A stretch of DNA of 34,045 bases from Syntrophomonadaceae bacterium (GTDB lineage Bacteria > Bacillota > Dethiobacteria > DTU022): positions 1 to 34,045 of the forward strand of contig SLQM01000188.1 of the NCBI GenBank assembly GCA_007131435.1, read 5' to 3'. Below, piece by piece: positions 1 to 34,045 of this stretch (position 1 is the stretch's first letter; the number at the start of each line of letters is the position of its first letter). Both the position numbers and the translations under genes were made by a program. The notes under the pieces were generated by a model. It was given only the letters and a program-made list of their open reading frames with translations, ran no database searches and had not been told where the DNA came from.

Positions 1-281
1 ATCTCACCGCCAAAAAGCTGTAAGCTCTGCTGGCAGGCTATAATTTCAATGCCCTGCTCTGCAGTCTGCTTCAATACTTCAAAAAGCGTTGGGAATTCGC
101 CAATTTTTACTTTTTCCGCTTCACCTTTGACCAGGTTTTTTAAACCCAGCCCCAGGAAATATACTGTGGCATCCTGTCCCATTGCCTTTGCTGTCTGGGC
201 CAAAATCAATGGTGAATAAAGCCTTTCAGGGGTATCTGTCCCACTTGTCTGCACGTAAAGGATCTTATTTGCTTCTGCCAT
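1..281 (-). CDS. DsrE/DsrF-like family protein (3' end runs off the window)
   Basis: Own translation from ATG at 281 (GGAGG upstream, inside the end of tusA): MAEANKILYVQTSGTDTPERLYSPLILAQTAKAMGQDATVYFLGLG...IEIIACQQSLQLFGGE. Shows the DsrE pattern with the conserved Cys in IACQQS. Not in the ORF track because it is truncated. Confidence 0.8.
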   Translation of the reverse strand, partial: MAEANKILYVQTSGTDTPERLYSPLILAQTAKAMGQDATVYFLGLGLKNLVKGEAEKVKIGEFPTLFEVLKQTAEQGIEIIACQQSLQLFGGE

Positions 282-282
282 C

Positions 283-639
283 TCAAGAATCCTCCTTTCC
301 ACCTTTTTGAACCAGGAAGTGATACTCGTCTCCATCCTGTCTCATGGTAACCAGCTGATGCCCTGCCCTTTTAGCCCAGCGCGGTATGTCTTCTGCTGAA
401 GCCGGATCATCGGCAACCAGTTCCATCAGGTTGCCTTCTTCCAGGGTATCTATTTCTTCCTTGGCCCGCATGACAGGCACCGGGCAATAAAGACCGACAC
501 AATCAACCAGGTGTATTTTCAACTTGTCATCACTTGTGCACCTGTATCTTCCATCTTCAGGATCGGGACAAATAGGTTTGTCACAAAAAGGGCAGCTGCA
601 ACCTTTTGCCTTATCCTGTTCTTGTTTATTCATGTTCAT
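283..639 (-). CDS. tusA: Sulfurtransferase TusA family protein with a Cys-rich N-terminal extension
   Basis: DCVGLYCPVP (CPxP persulfide motif) and ADDPASAEDIPRWAKRAGH; GGGAGG RBS before the ATG. Confidence 0.88.
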   Translation of the reverse strand: MNMNKQEQDKAKGCSCPFCDKPICPDPEDGRYRCTSDDKLKIHLVDCVGLYCPVPVMRAKEEIDTLEEGNLMELVADDPASAEDIPRWAKRAGHQLVTMRQDGDEYHFLVQKGGKEDS

Positions 640-684
640 TAAAATGACCTCCCATAATAGCTTTTTAAAACCACCTAAACCTGC

Positions 685-1068
685 TTAGTTTTCTGCTTTC
701 ACCTTTGCCCTGTAATCTTCAATTGCTTTATGCAGGGCATCGGCACCCAGGTTAGAGCAGTGCATTTTATTCCCGGGAAGCCCTTCCAGCTCTTCAGCAA
801 CCTGTTTATTGGTAATTTTCATTGCTTCATCAAGGGTTTTACCCTTGGCCATTTCAGATACCATACTTGAAACGGCTATTGCTGCACCACATCCAAAGGT
901 TAAATACTTAATATCTTCAATCCGGTCATCTTTAACTTTAATTGTGAACTTCATCATATCGCCACAAACGGGGTTTCCTACTTCTCCCGTACCATCGGGG
1001 TTATCGAGCTCTCCAATATTGCGCGGCTTGGTGAAATGCTCCATTACTTTATCGCTATACTCAGGCAT
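685..1068 (-). CDS. iscU: Fe-S cluster scaffold IscU/NifU N-terminal type
   Basis: YSDKVMEHF..PRN, GNPVCGD, FGCGAAIA and KMHCSNL; all three Cys plus the Asp and His are present. Start overlaps the iscS stop. Confidence 0.95.
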   Translation of the reverse strand: MPEYSDKVMEHFTKPRNIGELDNPDGTGEVGNPVCGDMMKFTIKVKDDRIEDIKYLTFGCGAAIAVSSMVSEMAKGKTLDEAMKITNKQVAEELEGLPGNKMHCSNLGADALHKAIEDYRAKVKAEN

Positions 1069-2248
1069 TCTGTTTAGCCTCCTTCATAAACTGGTGGTAA
1101 AGCGGAGACATGCTCCGCAAAATATTGGTAACTTCAGCCAGCTGTTCGGTAATGTATGGAATATCTTCTACGCTGCTTCCCGGCCCCGCGGTAAGCTGCA
1201 GGGAGCCCTGGGCCAGCTCGGGAGGAACACCGATCGCTGATAAAACATGAGATGATTTTAAGGCCTGCGAAGTACAGGATGAGCCGCTTGAAACGCTGAT
1301 GCCGGCCATGTCTAAACGCATCAGCAGGGCTTCTCCTTCAACAAAGCTAACTGATATGTTAAGGTTTCGCGGCACCCTCTTCTCCGGGTGGCCGTTTAAA
1401 TGTAAATATGGTATGGCGCTAAAAAGACTCTCTTTTAGCTTATCCCTGAAAAAAGCAGCTTCTTTTGCACGTTCTTCAAGCTGAACGGCTGCAATGCGCG
1501 CCGCTTCGCCAAGGCCGGCAATGAGGGCAACATTTTCTGTTCCGGCCCGCAGCCCTTTTTCCTGGGTCCCCCCTTCAACCAGGGGTGTTAACCTTACTCC
1601 ACGCTTGACAAATAGCGCCCCTGTACCTTTGGGCCCGTAAAACTGGTCTCCCGCCAGTGAAAGCATATCTATACCGAGCTTTTGAACATCAACAGGAATC
1701 CATCCTACTGCTGCTGCTGCATCGGTGTGAAAAACAACATTACTTTCTTTTGCTACAGCTACCAGTTCTGCGAGGGGTTGTATGGTCCCTATTTCCTGGT
1801 TAGCGGCCTGGATAGTGACCAAAATAGTCTCGCCTGTAATCGCGTCGGCCAGGTCCCGGGGGTGAACCAGCCCGTATTCATCTACCGGAAGCTCTGTTAT
1901 AGAAAACCCTTCCTTTTTCAAGGTTTTAAGCTGGTTAAGAATAGAAAAATGCTCAACCGGAGAAGTGATAATGTGCTTCCCCTTCTTCATATTGGCTTTT
2001 GCAAAACCTTTAACTGCCAGGTTGTTTGCTTCCGAAGCAGATGCAGTAAAAATAATATTTCCTGCATCTGCACCTATTAGCCGTCCTACATTTTCCCGGG
2101 CCTCCTGCAGGGCTTTACGGGGCATTTCCCCTAAACTATGACCACTTGAAGGGTTACCATAATGCTCGGTTAAAAGTGGAAGCATCTTCTCTATAATTGC
2201 TTTTTCAACAGGGGCTGCTGCTGTATAATCAAGGTTTATTTTTTTCAT
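1061..2248 (-). CDS. iscS: Cysteine desulfurase (IscS/NifS) family protein with a degenerate PLP site
   Basis: YGNPSS, EH, YGPKG, RAGTEN, SGSSCTS and LRSMSPLY motifs, but SxHK is replaced by AGDQ. Start placed at ATG 2248 (MKKINLDY) after GAGGG; the ORF track extends to 2266. Confidence 0.9.
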   Translation of the reverse strand: MKKINLDYTAAAPVEKAIIEKMLPLLTEHYGNPSSGHSLGEMPRKALQEARENVGRLIGADAGNIIFTASASEANNLAVKGFAKANMKKGKHIITSPVEHFSILNQLKTLKKEGFSITELPVDEYGLVHPRDLADAITGETILVTIQAANQEIGTIQPLAELVAVAKESNVVFHTDAAAAVGWIPVDVQKLGIDMLSLAGDQFYGPKGTGALFVKRGVRLTPLVEGGTQEKGLRAGTENVALIAGLGEAARIAAVQLEERAKEAAFFRDKLKESLFSAIPYLHLNGHPEKRVPRNLNISVSFVEGEALLMRLDMAGISVSSGSSCTSQALKSSHVLSAIGVPPELAQGSLQLTAGPGSSVEDIPYITEQLAEVTNILRSMSPLYHQFMKEAKQNA

Positions 2249-2306
2249 TTTAAACATCCCTCTCAAAGCTTTCAGCTGAGTCTTGACTAATTCATCAAAT
2301 AATTAT

Positions 2307-2333
2307 ATAATTCCTATAAGAATTATAGGTTAT
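2307..2333. promoter_or_regulatory. Rrf2-family (CymR/IscR-like) operator
   Basis: Perfect inverted repeat CCTATAA-gaa-TTATAGG (2313-2329) overlapping the -10 box; contains ATAATTCCTAT (2307-2317), which resembles the Bacillus CymR motif AT(A/T)ATTCCTAT as I recall it. Confidence 0.65.
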
Positions 2334-2350
2334 TTATAGCGGCGTGTCAA
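2322..2350 (-). promoter_or_regulatory. SigA promoter of the iscS operon
   Basis: Perfect TTGACA (2350-2345), 17-nt spacer, TATAAT (2327-2322) on the minus strand. Confidence 0.85.
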
Positions 2351-2516
2351 GGGCATCAAGGGTTAAAATAATATTGCAGTAGGAATATTTAAAAAACCTT
2401 GGCTGCTAGGATATAATAAATTTTAAAGGGCTTTCCCTTTAAGCTGATCAACCTGGTTGCACTTAGAAGGTAACAATCAGGCCCAGCAAATAAAACTAAA
2501 AGGAGCGAATTAAAGA

Positions 2517-3014
2517 ATGAAAACAAAGGAAAATCTGATGGCAGCTTTTGCCGGGGAATCACAGGCTAACAGGAAATACCTGGCCTTTTCCAAAAAGGCA
2601 GAAAAAGACGGTTTCAAGAATGTTGCCCGTATTTTTAAGGCTATTGCCGAAGCTGAAACTATTCATGCTTTAAAACACTTTGAAATTGCCGGTAAAGTAA
2701 ATGACACCCTTGAAAACCTGAAAGCTGCAGCTGAAGGTGAACACTATGAATTCTCGGAAATGTATCCTGAATTTATTGAAACAGCCAAACAGGAAGGAGA
2801 TAATAAGGCACTTCAGAGTTTTGAGTACGCCAATGCAGCAGAAAAAGTGCACGGCGGAATATTCAATGATCTAAAAGAAGCGGTTGCCAAAGGTTCTGAC
2901 TCAGAAGACAAAAATGTTTACCTCTGTCCCGTATGCGGGTGGGTAGGCTTTGATCCCGTTCCCGATAAATGCCCGATCTGTAATACGGCAAAAAAAGCTT
3001 TCCAGCAGTTTTAA
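2517..3014 (+). CDS. rbr: Rubrerythrin
   Basis: NLMAAFAGESQA, EAETIH, EGEHYE and EKVH di-iron ligands; C-terminal CPVCG...CPIC rubredoxin-like domain; AAGGAG RBS. Confidence 0.95.
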   Translation: MKTKENLMAAFAGESQANRKYLAFSKKAEKDGFKNVARIFKAIAEAETIHALKHFEIAGKVNDTLENLKAAAEGEHYEFSEMYPEFIETAKQEGDNKALQSFEYANAAEKVHGGIFNDLKEAVAKGSDSEDKNVYLCPVCGWVGFDPVPDKCPICNTAKKAFQQF

Positions 3015-3032
3015 ACAACTTGCTAAATCTTA

Positions 3033-3059
3033 AAGGGGCACTTTTTATAAGTGCCCCTT
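3033..3059. terminator. Bidirectional intrinsic terminator
   Basis: AAGGGGCACTT-tttat-AAGTGCCCCTT, 11-bp stem between the convergent rbr and cotH-like genes. Confidence 0.75.
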
Positions 3060-3074
3060 CTTAATTATCCTCAC

Positions 3075-6000
3075 CTAATTCCATTCATCAAAGATAAACA
3101 TTTCCTCTTCACTTAGGTTAAAGTAACTTTTTAAGTGGTTTAGAACATGCTCCTGGCGAAGTTCGGCAAAATTGCGCAGAACTTCCACCTGCCTGTGCCA
3201 GCGGTCCATTGACCCTCCCCACCTGTCCAGGTGCCTTGGCATTTCCGGCTCGATATTGGATGCCAGTTCATCAATCTTTTCTATAACCCTTTCTGTCTTG
3301 AAGGTATTATTGAGATGGAAGGCTGAGCGCTCGATAAACCTTTCCCTGAAATCGGAGTTGCGAAGTAACCCGTTAATCAGGTCGGTATTCAGGTTGCGCC
3401 ACGGCCCGGTCCCCCCCGGCAGGGTTGCATAAGCCAGGGTGTTGTTTGCATGATTGCCCTCCCAAAAGCCCCAGTCAAGGTCGAAAGTAATCCAGCGCCA
3501 TTTGCCATCTTCGTTCTGTTCACGCCAGAAACGGATATTAGCCAGGTCGGTCTGGGCAAAGTAGATTTGTGCTATCCAGTAATCTATATAGTTATCAATA
3601 TCCATCATGGCCGCCACGTGATTATAGCTATCCGGGTTTGAAAGGTCATTGCTGCGCACAAAATCAAGCATATCCCTGTAATGATCGTTGGAGCCAGTCC
3701 GTACCCAACCGTTACCCTGCAGCAGGTCTACCCGGTCAGGATCAACCCCATGATTGTAATGAAGATAATGATTGTTTATCCTTTCCCGCAAGTTATAAAT
3801 ACCCCAGTACTGCCCATTGATATAAAGAACTGTCTGACGGTAAGCCTGGTAATCATAATGCTCCAGGTCCAACAGGCTTGTCATAAAAATATCCCTGATC
3901 TTGGAAAACTGCCAGTCCTGGCCAGAAGTGCGCAGGGTTAGGCCTTTATTTGAAAGCGGCTTTTCGGGATAGAAGTCGGGGAAAAAGGGATAGGTAAATT
4001 CGTTATACCCGTAAATGTTGCGGGCAAAAAGGTTAAAAGATTTCTGCGGCTCTGCCCGGCTATACTGGCCGGCAATTCTTAAACCAAGGTCAAAACTGAA
4101 TCCTGCCTCGCCACCCGGTTCAAAAAACTCCATGTGGACGGGAATTTCTATATTTTGCCAAAAATTTGCACCCCGGTAGGGGAAATATGATGCGCCCCCC
4201 CGCCCTTTCATGTAGATGCCCCGAACAGGATCAAAAAAATCATCCGGGTCACCCATAATTGATATAACTGGCAGGTGGTGATCATCGCCGATGAAAAATG
4301 TACGGTTTACCGTCGGACCGGGCAGTTTTCCTTCTTCAAAAACCCTGGCCCTCAAAACAGTGGTCTCTGTTATTTCGATAGGCCCGCTGTAAAGTTTGCC
4401 TTCTTCATAAGAGGGGGTTTGAAGCCTGGTGTCTTCAGTAATAAATATCTGTCCATTATAGCGGGATAAATGAGCAGCTGGCTCCCTACCGTTTAAAGTG
4501 TAACGAATTTCTGCATCCGGTGAATCGGTAAAAAGCTCCACCGTTACTGGGTTGTCAAAAAAACCGCCCTGGGAAGATACCCGGGTAATGGCACCAAAAC
4601 CGCTGAAGACTTCCCCCTCATTCGGTGCGCCCGGAGAAGCTTTCTTAAAGAAAGTGCGGTTCCCACTCCCGCCCGGGCAGTGGCCTACAGATAAATCAGG
4701 CAGCAGTTTGCCGGAATGCAGGCTGTCTAACACCAGGCCGGTTGGATGGGTCAGGGATATGGTTTCACCTGTCGCCTGGATCTGGTAATTAGTGTGCAGG
4801 TAGTCATTTTCAGGATCCCTGCGATCTTTACGGGAAGCAAATACAAGCAGGTAATCACCTGGATTAATTTCGACAGAGGGCAGTACCCAGCGGAACAGAT
4901 CATCCTCATCATCTGAGAGGCCGAAACCTTCAAGATTTACCGGCTCAGTGCCCTGGTTGTGCAGCTCAATCCAATCCGGGTAGTCTCCATCTTCATCGGC
5001 GATTGTGGTCAGGTTCTCAGCCATAACTTCACTAATTATCAGGGTTCCCTCTTCTACTGCAGGATAAGCAGCCAACTCTTCATAGCCCATTGTTTTATTA
5101 ACTTCGCCGGGTGTGGGACGGGGAAAGAACAGCCAGGAATCTGGATCACCGGGATCGCGGCCGTATGAAATATCATCATGCTGAGCTCGTATGGGGATCA
5201 AATCAATAGTTTTTCCATCTGGTGTTTTAAATACCAGTTCATCATCTCGATCATTTAAACCAAAGTTAACATGCAAAAAGGGGTTGTCAGGATCATCAAT
5301 GTTCTTACCCGAGGCAAAAATAATTAGGTATTCCCCGGGCCCGATTGTAACACCGGGAAACCTCCACTTGAAAGGGTTACTTTCTTTATCTGAGAGCCAG
5401 TATCCTTCGAGATTAATATTTGCATCTCCGGAATTATAAAGTTCAATCCACTCATGCAGTTCGCTGTCTTCATCCATTATGGAAGTATAATTGCGTACTA
5501 AAAATTCATTAATATAAACGGGGTGGTCTTGGGCTCCAGGCAGATTAAAAACATCTTCATAAGGCTCTTTTTCGTTCGGTTCTCCCGGAGTGGCATCCAG
5601 GAAATAAGCCCATTCATCACCATAAGGCTGAGGGCGACCGAATGAAATATTTGATGGAATTTTTTCTTCGAAAACGATCTCATCCAGTATACGGCCGTCA
5701 ATATGACCAAACACCACGGCATCACCGCTGCGGTTGATTCTAAAATCGGTATGCAGGTTTTCACGATCAGGGCTTGACCGATTTTTACCGGATGCAAAAA
5801 CAACCAGGTGTTCACCGGGTTCTATGACAATACCTGGGAACATCCACTGCATGGGTTCATCAGGATCATTGGATAGCCAGTAGCCCTCAAGATTGATGGC
5901 CCTGCTCTTCGGGTTATGTATCTCGATCCAATCCGGGTAATCTCCATCTTCGTCCTGCAGCACAACCCTATTGCTGGCCATTATTTCGGTTATCATTAAA

Positions 6001-6116
6001 TCCTTACCGTCTACACTTAAAGCAACCAGCAGTAAGATAAGCACAATAAAAAAAACCAGAAGCCCAAATGTCATCCAACCTCTTTCAGTTTTACGGGGCT
6101 TATTTCTATAATACAT
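3075..6116 (-). CDS. CotH kinase family protein with three lamin-tail domains and an FN3-associated/chitobiase-like domain
   Basis: N-terminal TM segment; three repeats of I(T/N/S)E..D.D....WIE..N......NLEG..LS; IRYTLNGREP; C-terminal CotH motifs (GLRIAGQYSR, NGQYWGIYNLRERIN, WRWITFDLDWG). Confidence 0.85.
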   Translation of the reverse strand: MYYRNKPRKTERGWMTFGLLVFFIVLILLLVALSVDGKDLMITEIMASNRVVLQDEDGDYPDWIEIHNPKSRAINLEGYWLSNDPDEPMQWMFPGIVIEPGEHLVVFASGKNRSSPDRENLHTDFRINRSGDAVVFGHIDGRILDEIVFEEKIPSNISFGRPQPYGDEWAYFLDATPGEPNEKEPYEDVFNLPGAQDHPVYINEFLVRNYTSIMDEDSELHEWIELYNSGDANINLEGYWLSDKESNPFKWRFPGVTIGPGEYLIIFASGKNIDDPDNPFLHVNFGLNDRDDELVFKTPDGKTIDLIPIRAQHDDISYGRDPGDPDSWLFFPRPTPGEVNKTMGYEELAAYPAVEEGTLIISEVMAENLTTIADEDGDYPDWIELHNQGTEPVNLEGFGLSDDEDDLFRWVLPSVEINPGDYLLVFASRKDRRDPENDYLHTNYQIQATGETISLTHPTGLVLDSLHSGKLLPDLSVGHCPGGSGNRTFFKKASPGAPNEGEVFSGFGAITRVSSQGGFFDNPVTVELFTDSPDAEIRYTLNGREPAAHLSRYNGQIFITEDTRLQTPSYEEGKLYSGPIEITETTVLRARVFEEGKLPGPTVNRTFFIGDDHHLPVISIMGDPDDFFDPVRGIYMKGRGGASYFPYRGANFWQNIEIPVHMEFFEPGGEAGFSFDLGLRIAGQYSRAEPQKSFNLFARNIYGYNEFTYPFFPDFYPEKPLSNKGLTLRTSGQDWQFSKIRDIFMTSLLDLEHYDYQAYRQTVLYINGQYWGIYNLRERINNHYLHYNHGVDPDRVDLLQGNGWVRTGSNDHYRDMLDFVRSNDLSNPDSYNHVAAMMDIDNYIDYWIAQIYFAQTDLANIRFWREQNEDGKWRWITFDLDWGFWEGNHANNTLAYATLPGGTGPWRNLNTDLINGLLRNSDFRERFIERSAFHLNNTFKTERVIEKIDELASNIEPEMPRHLDRWGGSMDRWHRQVEVLRNFAELRQEHVLNHLKSYFNLSEEEMFIFDEWN

Positions 6117-6250
6117 CTAAACAACCTTTCTTTTAAATCGGCCTAACAGTCATCAGTTTTATTAGTTTGACCTGGTAGTAACTATGAGCTATTATCTTAA
6201 TAATAAAGCCTGTAAAGGCTAAAGACAACCCTAACGAGGAGGAATATTTA

Positions 6251-6424
6251 ATGCAAAGCTACGTATGTGAACTCTGTGATTATACTTATGACCCGGGTAT
6301 AGGAGACATAGAAAATGGTGTTGCCCCGGGAACAGCTTTTGAAAACCTGCCCGACGACTGGAAATGCCCCGTATGCGGTGCAGAAAAGGATGAGTTCCAG
6401 GCTGTCCCTGACAAATCGCTATAA
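6251..6424 (+). CDS. Rubredoxin (57 aa)
   Basis: Own translation [57 protein letters not shown]; GAGGAGG RBS; below the ORF track cutoff. Confidence 0.97.
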
Positions 6425-6486
6425 AAATCAGGGCGGCTCATACTTCGTTTGAAAATACTATCCACCTGACTTGCAATATACGACAA

Positions 6487-6513
6487 GCGGGACAGTTACA
6501 GTAACTGTCCCGC
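6487..6513. terminator. Hairpin, probable bidirectional terminator
   Basis: GCGGGACAGTTAC-A-GTAACTGTCCCGC, 13-bp perfect inverted repeat between convergent small genes. Confidence 0.65.
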
Positions 6514-6599
6514 ATAATTTTTTAAATAGTTTAACTTGTTTCATACCTGTTATCTCTGAACATTGGCAGTCGTTAAGAGAGGTGAATAGTTCCGTTCCC

Positions 6600-6878
6600 T
6601 CAATGATCAAGCTGTTCTACTACATACTGGCCAAACACCCAAAACCCTACCCAGCTTATATTATATTTTTTGTCAACCATATCCTTACGGATATAAAAAG
6701 GTATACCCTCTACTTCAGTTTTCTCAAAATCATTTTCCTCTGCTGGTTTGCCTGCTCGCACGGCAGGGATATATACACAGCCACCTCAGCCGCCGCGGCT
6801 TGCCATGTAGAGAACGTGAGGGCCGCCCGCTTTTTTCATTTTTTCCAGCGCTGCTGCAGAAACTGACAGGTTAGACAT
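6600..6878 (-). CDS. Small selenoprotein (92 aa), HesB-like / CC-Se-motif type, UGA at codon 31
   Basis: GGAGG RBS then ATG 6878; MSNLSVSAAALEKMKKAGGPHVLYMASRGG-U(TGA 6788-6786)-GGCVYIPAVRAGKPAEENDFEKTEVEGIPFYIRKDMVDKKYNISWVGFWVFGQYVVEQLDH; frame stays open 61 codons past the UGA; SECIS-like hairpin downstream. Confidence 0.8.
6742..6781 (-). promoter_or_regulatory. Putative bacterial SECIS element
   Basis: Upper stem CCTGC-CGTGCGA-GCAGG starts 18 nt after the UGA; lower pairing GCTG(T)GT/ACCAGC. Confidence 0.55.
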
Positions 6879-6945
6879 TATAAAACCTCCCGGAAATATT
6901 TGTAGTTTCTTAATCAAACAAAAGCAATTAAGAATCATTACTAAA

Positions 6946-6954
6946 ATTATATCA
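6946..6954 (-). promoter_or_regulatory. Extended -10 promoter for the small selenoprotein gene
   Basis: TGaTATAAT about 70 nt upstream of the ATG. Confidence 0.5.
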
Positions 6955-6977
6955 TAAAGGGAAGGCTTGTGCTGTTT

Positions 6978-8120
6978 TCAGGAACCGCCATTTATAAAAC
7001 CCTCTTCTTTCAAAATTCCGTGAAAGGCCTGCCTGGCATCGCTGATCGCTTTCAACCGCCACTTCTCCTCCAGGGGATAAAAAAGCTCGCTAAAATCAGC
7101 TATTGCCTGCTCAGCAGCTTTAGCGCTAACCGCACCGTAATGATAAACCCGGTTCTCATTAATCATCGCTTCAAGGCTTTTTAAGGCAGCGGGCAGAGAA
7201 TCGCCGTAAGTGCCAAACTCAAAACTGGTTGCATAAAATGGCTTTTCGGGGTAAAGATCTTTCATCAACAGGTAAAAGTAATCGATCATATCGCCCTGCA
7301 TCTGGTAAAATTCTTCAGGGTTTGTTTTAACTACCAGCGGATAATTAAATTCCTTTACCAAGTCACCGGAGGCACGGCTTTCATGGACTGAGTTGACCAA
7401 AGTCATCTGGTAACGCGGCCCATAACCGCTGTGCATGTCGATAAAAAGAACCTTCTTATAAGGTTCAATGGTATTATAGAAAATATTATTCATGATCACG
7501 GCTGACTCTTCAAAGCTTTTTCCCCCGTAATAGAGGCCCTTTGGATTAACATATTGGCCCATGTGCACAGCTTCACGGAAAGATCCTGATCCCATTCTCA
7601 CGTAGCGACCCAAAAGCTGAAGGAAGAAAAATAACCCCCTTACCTGCTTCAACGGCGAAGGAGGGTTTAAGAATAGTTCTAATTCACTGTAGCGCGCGTT
7701 AACATGATCACGAACCAGTTGGGGATCATAGATAAAATTACGGTTTAAATCAACGTTATTCTCATTAACCCTACGACGTTTATCCATGCCCCAGGGGTTG
7801 ATGGGAGATGCGAAGATTAAACCAGTTGTCTCAGGGTTCAGACAGTGAAGATACTCTTCTGCAAAAAGCCTTATCACGGCATTACCGATATAGCCTTCAA
7901 TACCGTGCAGTCCGCAGGAAAGCATTAGCAGGAGATCATTATCTCTAAGCGGAGCTGCTTCGATAACCTCTGTTGTCAATTGATCCTCAAAACCTCTAAG
8001 TGGGTGGCTTTTCAGGCATGCTTCCGGCCAGTAATCTTTCACTTTAGTTAAAAGGGCACGAAATTCGGCCCTATTATCTAAATATGTCTCAGCAAAGAAT
8101 CGGTGATCGCTTTTTTCCAC
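6978..8120 (-). CDS. M14 family metallo-carboxypeptidase-like protein (DUF2817 type)
   Basis: GLHGIEG (HxxE), INPWG...RRVNENNVDLNRNF, IDMHSG and FEFGT; start placed at GTG 8120 after AAGGAG (ORF track extends to 8201). Confidence 0.8.
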   Translation of the reverse strand: MEKSDHRFFAETYLDNRAEFRALLTKVKDYWPEACLKSHPLRGFEDQLTTEVIEAAPLRDNDLLLMLSCGLHGIEGYIGNAVIRLFAEEYLHCLNPETTGLIFASPINPWGMDKRRRVNENNVDLNRNFIYDPQLVRDHVNARYSELELFLNPPSPLKQVRGLFFFLQLLGRYVRMGSGSFREAVHMGQYVNPKGLYYGGKSFEESAVIMNNIFYNTIEPYKKVLFIDMHSGYGPRYQMTLVNSVHESRASGDLVKEFNYPLVVKTNPEEFYQMQGDMIDYFYLLMKDLYPEKPFYATSFEFGTYGDSLPAALKSLEAMINENRVYHYGAVSAKAAEQAIADFSELFYPLEEKWRLKAISDARQAFHGILKEEGFINGGS

Positions 8121-8286
8121 GAACCATGCTCCTTCCAGGTCATTACAATTAGAGTGTTTATAATTTATCAATAATTTTACATAGTGATTGTATCCCATCA
8201 AAAATAATTAGACAATATAGAAATAATGATTTTTCTTTGCAGGAGGAATTAGTAAAGCTGTAGAAAATTGTTTCCATCCTTTAATC

Positions 8287-9435
8287 TTGGGGGGTAACGC
8301 TATAAAAATTTTAATTGCTCCTGATAAATTCAAAGGCTCTATGACCGCCATAGAGGCCGCTAATTCCATCGCCCTGGGCATAAAAAAAGTTAACCCAGGC
8401 GCTAAATTGGTTAAGCTTCCACTATCTGATGGTGGAGAAGGGCTTGTCGATGTCATGGTCAATGCAGCTGGCGGAACCGTAATTGAGACGATGGTAACTG
8501 GTCCACTGGGCAACCCGGTCAAGGCAAAATGGGGATTGATTGAAGATAAGGTGAAAGCCGTTATTGAGATGTCTGCTGCCTCAGGCTTAAACCTGGTTTC
8601 TGAAAGCAAACGAAATCCTTCAATTACCAGTACTTATGGAACAGGGGAGCTAATTAAGGCTGCCATGGATCATGGGTGTAATGAGATTATAGTCGGGATT
8701 GGCGGCAGTGCAACAAATGATGGTGGAGCAGGCATGGCCCGGGCCCTGGGCGTTAAATTTAATGACTTTAACAAAGAACCGTTAGCTGAAGGTGGAAGCG
8801 AATTAATAAAACTTGAAAGCTTAGATTTGAAAGAAATAGACCCCCGCTTAGAAAGAACAAAAATTCTTGTAGCCAGTGATGTTGACAACCCCCTTATCGG
8901 CCCACGCGGAGCTTCAATTGTCTATGGACCGCAAAAAGGCGCATCAGCGGAGATGGCAAAAAACCTTGACCGGGCCCTTGAAAATTACGCTTCAGTGATC
9001 AAAAGGGAAATTGGAATTAATGTCGACCAGCTGCCGGGCGCCGGGGCCGCCGGCGGACTAGGCGCTGGCTTAATTGCCTTCCTCGGGGCAGAATTACAAC
9101 CGGGCATTGAGCTGGTGCTTGACGCATTGAATTTTGACCGCCACCTGGAAGGCTGCTTTCTCTTGGTAACGGGGGAGGGCAGGCTTGACGGGCAATCGCT
9201 GCACGGCAAGTCGCCGATAGGCGCAGCCAGGAGGGCAAAGAAGAGAAATGTTCCCGTACTTGCCCTGGCCGGCAGTATTTCAGGCAGCCGGGAAAGCTTT
9301 CACCGTGAAGGTATAACCGCCTGTTTCGCCATTGCTGATGGGCCGCTTAGCCTGGAAGAATCAGTGGCAAGGGGCCCTGAGCTGTTAAGTAAAAAAGCCG
9401 CAGAAGTAATGCGGCTTATCAGTAGGATTTCATAA
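8287..9435 (+). CDS. glxK: Glycerate kinase (GlxK/GarK family)
   Basis: IAPDKFKGS, DGGEG, GIGGSATNDGG, GPQKGA, GAGAAGG and TGEGRLDGQS..GK; start codon uncertain. Confidence 0.93.
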   Translation: MGGNAIKILIAPDKFKGSMTAIEAANSIALGIKKVNPGAKLVKLPLSDGGEGLVDVMVNAAGGTVIETMVTGPLGNPVKAKWGLIEDKVKAVIEMSAASGLNLVSESKRNPSITSTYGTGELIKAAMDHGCNEIIVGIGGSATNDGGAGMARALGVKFNDFNKEPLAEGGSELIKLESLDLKEIDPRLERTKILVASDVDNPLIGPRGASIVYGPQKGASAEMAKNLDRALENYASVIKREIGINVDQLPGAGAAGGLGAGLIAFLGAELQPGIELVLDALNFDRHLEGCFLLVTGEGRLDGQSLHGKSPIGAARRAKKRNVPVLALAGSISGSRESFHREGITACFAIADGPLSLEESVARGPELLSKKAAEVMRLISRIS

Positions 9436-9443
9436 TTGCCCAG

Positions 9444-10079
9444 TTATTCCTGGCCTATTGTAATGGTTGAACCCTCTTCAATTTCTATTTCACTATGCCC
9501 GAATACTACTTCCAGGTCATAATTCAGGCCAATAAAATCGTAAACCCCGGGCAATAAAAATATAAATCGGCTAAGACCAGCCGGTAAAACTTCGTCACCC
9601 AGCATGTCGGCATCAAATATTTTATCCACCACTTCTTCGTCCAACGTTTCTTCTTCAAAATCAATACTGCCGCTTTCGAGGATAGATAAAAAGGCAATAT
9701 CTCCCTCGGTCAGGTTTCTGAACAGAACCGGCACTTTCTCTTCCCCACCAATTTGGATACTAATGCTTTCATCAAAATTCCTGGCCGCATTAATAATATA
9801 GTTCTCAAAAGTAAAAAATAGAACCGTGTATTGTCCTTCGGGAAGCAGGAAAGTGTAAGTTTCACCGGGTTCTATTACTTCATCACCTAAAAGTTCTTCT
9901 CCCCATTCATCGAGATTATCACCATAAAATACTGCAAAAGAAACGATTATTTCTTCTGTCCTATTTGACACTTCGACAGATATTTCATCTTCGGCAATAT
10001 TTGGTTCTTGATTACCACAGGCAGCTGCCATAAGCAGGCAGGCAATTAAAATAAGAGATAATATTATCTTTTTTGTCAT
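9444..10079 (-). CDS. Acidic lipoprotein of unknown function
   Basis: Signal peptide with lipobox LMAAAC; two internally similar beta-rich halves (LLGDEVIEPG / MLGDEVLPAG); GGAGG RBS. Confidence 0.7.
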   Translation of the reverse strand: MTKKIILSLILIACLLMAAACGNQEPNIAEDEISVEVSNRTEEIIVSFAVFYGDNLDEWGEELLGDEVIEPGETYTFLLPEGQYTVLFFTFENYIINAARNFDESISIQIGGEEKVPVLFRNLTEGDIAFLSILESGSIDFEEETLDEEVVDKIFDADMLGDEVLPAGLSRFIFLLPGVYDFIGLNYDLEVVFGHSEIEIEEGSTITIGQE

Positions 10080-10272
10080 AAGGAACCTCCGTTATACTTA
10101 ATCCTGGTCAGCTCAGAAAAAATCTAAACTAAAAAATTTTATTAAAAAATTTTCAGCTTGCCTTTGTCATTTTATCATATCTGTTTTTATAATCAAGTTA
10201 TACTGTCTAAAAAAAAGCTTTCAAGTATAATAGTACCCAGATGCTTTATTATCAAAAGAATGAGGTGCAGCT

Positions 10273-11538
10273 TTGCTTGACTGGTTAACTAGAGACTTTA
10301 TAGAAGGAGCAGGAGTTATAATCTCAATATTTTTGATTATTTACCTGATCCGTAACAAGTGGAAAATGTACTGGGTTTTGCTGATCGCCATAACTGTCCT
10401 GGCTTTTACCAATAACAACAATTTTTCTGAAAACCTGGCCATTCTATATTATTCATTAACAAGCTATACAGCTTTCTACCTGGTAACAATGGTTGCAGCT
10501 ATTGTCCTGTTGGGACACCTACACCAGGAAATTGGCGCCATGGAGCAACTGGTTAACAACTTGCGCTACCTTGTACGAGATCCAAGGGCCTTATTAATGA
10601 TTTTCCCGGCAGCAATCTCACTTTTCTCGACAGTTCCCGGTGGGGCAATCATTTCAGCGCCCATGGTTGAAGAGACGGGGCATAAGCTAAGGATGTCGCC
10701 CACAGAACTGGCCATGTCGAACATGGTATACCGCCACCTTGTTGTACTGATCACCCCCTTTAACTCCAGCCTGGTTTTAGCATCAGGCATTACCGGCATC
10801 AGCATAGCCGGTTACCTGGGATTTACCGTTCCCGTTATTGCCATTGTATTCTTAATTGCCACCATCATCCTTCTCTACCGCTACCCGCGCAGCAGCATCG
10901 AGCCGCTGGAAGCCCGCGAAAGCGGGAGAACCGGGCAGGCCTTAGCTGCCGTTTTAGTTTCCGCGTCCCCTTACCTGCTGGCCATGGTCCTTGGCCTGGC
11001 GCTTGGAGTTTTTTTCCCCCTGGCCCTGCTGGCAGGAATTGCGGTCTGCTTACTGATTAATTTACCGGCCAGGGAAAGAACAAAAGCCCTGGGTAACCGC
11101 CTGGCAATTCTTCTTAAAGGTTTTAACTGGCCCATAGCGCTGTCAACCCTGGCCATTGTTGTATATAAAGATTTTATGCTGGAAGCAGAATCCTTTCAAC
11201 AGGCAGTTTATTTTCTTGTTGAACAGGGACTCCCCCTGATGGTGCTTATCGTGGTTTTACCATTCATTACCGGGTTCATTACCGGCAACAATACAGCGTC
11301 GCTCGGAATCGCCCTGCCCGTTCTAATTCCCTTTTTTGGCCCGGATATGTTCTCGGTACGCTATTTCGGAATCATTTATTTAAGCTCATATGCCGGGTAT
11401 TTCGGCTCCCCTGTTCACCTCTGCACTTACCTGACCAATGAATATTTTAAAACCCCACTCTACTCCCTGATTAAGCAGGTAAACATTTACGGGGCAATCA
11501 TGCTAACCGTGGGTCTGATCCTGGCAATTTTTTACTAA
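10273..11538 (+). CDS. DUF401-family integral membrane protein (putative transporter)
   Basis: Many TM segments; PGGAIISAPMV, NMVYRH and SPVHLC..LTNEYF motifs; GAGGTG RBS before TTG. Confidence 0.75.
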   Translation: MLDWLTRDFIEGAGVIISIFLIIYLIRNKWKMYWVLLIAITVLAFTNNNNFSENLAILYYSLTSYTAFYLVTMVAAIVLLGHLHQEIGAMEQLVNNLRYLVRDPRALLMIFPAAISLFSTVPGGAIISAPMVEETGHKLRMSPTELAMSNMVYRHLVVLITPFNSSLVLASGITGISIAGYLGFTVPVIAIVFLIATIILLYRYPRSSIEPLEARESGRTGQALAAVLVSASPYLLAMVLGLALGVFFPLALLAGIAVCLLINLPARERTKALGNRLAILLKGFNWPIALSTLAIVVYKDFMLEAESFQQAVYFLVEQGLPLMVLIVVLPFITGFITGNNTASLGIALPVLIPFFGPDMFSVRYFGIIYLSSYAGYFGSPVHLCTYLTNEYFKTPLYSLIKQVNIYGAIMLTVGLILAIFY

Positions 11539-11711
11539 TGGCTATAATACCAGTATTCATTCACTTCTTTAATAAAATTATTTATTCCTCTCTAACTTGA
11601 AAACCTTTAACAGCAAAGGGAAGAAACCGGGTAAGAAAATTAATATTTGTCGGCACCTATTATCCATGGTAAAATCCTTATGTTACAGCAATTTTAAAAG
11701 GCAGTGATCGG

Positions 11712-12884
11712 TTGATAAGCGAAAACATACACCGCATAGAGTTAAATAACCGCCAGATAATCCTGATCGGTACAGCTCATATATCCAAGAAGAGCGCAGA
11801 CGAGGTTAAAGAGGTAATAGAATCTGAAATCCCGGATACGGTTTGTATTGAGCTATGCCAGGCCCGTTACCAGGCGATGGTTGATAAAAACAGATGGAAA
11901 AACACTGATATTTTTAAGATCCTCAAGGAGCGTAAAGCCTTTCTGCTGCTGGCTAATTTGATAGTATCCTCCTACCAGAAAAGGCTGGCCAGGCAATTCG
12001 GCGTAGAGCCCGGACTGGAGATGAAACAGGGTGTCCTTTCTGCTGAAAAAGTAGGAGCGAGAATTTGTCTGGCTGACAGGGATATCCAGGTAACTATGCT
12101 CAGGTTGTGGCGCAACGTCGGTTTTTATGGCAAGCTGAAACTTTTTTTTCAACTTATGTTCAGTCTTTTTATGGGTGAAGAACTGACCGAGGAAGACATT
12201 GAAAAAATGAAAAGCAAAGATATGCTTAGTGCCGCCCTTGATGAGTTGGCAGGTTCTTTTCCCCGGCTTAAATCGATAATCATTGACGAGCGCGACAAAT
12301 ACCTTGCCCAGAAAATCAAAACAGCTCCCGGTGAAAAAATTATTGCAGTCCTGGGTGCTGGTCATATCCCGGGCATTAAAGAAGAAATCTACAAGGAACA
12401 TGACCTTGAAGAGCTGTCAAAAGTTAAGCCTGCATCAAAATCAACAAAGGTTATTGCCTGGATGATCCCCCTTTTAATAATTAGCATTATTGCCGCCACC
12501 TTTTCAGTTGACCGGGCAACGGGGATTGAACAGGTGATCAGCTGGGTTTTGTGGAACGGGTCGCTCGGAGTGCTTGGTGCAGCGCTCGCTCTTGCTCACC
12601 CCCTGGCCATTTTAACTGCATTTATTGCCGCTCCGATCAGTTCGCTTAGCCCCCTGCTGGCTGCAGGTTGGTTTGCTGGAATTACGGAAGCTTTTATGAG
12701 AAAACCTAACGTAGAAGATTTTGAAAATCTTTCTGAAGACATTCAGACTTTAAAGGGTTTCTGGCGTAACAGGGTTACCCATATCCTGCTGGTCGTTGTT
12801 TTTGCCAACCTGGGCAGTACTATCGGAACGATTATTGGCGGAGCCGATGTTTTCAGAAGGTTTGTTAATACTTTTTTCGGTTAA
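11712..12884 (+). CDS. TraB/GumN (pheromone-shutdown type) family protein
   Basis: LIGTAHIS, VCIELC..R, PGLEM, ADRDIQVT, IDERD.Y and AVLGAGHIPG motifs; C-terminal TM segments. Confidence 0.9.
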   Translation: MISENIHRIELNNRQIILIGTAHISKKSADEVKEVIESEIPDTVCIELCQARYQAMVDKNRWKNTDIFKILKERKAFLLLANLIVSSYQKRLARQFGVEPGLEMKQGVLSAEKVGARICLADRDIQVTMLRLWRNVGFYGKLKLFFQLMFSLFMGEELTEEDIEKMKSKDMLSAALDELAGSFPRLKSIIIDERDKYLAQKIKTAPGEKIIAVLGAGHIPGIKEEIYKEHDLEELSKVKPASKSTKVIAWMIPLLIISIIAATFSVDRATGIEQVISWVLWNGSLGVLGAALALAHPLAILTAFIAAPISSLSPLLAAGWFAGITEAFMRKPNVEDFENLSEDIQTLKGFWRNRVTHILLVVVFANLGSTIGTIIGGADVFRRFVNTFFG

Positions 12885-12914
12885 GGCCATTTGGCGAACC
12901 AACAGTAATGAAAA

Positions 12915-12939
12915 AAAACCAGCCGTGTTGGCTGGTTTT
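12915..12939. terminator. Bidirectional intrinsic terminator
   Basis: AAAACCAGCC-gtgtt-GGCTGGTTTT between convergent genes. Confidence 0.8.
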
Positions 12940-12964
12940 GTAATAAAGTTATGAAAACAGGTCT

Positions 12965-14071
12965 TTATGCACTTCGATCTGCAAGAAAATAGGCAGAAAG
13001 CGCTGCTGTTATGGGAACTGAGAAAATCAGGCCAATGCTGCCAGCTATGCCACGGACAAATTCCGTTGCTATAAGGTCCATGTTGATCACTTTCAGGTAA
13101 TCGATTTCATAGCCCATTACCAGCAGCAGCATGGGTATTGCTGCGCCCACATAAGCCAGGATCAGGGTATTGGCCATGGTTCCCATTACATCTTGCCCTA
13201 CATTTAGAGCACCTTGAAAAAGTTCCCGGGGTTTTATATCCGGGCAGGCTTGCCTTATCTCTGCCGCAGCTGAAGCTACGGACATCCCTATATCAATAAT
13301 TGCTCCCAGGGAACCGATTATAATTCCAGCAAAAAGAAGCCCCCTGAAATCTATGGTGTGATCCATAAAGTAAAGCATCTGCGCTTCGTGGGTCCCAAAA
13401 CCGGTCAACCTGGCGAGACTGCCAGCCCAAAAAGCCATTAGGCCGGCAATTACGACCCCGCTTACCGTTCCGACAATTGCCACAACAGATTTTTTGTTAA
13501 AACCGCCAATAACAAAAAGGGTAAATGTAACAGCCATTATAGCAGTAAATACAGCAAGCAATATTGGGCTGTACCCTACCAGGAGCAGGGGAAGCAGGAA
13601 CCTGAAAACCAGTAAAATTGTAACACCAAGGGTGATAATAGTCTTTAAGCCCTTCATCCGCCCAACGAGCAGCAGCGCAACAAGGAACACGGCAATCAGG
13701 TAATAAACCCCGCGATCACGGGCCATGTCCTGGACATAAGCCCGTTCGAAGTTACCTTCTTCTCCCACTGCTACAACAATTACCTCCTGGCCCTCTTCCA
13801 GGAGGAAGTCAAACACAGGGTCTCCGGCAAAAAAAGTATTCACAATTGTTATCTCTTTACCGCTGTAAGGGCCGCTTGTCAGGCGAACAATAACCTCCTG
13901 CTCAATGATAGTATAATAATCATGCTCCTCTTCTTTACTCTCATCAACTTCCAGCACGCGGCCCCGGTAAAAGAATTCTTTTTCCGGCTCATAATAATCA
14001 TTATCAAACTGGGCCCCTACCGGAAGTGCAATTATCAAAATTGTCAATAAAGAACAAATAGCTATTTTCAT
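12965..14071 (-). CDS. YibE/F family membrane protein
   Basis: GIIIGSLGAIID, G.NVGQDVMGTMANTLILAYVG and GSIGLIFSVPIT motifs. Confidence 0.88.
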   Translation of the reverse strand: MKIAICSLLTILIIALPVGAQFDNDYYEPEKEFFYRGRVLEVDESKEEEHDYYTIIEQEVIVRLTSGPYSGKEITIVNTFFAGDPVFDFLLEEGQEVIVVAVGEEGNFERAYVQDMARDRGVYYLIAVFLVALLLVGRMKGLKTIITLGVTILLVFRFLLPLLLVGYSPILLAVFTAIMAVTFTLFVIGGFNKKSVVAIVGTVSGVVIAGLMAFWAGSLARLTGFGTHEAQMLYFMDHTIDFRGLLFAGIIIGSLGAIIDIGMSVASAAAEIRQACPDIKPRELFQGALNVGQDVMGTMANTLILAYVGAAIPMLLLVMGYEIDYLKVINMDLIATEFVRGIAGSIGLIFSVPITAALSAYFLADRSA

Positions 14072-14156
14072 ACCTAAACCTCCCGTCCGTACTTAGAAGC
14101 CGGGCAAACAAAAAAGAACAGTTCCCTGGATTAAAAATAATTAACTGTTCTTTTCT

Positions 14157-14933
14157 TTAGCGTCCCACAAACAGCTGGGTATAGTAATGGCTGCCGTCAC
14201 TTTTTACGTGAATACCGATACCCACAAACCTGTAGCTACTGCCTAATATGTTATCCCTGTGCCCGGGCGAATTCATCAGGGAATTATGGGCGGCACTAAC
14301 TGATCCGCTGGAATTCATGGCCAGGTTTTCTCCGGCAGAACGGTAACTAATTCCAAAGTTTCTTAATAATCCTTCCAGGCCACCGTAACGCGGAGACGTA
14401 TGGCTGAAATAGTTGTTATCAATCATATCTTTACTTTTTGCCCTGGCAGCACGGGTAAGTTCACTGCAGACCTGGAGTTGGGAAAGCCCGGCATTGCTAC
14501 GGGCCTGGTTAACAAGGTTTAGCATCTCCTGCTCCTTGGCGCTCAGCGAGGAGCTGCTGACGGTTGTCCCGGATGCCACCTGGTTTGAAGCTGAAGGTTT
14601 ATCCGGCTGTGTTTCAACCTGCTGCCTGATTACCGGAATAGAATTGTCACATTCACTTTCAGAAAGCTGTGTTTTTAAATCAGGCGCTTTCTCAGCATCC
14701 AGCTCTTCGCTGGGATGTTTTATACTAAAAACCAGTTTATCCTTATTATACCGGTAAACCAGGGTATAATAATTTGTTCGTTCGAGGTCATGTTCTCCAG
14801 GCAGACCACCGTCTCCCTCAATTGCATGCATGATAAAATCAGGGTTTATGATTTCCACCATGTATAGCAGCGCTGGTAAAAACAGAAGTAAACCTAAAAA
14901 AAGGGCCAGGTGCAGGTATCTTTTTAACTTCAT
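14157..14933 (-). CDS. CAP/SCP-domain protein (YkwD-like), membrane-anchored
   Basis: LVNQAR, ARAKSKDM..NYFSHTSP.YG, AGENLA and MNSPGHRDNIL; start ATG 14933 after AAAGGA. Confidence 0.88.
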   Translation of the reverse strand: MKLKRYLHLALFLGLLLFLPALLYMVEIINPDFIMHAIEGDGGLPGEHDLERTNYYTLVYRYNKDKLVFSIKHPSEELDAEKAPDLKTQLSESECDNSIPVIRQQVETQPDKPSASNQVASGTTVSSSSLSAKEQEMLNLVNQARSNAGLSQLQVCSELTRAARAKSKDMIDNNYFSHTSPRYGGLEGLLRNFGISYRSAGENLAMNSSGSVSAAHNSLMNSPGHRDNILGSSYRFVGIGIHVKSDGSHYYTQLFVGR

Positions 14934-15076
14934 CTGCCGGAGTCCTTTCATTGTGCTGCATTAGTAGATAAGCTGAGATAACTACTACTGAGCAAAATAA
15001 TATATTTCTAAAACTACGACAATTATTATGACAGCTCTTCCTGGATCAATTTAATACCCAATCATCACAATCATCA

Positions 15077-15107
15077 AATATTCACCAAAACCCATTGTTA
15101 ATCCTGC
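15077..15107 (-). promoter_or_regulatory. SigH-type promoter upstream of the CAP gene
   Basis: GCAGGATT...GAATAT with AGGA-18 nt-GAAT spacing. Confidence 0.55.
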
Positions 15108-15129
15108 CTGGTTATTATACCAGAGATGG

Positions 15130-16638
15130 TTAAGCTTTGCTGATTAGGCTTAAATAGAACTTCACGACCCCACTTAGCTTTACAACAGGAATCCTCTCAT
15201 CCACCCCGTGAATACTGCGCAGTTCCTCTTTGCTCATCCGGATTGGAGAAAACCTTAAAATGCTGTCGCATATGGCGCAGTAGTGACGGGAATCTGATGC
15301 GCCCAGCATAATATAGGGAGTTACAATAGTTCCCGCGAAAGTTTCCTCTATGGTTTCCCTGAGCTTTATATACGCGGTTGAAGATGTGCTTGTCGATGGT
15401 GAAGCGTTATGACCGTGAACAATATTTACTTCTAACTGGTATGGTTCCCTGGCTCTCAGCGATTTCCCGGCCGCTTTTTCCGCGTGCACTTTTACATGCG
15501 TAAGTGCGTCATCAATGGGATTAACAGCCGCCAGGCGCAGGTTGGCAACCGCCCTTGCCTTTTCCGGGAGAACATTACTGGCCCTGCTTCCCTCCGCCAT
15601 TGTAAATACACATGTAGTCCTGCAGAGGGCATTAAGTTCTCTGCTTAAACGGGGCAACACAACTTTCAACAAGGGTTTAAATAGCCAGAGGTTGGCAAAA
15701 ATAATCTTAAAACCGAAGGGCATGTGCCTGCCAAGCACTGAGAACATTTCCAACACTTCGCCGGGAAGATATACTGGGAAGGGTTTTTTATTCAGGCGCA
15801 GGATAATTTTACTAAGCTCGCTTAAAGGAGTTAGCGGGCCCGGTGTGGAGGAATGACCTCCGCTGCCGCGCAGCAGAACTTCAATGTCGGCTACCCCTTT
15901 TTCTGACATACCCACAACCGCGATCGGCGACTTTACCCCGGGGAAAACACCTTCTACAATGGCCCCTCCCTCATCTAATACAGCGGCAGGGCGGATGCCT
16001 TGATCCCTTAAATGTTCAACTATGGAGAAAGTTCCATTGCCCATCGTTTCCTCGTCATGGCCGAAAGAAAGATATATATCTTGCTGCGGTGTAAAACCAT
16101 CCTTAATCAACTGCTCGACGGCTTCAAAAATGCCGCACAGGGTTGCTTTCGTATCGAGGGTGCCGCGACCCCAGATTACTTCATCTTCAATAATCCCCTC
16201 AAAGGGAGGATATTTCCAATCTCCGGAATCGGCCGGTACAACATCATAGTGAGCCATTAAAACCAGCGGATTATCTTCAGACTCGCCTCTCCACCTGTAA
16301 AGCAGTGAGTGACCGCTAATCAGCACTTTTTTAAGAACCCTGTGGCTTTCAGGATAAAACTCCTCAAGCAGGCTGCGAAACTTAACAAATTCGCCGTAAA
16401 GCTCTTCTTTTCCCGACGAGCTGGTGCCGTTGTCCTGATTTTCCTTTAAACCGGCGGATATAGTTTTGCAGCGTACCATTTCAGCCAGGTGTTCTGCTGC
16501 AGCTGTTTCATTTATTTTTCGCTCAGGTGCCGCTTCGTTTTCAACATGTCCTTTTATTTCTGGCCTGTGAAGCGCTGCCCTGGTTACAAGAATTGCAGCC
16601 AGCAGTGCCAGCAGGCCCAATATTACAGCTATTGCCAT
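15130..16638 (-). CDS. M20 family metallopeptidase/amidohydrolase (carboxypeptidase S / PM20D1-like) with an N-terminal anchor
   Basis: MAHYDVVP, GRGTLDTK, GHDEE, DEGG, GGHSS and IHGVDERI motifs. Confidence 0.9.
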   Translation of the reverse strand: MAIAVILGLLALLAAILVTRAALHRPEIKGHVENEAAPERKINETAAAEHLAEMVRCKTISAGLKENQDNGTSSSGKEELYGEFVKFRSLLEEFYPESHRVLKKVLISGHSLLYRWRGESEDNPLVLMAHYDVVPADSGDWKYPPFEGIIEDEVIWGRGTLDTKATLCGIFEAVEQLIKDGFTPQQDIYLSFGHDEETMGNGTFSIVEHLRDQGIRPAAVLDEGGAIVEGVFPGVKSPIAVVGMSEKGVADIEVLLRGSGGHSSTPGPLTPLSELSKIILRLNKKPFPVYLPGEVLEMFSVLGRHMPFGFKIIFANLWLFKPLLKVVLPRLSRELNALCRTTCVFTMAEGSRASNVLPEKARAVANLRLAAVNPIDDALTHVKVHAEKAAGKSLRAREPYQLEVNIVHGHNASPSTSTSSTAYIKLRETIEETFAGTIVTPYIMLGASDSRHYCAICDSILRFSPIRMSKEELRSIHGVDERIPVVKLSGVVKFYLSLISKA

Positions 16639-16653
16639 CGCTCCGGAACCTCC

Positions 16654-17352
16654 TTAAATCATTTCACGCTTATACATCAACCTTGCGGCACCGATAGCCG
16701 ACAGGGCACTGACAGGTATGAGGATTCCTACCGGTGCAGTGGGTACAATCAAGAAAATAATAACCATCAGGGTGACGGGAACAACCGCTAGCTTCCAATT
16801 CTTTGATATATATAGATAACCCAGCGCTCCAAAGAGGGCGGGAAGTATATTTTCAAAAGCCGGCTGCAGGGTTGGTGAAGCTAAAATGGGGGTTAGCTGG
16901 ACAAAAAGGAGAACCCCCAGGACTAAAACCAGGTTGGTGACCATGGAAGAAGTAGCTACGGCGATGGTTGATAAAATTTCACCCTGCCCTGAGCCCGGTT
17001 CAGTCTCGGTAATTTCCAGGGCGTTTAAAGCACAGGGCACTTTTAAATTAGTCAGATTGCCGGTAGTAAAGGCCAGGTAGGTCGCGCCGCTTCCCAGCAT
17101 TGGCGAAAAGGTAATCACCTCGATAATACCGATGGGAACATAAATCATCATGATCGGCAGCAGGCCGCCCAGCAGGGGCCCCGCTGCAGGCCAGGTATTA
17201 AAAAACAGGGAGATGGAGACAGGAACAGCAAAGATAACCAGGATTGCAATGCTCATCCAGATTCGGCCCATGCGGTGAATTGTAACTTCATAGGCGGCGT
17301 TGCCGGATTGATTGTTGATAATGCTATTTTTTTTTGCTGCATGATCAGTCAT
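16654..17352 (-). CDS. Integral membrane protein, partner of DUF5058
   Basis: About 6 TM segments; GATYLAFTTGNLTNLKVPC motif; start ATG 17352 after GGAGG. Confidence 0.7.
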   Translation of the reverse strand: MTDHAAKKNSIINNQSGNAAYEVTIHRMGRIWMSIAILVIFAVPVSISLFFNTWPAAGPLLGGLLPIMMIYVPIGIIEVITFSPMLGSGATYLAFTTGNLTNLKVPCALNALEITETEPGSGQGEILSTIAVATSSMVTNLVLVLGVLLFVQLTPILASPTLQPAFENILPALFGALGYLYISKNWKLAVVPVTLMVIIFLIVPTAPVGILIPVSALSAIGAARLMYKREMI

Positions 17353-17356
17353 ATCT

Positions 17357-18064
17357 TTAACCTCCCAGCAATCCACTATATAGTATTGACAGAGCCATGG
17401 CCCCGATCATGCTTAATGGCAGGGCAAAATCTTTAAAAGCTTTCAAACCTGCCCGCTGCTCAACTTGGATGCAGATCACCATCAGCAGGGCGGAGGAAAA
17501 AAGGGTGAGAATTGAAACCACTCCACCTGCCAGGGCACTGCCTAAAAAAGATGATATCAGGCCTACAAACATGGCCGATACCAGCAGGGCTCCCCAGCGA
17601 TTATCTTCAGCCTTGATCTTATTTACCTTTCCCTGGAGCTTTTTAAAGTAAGCAATAATAAATATCGGTCCGGACATGATACCAAGAGTCATAACCCAGA
17701 CAATCACCGAAAAAACATCTACCGGCACGGCAGCGCCCATCAGGCTGGCCCCTGTGGCCTGGGCTGCCGCTTCCGCTGCAGGCAGTTCATAAGTAATGGC
17801 CCCGATTACCGAAAGACGGATCCAGGGCAGGGCCAGGCCTAATGCCCCGGAGAGGGTTAGCATAGTCAGCAGGATTGACATTGAGGGAACAAGGGTAAAA
17901 ACAGCGCTCGATAAAACCGTTTTGCGCATTTTTTCTTCAGGTACCCCTCTTCTTTTTCCTTCCTGCCAGGCTTTGCGTAAAAAAACTATGCACTGAACTG
18001 TAACGAATAAGGCAACAATTGCTCCAAGCACAAACATGAAGGCACTATTCCTGTAATCATCCAC
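17357..18064 (-). CDS. DUF5058 family membrane protein
   Basis: LPWIRLSVIGAITYELPAAE and FALPLSMIGAM motifs; GAGGAGG RBS before GTG. Confidence 0.8.
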   Translation of the reverse strand: MDDYRNSAFMFVLGAIVALFVTVQCIVFLRKAWQEGKRRGVPEEKMRKTVLSSAVFTLVPSMSILLTMLTLSGALGLALPWIRLSVIGAITYELPAAEAAAQATGASLMGAAVPVDVFSVIVWVMTLGIMSGPIFIIAYFKKLQGKVNKIKAEDNRWGALLVSAMFVGLISSFLGSALAGGVVSILTLFSSALLMVICIQVEQRAGLKAFKDFALPLSMIGAMALSILYSGLLGG

Positions 18065-18284
18065 CGCGCTTCCTCCTCTAATATTTTGATCATCTCCGAG
18101 ATTTAAAATCTTTTAAAAATATATTCATATATTATTGCTTTTTTGCTTCAATTACAAGGATAATCAGCGCATCTTTCACGTTAAGGGCCTTTGCCGGAAC
18201 CGTTAGATATTAGCGCCATTGAGTTTGACCCGGTCTGCACCAGTTATGGTATGATATTCATGTCCAAAAAAGGGGGAATTACTA

Positions 18285-18668
18285 ATGACCGACTGCGTAT
18301 TTTGCAACAGGGAAACACTGGATGTTGTAGCTGAAAATGACCTGGCCCTGGCTTTTTACGATGACTGCCCGGCCAGCAAGGGGCACCTGCTGGTAATCCC
18401 TAAACGCCACGTGGAAACCTATTTTGATGCCTCTGCCGATGAGCATAATGCTATCAGGGAACTCATTTTTCAGCTAAAAGCTTTTCTTGATCAAAAATAT
18501 AACCCCGATGCTTACAACATCGGGGCCAACATCGGCCATTTCGCAGGCCAAACAGTTTTTCATTTCCACATGCATATCATTCCACGCTACGAGGGAGATG
18601 TTAAAGACCCGCGCGGCGGGGTTAGAAAAGTTATTCCCACCCGCAGCTGCCATCGACATCGCAGGTAA
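18285..18668 (+). CDS. HIT family nucleotide hydrolase
   Basis: [15 protein letters not shown] and [15 protein letters not shown] (histidine triad). Confidence 0.93.
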
Positions 18669-20523
18669 ATTTTTTCCCTGCCTCTGAAACAGAAAAATCA
18701 AGGGCAGAGAGAAGATAGGCAAACCCGGTAGGATAGCGATCTACCCTGTCAAGCTGGGCAATAATCAGGCTAATTCCTTTTTCCTCCAGCTTGCTGTCCT
18801 GGAACATTCTACCTAGCTGCAGCAAGTTCATAGCCGCTACTGAAACTCCTGATGGAGTAGCGCCATCATAGGCCTCCGCTTTTTCGGCAAAATCACTTTC
18901 GCCTTCACTATGGGCAGCATAATTTAGAAAACCATCGCTCCTGTCAAAAAGCTCCAGCATTTTCCTGCCGAGCGTTTCAGCCTGATCAAGATACTCTTTT
19001 TCTCCACCGGCCTTGTATATTTCAAGCATCCCCCAGGCCAGGTTTGCATAGTCATCAAGGAAAGCATCAATAGCTGCTTCGCCTTCACGGTAACGCCGCA
19101 CAAGACGCCCGTCGGGCAGGGCCATCCTGTCCAAAATGAAGGAGGCAGCTTTTTTAGCCGTTTCAAGGTATTCCTTATCTTCAAGCACAACGGAGCCCCT
19201 GGCCAGGGCGGCAATTAACATTCCATTCCAGGAAGTTATAATTTTATCATCAAGAAACGGTCTTTCGCGCTTGCCGCGGGCAGATAACAGCTTCTCCCGG
19301 GCACCTTCAAGGATGGCATCTAACTCTTCAACTGTCATACCTTTTGCTTTTGCGAACTCATGATCATCATACTGCCTGTGCATAATACTTCTATTCCCCT
19401 CGAAATTGCCGTTCCCGGTAACCCCGAAATATTCATTAACCAGGATTGCCTTTTCACTGCCCAGAATACGAACTATTTCTTCAGGGCGCCAGACATAAAA
19501 AGTCCCCTCTTCACCTTCACTGTCTGCATCTTCTGCAGCATAGTAAGCCCCTTCTTCAGATTGCATATCCCTGTTAAGGTAAGAAAATATTTTTCGGGCA
19601 AACAGGGCCATTTCCGGTTCGCCGGATGCCCTGAAAGCTTCAAGCGCTGCTAAGGCTATAAGAGACTGGTCGTAGAGCATTTTTTCAAAGTGTGGGACCA
19701 GCCATTTTTCATCTACCGAATACCTGTGCAGGCCAAACCCTAACTGGTCAAAAATTCCTCCGCGGTGAATTTTTCGCAGGGTTTCTAAAACCATATCTCT
19801 TGCCTCTTGTTTTCCTGACCTCTTCCAGTAGCGCAGTAAAAATAGCAATTGATGAGGCGCTGGAAACTTGGGGGCACTACCAAAACCCCCGTAATCACTA
19901 TCATAGCTTTTCTTAAAGCTTTGATAGGCTCTATCTAAAAGATCGGCAGCCGGCAGTTCTTCTAAACTGCTTACTTTTTTTACCTGCCCACCATCATCGG
20001 CTGACATTTTTCGCAGGGCATCTACCAGTTCATCTGCTGCCTTAACCACCCTGTCACGATCTTCTTCCCAAAATTCTTTTAAACGGGGCAGTATCTCCAT
20101 TAACCCGTTTATTCCGTACCTGGAAGTTTTGGGGAAAAAAGTTCCAGCATAAAATGGTTTCTTTTCTGGGGTCAGAAATACAGTTAAAGGCCAGCCTCCC
20201 TGCCCGGTAAGCGCCTGGCATGCCGCCATGTACTTTTGATCAATATCCGGCCTTTCTTCACGGTCAACTTTTACCGGGACAAAATACTTGTTTATCAAAC
20301 CTGCTACTTCGACATCTTCAAATGAATCCTTCTCCATCACATGACACCAGTGACAGGTTGAATATCCTACACTGAGGAAAACGGGCTTATTTTCTTTCTT
20401 TGCTTTTACAAAAGCCTCTTCACCCCAGGGATACCAGTCAACGGGATTGTAAGCATGCTGAAGCAGGTATGGTGATCTTTCATTTATCAAGCGGTTTGCT
20501 TTTTTACTATTACTGCTATTCAT
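18631..20523 (-). CDS. Thioredoxin-domain protein YyaL/SPATA20 (DUF255)
   Basis: [51 protein letters not shown] and [10 protein letters not shown] motifs. Confidence 0.92.
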
Positions 20524-20796
20524 TATTTAGCAACTCCTATTATTTAGACTTAATTTATAGAAACTATCTATTTAGTACATTCCCATAAAATTTTTATAAT
20601 ATTTCCTATAGACTTAGTATATTATAGCACATTATCAACTTTAAAAAAAGTGATCAAAATATGCAGTTTTTCGCAAATAAAAAAGAGGGTTTTGAGGTAT
20701 AATAATTAATAATAGTTGTCACCCGCTTGACTTCAGAATTCTTACTCACATACCAGAAGGCGGTTCTGATCACAATAATCACCTGGAGAGATTTTA

Positions 20797-22995
20797 TTGT
20801 ATCGCTTAACGAGGAACCTTTACATGCTTTCTTTTATAACAATCATTATCCTCTTCAGCGGATGGTATTATCAGCATTATTCAACTAACAGAAGCATGCA
20901 TGAAAATGCCAGGAACATGGCAGAACTATCAGCCAAATCTATCAGCGATGACATTAGTGGCTACCTGACTGTTCAAGCAAGGTTAATAGAAGCTGCTGCA
21001 ATATTTATTTCACTTAACCAGTGGGATGATGATCAGATTTTTGCATACCTGAATTCACTTTTAGAAACAAGTGACCATTTTGTTTCAATTTATTTTGGGA
21101 CTACCGATAACAGCATGATTAATGCCAATGGCTGGAAAACTCCGGCAGGGTTTGACTTAAGCCAAAGGTCTTGGTACATAAAAGCACAAGAGCATGGACA
21201 GACCGTTTTTACTGAAGCATTCATTAATGCCAGTCTTGATAAAATTATTGTCACTGTAGCCTGCCCCGTATACTTCCAGCAGGATCAATTCGCCGGAGTG
21301 GTGGGTGGAGATATTTATATGTCCACTATTACTGAAATTGTCACAGAACGCAACGGCAGCAATGCCGGGTTTGCATTTCTTGTTGATATCAGGGGTAATA
21401 TATTAGCCCACCCTGAGATTGAATATAGCCCCGGTACTGATTTTATAAAAATTTCAGACTACTACAGCGAATATGCTGCACTTAATGGGAACAGCAAGCT
21501 GGATGAGTACACCATCCTGGTAGATGAACAGGAAGGTTATCTCTCCTACTTGCCTGTCAGTGATACTGACTGGTATCTTGCTTCATTTATGCCTTACAGT
21601 GATTTAGCTCCTGCAGTTGATCAAATGACTGTTAAAGCAGTAATGGCCGGCATTGCTATTGTGCTGGTCTTCATGCTTTTTGTTCTTTATTCGCACTTAT
21701 ATGTTTACAGGCCTTTGCTAATTTTTGAAAATAACTTAAAAAAAATAAATGTGGAAGCAGATCCCTCTTACAGGCTCCCTGTCAATAAAAACAGTGAACT
21801 ATCAACCCTTGGAAATTCTATCAATAATGTGCTACAAAAGGTACAAAGCTACCTTACCACCCTGGAGGAAAAAGAAAAATCGCTAAAAAAAGCCAACAGG
21901 GAGTTAAAAACATTAATTGAACAGTTAAGTACTGCCGAAGAAGCTCTTGACTACAGCGAAGAAAGACTATACTACCTCAGTTACCATGACCAGCTGACAG
22001 GCCTCTACAATCGCTTCTTTTTTGAAGCAAAACTGAGGTATCTCAGCCAGAAGCCAGAATACCCAGTAACAATTATATCCGCTGATATTGATGGCTTAAA
22101 GCTGATTAATGATACTATCGGTCAGAGCGCAGGAAACAGCCTGCTCAAAGCATGTGCAAATCTTATCAGCGATGCGCTTGACGGTGAGGGAATACTGGCC
22201 CGGGTAGGAGGAGACGAGTTTTCAGTAATTCTACCGCTTGTCAACAAGGAAGAGGGCGAAAGAGTGGCCCGCCAGATTCGCTACCAGCTTTATCTTTACA
22301 ACCAGGAACATGTTAACTTACCTCTCAGCCTTTCTCTTGGCGTTGCCACGGCAGAAAACAGCAGCACTTCCTTGAAACTTCTTTTCAAACTGGCTGATGA
22401 TCAAATGTTCAAGAACAAGCTGCATCGTAGTAAAAGCGCCCGCAATGGTATTGTTCAAAGCTTGATTAGAACTCTGGCTGAAAGAGATTTTTTCACTGAA
22501 GGCCATGCTGTCAGACTTGAAAAGTTATGCCTGAAGGTTGGTGAAAAAATGGGGTTATCATCACGACAACTTTCCGACCTGGCACTGCTGGCCCAGGTAC
22601 ATGACCTGGGAAAGGTGGGAATACCGGATAAAATTCTCTTTAAATCAGGACCTTTAAGTGAAGAAGAGTGGCAGCTTATGAAGGAACACTCTGAAAAAGG
22701 ATACCGCATTGCATCTTCGTCCACCGATATGCAGGATGTTGCTGAGCTAATTTTGAAGCACCACGAAAACTGGGATGGCAGTGGCTATCCTTTAGGGCTT
22801 AAAGGTGAGGTAATACCTGTTGAATGCCGTATTTTTGCAGTTATAGATGCCTATGATGCCATGACAAATGAACGACCATATAAAAAATCTTTAAGTCATG
22901 AGGAAGCTATTCAAGAACTGGAAGCTTGCGCTGGAAACCAGTTTGATCCCAATATTGTGAAGGTATTTGTTCAACTTTTGACTAATAGACATTAA
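20797..22995 (+). CDS. Membrane sensor: dCache - HAMP-like - GGDEF - HD-GYP cyclic-dinucleotide signalling protein
   Basis: Two TM segments flanking a Cache domain (RSWYIKA, TEAFIN); DQLTGLYNR...RVGGDEF; HDLGK...HHENWDGSGYP. Confidence 0.9.
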   Translation: MYRLTRNLYMLSFITIIILFSGWYYQHYSTNRSMHENARNMAELSAKSISDDISGYLTVQARLIEAAAIFISLNQWDDDQIFAYLNSLLETSDHFVSIYFGTTDNSMINANGWKTPAGFDLSQRSWYIKAQEHGQTVFTEAFINASLDKIIVTVACPVYFQQDQFAGVVGGDIYMSTITEIVTERNGSNAGFAFLVDIRGNILAHPEIEYSPGTDFIKISDYYSEYAALNGNSKLDEYTILVDEQEGYLSYLPVSDTDWYLASFMPYSDLAPAVDQMTVKAVMAGIAIVLVFMLFVLYSHLYVYRPLLIFENNLKKINVEADPSYRLPVNKNSELSTLGNSINNVLQKVQSYLTTLEEKEKSLKKANRELKTLIEQLSTAEEALDYSEERLYYLSYHDQLTGLYNRFFFEAKLRYLSQKPEYPVTIISADIDGLKLINDTIGQSAGNSLLKACANLISDALDGEGILARVGGDEFSVILPLVNKEEGERVARQIRYQLYLYNQEHVNLPLSLSLGVATAENSSTSLKLLFKLADDQMFKNKLHRSKSARNGIVQSLIRTLAERDFFTEGHAVRLEKLCLKVGEKMGLSSRQLSDLALLAQVHDLGKVGIPDKILFKSGPLSEEEWQLMKEHSEKGYRIASSSTDMQDVAELILKHHENWDGSGYPLGLKGEVIPVECRIFAVIDAYDAMTNERPYKKSLSHEEAIQELEACAGNQFDPNIVKVFVQLLTNRH

Positions 22996-23106
22996 GAAAA
23001 CAATGATGGTTATACGGCCCTTATAATATGTCATAATAATATTCGGAGTTATTAATTCAGAAAGTTCACCAGTAACCAAAAGTTACTGGGTTCACATTGA
23101 AGCAAA

Positions 23107-23131
23107 AGGGCAGGGATACAACCCCTGCCCT
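23107..23131. terminator. Intrinsic terminator
   Basis: AGGGCAGGG-atacaac-CCCTGCCCT, followed by a T-run on the minus strand just after the ZIP gene stop. Confidence 0.7.
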
Positions 23132-23141
23132 GGTCATGTAT

Positions 23142-23882
23142 TTAAATAACAGACAAGAGCAAGATACCGGCGATTGTGCCGAAAACGGCTCCAAAAGTTC
23201 CTGAATAACCCTTTTCCGAATTTTGGGCACCCGGGATCAGCTCACCAAAAATAATATACAACATGGCTCCCCCGGCAAATCCAAGAGCCAGGGATAAGAA
23301 AAAGGGCGAGACAGCGCCGATGCTGGCACCGATGAAAGCGCCCAGCCCCATGGGAACACCGGCCATTGCCGTGTAAAGTAATATGCCACGCAGGCGCATT
23401 CCGCCTGCGCACAGGGGGCAGGCCATGGCGATGCCCTCGGGTATATTATGCAGTGCAATTGTAACTGCCAGGGTAAATCCTAAAGCCGGCGAAGCCACGT
23501 AACTTGCCCCGATAGCTATCCCTTCGGGCAGGTTATGCATGGCAATTCCCAACCCCAGTATAGTCCCGGCCCTCAGAAAACGGGACATTTCCTCTGTTGC
23601 TTCAAAAAAGTGAAAGTGGGGCATTTTTAAATCAAGGAGCAGGATAAATAATGCGCCAACCACAAGCCCGGTAAAAGCCAAAAAGAAGTTACCGGCCTCA
23701 ATTGATTCAGGCAGTAGGTCGGTAAGCACTATCGCCAGCATAATACCCCCGGCGAATCCCAGGATAAACCCGAGCACAGCCTTACTCGGCTGCCTGAAAA
23801 AGAGCGAAATAAAAGCTCCTGAACCGGTTCCGATAACCCCGGCCCCCAGGCCAATTAGAGTAATCTGTAAAATATCGTTCAT
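23142..23882 (-). CDS. ZIP family (ZupT/GufA) divalent metal transporter
   Basis: GFAGGIML, MHNLPEG, LHNIPEG and GAMLYI..ELIP; start ATG 23882 after GGGGG. Confidence 0.92.
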   Translation of the reverse strand: MNDILQITLIGLGAGVIGTGSGAFISLFFRQPSKAVLGFILGFAGGIMLAIVLTDLLPESIEAGNFFLAFTGLVVGALFILLLDLKMPHFHFFEATEEMSRFLRAGTILGLGIAMHNLPEGIAIGASYVASPALGFTLAVTIALHNIPEGIAMACPLCAGGMRLRGILLYTAMAGVPMGLGAFIGASIGAVSPFFLSLALGFAGGAMLYIIFGELIPGAQNSEKGYSGTFGAVFGTIAGILLLSVI

Positions 23883-23921
23883 TTTTTCAATCCCCCTATA
23901 ATACAATCCTTACAACTGCTG

Positions 23922-23950
23922 ATTATACACAAACAATAGTTAGTTGTAAA
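23922..23950 (-). promoter_or_regulatory. SigA promoter of the ZIP transporter gene
   Basis: TTTACA, 17-nt spacer ending in TGTG, TATAAT. Confidence 0.65.
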
Positions 23951-24256
23951 TAACTTTTTTCAGATAAGTTGTTAATAAATCTTAAAATCCATTCCACAAA
24001 AATGCCTTTTTCTAAGCTTATACTAAAACGGTATTATATATGGGAGGTAAAAAATGAAAACTAAAATTTTGGCCATAGCACTTTCCGGGTTTCTTATTTA
24101 ATCAATTTCAAATCAATTTCAATAACACCCATTTATGAAGGATTGTCAATGATATTATAGCATTATCAGTGAATACCTGTTGAGGGTCCAGCGGCAAACG
24201 CTGCTGTTTTGACGAGCGGTTTGAACTGAAATTGCAAACAACTCCTTTCAGGCACT

Positions 24257-25093
24257 TTAACTATTTTCCTTTGGCGCAGACGGATAGACCGGGCCGGGAC
24301 TGTATTCCACGCTTGGCCTGGAGGTTCGCGGTTGCGGGAACATGCTCATCAGGCTGTATATTTCGCCCGGCATATCGGTATTAACATTGATGCCCATTTC
24401 GGCAATCTGGTCTACATCGATTGGGTAATCGTGGGTCCAGGTTCCCTGGGTCAACTTGTCTGCTGTCGTCTCTGCCTTTTCATCATCCATGTGCTTGGCT
24501 AGCAGCTTTTGAACGGTTATTTTAACTTGCTGTAGGGCTTTGCCTGCCACATCGGCCAGGATAACTGTCTGGTCGTCAATATCCTTGATCGGCTTAGTTT
24601 CCATTACCTTGATCAGCGAGGCGGCGGGGTACTGTCCCAACTGGGGGTCGAGGGGACCTAAAACAGCGTTCTGATCCATTACCAGTTCATCAGCAGCAAG
24701 GGCTATTAAGGTGCCTCCTGACATGGAATAGTGGGGCACAAAAACGGTCACCTTGCCTTCATGACGCAGAAGCGCTTCCGCGATCTGTTCAGATGCTAAT
24801 ACCAGGCCACCGGGGGTATGGATAATTAAATCAATTGGGCAGTCTTTACAGGTAAGGCGAATAGCCGTTAAAACCTGTTCGGAATCTTCGATATTGATGT
24901 AGCGGGTTAACGGAATGCCAAGAATGCTTAAAGCTTCCTGGCGGTGGATAAGAGTGATTACCCTGCTTCCGCGCTTTTTTTCAAGCTCAACCATCTTGCG
25001 GGTGCGCGCCGAGCGCAGCAACTGCTGCTGCAGGTAGGGTGTTAAAGCAGAGATGATGATAAATATCCAGAACAACTGAGACAGGTTTTCCAA
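24257..25093 (-). CDS. SDH-family (DUF114) ClpP-fold serine protease with an N-terminal TM segment
   Basis: VITLIHRQE, HTPGG, PHYSMSGGTLIALAAD, LGPLDPQ and WTHDYPI; AAGGAG RBS before TTG. Confidence 0.88.
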   Translation of the reverse strand: MENLSQLFWIFIIISALTPYLQQQLLRSARTRKMVELEKKRGSRVITLIHRQEALSILGIPLTRYINIEDSEQVLTAIRLTCKDCPIDLIIHTPGGLVLASEQIAEALLRHEGKVTVFVPHYSMSGGTLIALAADELVMDQNAVLGPLDPQLGQYPAASLIKVMETKPIKDIDDQTVILADVAGKALQQVKITVQKLLAKHMDDEKAETTADKLTQGTWTHDYPIDVDQIAEMGINVNTDMPGEIYSLMSMFPQPRTSRPSVEYSPGPVYPSAPKENS

Positions 25094-25162
25094 TTCAACT
25101 CACTCCTTATACTTTTCACTGCACCAAGTCAATAGTCATGCCAGCCCATTCCAAAGAATGCG

Positions 25163-25840
25163 CTAACAGTAATCGCGCCAGCACTCCCAGAAGGGATCTG
25201 CCTTGTAGATCCTCTTGGGGCGCAGGAATAATACTAACACCAACCCTAAAAAGAAGCCGCCGATATGGGCCCACCAGGCAATGCCTGCCACATCGATAAA
25301 AACATAGAAAAACTGCAGAATAATCCAGTAGCCGAGGTAGATGGGAACAGGTAGCCAGAAGAAAAAAAATATAAATGGTGGAATGATTGTTAAAACACGT
25401 GCTCCAGGGAAGAGCAGCAGGTAAGCCCCGAGTATTCCTGAAACTGCCCCGGAAGCACCAACCATGGGGATAATGCTATCAGGAAGAGCAAATCCCTGGG
25501 TCAGCGCTGCTGCCACGCCGGATAGCAGGTAGAGCAGCGTAAATTTACGAAAACCCAGGCGCCCTTCCACCGCCGGGCCGAAAACCCACAAAAACCAAAC
25601 GTTGCTCAAGAGGTGCATAAACGAGCCGTGCACGAACATGCTCGAAAATATGGTGTAGAATTCACCCACCGGGTTCTGAAAAAAAGCGTAAGGGATGAAG
25701 CCAAAAGCATAAAAAATATCGGCTTGCAGTTCGATACCCAGGGAAAACTGGTAAAAGAAAACAAGGCCGTTTAAAACAATCAGGCCAATTGTAGCTATAG
25801 TGGCGCCATGATAAGTTATGGTATCGCGCAGGGGAAACAT
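25163..25840 (-). CDS. Rhomboid family intramembrane serine protease
   Basis: MFPLRD, SMFVHGSFMHLLSN, GASGA and WAHIGGF motifs. Confidence 0.93.
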   Translation of the reverse strand: MFPLRDTITYHGATIATIGLIVLNGLVFFYQFSLGIELQADIFYAFGFIPYAFFQNPVGEFYTIFSSMFVHGSFMHLLSNVWFLWVFGPAVEGRLGFRKFTLLYLLSGVAAALTQGFALPDSIIPMVGASGAVSGILGAYLLLFPGARVLTIIPPFIFFFFWLPVPIYLGYWIILQFFYVFIDVAGIAWWAHIGGFFLGLVLVLFLRPKRIYKADPFWECWRDYC

Positions 25841-26134
25841 TTAAAGGGACCTGCCTTTCTATTGCACTTTAAAAGCCTAACGATTTTTATTATATCATAA
25901 TGCCCTACTGGGAGATAATGATCGAAGGAAAGATATAAGTCAATAGATTTGTGATATGATATAGCAAACTTTATAAACAGTCCTTCCTCGGCAGGGAGGG
26001 CAGTTTTTTGTATACTGTGACAGGAGCAATCTTCTTGATGAGAATATTCCCCCATCGGAAGAATGTCTCCTGAATGAACAATAAGGTGACATCTGTGAAT
26101 CACCAGTAATAGAAAGAATCTTATTTAAAGGGGT

Positions 26135-27382
26135 TTGAACAATATCTTTAGTTTTGTCTTAGAAATAGCTCTGCTTTTTGCCCTGGGCTTAATCGGCTGG
26201 TTCCTTCTATCCTTAGTCCGCATGCCTGCATCAGAGGTTTTAGGGCCAGCCCTGCTGATCGGGGCTCTGAGGGTAATGGAAATTGACCTGCCCACTTCTC
26301 CCGGCTTCCTCTTCCAGGGCGCACAGGTAGTAATCGGTATTTTTGTCGGTTCCATGCTGACCAGGGGTACCCTGCGTGAACTAAAGCCAATGGCCCTATC
26401 GGCAATGATTATAGTATCCTGGGCACTTTCTATTGTCTTCTTTATCGGTTTTGCCCTTTCCCGCTATTCCGAACTGGATCTCTACACTGCCATGCTTTCT
26501 GCCAGCATGGGTGGTCTGCCTGAGATTACAGTGATTGCCATCGCCTCGGGAGCAGGAGTGGCTGTAATCGTGATCATGCAACTACTGCGACTGCTGGGCA
26601 CCATATTTATCTTCCCGCTGGTACTGGGTCACATTGACAAAAAAGATAATATGTCAAAAAAAGAAAACTTCGGAGGCTTACCAGGAAAGACTCTTAACCG
26701 CTCTGCTTGCAAGAATGATATTGAAATTAAAAAGGATAGCAACAGAGATCTGGAAGAAAAAGCTAAAAGGGGAAAAATCAGTAATGCTGGTATAAATGCT
26801 AGTTTTATTACATATTACGAAAAGTTAACGGCTCATTTCACTTACGAAAAGCTGGCACATTTTATTTATTCCATCAGGGAGTCCTGGTTACGGGTTATCG
26901 TTACCCTGGTTATCGCTTCGGCGGGAGGTGTTCTGGTTGAGTGGATTGGGGTTCCGGCCGGCCTATTAGTTGGCTCCACCGTTTTTGTCGGCACAGCCTC
27001 TGTTCTTGGGGTACCGGTCAGCAGACTTTCAACCACTCTTTTTAACTTATTGCTGGTCTTGATCGGCATTACAATCGCCGACATCGTTACCCCTGATACT
27101 TTCGCCCCAATGGGCGAAGCAGCTTTTTTGGTACCGATCCTGCTGGCAACAGCCTTCATGTTTGCCACCTCTTTTTTAGTGGCTTGGATAATTTACCGGA
27201 TAACCAGCTGGGATTTTGCTACCAGCTTTCTGGCCGCGGCCCCGGGTGGTTTCACGGTTATGACCGCCCTGGCGATCAAGTATAACCGCGATCCCTTTAA
27301 AGTTTCGATGCTACATCTCTGCAGGCTGCTGTCGATCAACATTTTCATTCCGCTGGTCTTCATGTTTTTGATGAGGCGCTAA
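26135..27382 (+). CDS. Membrane AbrB family protein (duplicated domain), putative regulator/transporter
   Basis: Two TM repeats with GG(L/F)...M/H..RL motifs (SMGGLPEI...QLLRL; APGGFTVM...HLCRL) separated by a long hydrophilic linker; exact start uncertain. Confidence 0.82.
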   Translation: MNNIFSFVLEIALLFALGLIGWFLLSLVRMPASEVLGPALLIGALRVMEIDLPTSPGFLFQGAQVVIGIFVGSMLTRGTLRELKPMALSAMIIVSWALSIVFFIGFALSRYSELDLYTAMLSASMGGLPEITVIAIASGAGVAVIVIMQLLRLLGTIFIFPLVLGHIDKKDNMSKKENFGGLPGKTLNRSACKNDIEIKKDSNRDLEEKAKRGKISNAGINASFITYYEKLTAHFTYEKLAHFIYSIRESWLRVIVTLVIASAGGVLVEWIGVPAGLLVGSTVFVGTASVLGVPVSRLSTTLFNLLLVLIGITIADIVTPDTFAPMGEAAFLVPILLATAFMFATSFLVAWIIYRITSWDFATSFLAAAPGGFTVMTALAIKYNRDPFKVSMLHLCRLLSINIFIPLVFMFLMRR

Positions 27383-27384
27383 AA

Positions 27385-27412
27385 CGCGCCGTGAGAATAA
27401 TCTCACGGCGCG
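27385..27412. terminator. Hairpin, probable bidirectional terminator
   Basis: CGCGCCGTGAGA-ataa-TCTCACGGCGCG, 12-bp perfect stem between convergent abrB and fdhF. Confidence 0.75.
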
Positions 27413-27441
27413 CATTAATAATCACTCCCGATAACCAACAC

Positions 27442-30114
27442 TCAGGCTTTTTCGATGCTGATGGCGCAAACCTTTGTCTCCGGCGTTTTGGCTACCGGAT
27501 CGAGGGCCGAGCTGGTCAGTAAGTTGGTCGGACACTCGGCAAAGTGGAAACTTAAAGCAGCTACTCCGGGTTGGCTACGCCTGGTAATCCTGGCCTTTAC
27601 TTCCAGTTCACCGCGTCGTGATTTTACCTTAACCAGGTCGCCGTCTGCAATGCCCATCCTCTCGGCATCAGCCGGGTTGATCTTGATATGTTCGCCACCG
27701 CTCAGCTCATCCAGCCCCTCTGAATAACGGGTCATGGTACTGTGGAACTGGTAGAGGCTGCGCTCGGTGGTCAGGATCAAGGGAAAGTCAAAATCACAGC
27801 AATCTTCAGAAGGCCTGTAGGAAAGTGGCATCAGCTTGCCCTTGCCGGACGGGGTATTGAACTTTTCCGTATGAAGGACCGGGGTGCCCGGGTGATCTTC
27901 TGCCGGGCAGGGCCACTGGATTCCACCATGCTCAAGTCGCTCGTAAGTAATTCCGGCATAGCTGGGGGTAACCGCAGAAATCTCCCTGAAAATATCGGCT
28001 GCGCTGTTGTAGGCAAAACCTTCAGCTCCCATTTCATTGGCGATGGCGCTGATAATCCACCAGTCTGGTTTCGCTTCACCGACCGGTTCAATAACCTTGC
28101 GTACCCGCTGCACGCGGCGCTCGGTATTGACAAAAGTGCCGTTTTTCTCGGCAAAAGAAGCTGCCGGAAGAACAACATCTGCCTTCTGGGCGGTTTCGTT
28201 CAGGAATATATCCTGGACAACGAAGAATTCCAGCTTTTCCATCGCCTCGATGGAATGCGAGGCATTGGCCTCAGTCAGCACCGGGTTTTCGCCAACCAGG
28301 TAAAGGGCTTTGACATCGTTCCTGTAGGCGGCATCGAAAATCTCAGTGTGGGTGAGGCCCGGTTTGGGGTTCAGCTCAATTTTCCAGCTGCCCTCAAATT
28401 TTTGCCTTGCCCCTTCATCTTCTACCTTCTGGTAACCGGTGTAAACGTTGGGCAGCGAACCCATGTCGCAGGCGCCCTGCACGTTGTTCTGTCCGCGCAG
28501 GGGATTAACCCCGCCAGAAATGTTGCCCAGGTTACCGGTAATCAGGGCCAGGTTGCTTAAGGCCAGCACGTTGTCCGTGCCGTGGGAATGCTGGGTAATA
28601 CCCATGCAGTAGAGCAGCGATGCCGGGCTGTTCTGGGCATACATTCTTGCCGCTTCAACTATTTTTTCTTCCGGTACGCCGGTTATATCGCTGACAAAAT
28701 CAAGGCTAAACTCCGAGAGCGATTCTTTAAAGGCCTCAAAGTTTTCAGTGCGCTCCTCTATATATTGCTGGTTGTGCAGCCCTTCCTCGACAATCACGCG
28801 GGCCATGCCCATCAGCAGGGCAACGTCGCTGCCCGGCCTGATCTGGAGGAAAAGATCGGCAAAGCGGACCAGCGGAACTTCCTGCGGATTCGCAACAATC
28901 AGCTTTGCCCCGCGGCGCACCGCTTTTTTAACCTGGTAGCCAATAATCGGGTGCGCCTCGGTAGTGCTTGTGCCGATAGCCATGATGCAGGCTGAATCGG
29001 ATACTTCACCAATCGTGTTGGTCATTGCCCCGCTGCCCAGTGTAGTGGCCAGACCGGCCACGGTGGGAGCGTGTCAGAGACGGGCGCAGTGATCGATATT
29101 GTTGGTGCCCATCACCGCGCGGGTAAATTTCTGCAGCACATAGTTATCTTCCACGGTGCACTTGGCTGAAGCAATAGTTGCGAACTGGTCACCTTTATAC
29201 TGGCCAAGTTTTTCGGAAATCAGTGAAATGGCCTCTTCCCAGCTGGCTTCAACAAGCTCACCGTCCCTGCGGATCAGCGGGGTGGTAAGGCGCTCGGGGG
29301 AATTAACAAAACTGAGGCCATAGCGCCCCTTAACGCAGAGGCTGCCGCCGCTGACCGGGCTGTCCTCCACCGCCGTGGAGCTGACAAGTTTGCCGCCTCT
29401 GGCCCCGACCAGGATGTTGCAGCCGCAGCCGCAGAAGGGGCAGACCGTTTCAACTTCGTAGGTCGGTTCAATCGCCTTTTGAGGAACAAGTGCCCCAACA
29501 GGGCAGCGCGACACACACTCGCCGCAGGTGACACAGGTGGAATCGATAATCGGCTTGTCGCCAAGCACGCTGATCCGCGTTTCAATACCGCGGAAGGCGA
29601 AATCGATACATTCATCGCCCTGGATCTCTTCACAGGTGCGCACGCAAATGCCGCATAAAACACATTTGTTCATATCACGCTGGTAATAGGGGTTTGAATC
29701 ATCAATCGGAAAATCGAGCGCCGGTGCGCGCATGGCGCTAATCCGCTCTTCATCGATCCCGACGTAGCGGGTCAACTCCTGCAGTTTACAGTAGCTATTC
29801 TTGGCGCAGTTCTGGCAGTCGTAATCATGGTGAAGAATGAGCAGTTCCATGTTTACCTTGCGGGTCATATCCAGCTCTTCGCTGGAAGTGGTAACCACCA
29901 TTCCTTCTTCTACCGGGGTCATACAGGATACTGTCGGCCGGCGCCCTTCAATTTCAACCAGGCAAACCCTGCAGATGCCGACCGAGGTCAGGTCTTGATG
30001 ATCGCAGAGGTGGGGAATATAGATGCCGTTCTCCAGGGCTGCCCTCAATATAGAGGTGCCCTTTTCCGCCTTTATCTCCACACCATCTATGGTTAAGGTA
30101 ATTAACTCTGACAT
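27442..30114 (-). CDS. fdhF: Formate dehydrogenase alpha subunit, selenocysteine-containing (890 aa, Sec at codon 347)
   Basis: ORFs 29074..30114 and 27442..29061 are in one frame joined by NNIDHCARL-TGA-HAPTVAGL. N-terminal 2Fe-2S/4Fe-4S domains, CPFCGCGC, LRGQNNVQGACD and molybdopterin-binding motifs. Confidence 0.95.
29045..29061 (-). promoter_or_regulatory. SECIS element of fdhF
   Basis: GTGGCC-GGTCT-GGCCAC hairpin starting 12 nt after the in-frame UGA (29076-29074). Confidence 0.8.
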
Positions 30115-31955
30115 TTACAACCCTCCTCGCATACTTCAACTTCTTCTTCAGTCTTTAAACCCTCCGAGACAACCACTACTGCGCTCACTTTCTTCGGGCA
30201 GGCATCGAAACAGGCTGAGCACTGGGTGCAAAGCTCCTGGTCGATCTCGTGCGGTTGTTTCTTTTCCCCTGTAATTGCATCGACCGGGCAGGCCTTGATG
30301 CAGCGCTGGCAGCCTATACACTTTTCAGCATCAATGTAGTACTGCAGGAGGGGCTTACAGACCAGGGCAGGGCAGCGTTTCTCGTTAACGTGTGCTTCGT
30401 ACTCGTCGCGGAAGTAGCGCAGCGTGGTGAGAACCGGGTTGGGCGCAGTCTGGCCCAGGCCACACATTGAGCCTTTCTTCACCGCCGTGGCCAACTCTTC
30501 GAGCAAAGCAACGTCTTCTGGTTTACCGCGCCCCTCGGTTATATCCTCTAAAATATCGTACATCTGGTTTGTGCCGATCCGGCAGGGGATACACTGCCCG
30601 CAGGATTCTTTCTTGGTGAAACTTAAGAAATAGCGAGCCAGGTCGACCATGCAGGTATCTTCGTCAACCACAACCAGTCCACCGGAACCCATCATCGCCC
30701 CGGCAGCGGTCAGGGAATCGAAGTCAATCGGCAGATCGAGGTGTTCTTCTGGTATACAGCCACCCGAAGGTCCGCCGATCTGGGCTGCCTTGAATTTCTT
30801 GCCAAACCTGATTCCGCCGCCGATATCGAAAACGACCTCGCGGATGGTGATACCCATGGGCACTTCCACCAGGCCGGTATTGTTAACCTTGCCGGTCAGG
30901 GCAAAAACCTTGGTCCCCTTACTGCCCTCGGTGCCGACGGAAGCAAACTGCTCGGCGCCGCGGCGCAAAATTAGCGGCACGTTGGCTAATGTTTCCACGT
31001 TGTTGATCACAGTTGGCTTGTTCCAGAGTCCCTCGACTGCAGGAAATGGCGGGCGGTGACGGGGCACGCCTCTTCTACCCTCGATTGAGGCAAGAAGTGC
31101 AGTTTCTTCACCGCAAACGAAAGCACCTGCTCCTTCCTTGATTTTCACCTTGAAGTTAAAACCAAATCCTAAAATATTTTCACCCAGCATGCCGTATTCT
31201 TCAGCCTGCCTGATAGCGGTGCGCAGGCGCTGGATAGCCAGTGGGTACTCGGAACGGACATAGATATAGCCTTCATCAGCATTTATTGCCTGGCCGGTAA
31301 TCATCATCCCTTCCAAAACAGCGTGGGGATCGCCTTCGAGCAGGGAACGGTCCATGAAGGCCCCGGGATCGCCTTCGTCAGCGTTACAGACAACATACTT
31401 TTTAGCTCCCTCACTGCTCAGGCAAAACTGCCACTTCATCCCGGTAGGGAAACCTGCTCCACCGCGGCCACGTAGGCCGGAGCTTTTAATTTCTTCAACC
31501 ACCTCAGACGGCTCCATCTTCAGGGCATTTTTAAGACCCAGGTAACCGCCTCGTATTATATATTCGTCTATATTTTCAGGGTCTATAACCCCGCAGTTGC
31601 GCAGCGCCAGGCGCTGCTGCTTGCTATAAAACATGATCTTATCATGGTTAATAACAATTTCCTCCGATACAGGGTCCTTGTAGAGCAGGCGCTCCACCAT
31701 GTTGCCCTTTATCAGGTATTCTTCAACTAATTCAGGTACATCTTCAGCCTGGACCCCGCAGTAGAATACATCTTCAGGGAAAACGATAAAAAGCGGGCCC
31801 TTTTCACAGAAGCCGTGACAACCGGACATGATGATCCGCACTTTATCCTGCAGGTTGTGTTCCTGCAAAGATTTTATAAGCGCTTCCTGGACCTTGTCAG
31901 CGCCCGAGGAGATACAGCCCGTTCCGGCACAGATCAGAATATGTCTTTCATACAC
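30102..31955 (-). CDS. nuoF: NuoF/HydB-like NAD(H)/FMN-binding subunit
   Basis: N-terminal thioredoxin-like 2Fe-2S domain (CAGTGC...GCHGFCEKGP), GRGGAGFPTG, NADEGDPG, CGEETAL, ESCGQCIPCR and a C-terminal 2x4Fe-4S domain. Start GTG 31955 after AAGGAG; TTG 31976 is the alternative. Confidence 0.92.
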   Translation of the reverse strand: MYERHILICAGTGCISSGADKVQEALIKSLQEHNLQDKVRIIMSGCHGFCEKGPLFIVFPEDVFYCGVQAEDVPELVEEYLIKGNMVERLLYKDPVSEEIVINHDKIMFYSKQQRLALRNCGVIDPENIDEYIIRGGYLGLKNALKMEPSEVVEEIKSSGLRGRGGAGFPTGMKWQFCLSSEGAKKYVVCNADEGDPGAFMDRSLLEGDPHAVLEGMMITGQAINADEGYIYVRSEYPLAIQRLRTAIRQAEEYGMLGENILGFGFNFKVKIKEGAGAFVCGEETALLASIEGRRGVPRHRPPFPAVEGLWNKPTVINNVETLANVPLILRRGAEQFASVGTEGSKGTKVFALTGKVNNTGLVEVPMGITIREVVFDIGGGIRFGKKFKAAQIGGPSGGCIPEEHLDLPIDFDSLTAAGAMMGSGGLVVVDEDTCMVDLARYFLSFTKKESCGQCIPCRIGTNQMYDILEDITEGRGKPEDVALLEELATAVKKGSMCGLGQTAPNPVLTTLRYFRDEYEAHVNEKRCPALVCKPLLQYYIDAEKCIGCQRCIKACPVDAITGEKKQPHEIDQELCTQCSACFDACPKKVSAVVVVSEGLKTEEEVEVCEEGCKCQS

Positions 31956-31994
31956 TTTGGTCTTCTCTCCTTTCAATAAACATGGGAATTATAT

Positions 31995-32174
31995 TTAGTG
32001 TTCCCGGAAAGCGGAACTGTGTGAATATTTTTCAACTATCTCCTGGCGGGCTTTTTTGCAGGGCTCGCTTTCATGGCAGAGCGGCCCTTCCAGGCAGCAC
32101 TCCACAAAGACATCACACCGCTTTTCTTCACTGTTGAAGCATTTCTCACAGCAGTGATCGATGAATTTTTCCAC
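31995..32174 (-). CDS. Small Cys-rich protein (59 aa, 8 Cys) inside the fdh operon
   Basis: GTG immediately after the nuoE TAA, with a G-rich RBS; MEKFIDHCCEKCFNSEEKRCDVFVECCLEGPLCHESEPCKKARQEIVEKYSHSSAFREH; just under the ORF track cutoff. Confidence 0.7.
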   Translation of the reverse strand: MEKFIDHCCEKCFNSEEKRCDVFVECCLEGPLCHESEPCKKARQEIVEKYSHSSAFREH

Positions 32175-32651
32175 TTATGCTTCCCCCCCTTCCGCATCTT
32201 CGCCGAAGGTTGCCAGAATTTTTTTCATTTTATCGGGATCTAGCTTGCCGAAGGTGGTTTTGTCAATGGTCATCACGGGAGCCAGGCCGCAGGCCCCGAT
32301 ACAGGCCACTTCTTCATAGGTAAACTTCATGTCTTCGGTTGTGCCGTTTACCTCTACATCCAGCTCAGTCTTGATCCTGTCGGCAATCTTGCTGGCCCCG
32401 CGCACGTGGCAGGCCGTTCCGCAGCAAAGGCGGATTATATGATTACCCCGGGGTTGGAGGTGAAAGCGGGCATAAAAGGTTGCCACGCCGAATACTTTAC
32501 TTTCAGGCACCCGCACAAAACGAGCCACTTCGCGCATTGCTTCCTCGGGTAGGTAGCCTATCTCTTCCTGCACATCCTGCAGGACGGGGATCAATTCATT
32601 TTTTTCGCCCTTGTATGAAGCAAATACTGTATTTAATTGTTCTTCCATCAT
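32175..32651 (-). CDS. nuoE: NuoE/HydC-like 2Fe-2S subunit
   Basis: LIPVLQDVQEEIGYLP, GVATFY, CCGTACHVRG and CIGACGLAPV motifs. Confidence 0.93.
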   Translation of the reverse strand: MMEEQLNTVFASYKGEKNELIPVLQDVQEEIGYLPEEAMREVARFVRVPESKVFGVATFYARFHLQPRGNHIIRLCCGTACHVRGASKIADRIKTELDVEVNGTTEDMKFTYEEVACIGACGLAPVMTIDKTTFGKLDPDKMKKILATFGEDAEGGEA

Positions 32652-32769
32652 TTCACTCCCTTTAGTGCATATTCTTGGTTTAAGGCGGCCTTAAAATTTA
32701 ATCCCTCTTTGTCAGGTTAAGCCCGATACTATAAATAGCCAATCATACTGGACATAAACAGACCTCACC

Positions 32770-32799
32770 TTATTCTCTTTTTGCTGATGTGAATCCTGC
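32770..32799 (-). promoter_or_regulatory. SigH-type promoter upstream of the fdh operon
   Basis: GCAGGATTC-12 nt-AGAGAATAA (AGGA-18 nt-GAAT). Confidence 0.55.
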
Positions 32800-32904
32800 C
32801 AAAAAGGTTGAAATAATTGAGAAAAACAAAAGACGCAATATTTCAAAGGTTGGTAAAGTAGCAAAATCCTAATTTTACAGATTCGTGTAGTGTATCTTAA
32901 TATG

Positions 32905-32933
32905 TTGCCTTAATTAGATCTTCGTAATATAAT
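32905..32933 (+). promoter_or_regulatory. SigA promoter of the ferritin gene
   Basis: TTGCCT-17 nt-TATAAT. Confidence 0.65.
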
Positions 32934-32992
32934 TATATACAGTTATGCGTAAATCATGTTTCCTGATCTTTATTGAAGGAGGAAGAAACTAA

Positions 32993-33499
32993 ATGTTATC
33001 TAAAAAGTTATTAACCAAACTGAATGAACAGATTACCCATGAATTTTTTTCGGCTCACTATTACCTGGCTATGGCCGCCTATTTTAAGAAGGAAGACCTT
33101 GATGGTTTTGCCAACTTCTTCGAGGTACAGGCCGAAGAAGAACGCTTTCATGCCATGAAATTTTTTAACTTTATTTATGACCAGGGTGAAGAAGCAGTAA
33201 TAACCGGCTTTAAAGATCCCAAGCGCGATTTCGAATCAGCCGAAGAAATTTTCGGCCTGGCCCTGGAGCATGAAAAGCTGGTCAGCAGCCTGATCAATGA
33301 GCTGATGAGTATTGCCCAGGAAGAACAGCACTACCCCAGCATCAGCTTTTTGCAGTGGTTCATTGATGAACAGGTGGAAGAAGAAGCAGGCATGAGCAAG
33401 CTTTTAAGCACAGTTAAACGGGTAGGAGAGAAGGGCCACGGCATCTTAATGCTTGACAGGGAACTGGCAGCCCGGACTTTTACCCCCGAAAGTGAATAA
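32993..33499 (+). CDS. ftnA: Non-heme ferritin
   Basis: LNEQITHEF.S..YL.MA, QAEEERFHAMK, HEK.V and FLQWFIDEQVEEE motifs. Confidence 0.95.
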   Translation: MLSKKLLTKLNEQITHEFFSAHYYLAMAAYFKKEDLDGFANFFEVQAEEERFHAMKFFNFIYDQGEEAVITGFKDPKRDFESAEEIFGLALEHEKLVSSLINELMSIAQEEQHYPSISFLQWFIDEQVEEEAGMSKLLSTVKRVGEKGHGILMLDRELAARTFTPESE

Positions 33500-33521
33500 T
33501 CCTTAATCATTCGCATAGCAT

Positions 33522-33546
33522 AAGCCCGTCTGAAAATGACGGGCTT
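33522..33546. terminator. Intrinsic terminator
   Basis: AAGCCCGTC-tgaaaat-GACGGGCTT after the ferritin gene. Confidence 0.7.
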
Positions 33547-33612
33547 GGCTTTAAAATACAATATTCTAGCCTAATATAAATGTTAGCCGTACCGGCAGGC
33601 GAAAGGTAAATA

Positions 33613-34045
33613 TTACTCAACCAGCAAAATAGCGTAACGATTCATTTCTTCATCGTAGCTGCGCAATACTTTAATCGGGTAACCAACGCTGCGCACGGTA
33701 CTGAAAAGATCAACAGCCAGAGATTCCGGGCCGGGACGGGCATCATCCTTATTTATGCAGGTAGTCCTTTCTCCCGTACAGGTAGAACAAAGGCGGCACT
33801 CATCCATAAAGAGCATAAAGGCTTTGTGGTAACCGGACAGGAAAACCTCCCTCTCAAGCTTTACCAGTTCCTTGCTCAGCTCCCTGCTCCAAAGAACCCG
33901 GTCTTCAGGACGTTCTACAGTTTTCTCGAAGCGGAAGATAACCGCGTCAGTGTATTCGGAGAAAAAAGCCCGGCACTCTTCAACAGAAGGGACCTGCGGA
34001 GGACAGGTTCCTTTTTTACCGAAACTACTGCATCCAAAGGTGCAT
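33613..34045 (-). CDS. DUF2284 family Cys-rich metal-binding protein (5' end outside the window)
   Basis: Frame open to the window edge: CTFGCSSFGKKGTCPPQVPSVEECRAFFSEY...LEREVFLSGYHKAF...CRLCSTC...C...ARPGPESLAVDLFSTVR. Confidence 0.85.
   Translation of the reverse strand, partial: CTFGCSSFGKKGTCPPQVPSVEECRAFFSEYTDAVIFRFEKTVERPEDRVLWSRELSKELVKLEREVFLSGYHKAFMLFMDECRLCSTCTGERTTCINKDDARPGPESLAVDLFSTVRSVGYPIKVLRSYDEEMNRYAILLVE

What the first reader, a model, noticed from the sequence alone, without database searches (positions are those of the whole stretch)
1..2350. Candidate cysteine-independent Fe-S/sulfur-relay operon: pseudo-IscS + IscU + Cys-extended TusA + DsrE
Seen: four tightly linked genes under one consensus promoter. 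IscU is intact, TusA (CPxP) and DsrE (IACQQS) keep their sulfur-carrier Cys, but the IscS partner appears unable to do PLP chemistry. Known: TusA and DsrE proteins shuttle persulfide, and Archaeoglobus fulgidus has an IscS lacking the PLP lysine that acts as a Cys-ligand partner of IscU. Inference: sulfur may flow in reverse, from environmental sulfide/polysulfide/thiosulfate via DsrE and TusA onto the retained IscS loop Cys and then to IscU. Selenium handling is an alternative, since this organism appears to use Sec. I know of no description of this four-gene combination.
Basis: partly seen in the sequence, partly recalled or inferred. Interest (0 to 1): 0.85.

Follow-up and report, generated by a model that had tools for sequence, protein, structure and literature searches.

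The report
Lysine-less IscS operon with sulfur carriers
A soda-lake bacterium carries a conserved four-gene operon in which an IscS-like protein that has lost its cofactor-binding lysine sits beside an intact iron-sulfur scaffold and two sulfur-carrier proteins, which points to a way of building iron-sulfur clusters without breaking down cysteine.

Summary
On the minus strand, behind a perfect TTGACA-17-TATAAT promoter, lie four genes. They are an IscS/NifS-like gene (1061-2248) with D207-Q208 where desulfurases have His-Lys, an intact IscU, a TusA with a five-Cys N-terminal extension, and a DsrE3-like gene cut by the contig end and completed on contig C246.

This is a conserved module and not a relic. 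It is in 11 of 24 genomes of the same family, with the Lys replaced in all 14 copies aligned and the IscU-TusA-DsrE order kept in 11 of 11 loci with room. A wider Lys-to-Gln clade in Nitrospirota and Chloroflexota keeps IscU and TusA next to it. A. fulgidus PLP-free IscS falls in a different Lys-less clade.

The genome is not desulfurase-free: a canonical Rrf2-NifS-NifU locus and other desulfurases exist, so this is an extra system. Its promoter carries a conserved operator that recurs upstream of cysK.

Best reading (about 0.5): a sulfur-status-regulated Fe-S assembly module fed by a DsrE-to-TusA persulfide relay instead of PLP chemistry. The flow of sulfur is inferred and was not shown. I found no description of this gene combination in the papers searched. 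I class it as a new variant of a known kind.

The parts
2322..2350 (-). Promoter: TTGACA, 17-nt spacer, TATAAT
   Evidence: 12 of 12 consensus matches. TTGACA and TATAAT are kept at the same spacing upstream of the orthologues shown.
2304..2332 (-). Conserved operator overlapping the -10 box. Core is CCTATAA-N3-TTATAGG followed by AATTATAT.
   Evidence: Present in the window and 14 of 16 relatives' upstream regions. A regex extraction found 30 sites, 24 of them distinct. A weight matrix built from 22 relatives' sites scores this site 41.2 bits. The next independent site in the genome (30.4 bits) is upstream of cysK on C257. The maximum in 1 Mb of shuffled genome was 9.9 bits.
1061..2248 (-). 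IscS/NifS-like protein without the PLP lysine, here called IscS* (395 aa from ATG 2248; 401 aa from TTG 2266). D207-Q208 replace His-Lys, Ala185 replaces Gln, and loop Cys331 is kept (401-aa numbering).
   Evidence: Aminotran_5 at 234 bits. Below the NifS and IscS equivalog cut-offs: 458 against 530.75 and 376 against 643.
685..1068 (-). IscU/NifU-type scaffold, 127 aa, with Cys35, Asp37, Cys60, His103 and Cys104
   Evidence: NifU_N at 169 bits. TIGR03419 NifU_clost scores 197.9, above its cut-off of 187.9.
283..639 (-). TusA-family sulfur carrier, 118 aa, with CPVP Cys52 and an N-terminal extension carrying Cys14, Cys16, Cys19, Cys24, Cys34 and His43
   Evidence: PF01206 at 85.5 bits. All five extension Cys and His43 are invariant in 22 sequences at 56-91% identity.
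1..281 (-). DsrE3-like sulfur carrier with Cys83 in IIACQQS. The first 93 codons are in the window (frame 3-281). The rest is on contig C246.
   Evidence: PF02635 at 45.4 bits. There is a 121-nt exact overlap with the start of C246, which adds the C-terminus and stop. Full-length orthologues are 124 aa. The best solved relative is 3mc3, which is SSO1125 DsrE3A (E 3e-18), with the Cys aligned.

Best explanation
This is an accessory, sulfur-status-regulated iron-sulfur cluster assembly module. An IscS-like protein that can no longer bind PLP, and so cannot desulfurate cysteine itself, pairs with an intact IscU scaffold.

The sulfur is brought as protein-bound sulfane sulfur. The DsrE3-like protein (Cys83) picks it up and passes it to TusA (Cys52). 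TusA hands it to the retained loop Cys331 of the IscS-like protein or directly to IscU, where the cluster is built. The ultimate source would be the polysulfide, thiosulfate or persulfides that are plentiful in soda-lake sediment.

The operon is kept off by a repressor that binds an operator over the -10 box. The same operator precedes cysK.

Shown here:
- the gene set, its packing and its promoter;
- the loss of PLP residues with retention of the carrier and ligand Cys;
- conservation of the cluster;
- coexistence with a canonical NifS-NifU;
- the operator shared with cysK.

Inferred:
- inability to desulfurate cysteine;
- every protein-protein contact;
- the direction and source of sulfur;
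- the identity of the repressor.
For: 1. Loss of PLP chemistry is systematic. In the window and 13 orthologues, 14 of 14 have [D/N]-Q where 16 of 16 canonical paralogues in related genomes have H-K. The Gln of HxDAxQ is Ala in all 14, and the loop Cys is kept.

2. Purifying selection. Orthologues at 61-85% identity occur in 11 of 24 same-family and 2 of 16 same-order genomes. The next-best matches are 49% or lower.

3. Synteny.
- IscU-TusA-DsrE follow in the same order in 11 of 11 related loci with room.
- In named MAG loci at 60-84% identity, TusA and DsrE follow in 25 of 25 with room. IscU follows in 28 of 29 by the script's rule, and the one miss (L067) is visible.
- Canonical NifS-NifU loci of relatives have TusA or DsrE in 0 of 16.

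4. The core triad is older than this lineage. In 49 loci of other phyla chosen by the Lys-to-Gln peptide, IscU follows in 39 of 48 and TusA in 34 of 41 with room. All 37 TusA found in these other-phylum loci keep the CPxP Cys: 34 by regex and 3 by eye. All 70 IscU found across the 80 loci keep their ligands. A sulfur carrier fixed next to a protein that cannot make persulfide is most simply its donor.

5. The DsrE is DsrE3-like. DsrE3-type proteins donate sulfur to TusA (abstract of 10.1101/2023.12.18.572138; results passages of PMC4175335).

6. Regulation. The operator scores 41.2 bits here and 30.4 bits upstream of cysK, against 17 bits or lower elsewhere and 9.9 in shuffled sequence. cysK scores 472 bits on TIGR01139. 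The motif also lies next to cysK in four relatives, once upstream of an Rrf2-cysK pair.

7. The genome has plausible feeders: a CoA-disulfide-reductase-rhodanese-TusA-DsrE fusion on C8 and YeeE/YedE-like transporter halves with TusA on C211.
Against: - No experiment or fold supports any contact.
- In E. coli the known direction is IscS to TusA, and I know of no shown transfer from TusA to an IscS-type Cys.
- A. fulgidus PLP-free IscS works, as far as published, as a cluster ligand with free sulfide and needs no carrier (passages of PMC7585200 and PMC13066941).
- The genome and 5 of 5 other genomes checked keep a canonical His-Lys desulfurase. Cysteine could therefore still be the ultimate source through NifS to TusA.
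- DsrE is absent from most loci outside this lineage (4 of 41), and the Scalindua-type copies have neither IscU nor TusA beside them.
- His106 and Asp182, two other PLP contacts, are retained. Weak non-covalent PLP binding is not excluded by sequence.
- At 2 mismatches the reversed-pattern control gave 15 hits against 23 real ones, so the weaker operator sites are partly noise.
- The repressor is not identified in this 83%-complete genome.
Confidence: 0.5

Rival explanations
1. An A. fulgidus-like scaffold that uses free sulfide. The Lys-less protein only stabilises IscU and lends Cys331 as a cluster ligand, and sulfide from the environment is the sulfur source. TusA and DsrE serve another end, such as buffering or detoxifying sulfane sulfur or feeding tRNA or molybdenum-cofactor thiolation.
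For: This is the published role of the PLP-free A. fulgidus IscS (passages of PMC7585200 and PMC13066941). 4eb5 is the second-best group of solved relatives (E 3e-113). Sulfide is abundant in the habitat named by related records and runs. DsrE is dispensable in most other phyla (4 of 41).
Against: It does not explain why TusA is fixed directly downstream of IscU across phyla (25 of 25 and 34 of 41) but never beside the canonical NifS-NifU of relatives (0 of 16). The window protein is in a different Lys-less clade from the A. fulgidus protein.
Confidence: 0.2
2. A cysteine-dependent relay. A canonical desulfurase elsewhere in the genome (NifS on C198 or another) loads TusA as in E. coli. TusA then feeds a second IscU through the Lys-less adaptor. 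The operon would be a branch line of ordinary cysteine-derived sulfur.
For: Canonical His-Lys desulfurases coexist with the Lys-less protein in this genome and in 5 of 5 other genomes checked. Transfer from IscS to TusA is the established direction in E. coli (abstract of PMC11302665).
Against: Co-regulation with cysK suggests a response to cysteine or sulfur status. A route that spends cysteine would be odd when cysteine synthesis is being induced. A DsrE3-type donor in the operon points to non-cysteine sulfane sulfur. NifS already has its own NifU next to it.
Confidence: 0.15
3. Selenium or non-Fe-S thiolation. The carriers and the loop Cys handle selenium for selenophosphate synthesis, or sulfur for a thio-cofactor, and IscU is a bystander.
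For: The organism uses selenocysteine: selD carries one in-frame TGA. The TusA gives sub-threshold hits to YedF models, 50.2 bits against a cut-off of 79 and 38.6 against 110.
Against: A separate cluster with YedE (495 bits, cut-off 200), a YedF-like TusA, a Se/S-carrier protein and a class-V enzyme with its Lys lies on C215. The window TusA scores higher on the TusA model (64.4 bits) than on the YedF models. IscU with all ligands is the most constant neighbour.
Confidence: 0.05
4. A decaying duplicate: a dead copy of nifS-nifU on its way out.
For: The catalytic Lys is lost, and the protein falls below the curated NifS and IscS cut-offs.
Against: The frames are open and the replaced residues are themselves invariant across genera. 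There are more than 120 90%-identity clusters at 61-100% identity, and at least 596 related stretches match clade-specific peptides of the Lys-less protein across phyla. The promoter and operator are conserved.
Confidence: 0.02

Closest known systems
Archaeoglobus fulgidus PLP-free IscS2-IscU complex (PDB 4eb5, 4eb7, 4hvk, 4r5f)
   Same: A group-I desulfurase fold without the Schiff-base Lys, with the loop Cys retained, encoded with IscU. It is the second-best group of solved relatives (E 3e-113). The Gln of HxDAxQ is also lost.
   Different: The A. fulgidus protein has N-D at the His-Lys site, and the window protein has D-Q. In my FastTree they fall in separate Lys-less clades: clade B of 5 tips (support 0.78) against clade A. 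I did not examine the A. fulgidus locus for TusA or DsrE, and none is mentioned in the passages read.
Methanosarcina acetivorans IscS1
   Same: Reported to lack the catalytic Lys and proposed to act like A. fulgidus IscS (discussion passages of PMC7585200).
   Different: It is archaeal and uncharacterised, and no carrier genes are mentioned. I did not align its sequence here.
E. coli IscS-TusA-TusBCD sulfur relay
   Same: The same three protein families (IscS-like, TusA, and the DsrE-family member TusD) pass persulfide from Cys to Cys.
   Different: In E. coli an active PLP enzyme starts the relay, sulfur goes from IscS to TusA to TusD and ends in tRNA, and the genes are not in one operon with iscU. 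Here the IscS-like member lacks the Lys and the likely direction is the opposite.
DsrE3-TusA relays of sulfur oxidisers (Metallosphaera cuprina DsrE3A-TusA; Hyphomicrobium and Thioalkalivibrio DsrE3B/C-TusA)
   Same: The operon's DsrE is nearest to SSO1125 DsrE3A (3mc3, E 3e-18) with the active-site Cys aligned. It is encoded next to TusA. In those systems the preferred transfer is from DsrE3 to TusA.
   Different: Those relays feed sHdr or Dsr sulfur oxidation and not an Fe-S scaffold. The second Cys of the DsrE3A Cys-X7-Cys motif is Gly here.
MIS (minimal ISC system, MisS-MisU) of anaerobes
   Same: A two-gene IscS-like plus IscU-like core without chaperones or carriers, in an anaerobe (passages of PMC13066941 and PMC12192291).
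   Different: MIS is described as having an active cysteine desulfurase. Here the Lys is lost and two sulfur carriers are added. I could not read the primary phylogenomic paper, so whether it noted Lys-less members is unknown to me.

Membership tests
Group-I cysteine desulfurase (IscS/NifS) | Class-V aminotransferase fold | tested here: met
   PF00266 at 234 bits, E 3.4e-69. Full-length alignment to solved desulfurases.
Group-I cysteine desulfurase (IscS/NifS) | Schiff-base Lys in the S-x-H-K motif, and the Gln of H-x-D-A-x-Q that contacts PLP | tested here: not met
   D207-Q208 and Ala185 in the window. [D/N]-Q in 14 of 14 orthologues, against H-K in 16 of 16 paralogues.
Group-I cysteine desulfurase (IscS/NifS) | Persulfide-carrying Cys on the flexible loop (SSGSxC) | tested here: met
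   Cys331 in SSGSSCTS. The Cys is kept in 79 of 79 Lys-to-Gln loci that cover the region.
Group-I cysteine desulfurase (IscS/NifS) | Score above the curated NCBIfam equivalog cut-off | tested here: not met
   TIGR03402 NifS scores 458.2 against a cut-off of 530.75. TIGR02006 IscS scores 376.2 against 643.2.
Group-I cysteine desulfurase (IscS/NifS) | Cysteine desulfurase activity and bound PLP | not testable with these tools
   Needs purified protein.
A. fulgidus-type PLP-free IscS | Lys lost, loop Cys kept, encoded with IscU | tested here: met
A. fulgidus-type PLP-free IscS | Same evolutionary lineage as AF IscS2 | tested here: inconclusive
   FastTree of 158 tips puts the window in clade A (26 of 27 tips Lys-less; node support 0.42; parent with three more Lys-less tips 0.85). 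The N-D type is in clade B (5 tips, support 0.78). P0162 of clade B is closest to 4eb5. Deep supports are modest.
A. fulgidus-type PLP-free IscS | Loop Cys acts as fourth ligand of the [2Fe-2S] cluster on IscU | not testable with these tools
   Needs structure or spectroscopy.
IscU/NifU scaffold | Three Cys ligands plus the conserved Asp and His, and family score above cut-off | tested here: met
   Cys35, Asp37, Cys60, His103 and Cys104. TIGR03419 scores 197.9 against a cut-off of 187.9.
TusA sulfur carrier | TusA fold with the Cys of the CPxP motif | tested here: met
   PF01206 scores 85.5 against a cut-off of 28.6. CPVP with Cys52 is invariant in 22 of 22 sequences.
TusA sulfur carrier | Equivalog of E. 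coli TusA (NF001423) | tested here: not met
   64.4 bits against a cut-off of 78. The protein also has a 40-residue Cys-rich extension that the 82-position model lacks.
DsrE3-type sulfur carrier | DsrE fold with the active-site Cys | tested here: met
   PF02635 scores 58-66 bits on full-length orthologues. The Cys aligns with that of 3mc3, which is DsrE3A.
DsrE3-type sulfur carrier | Cys-X7-Cys motif of subgroup DsrE3A | tested here: not met
   The second Cys position is Gly in the profile alignment. The motif is as described in PMC4175335.
DsrE3-type sulfur carrier | Homotrimer that donates sulfur to TusA | not testable with these tools
   Needs biochemistry.
YedF / selenium-metabolism TusA-like proteins | Score above the curated cut-off of the YedF models | tested here: not met
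   NF008242 scores 50.2 against 79. TIGR03527 scores 38.6 against 110.

The most novel reading that the evidence does not exclude
A widespread bacterial Fe-S assembly route in which PLP chemistry has been replaced by a persulfide relay. A large, old clade of Lys-to-Gln IscS-like proteins (Bacillota, Nitrospirota, Chloroflexota and others) receives sulfane sulfur from TusA, which in some lineages is loaded by a DsrE3-like protein, and passes it to IscU. Clusters are then built from environmental polysulfide, thiosulfate or persulfide without consuming cysteine. The module is switched on together with cysteine synthase when cysteine runs short.
Probability: 0.3. Interest if true: 0.85.

Novelty: new variant of a known kind. 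Interest (0 to 1): 0.66.

Why it matters
How anaerobes put sulfur into iron-sulfur clusters without cysteine desulfurases is an open question, and so is what the PLP-free IscS proteins are for. Sulfide use has been shown for methanogen SUF/SMS systems, but the carriers are unknown (passages of PMC7585200 and PMC12192291).

This operon offers a concrete and testable candidate: four small soluble proteins with one Cys each at the predicted transfer sites, and relatives in many phyla. If the relay works as proposed, TusA would be a donor to Fe-S assembly and not only an acceptor. The many database entries named 'cysteine desulfurase' in this clade would be misnamed. Fe-S supply in sulfidic, alkaline sediments would be partly uncoupled from cysteine.

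If the relay does not work this way, the conserved linkage still needs an explanation.

Tried and rejected
- Co-fold of the IscS-like protein (alignment A1) with TusA (A3). No verdict: best score 0.21, mark 0.32, controls not run. It counts neither for nor against binding.
- Fold of TusA from 22 close relatives. Mean pLDDT was 55.6, and the Cys-rich extension was below 50. This says nothing about a metal or cluster site, so I sent no fold search.
- ESM Atlas for TusA. It returned only TusA-domain clusters and gave no lead on the extension.
- Rfam on 1-3200 at E up to 1. No match, so the conserved 5' leader is not a known riboswitch.
- Pfam tally of 104 neighbouring ORFs from ten loci of other phyla. 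My longest-ORF filter had dropped several real genes (NifU_N in only 4 and TusA in 3 of ten loci). The tally is unreliable, and I used the HMM scan instead.
- Search for an own-genome orthologue of the Rrf2 gene that sits beside cysK in G013.
- My recalled consensus sequences for IscR type-2 and CymR boxes could not be checked against a paper. PMC9338935 gave no motif, so I make no claim from them.
- Literature. None listed a paper on a Lys-less IscS linked to TusA or DsrE. One search was swamped by unrelated words. The primary MIS/SMS phylogenomic paper is not in the library, and supplements are closed. Either may hold a note on Lys-less members.
- RNA evidence. One RNA-library run holds three short contigs. 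One of them (195 nt, 3 differences) covers 180-374 across the tusA-dsrE junction. These are contigs, and DNA carry-over is possible, so this does not show transcription. Parts without cover mean nothing.
- I did not test the interface residues of the E. coli IscS-TusA complex. At about 40% identity, conservation or loss would not discriminate.


Full report
WHAT IS THERE

The window is a whole contig (C84) of an 83%-complete, 261-contig genome. Related records are named Syntrophomonadaceae or Bacillota MAGs. The runs that hold the stretch are labelled salt-lake and soda-lake metagenomes: 4 of 20 rows hold half or more of the sampled words.

Bases 1-2350 carry four genes on the minus strand.
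- An IscS/NifS-like gene at 1061-2248. The likely start is ATG 2248, since all relatives begin MK.INLD.
- iscU at 685-1068. Its ATG overlaps the upstream stop.
- tusA at 283-639.
- A dsrE-family gene from ATG 281, one base after the tusA stop. It runs off the contig.

Pfam and NCBIfam agree on the four families. A perfect TTGACA-17-TATAAT lies at 2350-2322. The dsrE gene is whole in the genome: contig C246 begins with an exact 121-nt overlap with the window's left end and adds the last 31 codons and the stop. A TRAP-transporter-like gene set follows after about 170 nt.

THE IscS-LIKE PROTEIN HAS LOST ITS PLP SITE

Against solved desulfurases, the His-Lys of the S-x-H-K motif aligns with D207-Q208. 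The Gln of H-x-D-A-x-Q aligns with Ala185. The Asn of the NNE motif is Gln in the window and Pro in 12 of the 13 relatives. The loop Cys (SSGSSCTS, Cys331), His106 and Asp182 are kept. The protein scores below the curated NifS and IscS cut-offs.

This is not decay. In 40 related genomes, 13 have an orthologue at 61-85% identity: 11 of 24 in the same family and 2 of 16 in the same order. There is also a fragment in G032. The next-best matches, at 49% or lower, are the ordinary NifS. All 14 copies have [D/N]-Q, while all 16 NifS paralogues have H-K. The replaced residues are themselves invariant. Public databases hold more than 120 clusters at 61-100% identity. Those that carry a name are called 'cysteine desulfurase' or 'cysteine desulfurase family protein'.

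THE GENE CLUSTER IS CONSERVED AND SPECIFIC

IscU, TusA and DsrE follow in the same order in 11 of 11 related loci with enough flank. Two further loci end too early.

In 31 named loci at 60-84% identity, IscU follows in 28 of 29 by my script's rule. The miss, L067, does have it. TusA and DsrE follow in 25 of 25. The canonical NifS loci of relatives have IscU in 15 of 16 but TusA or DsrE in 0 of 16 within their 1.5-kb flanks.

In an even sample of 400 other genomes of the phylum, only three reach E 1e-130. Two of them (G029, G189) have D-Q and the whole cluster. The third (G137) has H-K and no carriers. The cluster is therefore rare and patchy in the phylum and concentrated in one family.

A WIDER Lys-TO-Gln CLADE

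Two peptide patterns taken from the orthologue alignment, Q-F-Y-G-P-K-G with two further variable positions and S-x-[IV]-E-H-F-S-[VI]-L-N, matched at least 600 stretches of the species-genome collection. Of these, 596 were confirmed as relatives. The 49 kept loci outside the close group come mostly from Nitrospirota, Chloroflexota and Scalindua.

All 80 kept loci have Gln at the Lys site, which is largely expected from the way the patterns were built. All 80 also lack the PLP Gln (Ala in 79, Ser in 1). Cys is kept in 79 of 79 that cover it.

In the 49 outside loci, IscU follows in 39 of 48 with room, TusA in 34 of 41 and DsrE in 4 of 41. Gene orders were IscU-TusA in 28, IscU-DsrE-TusA in 4, TusA alone in 2, IscU alone in 1 and none in 6. 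The empty ones include the Scalindua and Planctomycete loci. All 37 TusA found in these loci keep the CPxP Cys, and all 70 IscU across the 80 loci keep their ligands. The Cys-rich extension of TusA occurs in 21 of 28 close loci and in 0 of 37 others.

Among the 150 nearest 50%-identity clusters, 20 lack the Lys with ten different replacements, and all 150 keep the Cys. A FastTree of 158 sequences puts the window, Nitrospirota, Chloroflexota and Scalindua copies in one clade with 26 of 27 tips Lys-less. The support of that node is 0.42, and 0.85 for the parent, whose three extra tips are also Lys-less. A separate five-tip Lys-less clade has support 0.78. That second clade holds the N-D type, whose nearest solved structure is A. 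fulgidus IscS2. That protein reads SSNDIYGPKG and HIDATAS. So the window protein resembles the A. fulgidus protein in kind but probably not in descent. Deep supports are modest and the tree is unrooted in effect.

THE ORGANISM IS NOT WITHOUT DESULFURASES

The genome has Rrf2-NifS-NifU on C198 (SAHK, SSGSAC), a second IscS-like gene on C172 (SAHK), an EF2568-type enzyme on C215 (GHK) and a partial one on C119. Five other genomes with a Lys-less copy (Dehalococcoidia, Anaerolineales, Nitrospirota, Scalindua and a Syntrophomonadaceae MAG) each have a group-I enzyme with H-K and the PLP Gln. The module is an addition and not the cell's only system.

REGULATION

The -10 box lies inside a conserved element, CCTATAA-N3-TTATAGG followed by AATTATAT. 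It is present in the window and 14 of 16 relatives' upstream regions, while the flanks diverge.

A weight matrix built from 22 distinct sites of relatives, with the window left out, scores the window site 41.2 bits. It scores one other place in the genome 30.4 bits. Everything else scores 17 bits or lower, apart from the same window site read on the other strand. One megabase of shuffled genome reached 9.9. The second site is 40 nt upstream of cysK (TIGR01139, 472 bits).

Across 41 genomes, a 24-nt pattern with up to 2 mismatches hit every operon copy in the family. It also hit 4 places next to cysK in relatives (G009, G018, G020 and G013). In G013 the site sits upstream of an Rrf2 gene with three Cys, followed by cysK. 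The reversed-pattern control gave 15 hits against 23 real ones, so 2-mismatch hits are partly noise. The cysK link rests on the two 0-mismatch sites and on the recurrence. The repressor is probably an Rrf2 protein, but none of the five in this genome is a clear orthologue.

THE CARRIERS

The DsrE profile finds 3mc3 (E 3e-18) with the Cys aligned. That entry is S. solfataricus SSO1125, a DsrE3A (passages of PMC4175335). The second Cys of the DsrE3A motif is missing here. DsrE3-type proteins are trimers that donate sulfur to TusA (abstract of 10.1101/2023.12.18.572138).

TusA carries five invariant Cys and a His ahead of the TusA fold. Their role is unknown.

Elsewhere the genome has a CoA-disulfide-reductase-rhodanese-TusA-DsrE fusion (C8), YeeE/YedE-like halves with TusA (C211) and a YedE/YedF-like/Se-S-carrier/desulfurase cluster (C215). 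selD has an in-frame TGA. Selenium already has its own gene set.

READING

The simplest account of a sulfur carrier fixed beside a scaffold and a desulfurase fold that cannot make persulfide is that the carrier is the donor. I put 0.5 on a relay from DsrE to TusA to Cys331 of the IscS-like protein or to IscU, feeding Fe-S assembly and regulated with cysK.

Rivals and their weights:
- a sulfide-fed A. fulgidus-like scaffold, with the carriers doing something else: 0.2;
- a relay fed by the canonical NifS: 0.15;
- selenium or other thiolation: 0.05;
- a relic: 0.02.

No contact or transfer was shown.

NOVELTY

PLP-free IscS with IscU is known from A. fulgidus and was noted in M. acetivorans. IscS-TusA-TusD and DsrE3-TusA relays are also known.

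What I did not find described is threefold:
- a large bacterial Lys-to-Gln clade;
- its fixed linkage to TusA, with a DsrE3-like gene in this lineage;
- an operator shared with cysK.

The primary MIS paper and all supplements were out of reach.

Noticed in passing
window 1-121 and contig C246 of the same genome: C246 starts with an exact 121-nt overlap with the reverse complement of the window's left end. It completes dsrE and continues into three TRAP-transporter-like genes, so the two contigs are adjacent in the genome.
   Followed up: yes
G000 C257:6659-6687, upstream of cysK (C257:5689-6621): This is the second strong copy of the operon's operator (30.4 bits). It lies 40 nt upstream of cysteine synthase A. 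The motif also sits next to cysK in four relatives, once upstream of an Rrf2-cysK pair (L171).
   Followed up: yes
window about 2270-2300 (5' leader), and the same place in relatives: A short GTCAA word recurs 20-40 nt downstream of the operator in most relatives' leaders, while the surrounding sequence differs. There is no Rfam match. Unexplained.
   Followed up: partly
window 2517-3014 (+): A 165-aa ORF is transcribed divergently from the operon, with a terminator-like hairpin at 3033-3059. An ORF at 88% identity over its first 60 residues lies divergently upstream of the cluster in L048, and a shorter frame of the same protein in L047. By its sequence it looks like a rubrerythrin, but I did not scan it against any family library.
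   Followed up: partly
G000 C215:27-3005: A likely selenium-handling cluster. It holds YedE (TIGR04112, 495 bits), a 70-aa YedF-like TusA, a 90-aa Se/S-carrier-like protein (PF11823) and a class-V enzyme that has its Lys.
   Followed up: partly
G000 C8:1540-4023: An 827-aa fusion of CoA-disulfide reductase, rhodanese, TusA and a DsrE-family domain. It is a candidate persulfide or polysulfide reductase with its own carriers.
   Followed up: partly
G000 C127:27310-28239: selD has one in-frame TGA, so the organism reads selenocysteine.
   Followed up: no
L088, L091, L099, L109, L112, L113, L115 (Scalindua and Planctomycete loci): These are Lys-to-Gln IscS-like genes (N-Q or S-Q, with GPPG in place of GPKG) with neither IscU nor TusA beside them. 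The Scalindua genome G044 also has a second Lys-less paralogue (S-Q-P, L140).
   Followed up: partly
PDB entries 9wep, 9wer, 9wew, 9wf8, 9wfb, 9wfe, 9wfy: The closest solved relatives (E about 1e-122) are a series of point variants of one 406-aa cysteine desulfurase that keeps His-Lys. Like the window protein, it has the ALK.SHVL stretch after the loop Cys. I found no paper for them.
   Followed up: no
window 3075-6116 (-): A 1013-aa ORF with internally repeated segments lies next to the operon region. It was not examined.
   Followed up: no

Follow-up and report, generated by a model that had tools for sequence, protein, structure and literature searches.

Organization of the locus

The window, i.e. 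the whole stretch of 34,045 nucleotides analysed, from a Syntrophomonadaceae bacterium, contains close to one end a conserved, translationally coupled operon, iscS*-iscU-tusA-dsrE, whose first gene, iscS*, encodes a homologue of IscS and NifS. The features of the locus are listed in Table 1. The four genes follow one another in the same order in 11 of the 11 orthologous loci of sufficient length, and IscU is present in 12 out of 12.

Table 1. Features of the iscS* locus, in window coordinates
Feature	Position	Strand	Description
dsrE-like gene	3..272	-	partial at contig end; sulfur carrier, likely start Met of MAEANKILYVQ
tusA	283..639	-	118-aa sulfur carrier, CPxP cysteine kept (GLYCPVP)
TusA N-terminal Cys-rich module	508-639	-	44 residues, CxCPFCDxPxCPxP...C
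iscU	685..1068	-	127-aa NifU/IscU scaffold; start overlaps iscS* 3' end by 8 bases
iscS*	1061..2248	-	395-aa IscS/NifS homologue, start ATG 2248, stop codon included
Cys325 codon	1274..1276	-	equivalent to E. coli Cys328; mobile loop SGSSCTS
Asp201-Gln202 codons	1643..1648	-	GAC CAG; aligned with E. coli IscS His205-Lys206
Predicted palindromic operator over -10 box	2306..2329	.	CCTATAATTCTTATAGGAATTATA; general form TTCmTA-N7-yATAGG
Operon promoter, sigma-70-type	2322..2350	-	TTGACA, 17 bases, TATAAT
Rubrerythrin gene	2517..3014	+	divergent conserved neighbour, Pfam Rubrerythrin 3e-25

The iscS* frame had been described as full-length in a reading of the sequence alone, and 2248..1061 does translate without stops into 395 residues. 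The product matches Pfam Aminotran_5 (3.3e-69) and has the architecture of class-V aminotransferases (fold type I). It is labelled "cysteine desulfurase" in the databases, as are its relatives; its scores lie below the NCBIfam cut-offs for NifS (458.3 versus 530.75 bits) and for IscS (378 versus 548 and 376 versus 643). The AF2 model of the protein (pLDDT 80.9) superimposes on IscS, NFS1 and NifS structures with TM values of 0.82-0.92, the top PDB fold match being A. fulgidus IscS (4hvk, TM 0.86/0.92); residues 323-334 are modelled with low confidence, as expected of a flexible loop.

The iscU product matches Pfam NifU_N (6.4e-50) and passes NCBIfam NifU_clost (197.9, cut-off 187.9); direct reading of the sequence shows that every cluster ligand is kept. 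TusA is recognized by Pfam (2.3e-24) at residues 45-112, and its GLYCPVP motif is kept in 10 of 10 orthologues; its score is below the cut-off for the E. coli-type TusA equivalog (64.4 versus 78). Pfam recognizes nothing in its N-terminal module taken by itself, whose five cysteines are invariant in the 10 orthologues. The same kind of small Cys-rich module, fused to TusA here, is fused to IscU in other phyla. The truncated dsrE-like product matches Pfam DsrE (1.1e-11), and a full-length orthologue (L120:10050-10421) does so at 1.1e-19. Complete orthologues have 124 residues and a conserved cysteine in (M/I)ACQQS; as it reaches 49.9 with the DsrE2 equivalog, where 210 is required, the protein is assigned to the DsrE family, subtype without name.

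Rubrerythrin is found by BLASTP in 10 of the 12 orthologous loci, always divergent from iscS*; it is not detected in the 2.6 kb locus L102 or in L129. Among the 27 distant loci with a lysine-less IscS gene (see below) it recurs in four, members of a single clade, and a peroxide-stress link was dropped for this reason. No RNA families were found in the window by Rfam. In metatranscriptome X18 only short contigs match, two at 95-99% and two at 90-95% identity, which probably come from relatives and give no evidence of operon transcription.

The genome also contains a normal set of Fe-S genes, iscR-nifS-nifU-hrcA-grpE-dnaK, on contig C198. All catalytic residues of this NifS are intact, and it passes the NCBIfam NifS cut-off (563.6 versus 530.75 bits). 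At least one further paralogue is likewise present in 13 of the 13 relatives having an iscS* orthologue.

Loss of the cofactor and substrate site

Residues were called by alignment with E. coli K-12 IscS (from NC_000913), whose numbering is used below unless stated. Seven of the 11 cofactor and substrate positions are altered (T76S, N155Q, Q183A, S203A, H205D, K206Q, R354Q), while H104, D180, T243 and C328 are kept. The motif changes listed in the sequence-only reading are all reproduced: in iscS* numbering, ATTP is AAAP at residues 10-13, NNE is NQE at 150-152, DAxQ is DAAA at 176-179, SxHK is AGDQ at 199-202 (CAG at 1645-1643, preceded by GAC) and IRFS is LQLT at 350-353; SGSSCTS, with Cys325, and LRSMSPLY (377-384) are retained, again as reported. 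To that list the phosphate-binding GAT must be added, which here is SAS (G74S, T76S). The PLP contacts T76, N155, Q183, S203 and H205 thus read S, Q, A, A and D.

A protein that has lost the lysine of the Schiff base, four other cofactor contacts and the arginine for the substrate should be unable to draw sulfur from cysteine. Judged from these residues, the iscS* product is predicted to be non-catalytic, its desulfurase activity on cysteine presumably being lost. A different lysine might have formed the aldimine; none is seen near the pocket, the sole nearby one being that of YGPKG, common to normal enzymes. For the protein and its relatives the database label is probably wrong as to function.

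Conservation was evaluated on the best 120 database proteins, 61-100% identical and including the window protein. The altered residues are fixed over this clade of at least 120 sequences. Position 206 is Gln and position 183 Ala in all 120, position 205 is Asp in 119, and position 354 is Leu, Gln or Ser in 120 and Arg in none; the loop cysteine is present in 120 out of 120. In iscS* numbering, H100, D176, A177, A179 and Q202 are invariant throughout the set of 120, whereas one protein departs from Asp at D201 (119 of 120). Had close orthologues kept His-Lys, an isolated mutation or an assembly error would have been the simpler account. The changes are, instead, common to the whole set.

Selection was measured between the window and a same-genus genome. 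For iscS*, dN is 0.085 and dS 0.925, and the resulting dN/dS of about 0.09 (0.091) indicates purifying selection; the same genome pair gives 0.035 for IscU, 0.057 for TusA, 0.089 for DsrE and 0.069 for the genuine NifS of C198. Contigs from two runs of two other studies (X3 and X4) span 1541-1664 with zero differences, the Lys-to-Gln codon being identical. A sequencing or assembly error, or a gene recently inactivated and being lost, was considered as a rival explanation. Nothing was found in favour of either, and against them stand the full-length frame, the presence of the changes in 120 of the best 120 relatives, the low dN/dS, the identical contigs and the conservation of operon and promoter, so that these explanations retain a negligible probability. 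The iscS* sequence is genuine and the gene is not in decay. The earlier proposal of a selected pseudo-enzyme is upheld by the clade-wide fixed changes, the dN/dS value, the matching contigs, the conserved operon and the separate iscR-nifS-nifU set.

The strong conservation of the former pocket leaves room for a bound ligand or some other activity, a possibility to which the binding of PMP by lysine-less A. fulgidus IscS (PMC8918507) also points. PLP, PMP or another ligand might be held non-covalently in the pocket remnant, for a different reaction or as a structural or regulatory cofactor. Consistent with this, His104, which stacks on the ring, and Asp180, the partner of the ring nitrogen, are present in each of the best 120 proteins and Thr243 in 115, and the replacement residues are themselves near-invariant (Asp205 in 119, Gln206 in 120). 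The contacts to the phosphate and O3', however, have disappeared or now carry the opposite charge (S203A in 109 of 120, N155P in 107, H205D, Q183A), the substrate arginine is gone from all 120, and no new lysine lies near the site. In A. fulgidus, moreover, the D199K protein, with its lysine restored, is reported to contain PMP and not PLP even so (PMC8918507). On balance, a ligand-based role is unlikely.

The lysine-less family and its linkage to sulfur carriers

In a tree of 67 rows, which does not include the A. fulgidus sequence itself, the bacterial lysine-less rows all group in a single clade (39 of 39, 99% SH-aLRT). Three Bathyarchaeia rows, with an A. fulgidus-like Asn-Asp, stand apart in the unresolved base of the tree; forcing all lysine-less rows together is not rejected (p-AU 0.278; AU test on a reduced set of 32 rows, LG+G4). 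Lysine-less proteins are 21 of the 150 representatives listed from a 50%-identity library, with Asp-Gln in none of those listed. The best representative match, P0121, is lysine-bearing and carries a partial internal duplication.

Gene neighbourhoods were compared in 80 distant loci, 27 with a lysine-less and 53 with a lysine-bearing IscS. TusA is found in 18 of the 27 lysine-less loci and DsrE in 5, against none of the 53 for both; 9 of the 27 have neither. All three Bathyarchaeia loci have TusA. Loss of the lysine is joined by that of Q183 in 26 of the 27 loci and by that of R354 in all 27, the Cys loop being retained; the 21 lysine-less library representatives show this pattern too. As the lysine-less state appears to have one or two origins, the TusA linkage is to be read as a clade trait, rather than as an association that re-evolved repeatedly.

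IscU is found in 20 of the 27 distant lysine-less loci. In the remaining seven it is missing from the locus, and the partnership with IscU is perhaps not family-wide; four of these seven have TusA directly 3' of iscS*. Such iscS*-tusA pairs fit a different purpose for the sulfur, with IscU as helper or sensor: thiolation of a cofactor or tRNA, or the handling or detoxification of persulfide and polysulfide in a sulfide-rich habitat. TusA- and DsrE-family proteins do act in many sulfur-transfer pathways (PMC11094781; PMC11302665), and the stretch is found in salt- and soda-lake metagenomes. Yet IscU adjoins iscS* and is translationally coupled to it, recurs in every orthologous locus as well as in most distant ones, keeps all its cluster ligands and passes the NifU_clost equivalog; one distant locus also has, in the same cluster, a gene for NadA, an Fe-S enzyme, and one that is Nfu-like, both named from reading of the sequence. 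A purpose other than Fe-S assembly is therefore judged improbable.

Promoter and operator

The operon promoter matches the consensus at 12 out of 12 positions and is kept in 9 of the 9 orthologous upstream regions, as is the operator predicted over its -10 box. Exact matches to the operator motif number three in the 2.2 Mb genome, against one for the reversed control pattern: they lie in the iscS* promoter, in the cysK promoter and inside the PNPase coding region, so that the region upstream of cysK is the sole other intergenic match. The same type of motif occurs upstream of cysK in genomes G018 and G009 and before an rrf2-cysK-nifS operon in G003. When three mismatches were allowed in five relatives, hits fell mostly beside unrelated genes and were about as many as with the control, i.e. 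noise.

An IscR-type operator was considered and rejected: the promoter of the genome's own iscR-nifS-nifU operon has a different box, which the motif does not match. The sharing of an operator by iscS* and cysK suggests a putative switch by an Rrf2-type (CymR-like) repressor in response to the status of cysteine or sulfur, and the operon is probably controlled in this way. In B. subtilis, cysK is a target of CymR, with repression relieved at low cysteine (PMC3828012). The CymR-CysK control of Bacillota resembles the present case in that cysK is involved, the iscS* operon and cysK have a common operator and one relative carries rrf2 next to cysK. It differs in that the five Rrf2 proteins encoded in the genome all score below the CymR equivalog cut-off (195 bits; best 123); none of the five passes the IscR equivalog either.

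Comparison with known systems

Among the closest described systems is Archaeoglobus fulgidus IscS2-IscU (PDB 4EB5, 4EB7, 4HVK; D199K, 4R5F), in which IscS2, like iscS*, combines the type-I desulfurase fold with loss of the lysine that forms the Schiff base. There the lysine is replaced by Asp199 and desulfurase activity is reported to be absent (PMC8918507); a cysteine of the protein is reported to serve as ligand of the [2Fe-2S] cluster that IscU carries (PMC8918507; PMC7585200). An (IscS-IscU)2 assembly is characteristic of this type. The alignment with A. fulgidus IscS suggested in the sequence-only reading gives Q183A, H205N/K206D and R354L, a pattern like that of iscS*; the two proteins also have in common the Cys loop, the C-terminal MSPL and an adjoining IscU gene. 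They differ at GAT, NNE and Ser203, which A. fulgidus retains and which in the iscS* clade read SAS, N(P/Q)E and Ala203, and at 205/206, Asn-Asp in A. fulgidus but Asp-Gln in the clade, which means that more cofactor contacts have been lost in the clade. iscS* is, furthermore, bacterial, about 46-48% identical to A. fulgidus IscS, and found beside an intact nifS-nifU. By its sequence, it belongs to the already known lysine-less IscS type, of which A. fulgidus gave the first description, with the pocket stripped further.

Methanosarcina acetivorans IscS1-IscU1 (MA0808/MA0807) is a second example of an extra IscS without the catalytic lysine beside a working IscS-IscU pair (PMC7585200), similar to iscS* in this respect and different in being archaeal. 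Its authors suggest a possible A. fulgidus-like action and report inclusion bodies; their main text makes no mention of sulfur-carrier neighbours (PMC7585200).

The E. coli complexes IscS-TusA and IscS-IscU (PDB 3LVJ, 3LVL) show the fold of iscS* (TM about 0.89) and bring together identical types of partner, namely a Cys-loop protein, IscU and TusA. E. coli IscS forms a persulfide from cysteine and donates it to TusA or IscU, which the iscS* product, as predicted above, cannot do. Since IscS* would be unable to make the persulfide, sulfur, if it flows at all, would have to pass from the carriers to IscS* or IscU. The position of tusA also differs: outside the isc operon (iscRSUA-hscBA-fdx-iscX in NC_000913) in E. 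coli, inside the operon here.

The minimal ISC system MIS (MisS-MisU) of anaerobes resembles the iscS* operon in its two-gene IscS/IscU-type core, devoid of chaperones, A-type carrier and ferredoxin (PMC13066941); genes for these were not seen near the iscS* operon either. MisS, however, is described as a cysteine desulfurase (PMC13066941), while iscS* is without the desulfurase residues and its operon adds TusA, a DsrE-like protein and the Cys-rich module. In the main texts of the openly readable literature searched, no description of a lysine-less IscS-TusA-DsrE cassette was found.

Proposed role of the operon

In IscS* the fold and the dimer-type architecture are preserved, as are LRxMSPLY at the C-terminus and the mobile loop with Cys325. 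The reading that we favour, with moderate confidence, is that of a non-catalytic adaptor, passing carrier-borne sulfur or sulfide to IscU. IscS* would bind the co-translated IscU scaffold, and its Cys loop would either take a persulfide and hand it on or ligate the nascent cluster. The sulfur would come from the co-encoded DsrE-like protein and TusA, or straight from sulfide, and not from cysteine. With the same moderate confidence, as part of this reading, the operon would be an accessory, second line of Fe-S assembly beside the housekeeping iscR-nifS-nifU, regulated through the operator in common with cysK by an Rrf2-type (CymR-like) repressor. For the predicted IscS*-TusA complex a score of 0.00 was obtained without controls, and it counts neither for nor against binding.

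Decoys are commonly found in this arrangement, with an inactive paralogue next to an active one. IscS* might accordingly be a negative regulator or decoy, binding IscU or TusA and restraining Fe-S assembly or the flow of sulfur. On E. coli IscS these two proteins are rivals for the same partner, and their competition for sites steers sulfur flow (PMC11302665). A decoy, on the other hand, has no need of an invariant Cys loop, nor of an IscU paralogue of its own and carriers in one co-regulated operon, and a role of this kind appears very unlikely.

A more specific version of the adaptor reading may be put forward tentatively, as a possibility that we hold to be less probable than its opposite. 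The operon would be a cysteine-independent Fe-S line, switched on at cysteine scarcity, when a CymR-like repressor frees both cysK and the operon. The DsrE-like protein and TusA would then take up sulfane sulfur or sulfide-derived persulfide, plentiful in soda-lake sediments, and deliver it to the Cys loop of IscS*, acting purely as a docking adaptor, and from there to IscU; the Cys-rich module could be a metal site or provide electrons, as ferredoxin does in ISC.

Significance

For the A. fulgidus IscS-IscU pair the source of sulfur is stated to be unresolved (PMC8918507). The bacterial clade described here sharpens this question: the pocket is stripped further, evolution is nearly as slow as in the enzyme, two carriers are co-encoded and a normal nifS-nifU is present. 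Because of this coexistence, the role of iscS* is open to study without lethality. The operator in common with cysK offers a concrete, testable physiological trigger. The operon hints at the building of Fe-S clusters without cysteine-derived sulfur; if the relay from carriers to IscU is real, it would mean that in anaerobes sulfur enters Fe-S biogenesis by a second route, fed by carriers, and may have a bearing on early systems that predated cysteine desulfurases.

Pocket residues and selection

The gene here called iscS* encodes P0001, an IscS homologue of 395 residues without internal stops, matching the class-V aminotransferase domain (Aminotran_5, Pfam, 3.3e-69); among named database proteins, the nearest are from Bacillota metagenome-assembled genomes. 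Features are localized in the table below. In the pairwise alignment with E. coli K-12 IscS (from NC_000913), whose numbering is used for pocket positions, Thr12 and Thr13 are both replaced by Ala, Gly74 and Thr76 by Ser, Asn155 by Gln, Gln183 and Ser203 by Ala, His205 by Asp, and Lys206 and Arg354 by Gln; His104, Asp180, Thr243 and Cys328 (Cys325 of P0001) are retained. Every altered or retained motif listed by the sequence-only reading is found at its place; the phosphate loop, where GAT becomes SAS, is a further change, absent from that list. Judged by these residues, an internal aldimine and IscS-style binding of the substrate carboxylate are impossible in P0001; the Cys loop and the C-terminal motif are invariant.

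The 120 best matches to P0001 in a collection of 5.8 billion proteins, P0001 included, are 61-100% identical to it. Gln206 and Ala183 are present in all of them, Asp205 in 119, Ser76 in 116, Ala203 in 109 and Pro155 in 107; position 354 is L, Q or S in all 120, never Arg, and His104, Asp180 and Cys328 are always retained. The gene is under strong purifying selection: comparison with the orthologue of a same-genus genome (G001) gives dN 0.085, dS 0.925 and dN/dS 0.091, while for the same pair dN/dS is 0.069 for the genuine desulfurase, 0.035 for IscU, 0.057 for TusA, 0.089 for DsrE and 0.027 for rubrerythrin. In other genome pairs, silent sites are saturated. A 3.1-kb stretch with iscS* is also present in salt- and soda-lake metagenome runs: contigs of two of them, X3 and X4, from separate studies, show no difference in the Asp-Gln codons. 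Sequencing error and gene decay, both discounted by the earlier reading, are ruled out by the clade-wide residues, the low dN/dS and the identical independent contigs.

Localization of the described features (window coordinates, unless a locus or contig is indicated)
Feature	Position	Strand	Remarks
iscS*	1061-2248	-	ORF 2248..1061
iscS* codon at E. coli position 206	1645-1643	-	CAG, GAC directly before
iscS* promoter	2350-2322	-	5' of iscS*; sigma-70-type, perfect: TTGACA-17 bases-TATAAT
iscU	685-1068	-	start overlaps iscS* by 8 bases
tusA	283-639	-	downstream of iscU
Cys-rich module of TusA	508-639	-	N-terminal, 44 residues
DsrE-like gene	3-272, truncated at contig end	-	last of three genes downstream of iscS*
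rubrerythrin	2517-3014	+	divergent from iscS*
lamin-tail/CotH protein	3075-6116	-	1013 aa; three lamin-tail domains, chitobiase C-terminal/Fn3-associated segment, CotH kinase domain
DUF255/thioredoxin-like protein	18631-20523	-	630 aa; ordinary look
dCache-GGDEF-HD-GYP signalling protein	20797-22995	+	ordinary look
formate-dehydrogenase-like molybdopterin oxidoreductase	27442-30114	-	two ORFs around in-frame TGA 29074-29076
NuoF-like flavoprotein gene	30102-31976		after the formate-dehydrogenase-like gene
iscS* contig, run X3	1373-1664		Asp-Gln codons
iscS* contig, run X4	1541-1735		Asp-Gln codons
rrf2-cysK-nifS operon, relative G003	L157 (G003:C1) 1043-2433 and downstream		
free Cys-rich ORF, relative G029	L129:2602-2820		between iscU and tusA
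IscU with Cys-rich tail	L019:7160-7732		example
lysine-less iscS-iscU locus, Acidobacteria	L019:5731-9256		
class-V aminotransferase	G000:C215:63-1166		window's genome
TusA gene beside it	G000:C215:1556-1753		

Fold and relatives

The top solved sequence relatives of P0001 are 406-residue "cysteine desulfurase" entries (9wer and others, E 1e-122), in which His-Lys is present, followed by A. fulgidus IscS2 (4eb5/4r5f, about 2e-113). Seven chains (9wer, 9wew, 9wep, 9wf8, 9wfb, 9wfe, 9wfy) are near-identical, with few pocket differences, and look like point variants. An AlphaFold2 model of P0001, built from 16 clade members, reached a mean pLDDT of 80.9 and a pTM of 0.83; confidence is low at the Cys loop (323-334), as expected of a mobile loop. 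Searched against the PDB with Foldseek, the model matches 4hvk best (TM 0.86/0.92, 46% identity), entitled "unusual L-cysteine desulfurase from A. fulgidus". In NCBIfam, P0001 reaches 458 bits where the NifS cut-off is 530.75, and lies below both IscS equivalogs, whereas its paralogue on contig C198 passes NifS with 563.6: this agrees with P0001 not being an ordinary enzyme.

Like P0001, A. fulgidus IscS features DATA (Q183A) and lacks Arg354, having Leu instead; unlike P0001, it keeps GAT, NNE and Ser203, and carries Asn-Asp at 205/206. As described in PMC8918507, its Asp199 replaces the lysine, PMP is carried and desulfurase activity is absent; the protein is there proposed to be a scaffold partner only, giving one Cys ligand to the IscU [2Fe-2S] cluster, and the origin of its sulfur is treated there as an open question. 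The lysine is missing from M. acetivorans IscS1 (MA0808) too, according to the discussion and Table 1 of PMC7585200; MA0807 and MA0808 appear in that table, and a term search of the main text found no MA0809, MA0810, SirA or DsrE.

More distant homologues were collected by scanning a single genome for each species: among the matches listed, 80 loci are 41-54% identical to iscS*, and 27 of these 80 lack Lys206, replaced by Q, D, T, R, S, A, P, V or N. Arg354 is absent from all 27 and Gln183 from 26, and all keep the Cys. As labelled in their records, they belong to Chloroflexota, Nitrospirota, Elusimicrobiota, Aminicenantota/Acidobacteriota, Planctomycetota, Thermodesulfobacteriota and Bathyarchaeia. 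The lysine is likewise missing in 21 of the best 150 representatives of a 1.84-billion-protein library. The top match there, P0121, is a lysine-bearing NifS-like protein of 550 residues, with a tandem duplication of residues about 213-366, probably an assembly artefact.

A quick IQ-TREE reconstruction with 67 rows joins all 39 bacterial lysine-less rows in a single clade (SH-aLRT 99%), where the close relatives of P0001, the Asp-Gln clade (15 rows, 100%), are sister to the remaining 24 (96%). Bathyarchaeia rows, three in number and with an Asn-Asp like that of A. fulgidus, fall separately in the unresolved base; a reduced 32-row set does not reject a constraint that keeps every lysine-less row together (p-AU 0.278). 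This fits either one or two origins of the lysine-less state. The Asp-Gln clade is narrow in distribution: an orthologue is found in 13 of 40 close relatives (11 of 24 within the same family), and in 2 of 300 further genomes drawn evenly from the whole phylum.

Operon organization and sulfur carriers

Of 12 orthologous loci, 11 show the order iscS*-iscU-tusA-dsrE, the remaining one (L102) ending after iscU; a divergent rubrerythrin gene is detected in ten, all but L102 and L129. A fragment of the orthologue of the lamin-tail/CotH protein adjoins rubrerythrin in G001 too. The window TusA retains the CPxP cysteine, and full-length DsrE-like orthologues (124 residues) conserve the Cys of ACQQS. 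iscS* is encoded and regulated together with IscU and two sulfur carriers that bear a cysteine.

Among the 80 distant loci listed, TusA is a neighbour in 18 of 27 lysine-less loci, DsrE in 5 and rubrerythrin in 4, and none of the three in any of the 53 lysine-bearing ones; IscU is a neighbour in 20 of 27 and 49 of 53, respectively. These counts are minima, because flanks are short in some loci. In the seven listed lysine-less loci where IscU is not seen, tusA lies directly 3' of iscS* in four. TusA is present in all three Bathyarchaeia loci listed, two of which also have DsrE, one closely resembling the Bacillota protein. Given one or two origins of the lysine-less state, the TusA/DsrE linkage is a trait that the clade has kept while gene order varied, and not an association that evolved repeatedly.

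The N-terminal module of the window TusA contains five invariant cysteines (CxCPFCDxPxCPxP...C). In G029 it is a free small ORF, while a related tail is found at the IscU C-terminus in eight distant lysine-less loci (L014, L017, L019, L020, L021, L025, L039, L074). The opening C(x)CP(F/Y/N)C(D/G) is common to the three layouts. A Pfam double zinc ribbon is matched by all three IscU tails scanned (L014, L019, L074), at gathering score only by L019, and seven of the nine listed lysine-less loci without TusA or DsrE feature a zinc-ribbon tail on IscU. In the Acidobacteria locus, iscS-iscU is flanked by genes resembling, from sequence reading, a 72-residue Nfu-like protein, quinolinate synthase and rubrerythrin.

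Promoter and operator

A palindrome, CCTATAATTCTTATAGGAATTATA, encloses the -10 box of the iscS* promoter; both are kept in all nine orthologous upstream regions. The pattern TTCmTA-N7-yATAGG has three exact matches in the 2.2-Mb genome (one for the reversed control pattern): at the iscS* promoter, about 40 bases upstream of cysK (above the cysK equivalog, 472 bits vs 351), and inside the polynucleotide phosphorylase coding region, the last taken as chance. The same operator type lies over TATAAT upstream of cysK in two relatives (G018, G009) and upstream of the rrf2-cysK-nifS operon in G003; G007 has a variant nearer the iscS* form. The housekeeping iscR-nifS-nifU promoter carries a different box.

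The cysK gene of B. subtilis is part of the CymR regulon, with repression lifted at cysteine scarcity (PMC3828012). As the operator is common to cysK and the iscS* operon, we infer that a putative Rrf2-type, CymR-like repressor couples the operon to cysteine or sulfur status. None of the five Rrf2 genes of the genome passes the CymR or IscR cut-off; the best candidate regulator is the Rrf2 of the G003 operon, whose nearest copy in the window's genome, on contig C61, is only 44% identical.

Genomic context

The genome (2.2 Mb, 83% complete), of which the window is the whole contig C84 (34,045 bases), also contains, on C198, an Rrf2 regulator, a NifS whose catalytic residues are complete (SAHK, DAVQ, NNE, IRFS, Cys) and a NifU/IscU, followed by what we take, from sequence reading, to be hrcA-grpE-dnaK. 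A second HK-bearing IscS paralogue is on C172. The C215 aminotransferase (GHK, C-terminal Cys, 28% identity to E. coli IscS) adjoins another TusA gene, with which it may form a second, catalytic desulfurase-TusA pair. Overall, the genome has three genes for NifU_N, five for TusA and one that is SufB-like. With the C198 set and these further Fe-S genes, the iscS* operon is accessory, not the sole Fe-S machinery; all 13 relatives with an orthologue have at least one further IscS-like match by sequence search.

Elsewhere in the window, GC content rises to 0.52-0.55 at the formate-dehydrogenase-like region. Reading its in-frame TGA as selenocysteine gives ...HCARLUHAPT..., which is where such enzymes usually have their Sec.

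Possible role

By analogy with A. fulgidus IscS, P0001 would dock on IscU; Cys325 could take sulfane sulfur from TusA or DsrE, or help ligate a sulfide-built cluster, with the Cys-rich module supplying a site for metal or redox chemistry. What was the pocket is conserved (ring partners His104 and Asp180 retained, Asp-Gln nearly invariant), and may therefore bind a ligand. Charge at 205 is reversed and Ser203, Gln183 and Asn155 are lost, which makes binding of PLP or PMP less likely than in A. fulgidus IscS.

IscS proteins of this dead kind are already known, from A. fulgidus and M. acetivorans. No description of a lysine-less IscS-TusA-DsrE cassette, or of its regulation, was found in the openly accessible main texts searched. 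To what is known, the window adds a bacterial clade whose pocket is stripped most thoroughly, an operon alongside a complete housekeeping system, a Cys-rich module shifting between TusA and IscU, and an operator in common with cysK.

Follow-up and report, generated by a model that had tools for sequence, protein, structure and literature searches.

A hidden selenoprotein gene of the NF041239 (CC/Se motif) family in a Syntrophomonadaceae genome, with a compact SECIS-type hairpin and a predicted IscA-type fold

The DNA analyzed here (the window, meaning the whole stretch of 34,045 nucleotides from a Syntrophomonadaceae bacterium) carries on its minus strand, at 6878–6600, a short coding sequence interrupted by a TGA codon. 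A preliminary description, made from the sequence letters, had placed a gene at these positions and gave no strand. The minus-strand frame begins with ATG at 6878–6876 and comprises 30 sense codons, an in-frame TGA at 6788–6786, 61 further sense codons, and a TGA stop at 6602–6600; with the internal TGA read as selenocysteine (Sec, U), the product is 92 amino acids long, and the residues around codon 31 spell R-G-G-U-G-G-C. A GGAGG ribosome-binding site, read from the sequence, lies at 6886–6890, 7 nt 5′ of the ATG. Farther upstream, at 6954–6946, is a perfect match to the extended −10 promoter box, TGATATAAT, without a good −35 box; the window holds six matches to the extended −10 pattern, where 1.37 ± 1.19 are expected, and TGnTATAAT occurs upstream of the gene in 29 of the 34 clade members examined. 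A scan of the window for consensus promoters returned nine sites, none of them upstream of the selenoprotein gene on the minus strand. The promoter-like element, ribosome-binding site, codon counts, and TGA within GG-U-GG-C listed in the preliminary description can all be located on the minus strand; a plus-strand reading of 6600–6878, also considered and rejected, yields an unrelated frame that lacks the GGUGGC motif.

The gene is invisible to standard ORF calling, as the preliminary description had also anticipated: the 92-residue frame is missing from the table-11 list of ORFs of at least 80 amino acids, where an antisense ORF of 131 amino acids (6471–6866) appears instead. This antisense ORF was rejected as a real gene, since 7 of 34 clade members keep it open, whereas all 34 keep the sense frame open on both sides of the internal TGA. 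Public gene calls consist of back-half fragments of 44–59 amino acids or of a read-through with tryptophan. Relative to the window, changes in clade members at first, second, and third codon positions run at 0.41, 0.22, and 0.56 before the TGA and at 0.26, 0.24, and 0.52 beyond the TGA and the hairpin described below, with third positions dominating on both sides. The hidden gene missed by ordinary annotation is real.

Several neighbors of the gene are shared with related loci. Its convergent neighbor on the plus strand encodes rubredoxin (6251–6424) and is followed by a 12-bp terminator-like hairpin (6487–6513), whose T-tail is called on the plus strand only; this hairpin may also end the selenoprotein transcript. 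A rubrerythrin gene follows on the plus strand (2517–3014), and an isc-like group lies on the minus strand at 283–2266, composed of iscS/nifS (1061–2266), iscU/nifU (685–1068), and a tusA-like gene (283–639). Between the selenoprotein gene and the rubrerythrin and iscS genes stands a CotH/lamin-tail gene (3075–6116, minus strand), and upstream lies a DUF2817 gene (6978–8201, minus strand), with the promoter box between it and the selenoprotein gene. In the cluster of loci that includes the window (30 loci at 55% identity), rubredoxin is present on the opposite strand in 27 and rubrerythrin in 20, and the isc-like genes are kept downstream on the same strand: iscS in 18 loci, and in 14 of the 15 with at least 2.9 kb of flank, with iscU and tusA in eight each. 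A PLP decarboxylase, distinguished from IscS in these counts, occurs in none of the 30. The CotH gene is found only in the window and one same-genus locus, and sets iscS 4.3 kb away from the selenoprotein gene; iscS in clade loci is usually nearer. The preliminary description had suggested that the selenoprotein might serve the isc-like operon. Association with iscS is upheld by these counts, but membership in a shared operon is not: a promoter box of its own precedes the selenoprotein gene, and genes on the other strand intervene. The genes upstream in the cluster, glycerate kinase (21 of 30 loci) and DUF2817 (10 of 30), are unrelated and conserved too; the local order may therefore be plain synteny.

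The product belongs to a family that is already catalogued. It matches the CC/Se motif family (seleno)protein profile NF041239 (Moor_selen_rel) at 52.1 bits (cut-off 40, E 5.2e-14), with profile positions 3–90 of 91 covering residues 4–89, and a six-frame search of the genome with the same profile gave 45 bits. Its length is that of the family, U31 occupies the conserved N-terminal column at which the family carries Sec or Cys, and relatives match PF28096 (CC_Se_fam). The kinship with HesB-like and CC/Se motif selenoproteins proposed in the preliminary description is borne out by this score and by the HesB/IscA-like predicted fold considered below. A Pfam search with the window protein gave no match at E 0.01; a PDB sequence search with a 31-row profile gave a single match, at E 0.33, which was disregarded. 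In the ESM Atlas, queried with a relative carrying Trp at the Sec column, the top scores (0.82–0.85) all fell in CC/Se clusters and are treated as leads only. The family is listed, with one Sec and the motif CxxU, as predicted in Moorella thermoacetica (PMC13188914), and without a motif in PMC9312934; family terms are absent from the main text of PMC2398784 and PMC13326102. Because the family has curated models and a listing in two reviews, the gene alone is routine, and it is a new member rather than a new kind of protein.

Members of the family were found in 31 of 61 related genomes and in 57 of 201 genomes sampled across the phylum, mostly with one in-frame TGA. A DNA pattern scan covering 56 of the 64 parts of a species collection, built on the same TGA and hairpin, caught 118 loci, of which 102 are family members; the remaining 16 are non-members and were dropped. 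The pattern loci include Moorella, Desulfofundulus, Pelotomaculum, Thermovenabulum, Halobacteroidaceae, Dethiobacter, and Syntrophomonadaceae bacterium, and a Moorella thermoacetica record is among those caught. In viral contigs, the pattern matched 13 times, with no relatives of the family among the matches.

Two lines of evidence, from homologs and from the genome, bear on how the internal TGA (6786–6788) is read. A census of the corresponding column in 107 distinct homologs, chosen by HMM and not by DNA pattern, found TGA in 76, tandem TGA-TGA in five, Cys-TGA in one, Cys in 23, and Ala and Asn in one each; neither Trp nor Arg was found among the 107. In a 31-row alignment, 28 of the other rows have TGA opposite U31 and two have Cys; one row (L025) was shifted by the aligner, and the wider census took its state from the true TGA. 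The genome encodes selA, selB, and selD, all above cut-off and all on one contig (C127), and a tRNA-Sec with anticodon TCA on another (C101). In the window itself, the formate dehydrogenase alpha subunit gene (27442–30114, minus strand), which the preliminary description had taken as a sign of Sec use, is interrupted in frame by a TGA at codon 347, with a hairpin of its own after it. Thus the TGA-or-Cys column, the conservation of both flanks, and the full set of Sec machinery that the preliminary description had proposed looking for are all present, and none of the three observations that it named as refuting (a non-Cys residue such as Trp or Arg at this position in homologs, no conservation past the TGA, or a genome lacking the machinery) applies here. 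Across the phylum sample, selA is found in 56 of the 57 family-bearing genomes, compared with 145 of 201 overall (cross-read by hand). Of the 31 close relatives whose genomes bear the family, four gave no selA match, and selB or tRNA-Sec is present in three of those four. Taking both samples together, five carriers are without selA; selB or tRNA-Sec passes the cut-off in four of them and neither does in the fifth, which is 86% complete; a pattern in which four of five retain part of the machinery fits assembly gaps.

It is conceivable that the TGA is a true stop, leaving a pseudogene or a short peptide, or that it is read as tryptophan, and the public gene calls, with their back halves and Trp read-throughs, follow just such readings. 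We regard this as extremely improbable: TGA is held at one column across the phylum, the frame is kept and third-position changes dominate both upstream and downstream of it, and homologs without TGA carry Cys, not Trp. The window gene, moreover, ends in TGA as its true stop, where relatives stop with TAA or TAG, which rules out a general Trp code. Insertion of Sec at codon 31, with SelB binding a CGUG-loop hairpin in the message, is by contrast close to certain. In a metatranscriptome searched at 90% likeness, where a small share of the region was present, nothing lay over the gene except a 20-nt match. At 80% likeness, a 313-nt contig of a relative, with 41 differences in 247 nt, spans the TGA and the hairpin and leaves the stem and CGTG unchanged; it may derive from library DNA and is not counted as evidence of expression.

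The hairpin itself lies at 6751–6767 on the minus strand, where a CCTGC stem, a 7-nt loop starting CGTG, and a GCAGG stem code for P-A-V-R-A-G. Its 5-bp stem begins 18 nt past the TGA, and its loop lies at 23 nt. The published bacterial SECIS model calls for a loop of 3–9 nt, a stem of 4–16 bp, a loop 16–37 nt from the UGA, a G at loop position 1 or 2 with G or U directly after it, and an energy of −7.5 kcal/mol or lower (PMC13188914). The geometry of the hairpin fits throughout (7-nt loop beginning C-G-U-G, with G-U at loop positions 2–3; 5-bp stem; 23-nt spacing). Its energy is less telling: the isolated hairpin has −6.3 kcal/mol, compared with the published limit of −7.5, and the 46-nt region containing it has −11.4 kcal/mol (z +0.47); across four folds, the region compared with shuffles gave z of −0.08 to +0.83, with no signal.

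Comparison among loci is more informative. The count was confined to HMM-selected loci, since the DNA pattern scan itself selects for the hairpin: 70 of the 76 TGA forms have the structure, and none of the 23 Cys forms does. The codons beneath it are narrowly fixed: among 30 TGA loci, Pro is written CCT in 23 of 24 cases, Ala GCC in 29 of 29, and Val GTG in 29 of 30, compared with genome-wide use of 0.26, 0.34, and 0.19, respectively. In 28 distinct rows, with L025 left out, the stem positions pair in 95.7% of cells, compared with 18–39% for slid partners. One stem pair in the 28-row set has changed on both sides; among 72 loci, pair 3 is UA in 59, CG in eight, and UG in four, and pair 4 is GC in 56, AU in 14, and GU in two. 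Because the loci are related, any p-value on such counts is inflated. RNAalifold predicted four of the five stem pairs unaided, and across the genome the hairpin motif turns up at three places, all of them 18 nt past a TGA. Its presence in TGA forms, its absence from Cys forms, and its compensatory changes together make it very likely, on comparative sequence evidence, that the hairpin is a SECIS element; the hairpin of the preliminary description thus stands by comparison, and would not stand by folding energy alone.

The residues around the Sec are far more variable than the Sec itself. The preliminary description had built a redox role on a UxxC motif, and the window protein does carry Cys34 (6777–6779), three residues after U31. 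Among 115 distinct Sec members drawn from the pattern and relative sets, Cys is found at −3 in 40, at +3 in 15, at −4 in 14, at +1 and +4 in five each, and at −1 and +2 in four each; 32 have none from −8 to +6. The same scatter appears in the HMM-selected set, with a +3 Cys in 13 of 76. In a quick tree (93 columns, 178 rows), the window protein falls in a 43-row clade with support 99, and even among the 35 non-lipoprotein rows of this clade, 7 have the +3 Cys, 14 a −4 Cys, and 11 none. UxxC is not conserved and cannot carry the inference that was drawn from it. The CxxU motif given for the family in Table 1 of PMC13188914 fares similarly: the window protein has Arg28 at −3 and its Cys at +3, and CxxU is present in only 40 of the 115 Sec members. 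CxxU is thus not family-defining, and membership rests on the HMM score and the Sec/Cys column. Sec is the sole fixed residue of the motif, so that neither label defines the chemistry and both miss the point.

Structure prediction places this residue on a familiar scaffold. The model of the window protein (mean pLDDT 84) has strands at residues 21–30 and 33–42 with U31 at the turn between them. The top Foldseek matches are SufA and IscA (E 3e-4 to 1e-3), and VIA-align places IscA (1r94) at the top with Z 10.3, rmsd 2.8 Å, and 87 residues aligned. Below it come SufA, DsrR, and further chains of IscA type, the lowest at Z 5.9; unrelated chains reach at most 2.4. All matches with Z of 5 or more are IscA-type, and no thioredoxin fold is among the matches listed in either fold search. 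The Sec is therefore predicted to be exposed at the tip of a long β-hairpin, in the place of the first Cys of A-type carriers. The likeness to IscA, SufA, and ErpA (PF01521, TIGR00049) is thus one of predicted fold (Z 9–10, rmsd about 2.8 Å over 84–87 residues) and, by a weak alignment, of U31 with the first conserved Cys; identity is 8–14%, and the window protein ends before the C-terminal CxC. The model spans IscA residues 1–95 with nothing opposite the CxC, no CxC follows the Sec region in any of 115 members, and the window protein has no Cys after position 34. Neither PF01521 nor TIGR00049 matches it, the sole hit being ErpA_rel at 16.8 bits (cut-off 65).

The absence of the CxC matters, as A-type carriers are defined by Cys-Xn-Cys-X-Cys (PMC7144353); truncated carrier domains have been noted in Firmicutes (PMC2682760). 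The same genome encodes a separate HesB-like selenoprotein on contig C101, its sole PF01521 match, which combines U35 with a C-terminal CxC and scores 70 bits against TIGR00049 (cut-off 58.8); its U aligns with U31 in a profile comparison, weakly (probability 12%). The window protein shares with HesB-like selenoproteins (TIGR01911; IscA_HesB_Se, NF038090) a small IscA-type build and a Sec preceded by Gly-Gly or similar, but it has U-G-G-C in place of their UxGP motif and gives no TIGR01911 match. The HesB-like selenoprotein of Methanococcus is itself described as having no known function (PMC11097638). The preliminary description had offered a redox or Fe–S carrier role; of these, a classic Fe–S carrier role is unlikely: none of the 115 members has the CxC, and the genome encodes a complete U...CxC carrier at another locus.

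Neighboring genes were surveyed at 130 Sec loci (49 clusters) and 23 Cys loci (18 clusters), after 21 of 181 distinct loci had been dropped for short flanks. Of the 130 Sec loci, 31, from 10 of the 49 clusters, have a thioredoxin/TlpA, thioredoxin reductase, CoA-disulfide reductase, or CcdA gene within about 1.5 kb and always on the same strand; none of the 23 Cys loci does; in Moorella-type loci, a thioredoxin-like gene comes next, within 14–82 bp. Such genes are held by 1.5% of random 3.3-kb windows of the window genome, a background drawn from a single genome at a slightly looser E-value; many of the surveyed loci are short-flanked, and related genomes do not count as independent. No thiol-redox gene was found within about 1.5 kb in 39 of the 49 Sec clusters, among them the window's own (0 of 30 loci), and most Sec clusters have unrelated neighbors. 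The Cys forms differ, with arsenic or heavy-metal export neighbors at 6 of 23 loci and cstA at five.

Two further branches of the family were observed. The window genome has two paralogs, on contig C186, with a hydrophobic leader ending L-S/T-G-C and the same TGA and hairpin; a simple pattern flagged 10 distinct forms of this lipoprotein type, and the eight included in the quick tree form one clade (support 100) inside that of the window. Tandem TGA-TGA marks the second branch, whose five distant members form a group in the tree (support 96) and have another, longer hairpin. Both forms occur among the sampled NF041239 members and are absent from the table of PMC13188914, in the available text of which the word "lipoprotein" has no occurrences; no paper describing them was found in the literature searched. 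Lipoprotein selenoproteins of other families have been described (bioRxiv 2022.07.06.499078).

What such a protein might do can be proposed in outline. We tentatively favor, at somewhat less than an even chance, a role in redox defense for one exposed selenol that is recycled by thiol reductases, with the type of substrate only proposed. The gene's own promoter box, TGA, and hairpin would yield a 92-residue protein with a single Sec on an IscA-type fold, SelB binding the CGUG-loop hairpin so that Sec enters at codon 31. The selenolate might then attack an oxidant or oxidized sulfur, whether peroxide, polysulfide or persulfide, or the disulfide of a partner; the adduct would be resolved by an outside thiol (thioredoxin/TlpA or CoA) or by any local Cys that a lineage has gained, and thioredoxin-type or CoA-disulfide reductases would recycle the selenium site. 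In the window's lineage, this selenol may work within the oxygen-stress defense of an anaerobe, beside rubredoxin, rubrerythrin, and Fe–S repair genes. CcdA and TlpA supply electrons outside the membrane, and the lipoprotein branch fits a selenol chemistry that could run there. The thiol-redox genes beside 31 of the 130 Sec loci speak for such recycling. Against the redox-defense reading, the window's own cluster is among the 39 of 49 without a neighbor of this kind, and both rubredoxin and rubrerythrin are encoded on the other strand and occur in one cluster only.

The same scaffold and neighborhoods lend themselves to other roles. The protein could be a truncated A-type carrier, or a sulfur or selenium relay for IscS–IscU–TusA, in which U31, working alone or paired across a dimer, would pass on iron, a cluster, or persulfide. 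The IscA/SufA predicted fold, the weak correspondence of U31 with the Sec of the HesB-like protein, and the same-strand iscS, iscU, and tusA of the window cluster all lean this way, as do two loci at which iscS follows at 185 bp (L108) and, from another family, at 288 bp (L236). Yet only 2 of 49 Sec clusters have iscS next to the gene, the window gene has its own promoter with opposite-strand genes between, the lipoprotein branch would sit outside the cytoplasm, and the Cys-Xn-Cys-X-Cys that carriers need is supplied in this genome by a different, complete protein; we consider such a relay unlikely, while keeping it in view. Rather more doubtful is a selenol-held binder of thiophilic metals or metalloids (As, Hg, Cu, Cd) that hands its ligand to an exporter. 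ArsD works in this manner, passing bound metalloid to an exporter. It is the Cys forms, nearly all of which have a CC pair, that suggest such a role: 6 of 23 loci (5 of 18 clusters) lie by acr3, arsA, arsC, a heavy-metal P-type ATPase, or a SaoE/SO_0444-type permease, and one (L217) sits between arsA and acr3. A ligand role would also fit a Cys free to sit anywhere from −4 to +4, and the five Cys forms that follow cstA recall the small CC/CU proteins reported to follow that gene (bioRxiv 2022.07.06.499078). These Cys forms are, however, distant in the quick tree; comparable neighbors occur at 3 of 130 Sec loci, two of them ArsR-type regulators only, and 32 of 115 Sec forms have no nearby second ligand.

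Nor does an IscA-type fold imply a carrier or a ligand site. DsrR of Allochromatium vinosum reportedly puts this fold to non-carrier use, and both it (2k4z, Z 9.6) and YneR (9a4q_B, E 8e-3, TM 0.57) are among the fold matches, at 15–18% identity. PdhI (YneR of Bacillus subtilis) blocks pyruvate dehydrogenase by inserting Y31 (PMC10090944), and the window protein can be imagined as a regulator that grips a partner enzyme by the tip of its hairpin, the Sec serving as a switch for redox or selenium status, with W76, W80, and G83, conserved in the clade, suggesting a binding surface, and with its own promoter and scattered neighbors befitting a free-standing factor. Neither PdhI/YneR nor DsrR is in the selenoprotein table of PMC13188914, and a costly Sec recoding held across the phylum points to chemistry at the residue itself, so that we think a regulator improbable. 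Least persuasive among the functional readings is the classic UxxC selenylsulfide oxidoreductase that the preliminary description implied. The spacing of U31 and C34 is indeed that of UxxC, 15 of 115 members are alike in this, and a local selenylsulfide is possible in the window protein; but the Cys is gone from most close relatives (present in 7 of 35 clade rows) and elsewhere is found at −4, −3, −1, +1, +2, or +4 or nowhere, and the fold matches are IscA-type, all of which makes this enzyme very unlikely.

A broader reading, speculative and in our estimate improbable as a whole, would take NF041239 as a portable selenol finger: a carrier scaffold that has lost its CxC, bearing one Sec at the hairpin tip and plugged into varied thiol, sulfur, or metal circuits. 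The window's lineage would then have made it a dedicated Sec partner of an IscS–IscU–TusA and rubrerythrin island, and a duplicate would have given rise to the exported lipoprotein branch. More immediately, the compact SECIS, with its clean contrast between TGA and Cys forms and its compensatory changes, is suited to reporter tests in anaerobic Bacillota, and the lipoprotein and tandem-UU branches are ones for which the papers searched held no description. The redox-defense proposal offers a testable hypothesis of function for NF041239 and bears on the role of HesB/IscA-fold selenoproteins. If the selenol-finger reading were true, selenium chemistry on an IscA-type fold would take place on both sides of the membrane.

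Two lipoprotein-like paralogues of the NF041239 family lie on contig C186 of the genome to which the window belongs (G000), at L002:1393-1764 and L003:1390-1761, and score 40.1 and 29.1 bits, respectively, against the family profile (curated cut-off 40 bits). Further members of this type occur at loci L064, L070, L079, L088, L099, L140/L221, L219, and L220. The lipoprotein-like forms group as a single nested clade and, judged from their sequences, appear to carry a hydrophobic leader ending in a putative lipobox-type Cys; they share the TGA column and hairpin of the window's selenoprotein gene, and most lack a second Cys. Immediately 5' of the L003 paralogue is an AhpD/CMD-like gene with the motif C-R-Y-U (L003:915-1331), the hairpin of which also has a CGUG loop.

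Distant family members at L230-L234 (genomes G105, G140, G246, G215, and G180) contain two TGA codons side by side (UU), followed 13-17 nt downstream by a 7-8 bp hairpin; a [FeFe] hydrogenase-like gene is found shortly downstream in L232-L234. CC and CU copies stand in tandem at L207 (G105:C17), and single genomes harbor two to three copies within 6-12 kb at L229 (G094:C21), L235 (G090:C67), and L204 (G173:C90), in the vicinity of CoA-transferase, acyl-CoA, or metal-export genes. The Cys (CC) forms at L217, L205, L218, L204, and L199, and at L201-L203, L206, and L216, are situated in arsenic/heavy-metal export clusters or immediately 3' of cstA; L217 is flanked by arsA and acr3.

Within the window, the formate dehydrogenase alpha subunit gene (27442-30114, minus strand), part of a NuoE/NuoF-like bifurcating-type cluster, is broken in two by ORF calling at Sec codon 347. 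Five additional perfect TGnTATAAT boxes occur at 13536, 15114, 20621, 24154, and 25889, all on the minus strand. Elsewhere in G000, L239:1498-1815 (G000:C101:5583-5900) encodes a HesB/IscA selenoprotein that contains U35 as well as a C-terminal CxC motif; its gene lies closely 3' of one of the ArsR type, and tRNA-Sec is 4 kb away. Because ARAGORN also calls a tRNA-Pyl with a CTA anticodon (G000:C134:29117-29188, minus strand), this organism may use pyrrolysine in addition to Sec.
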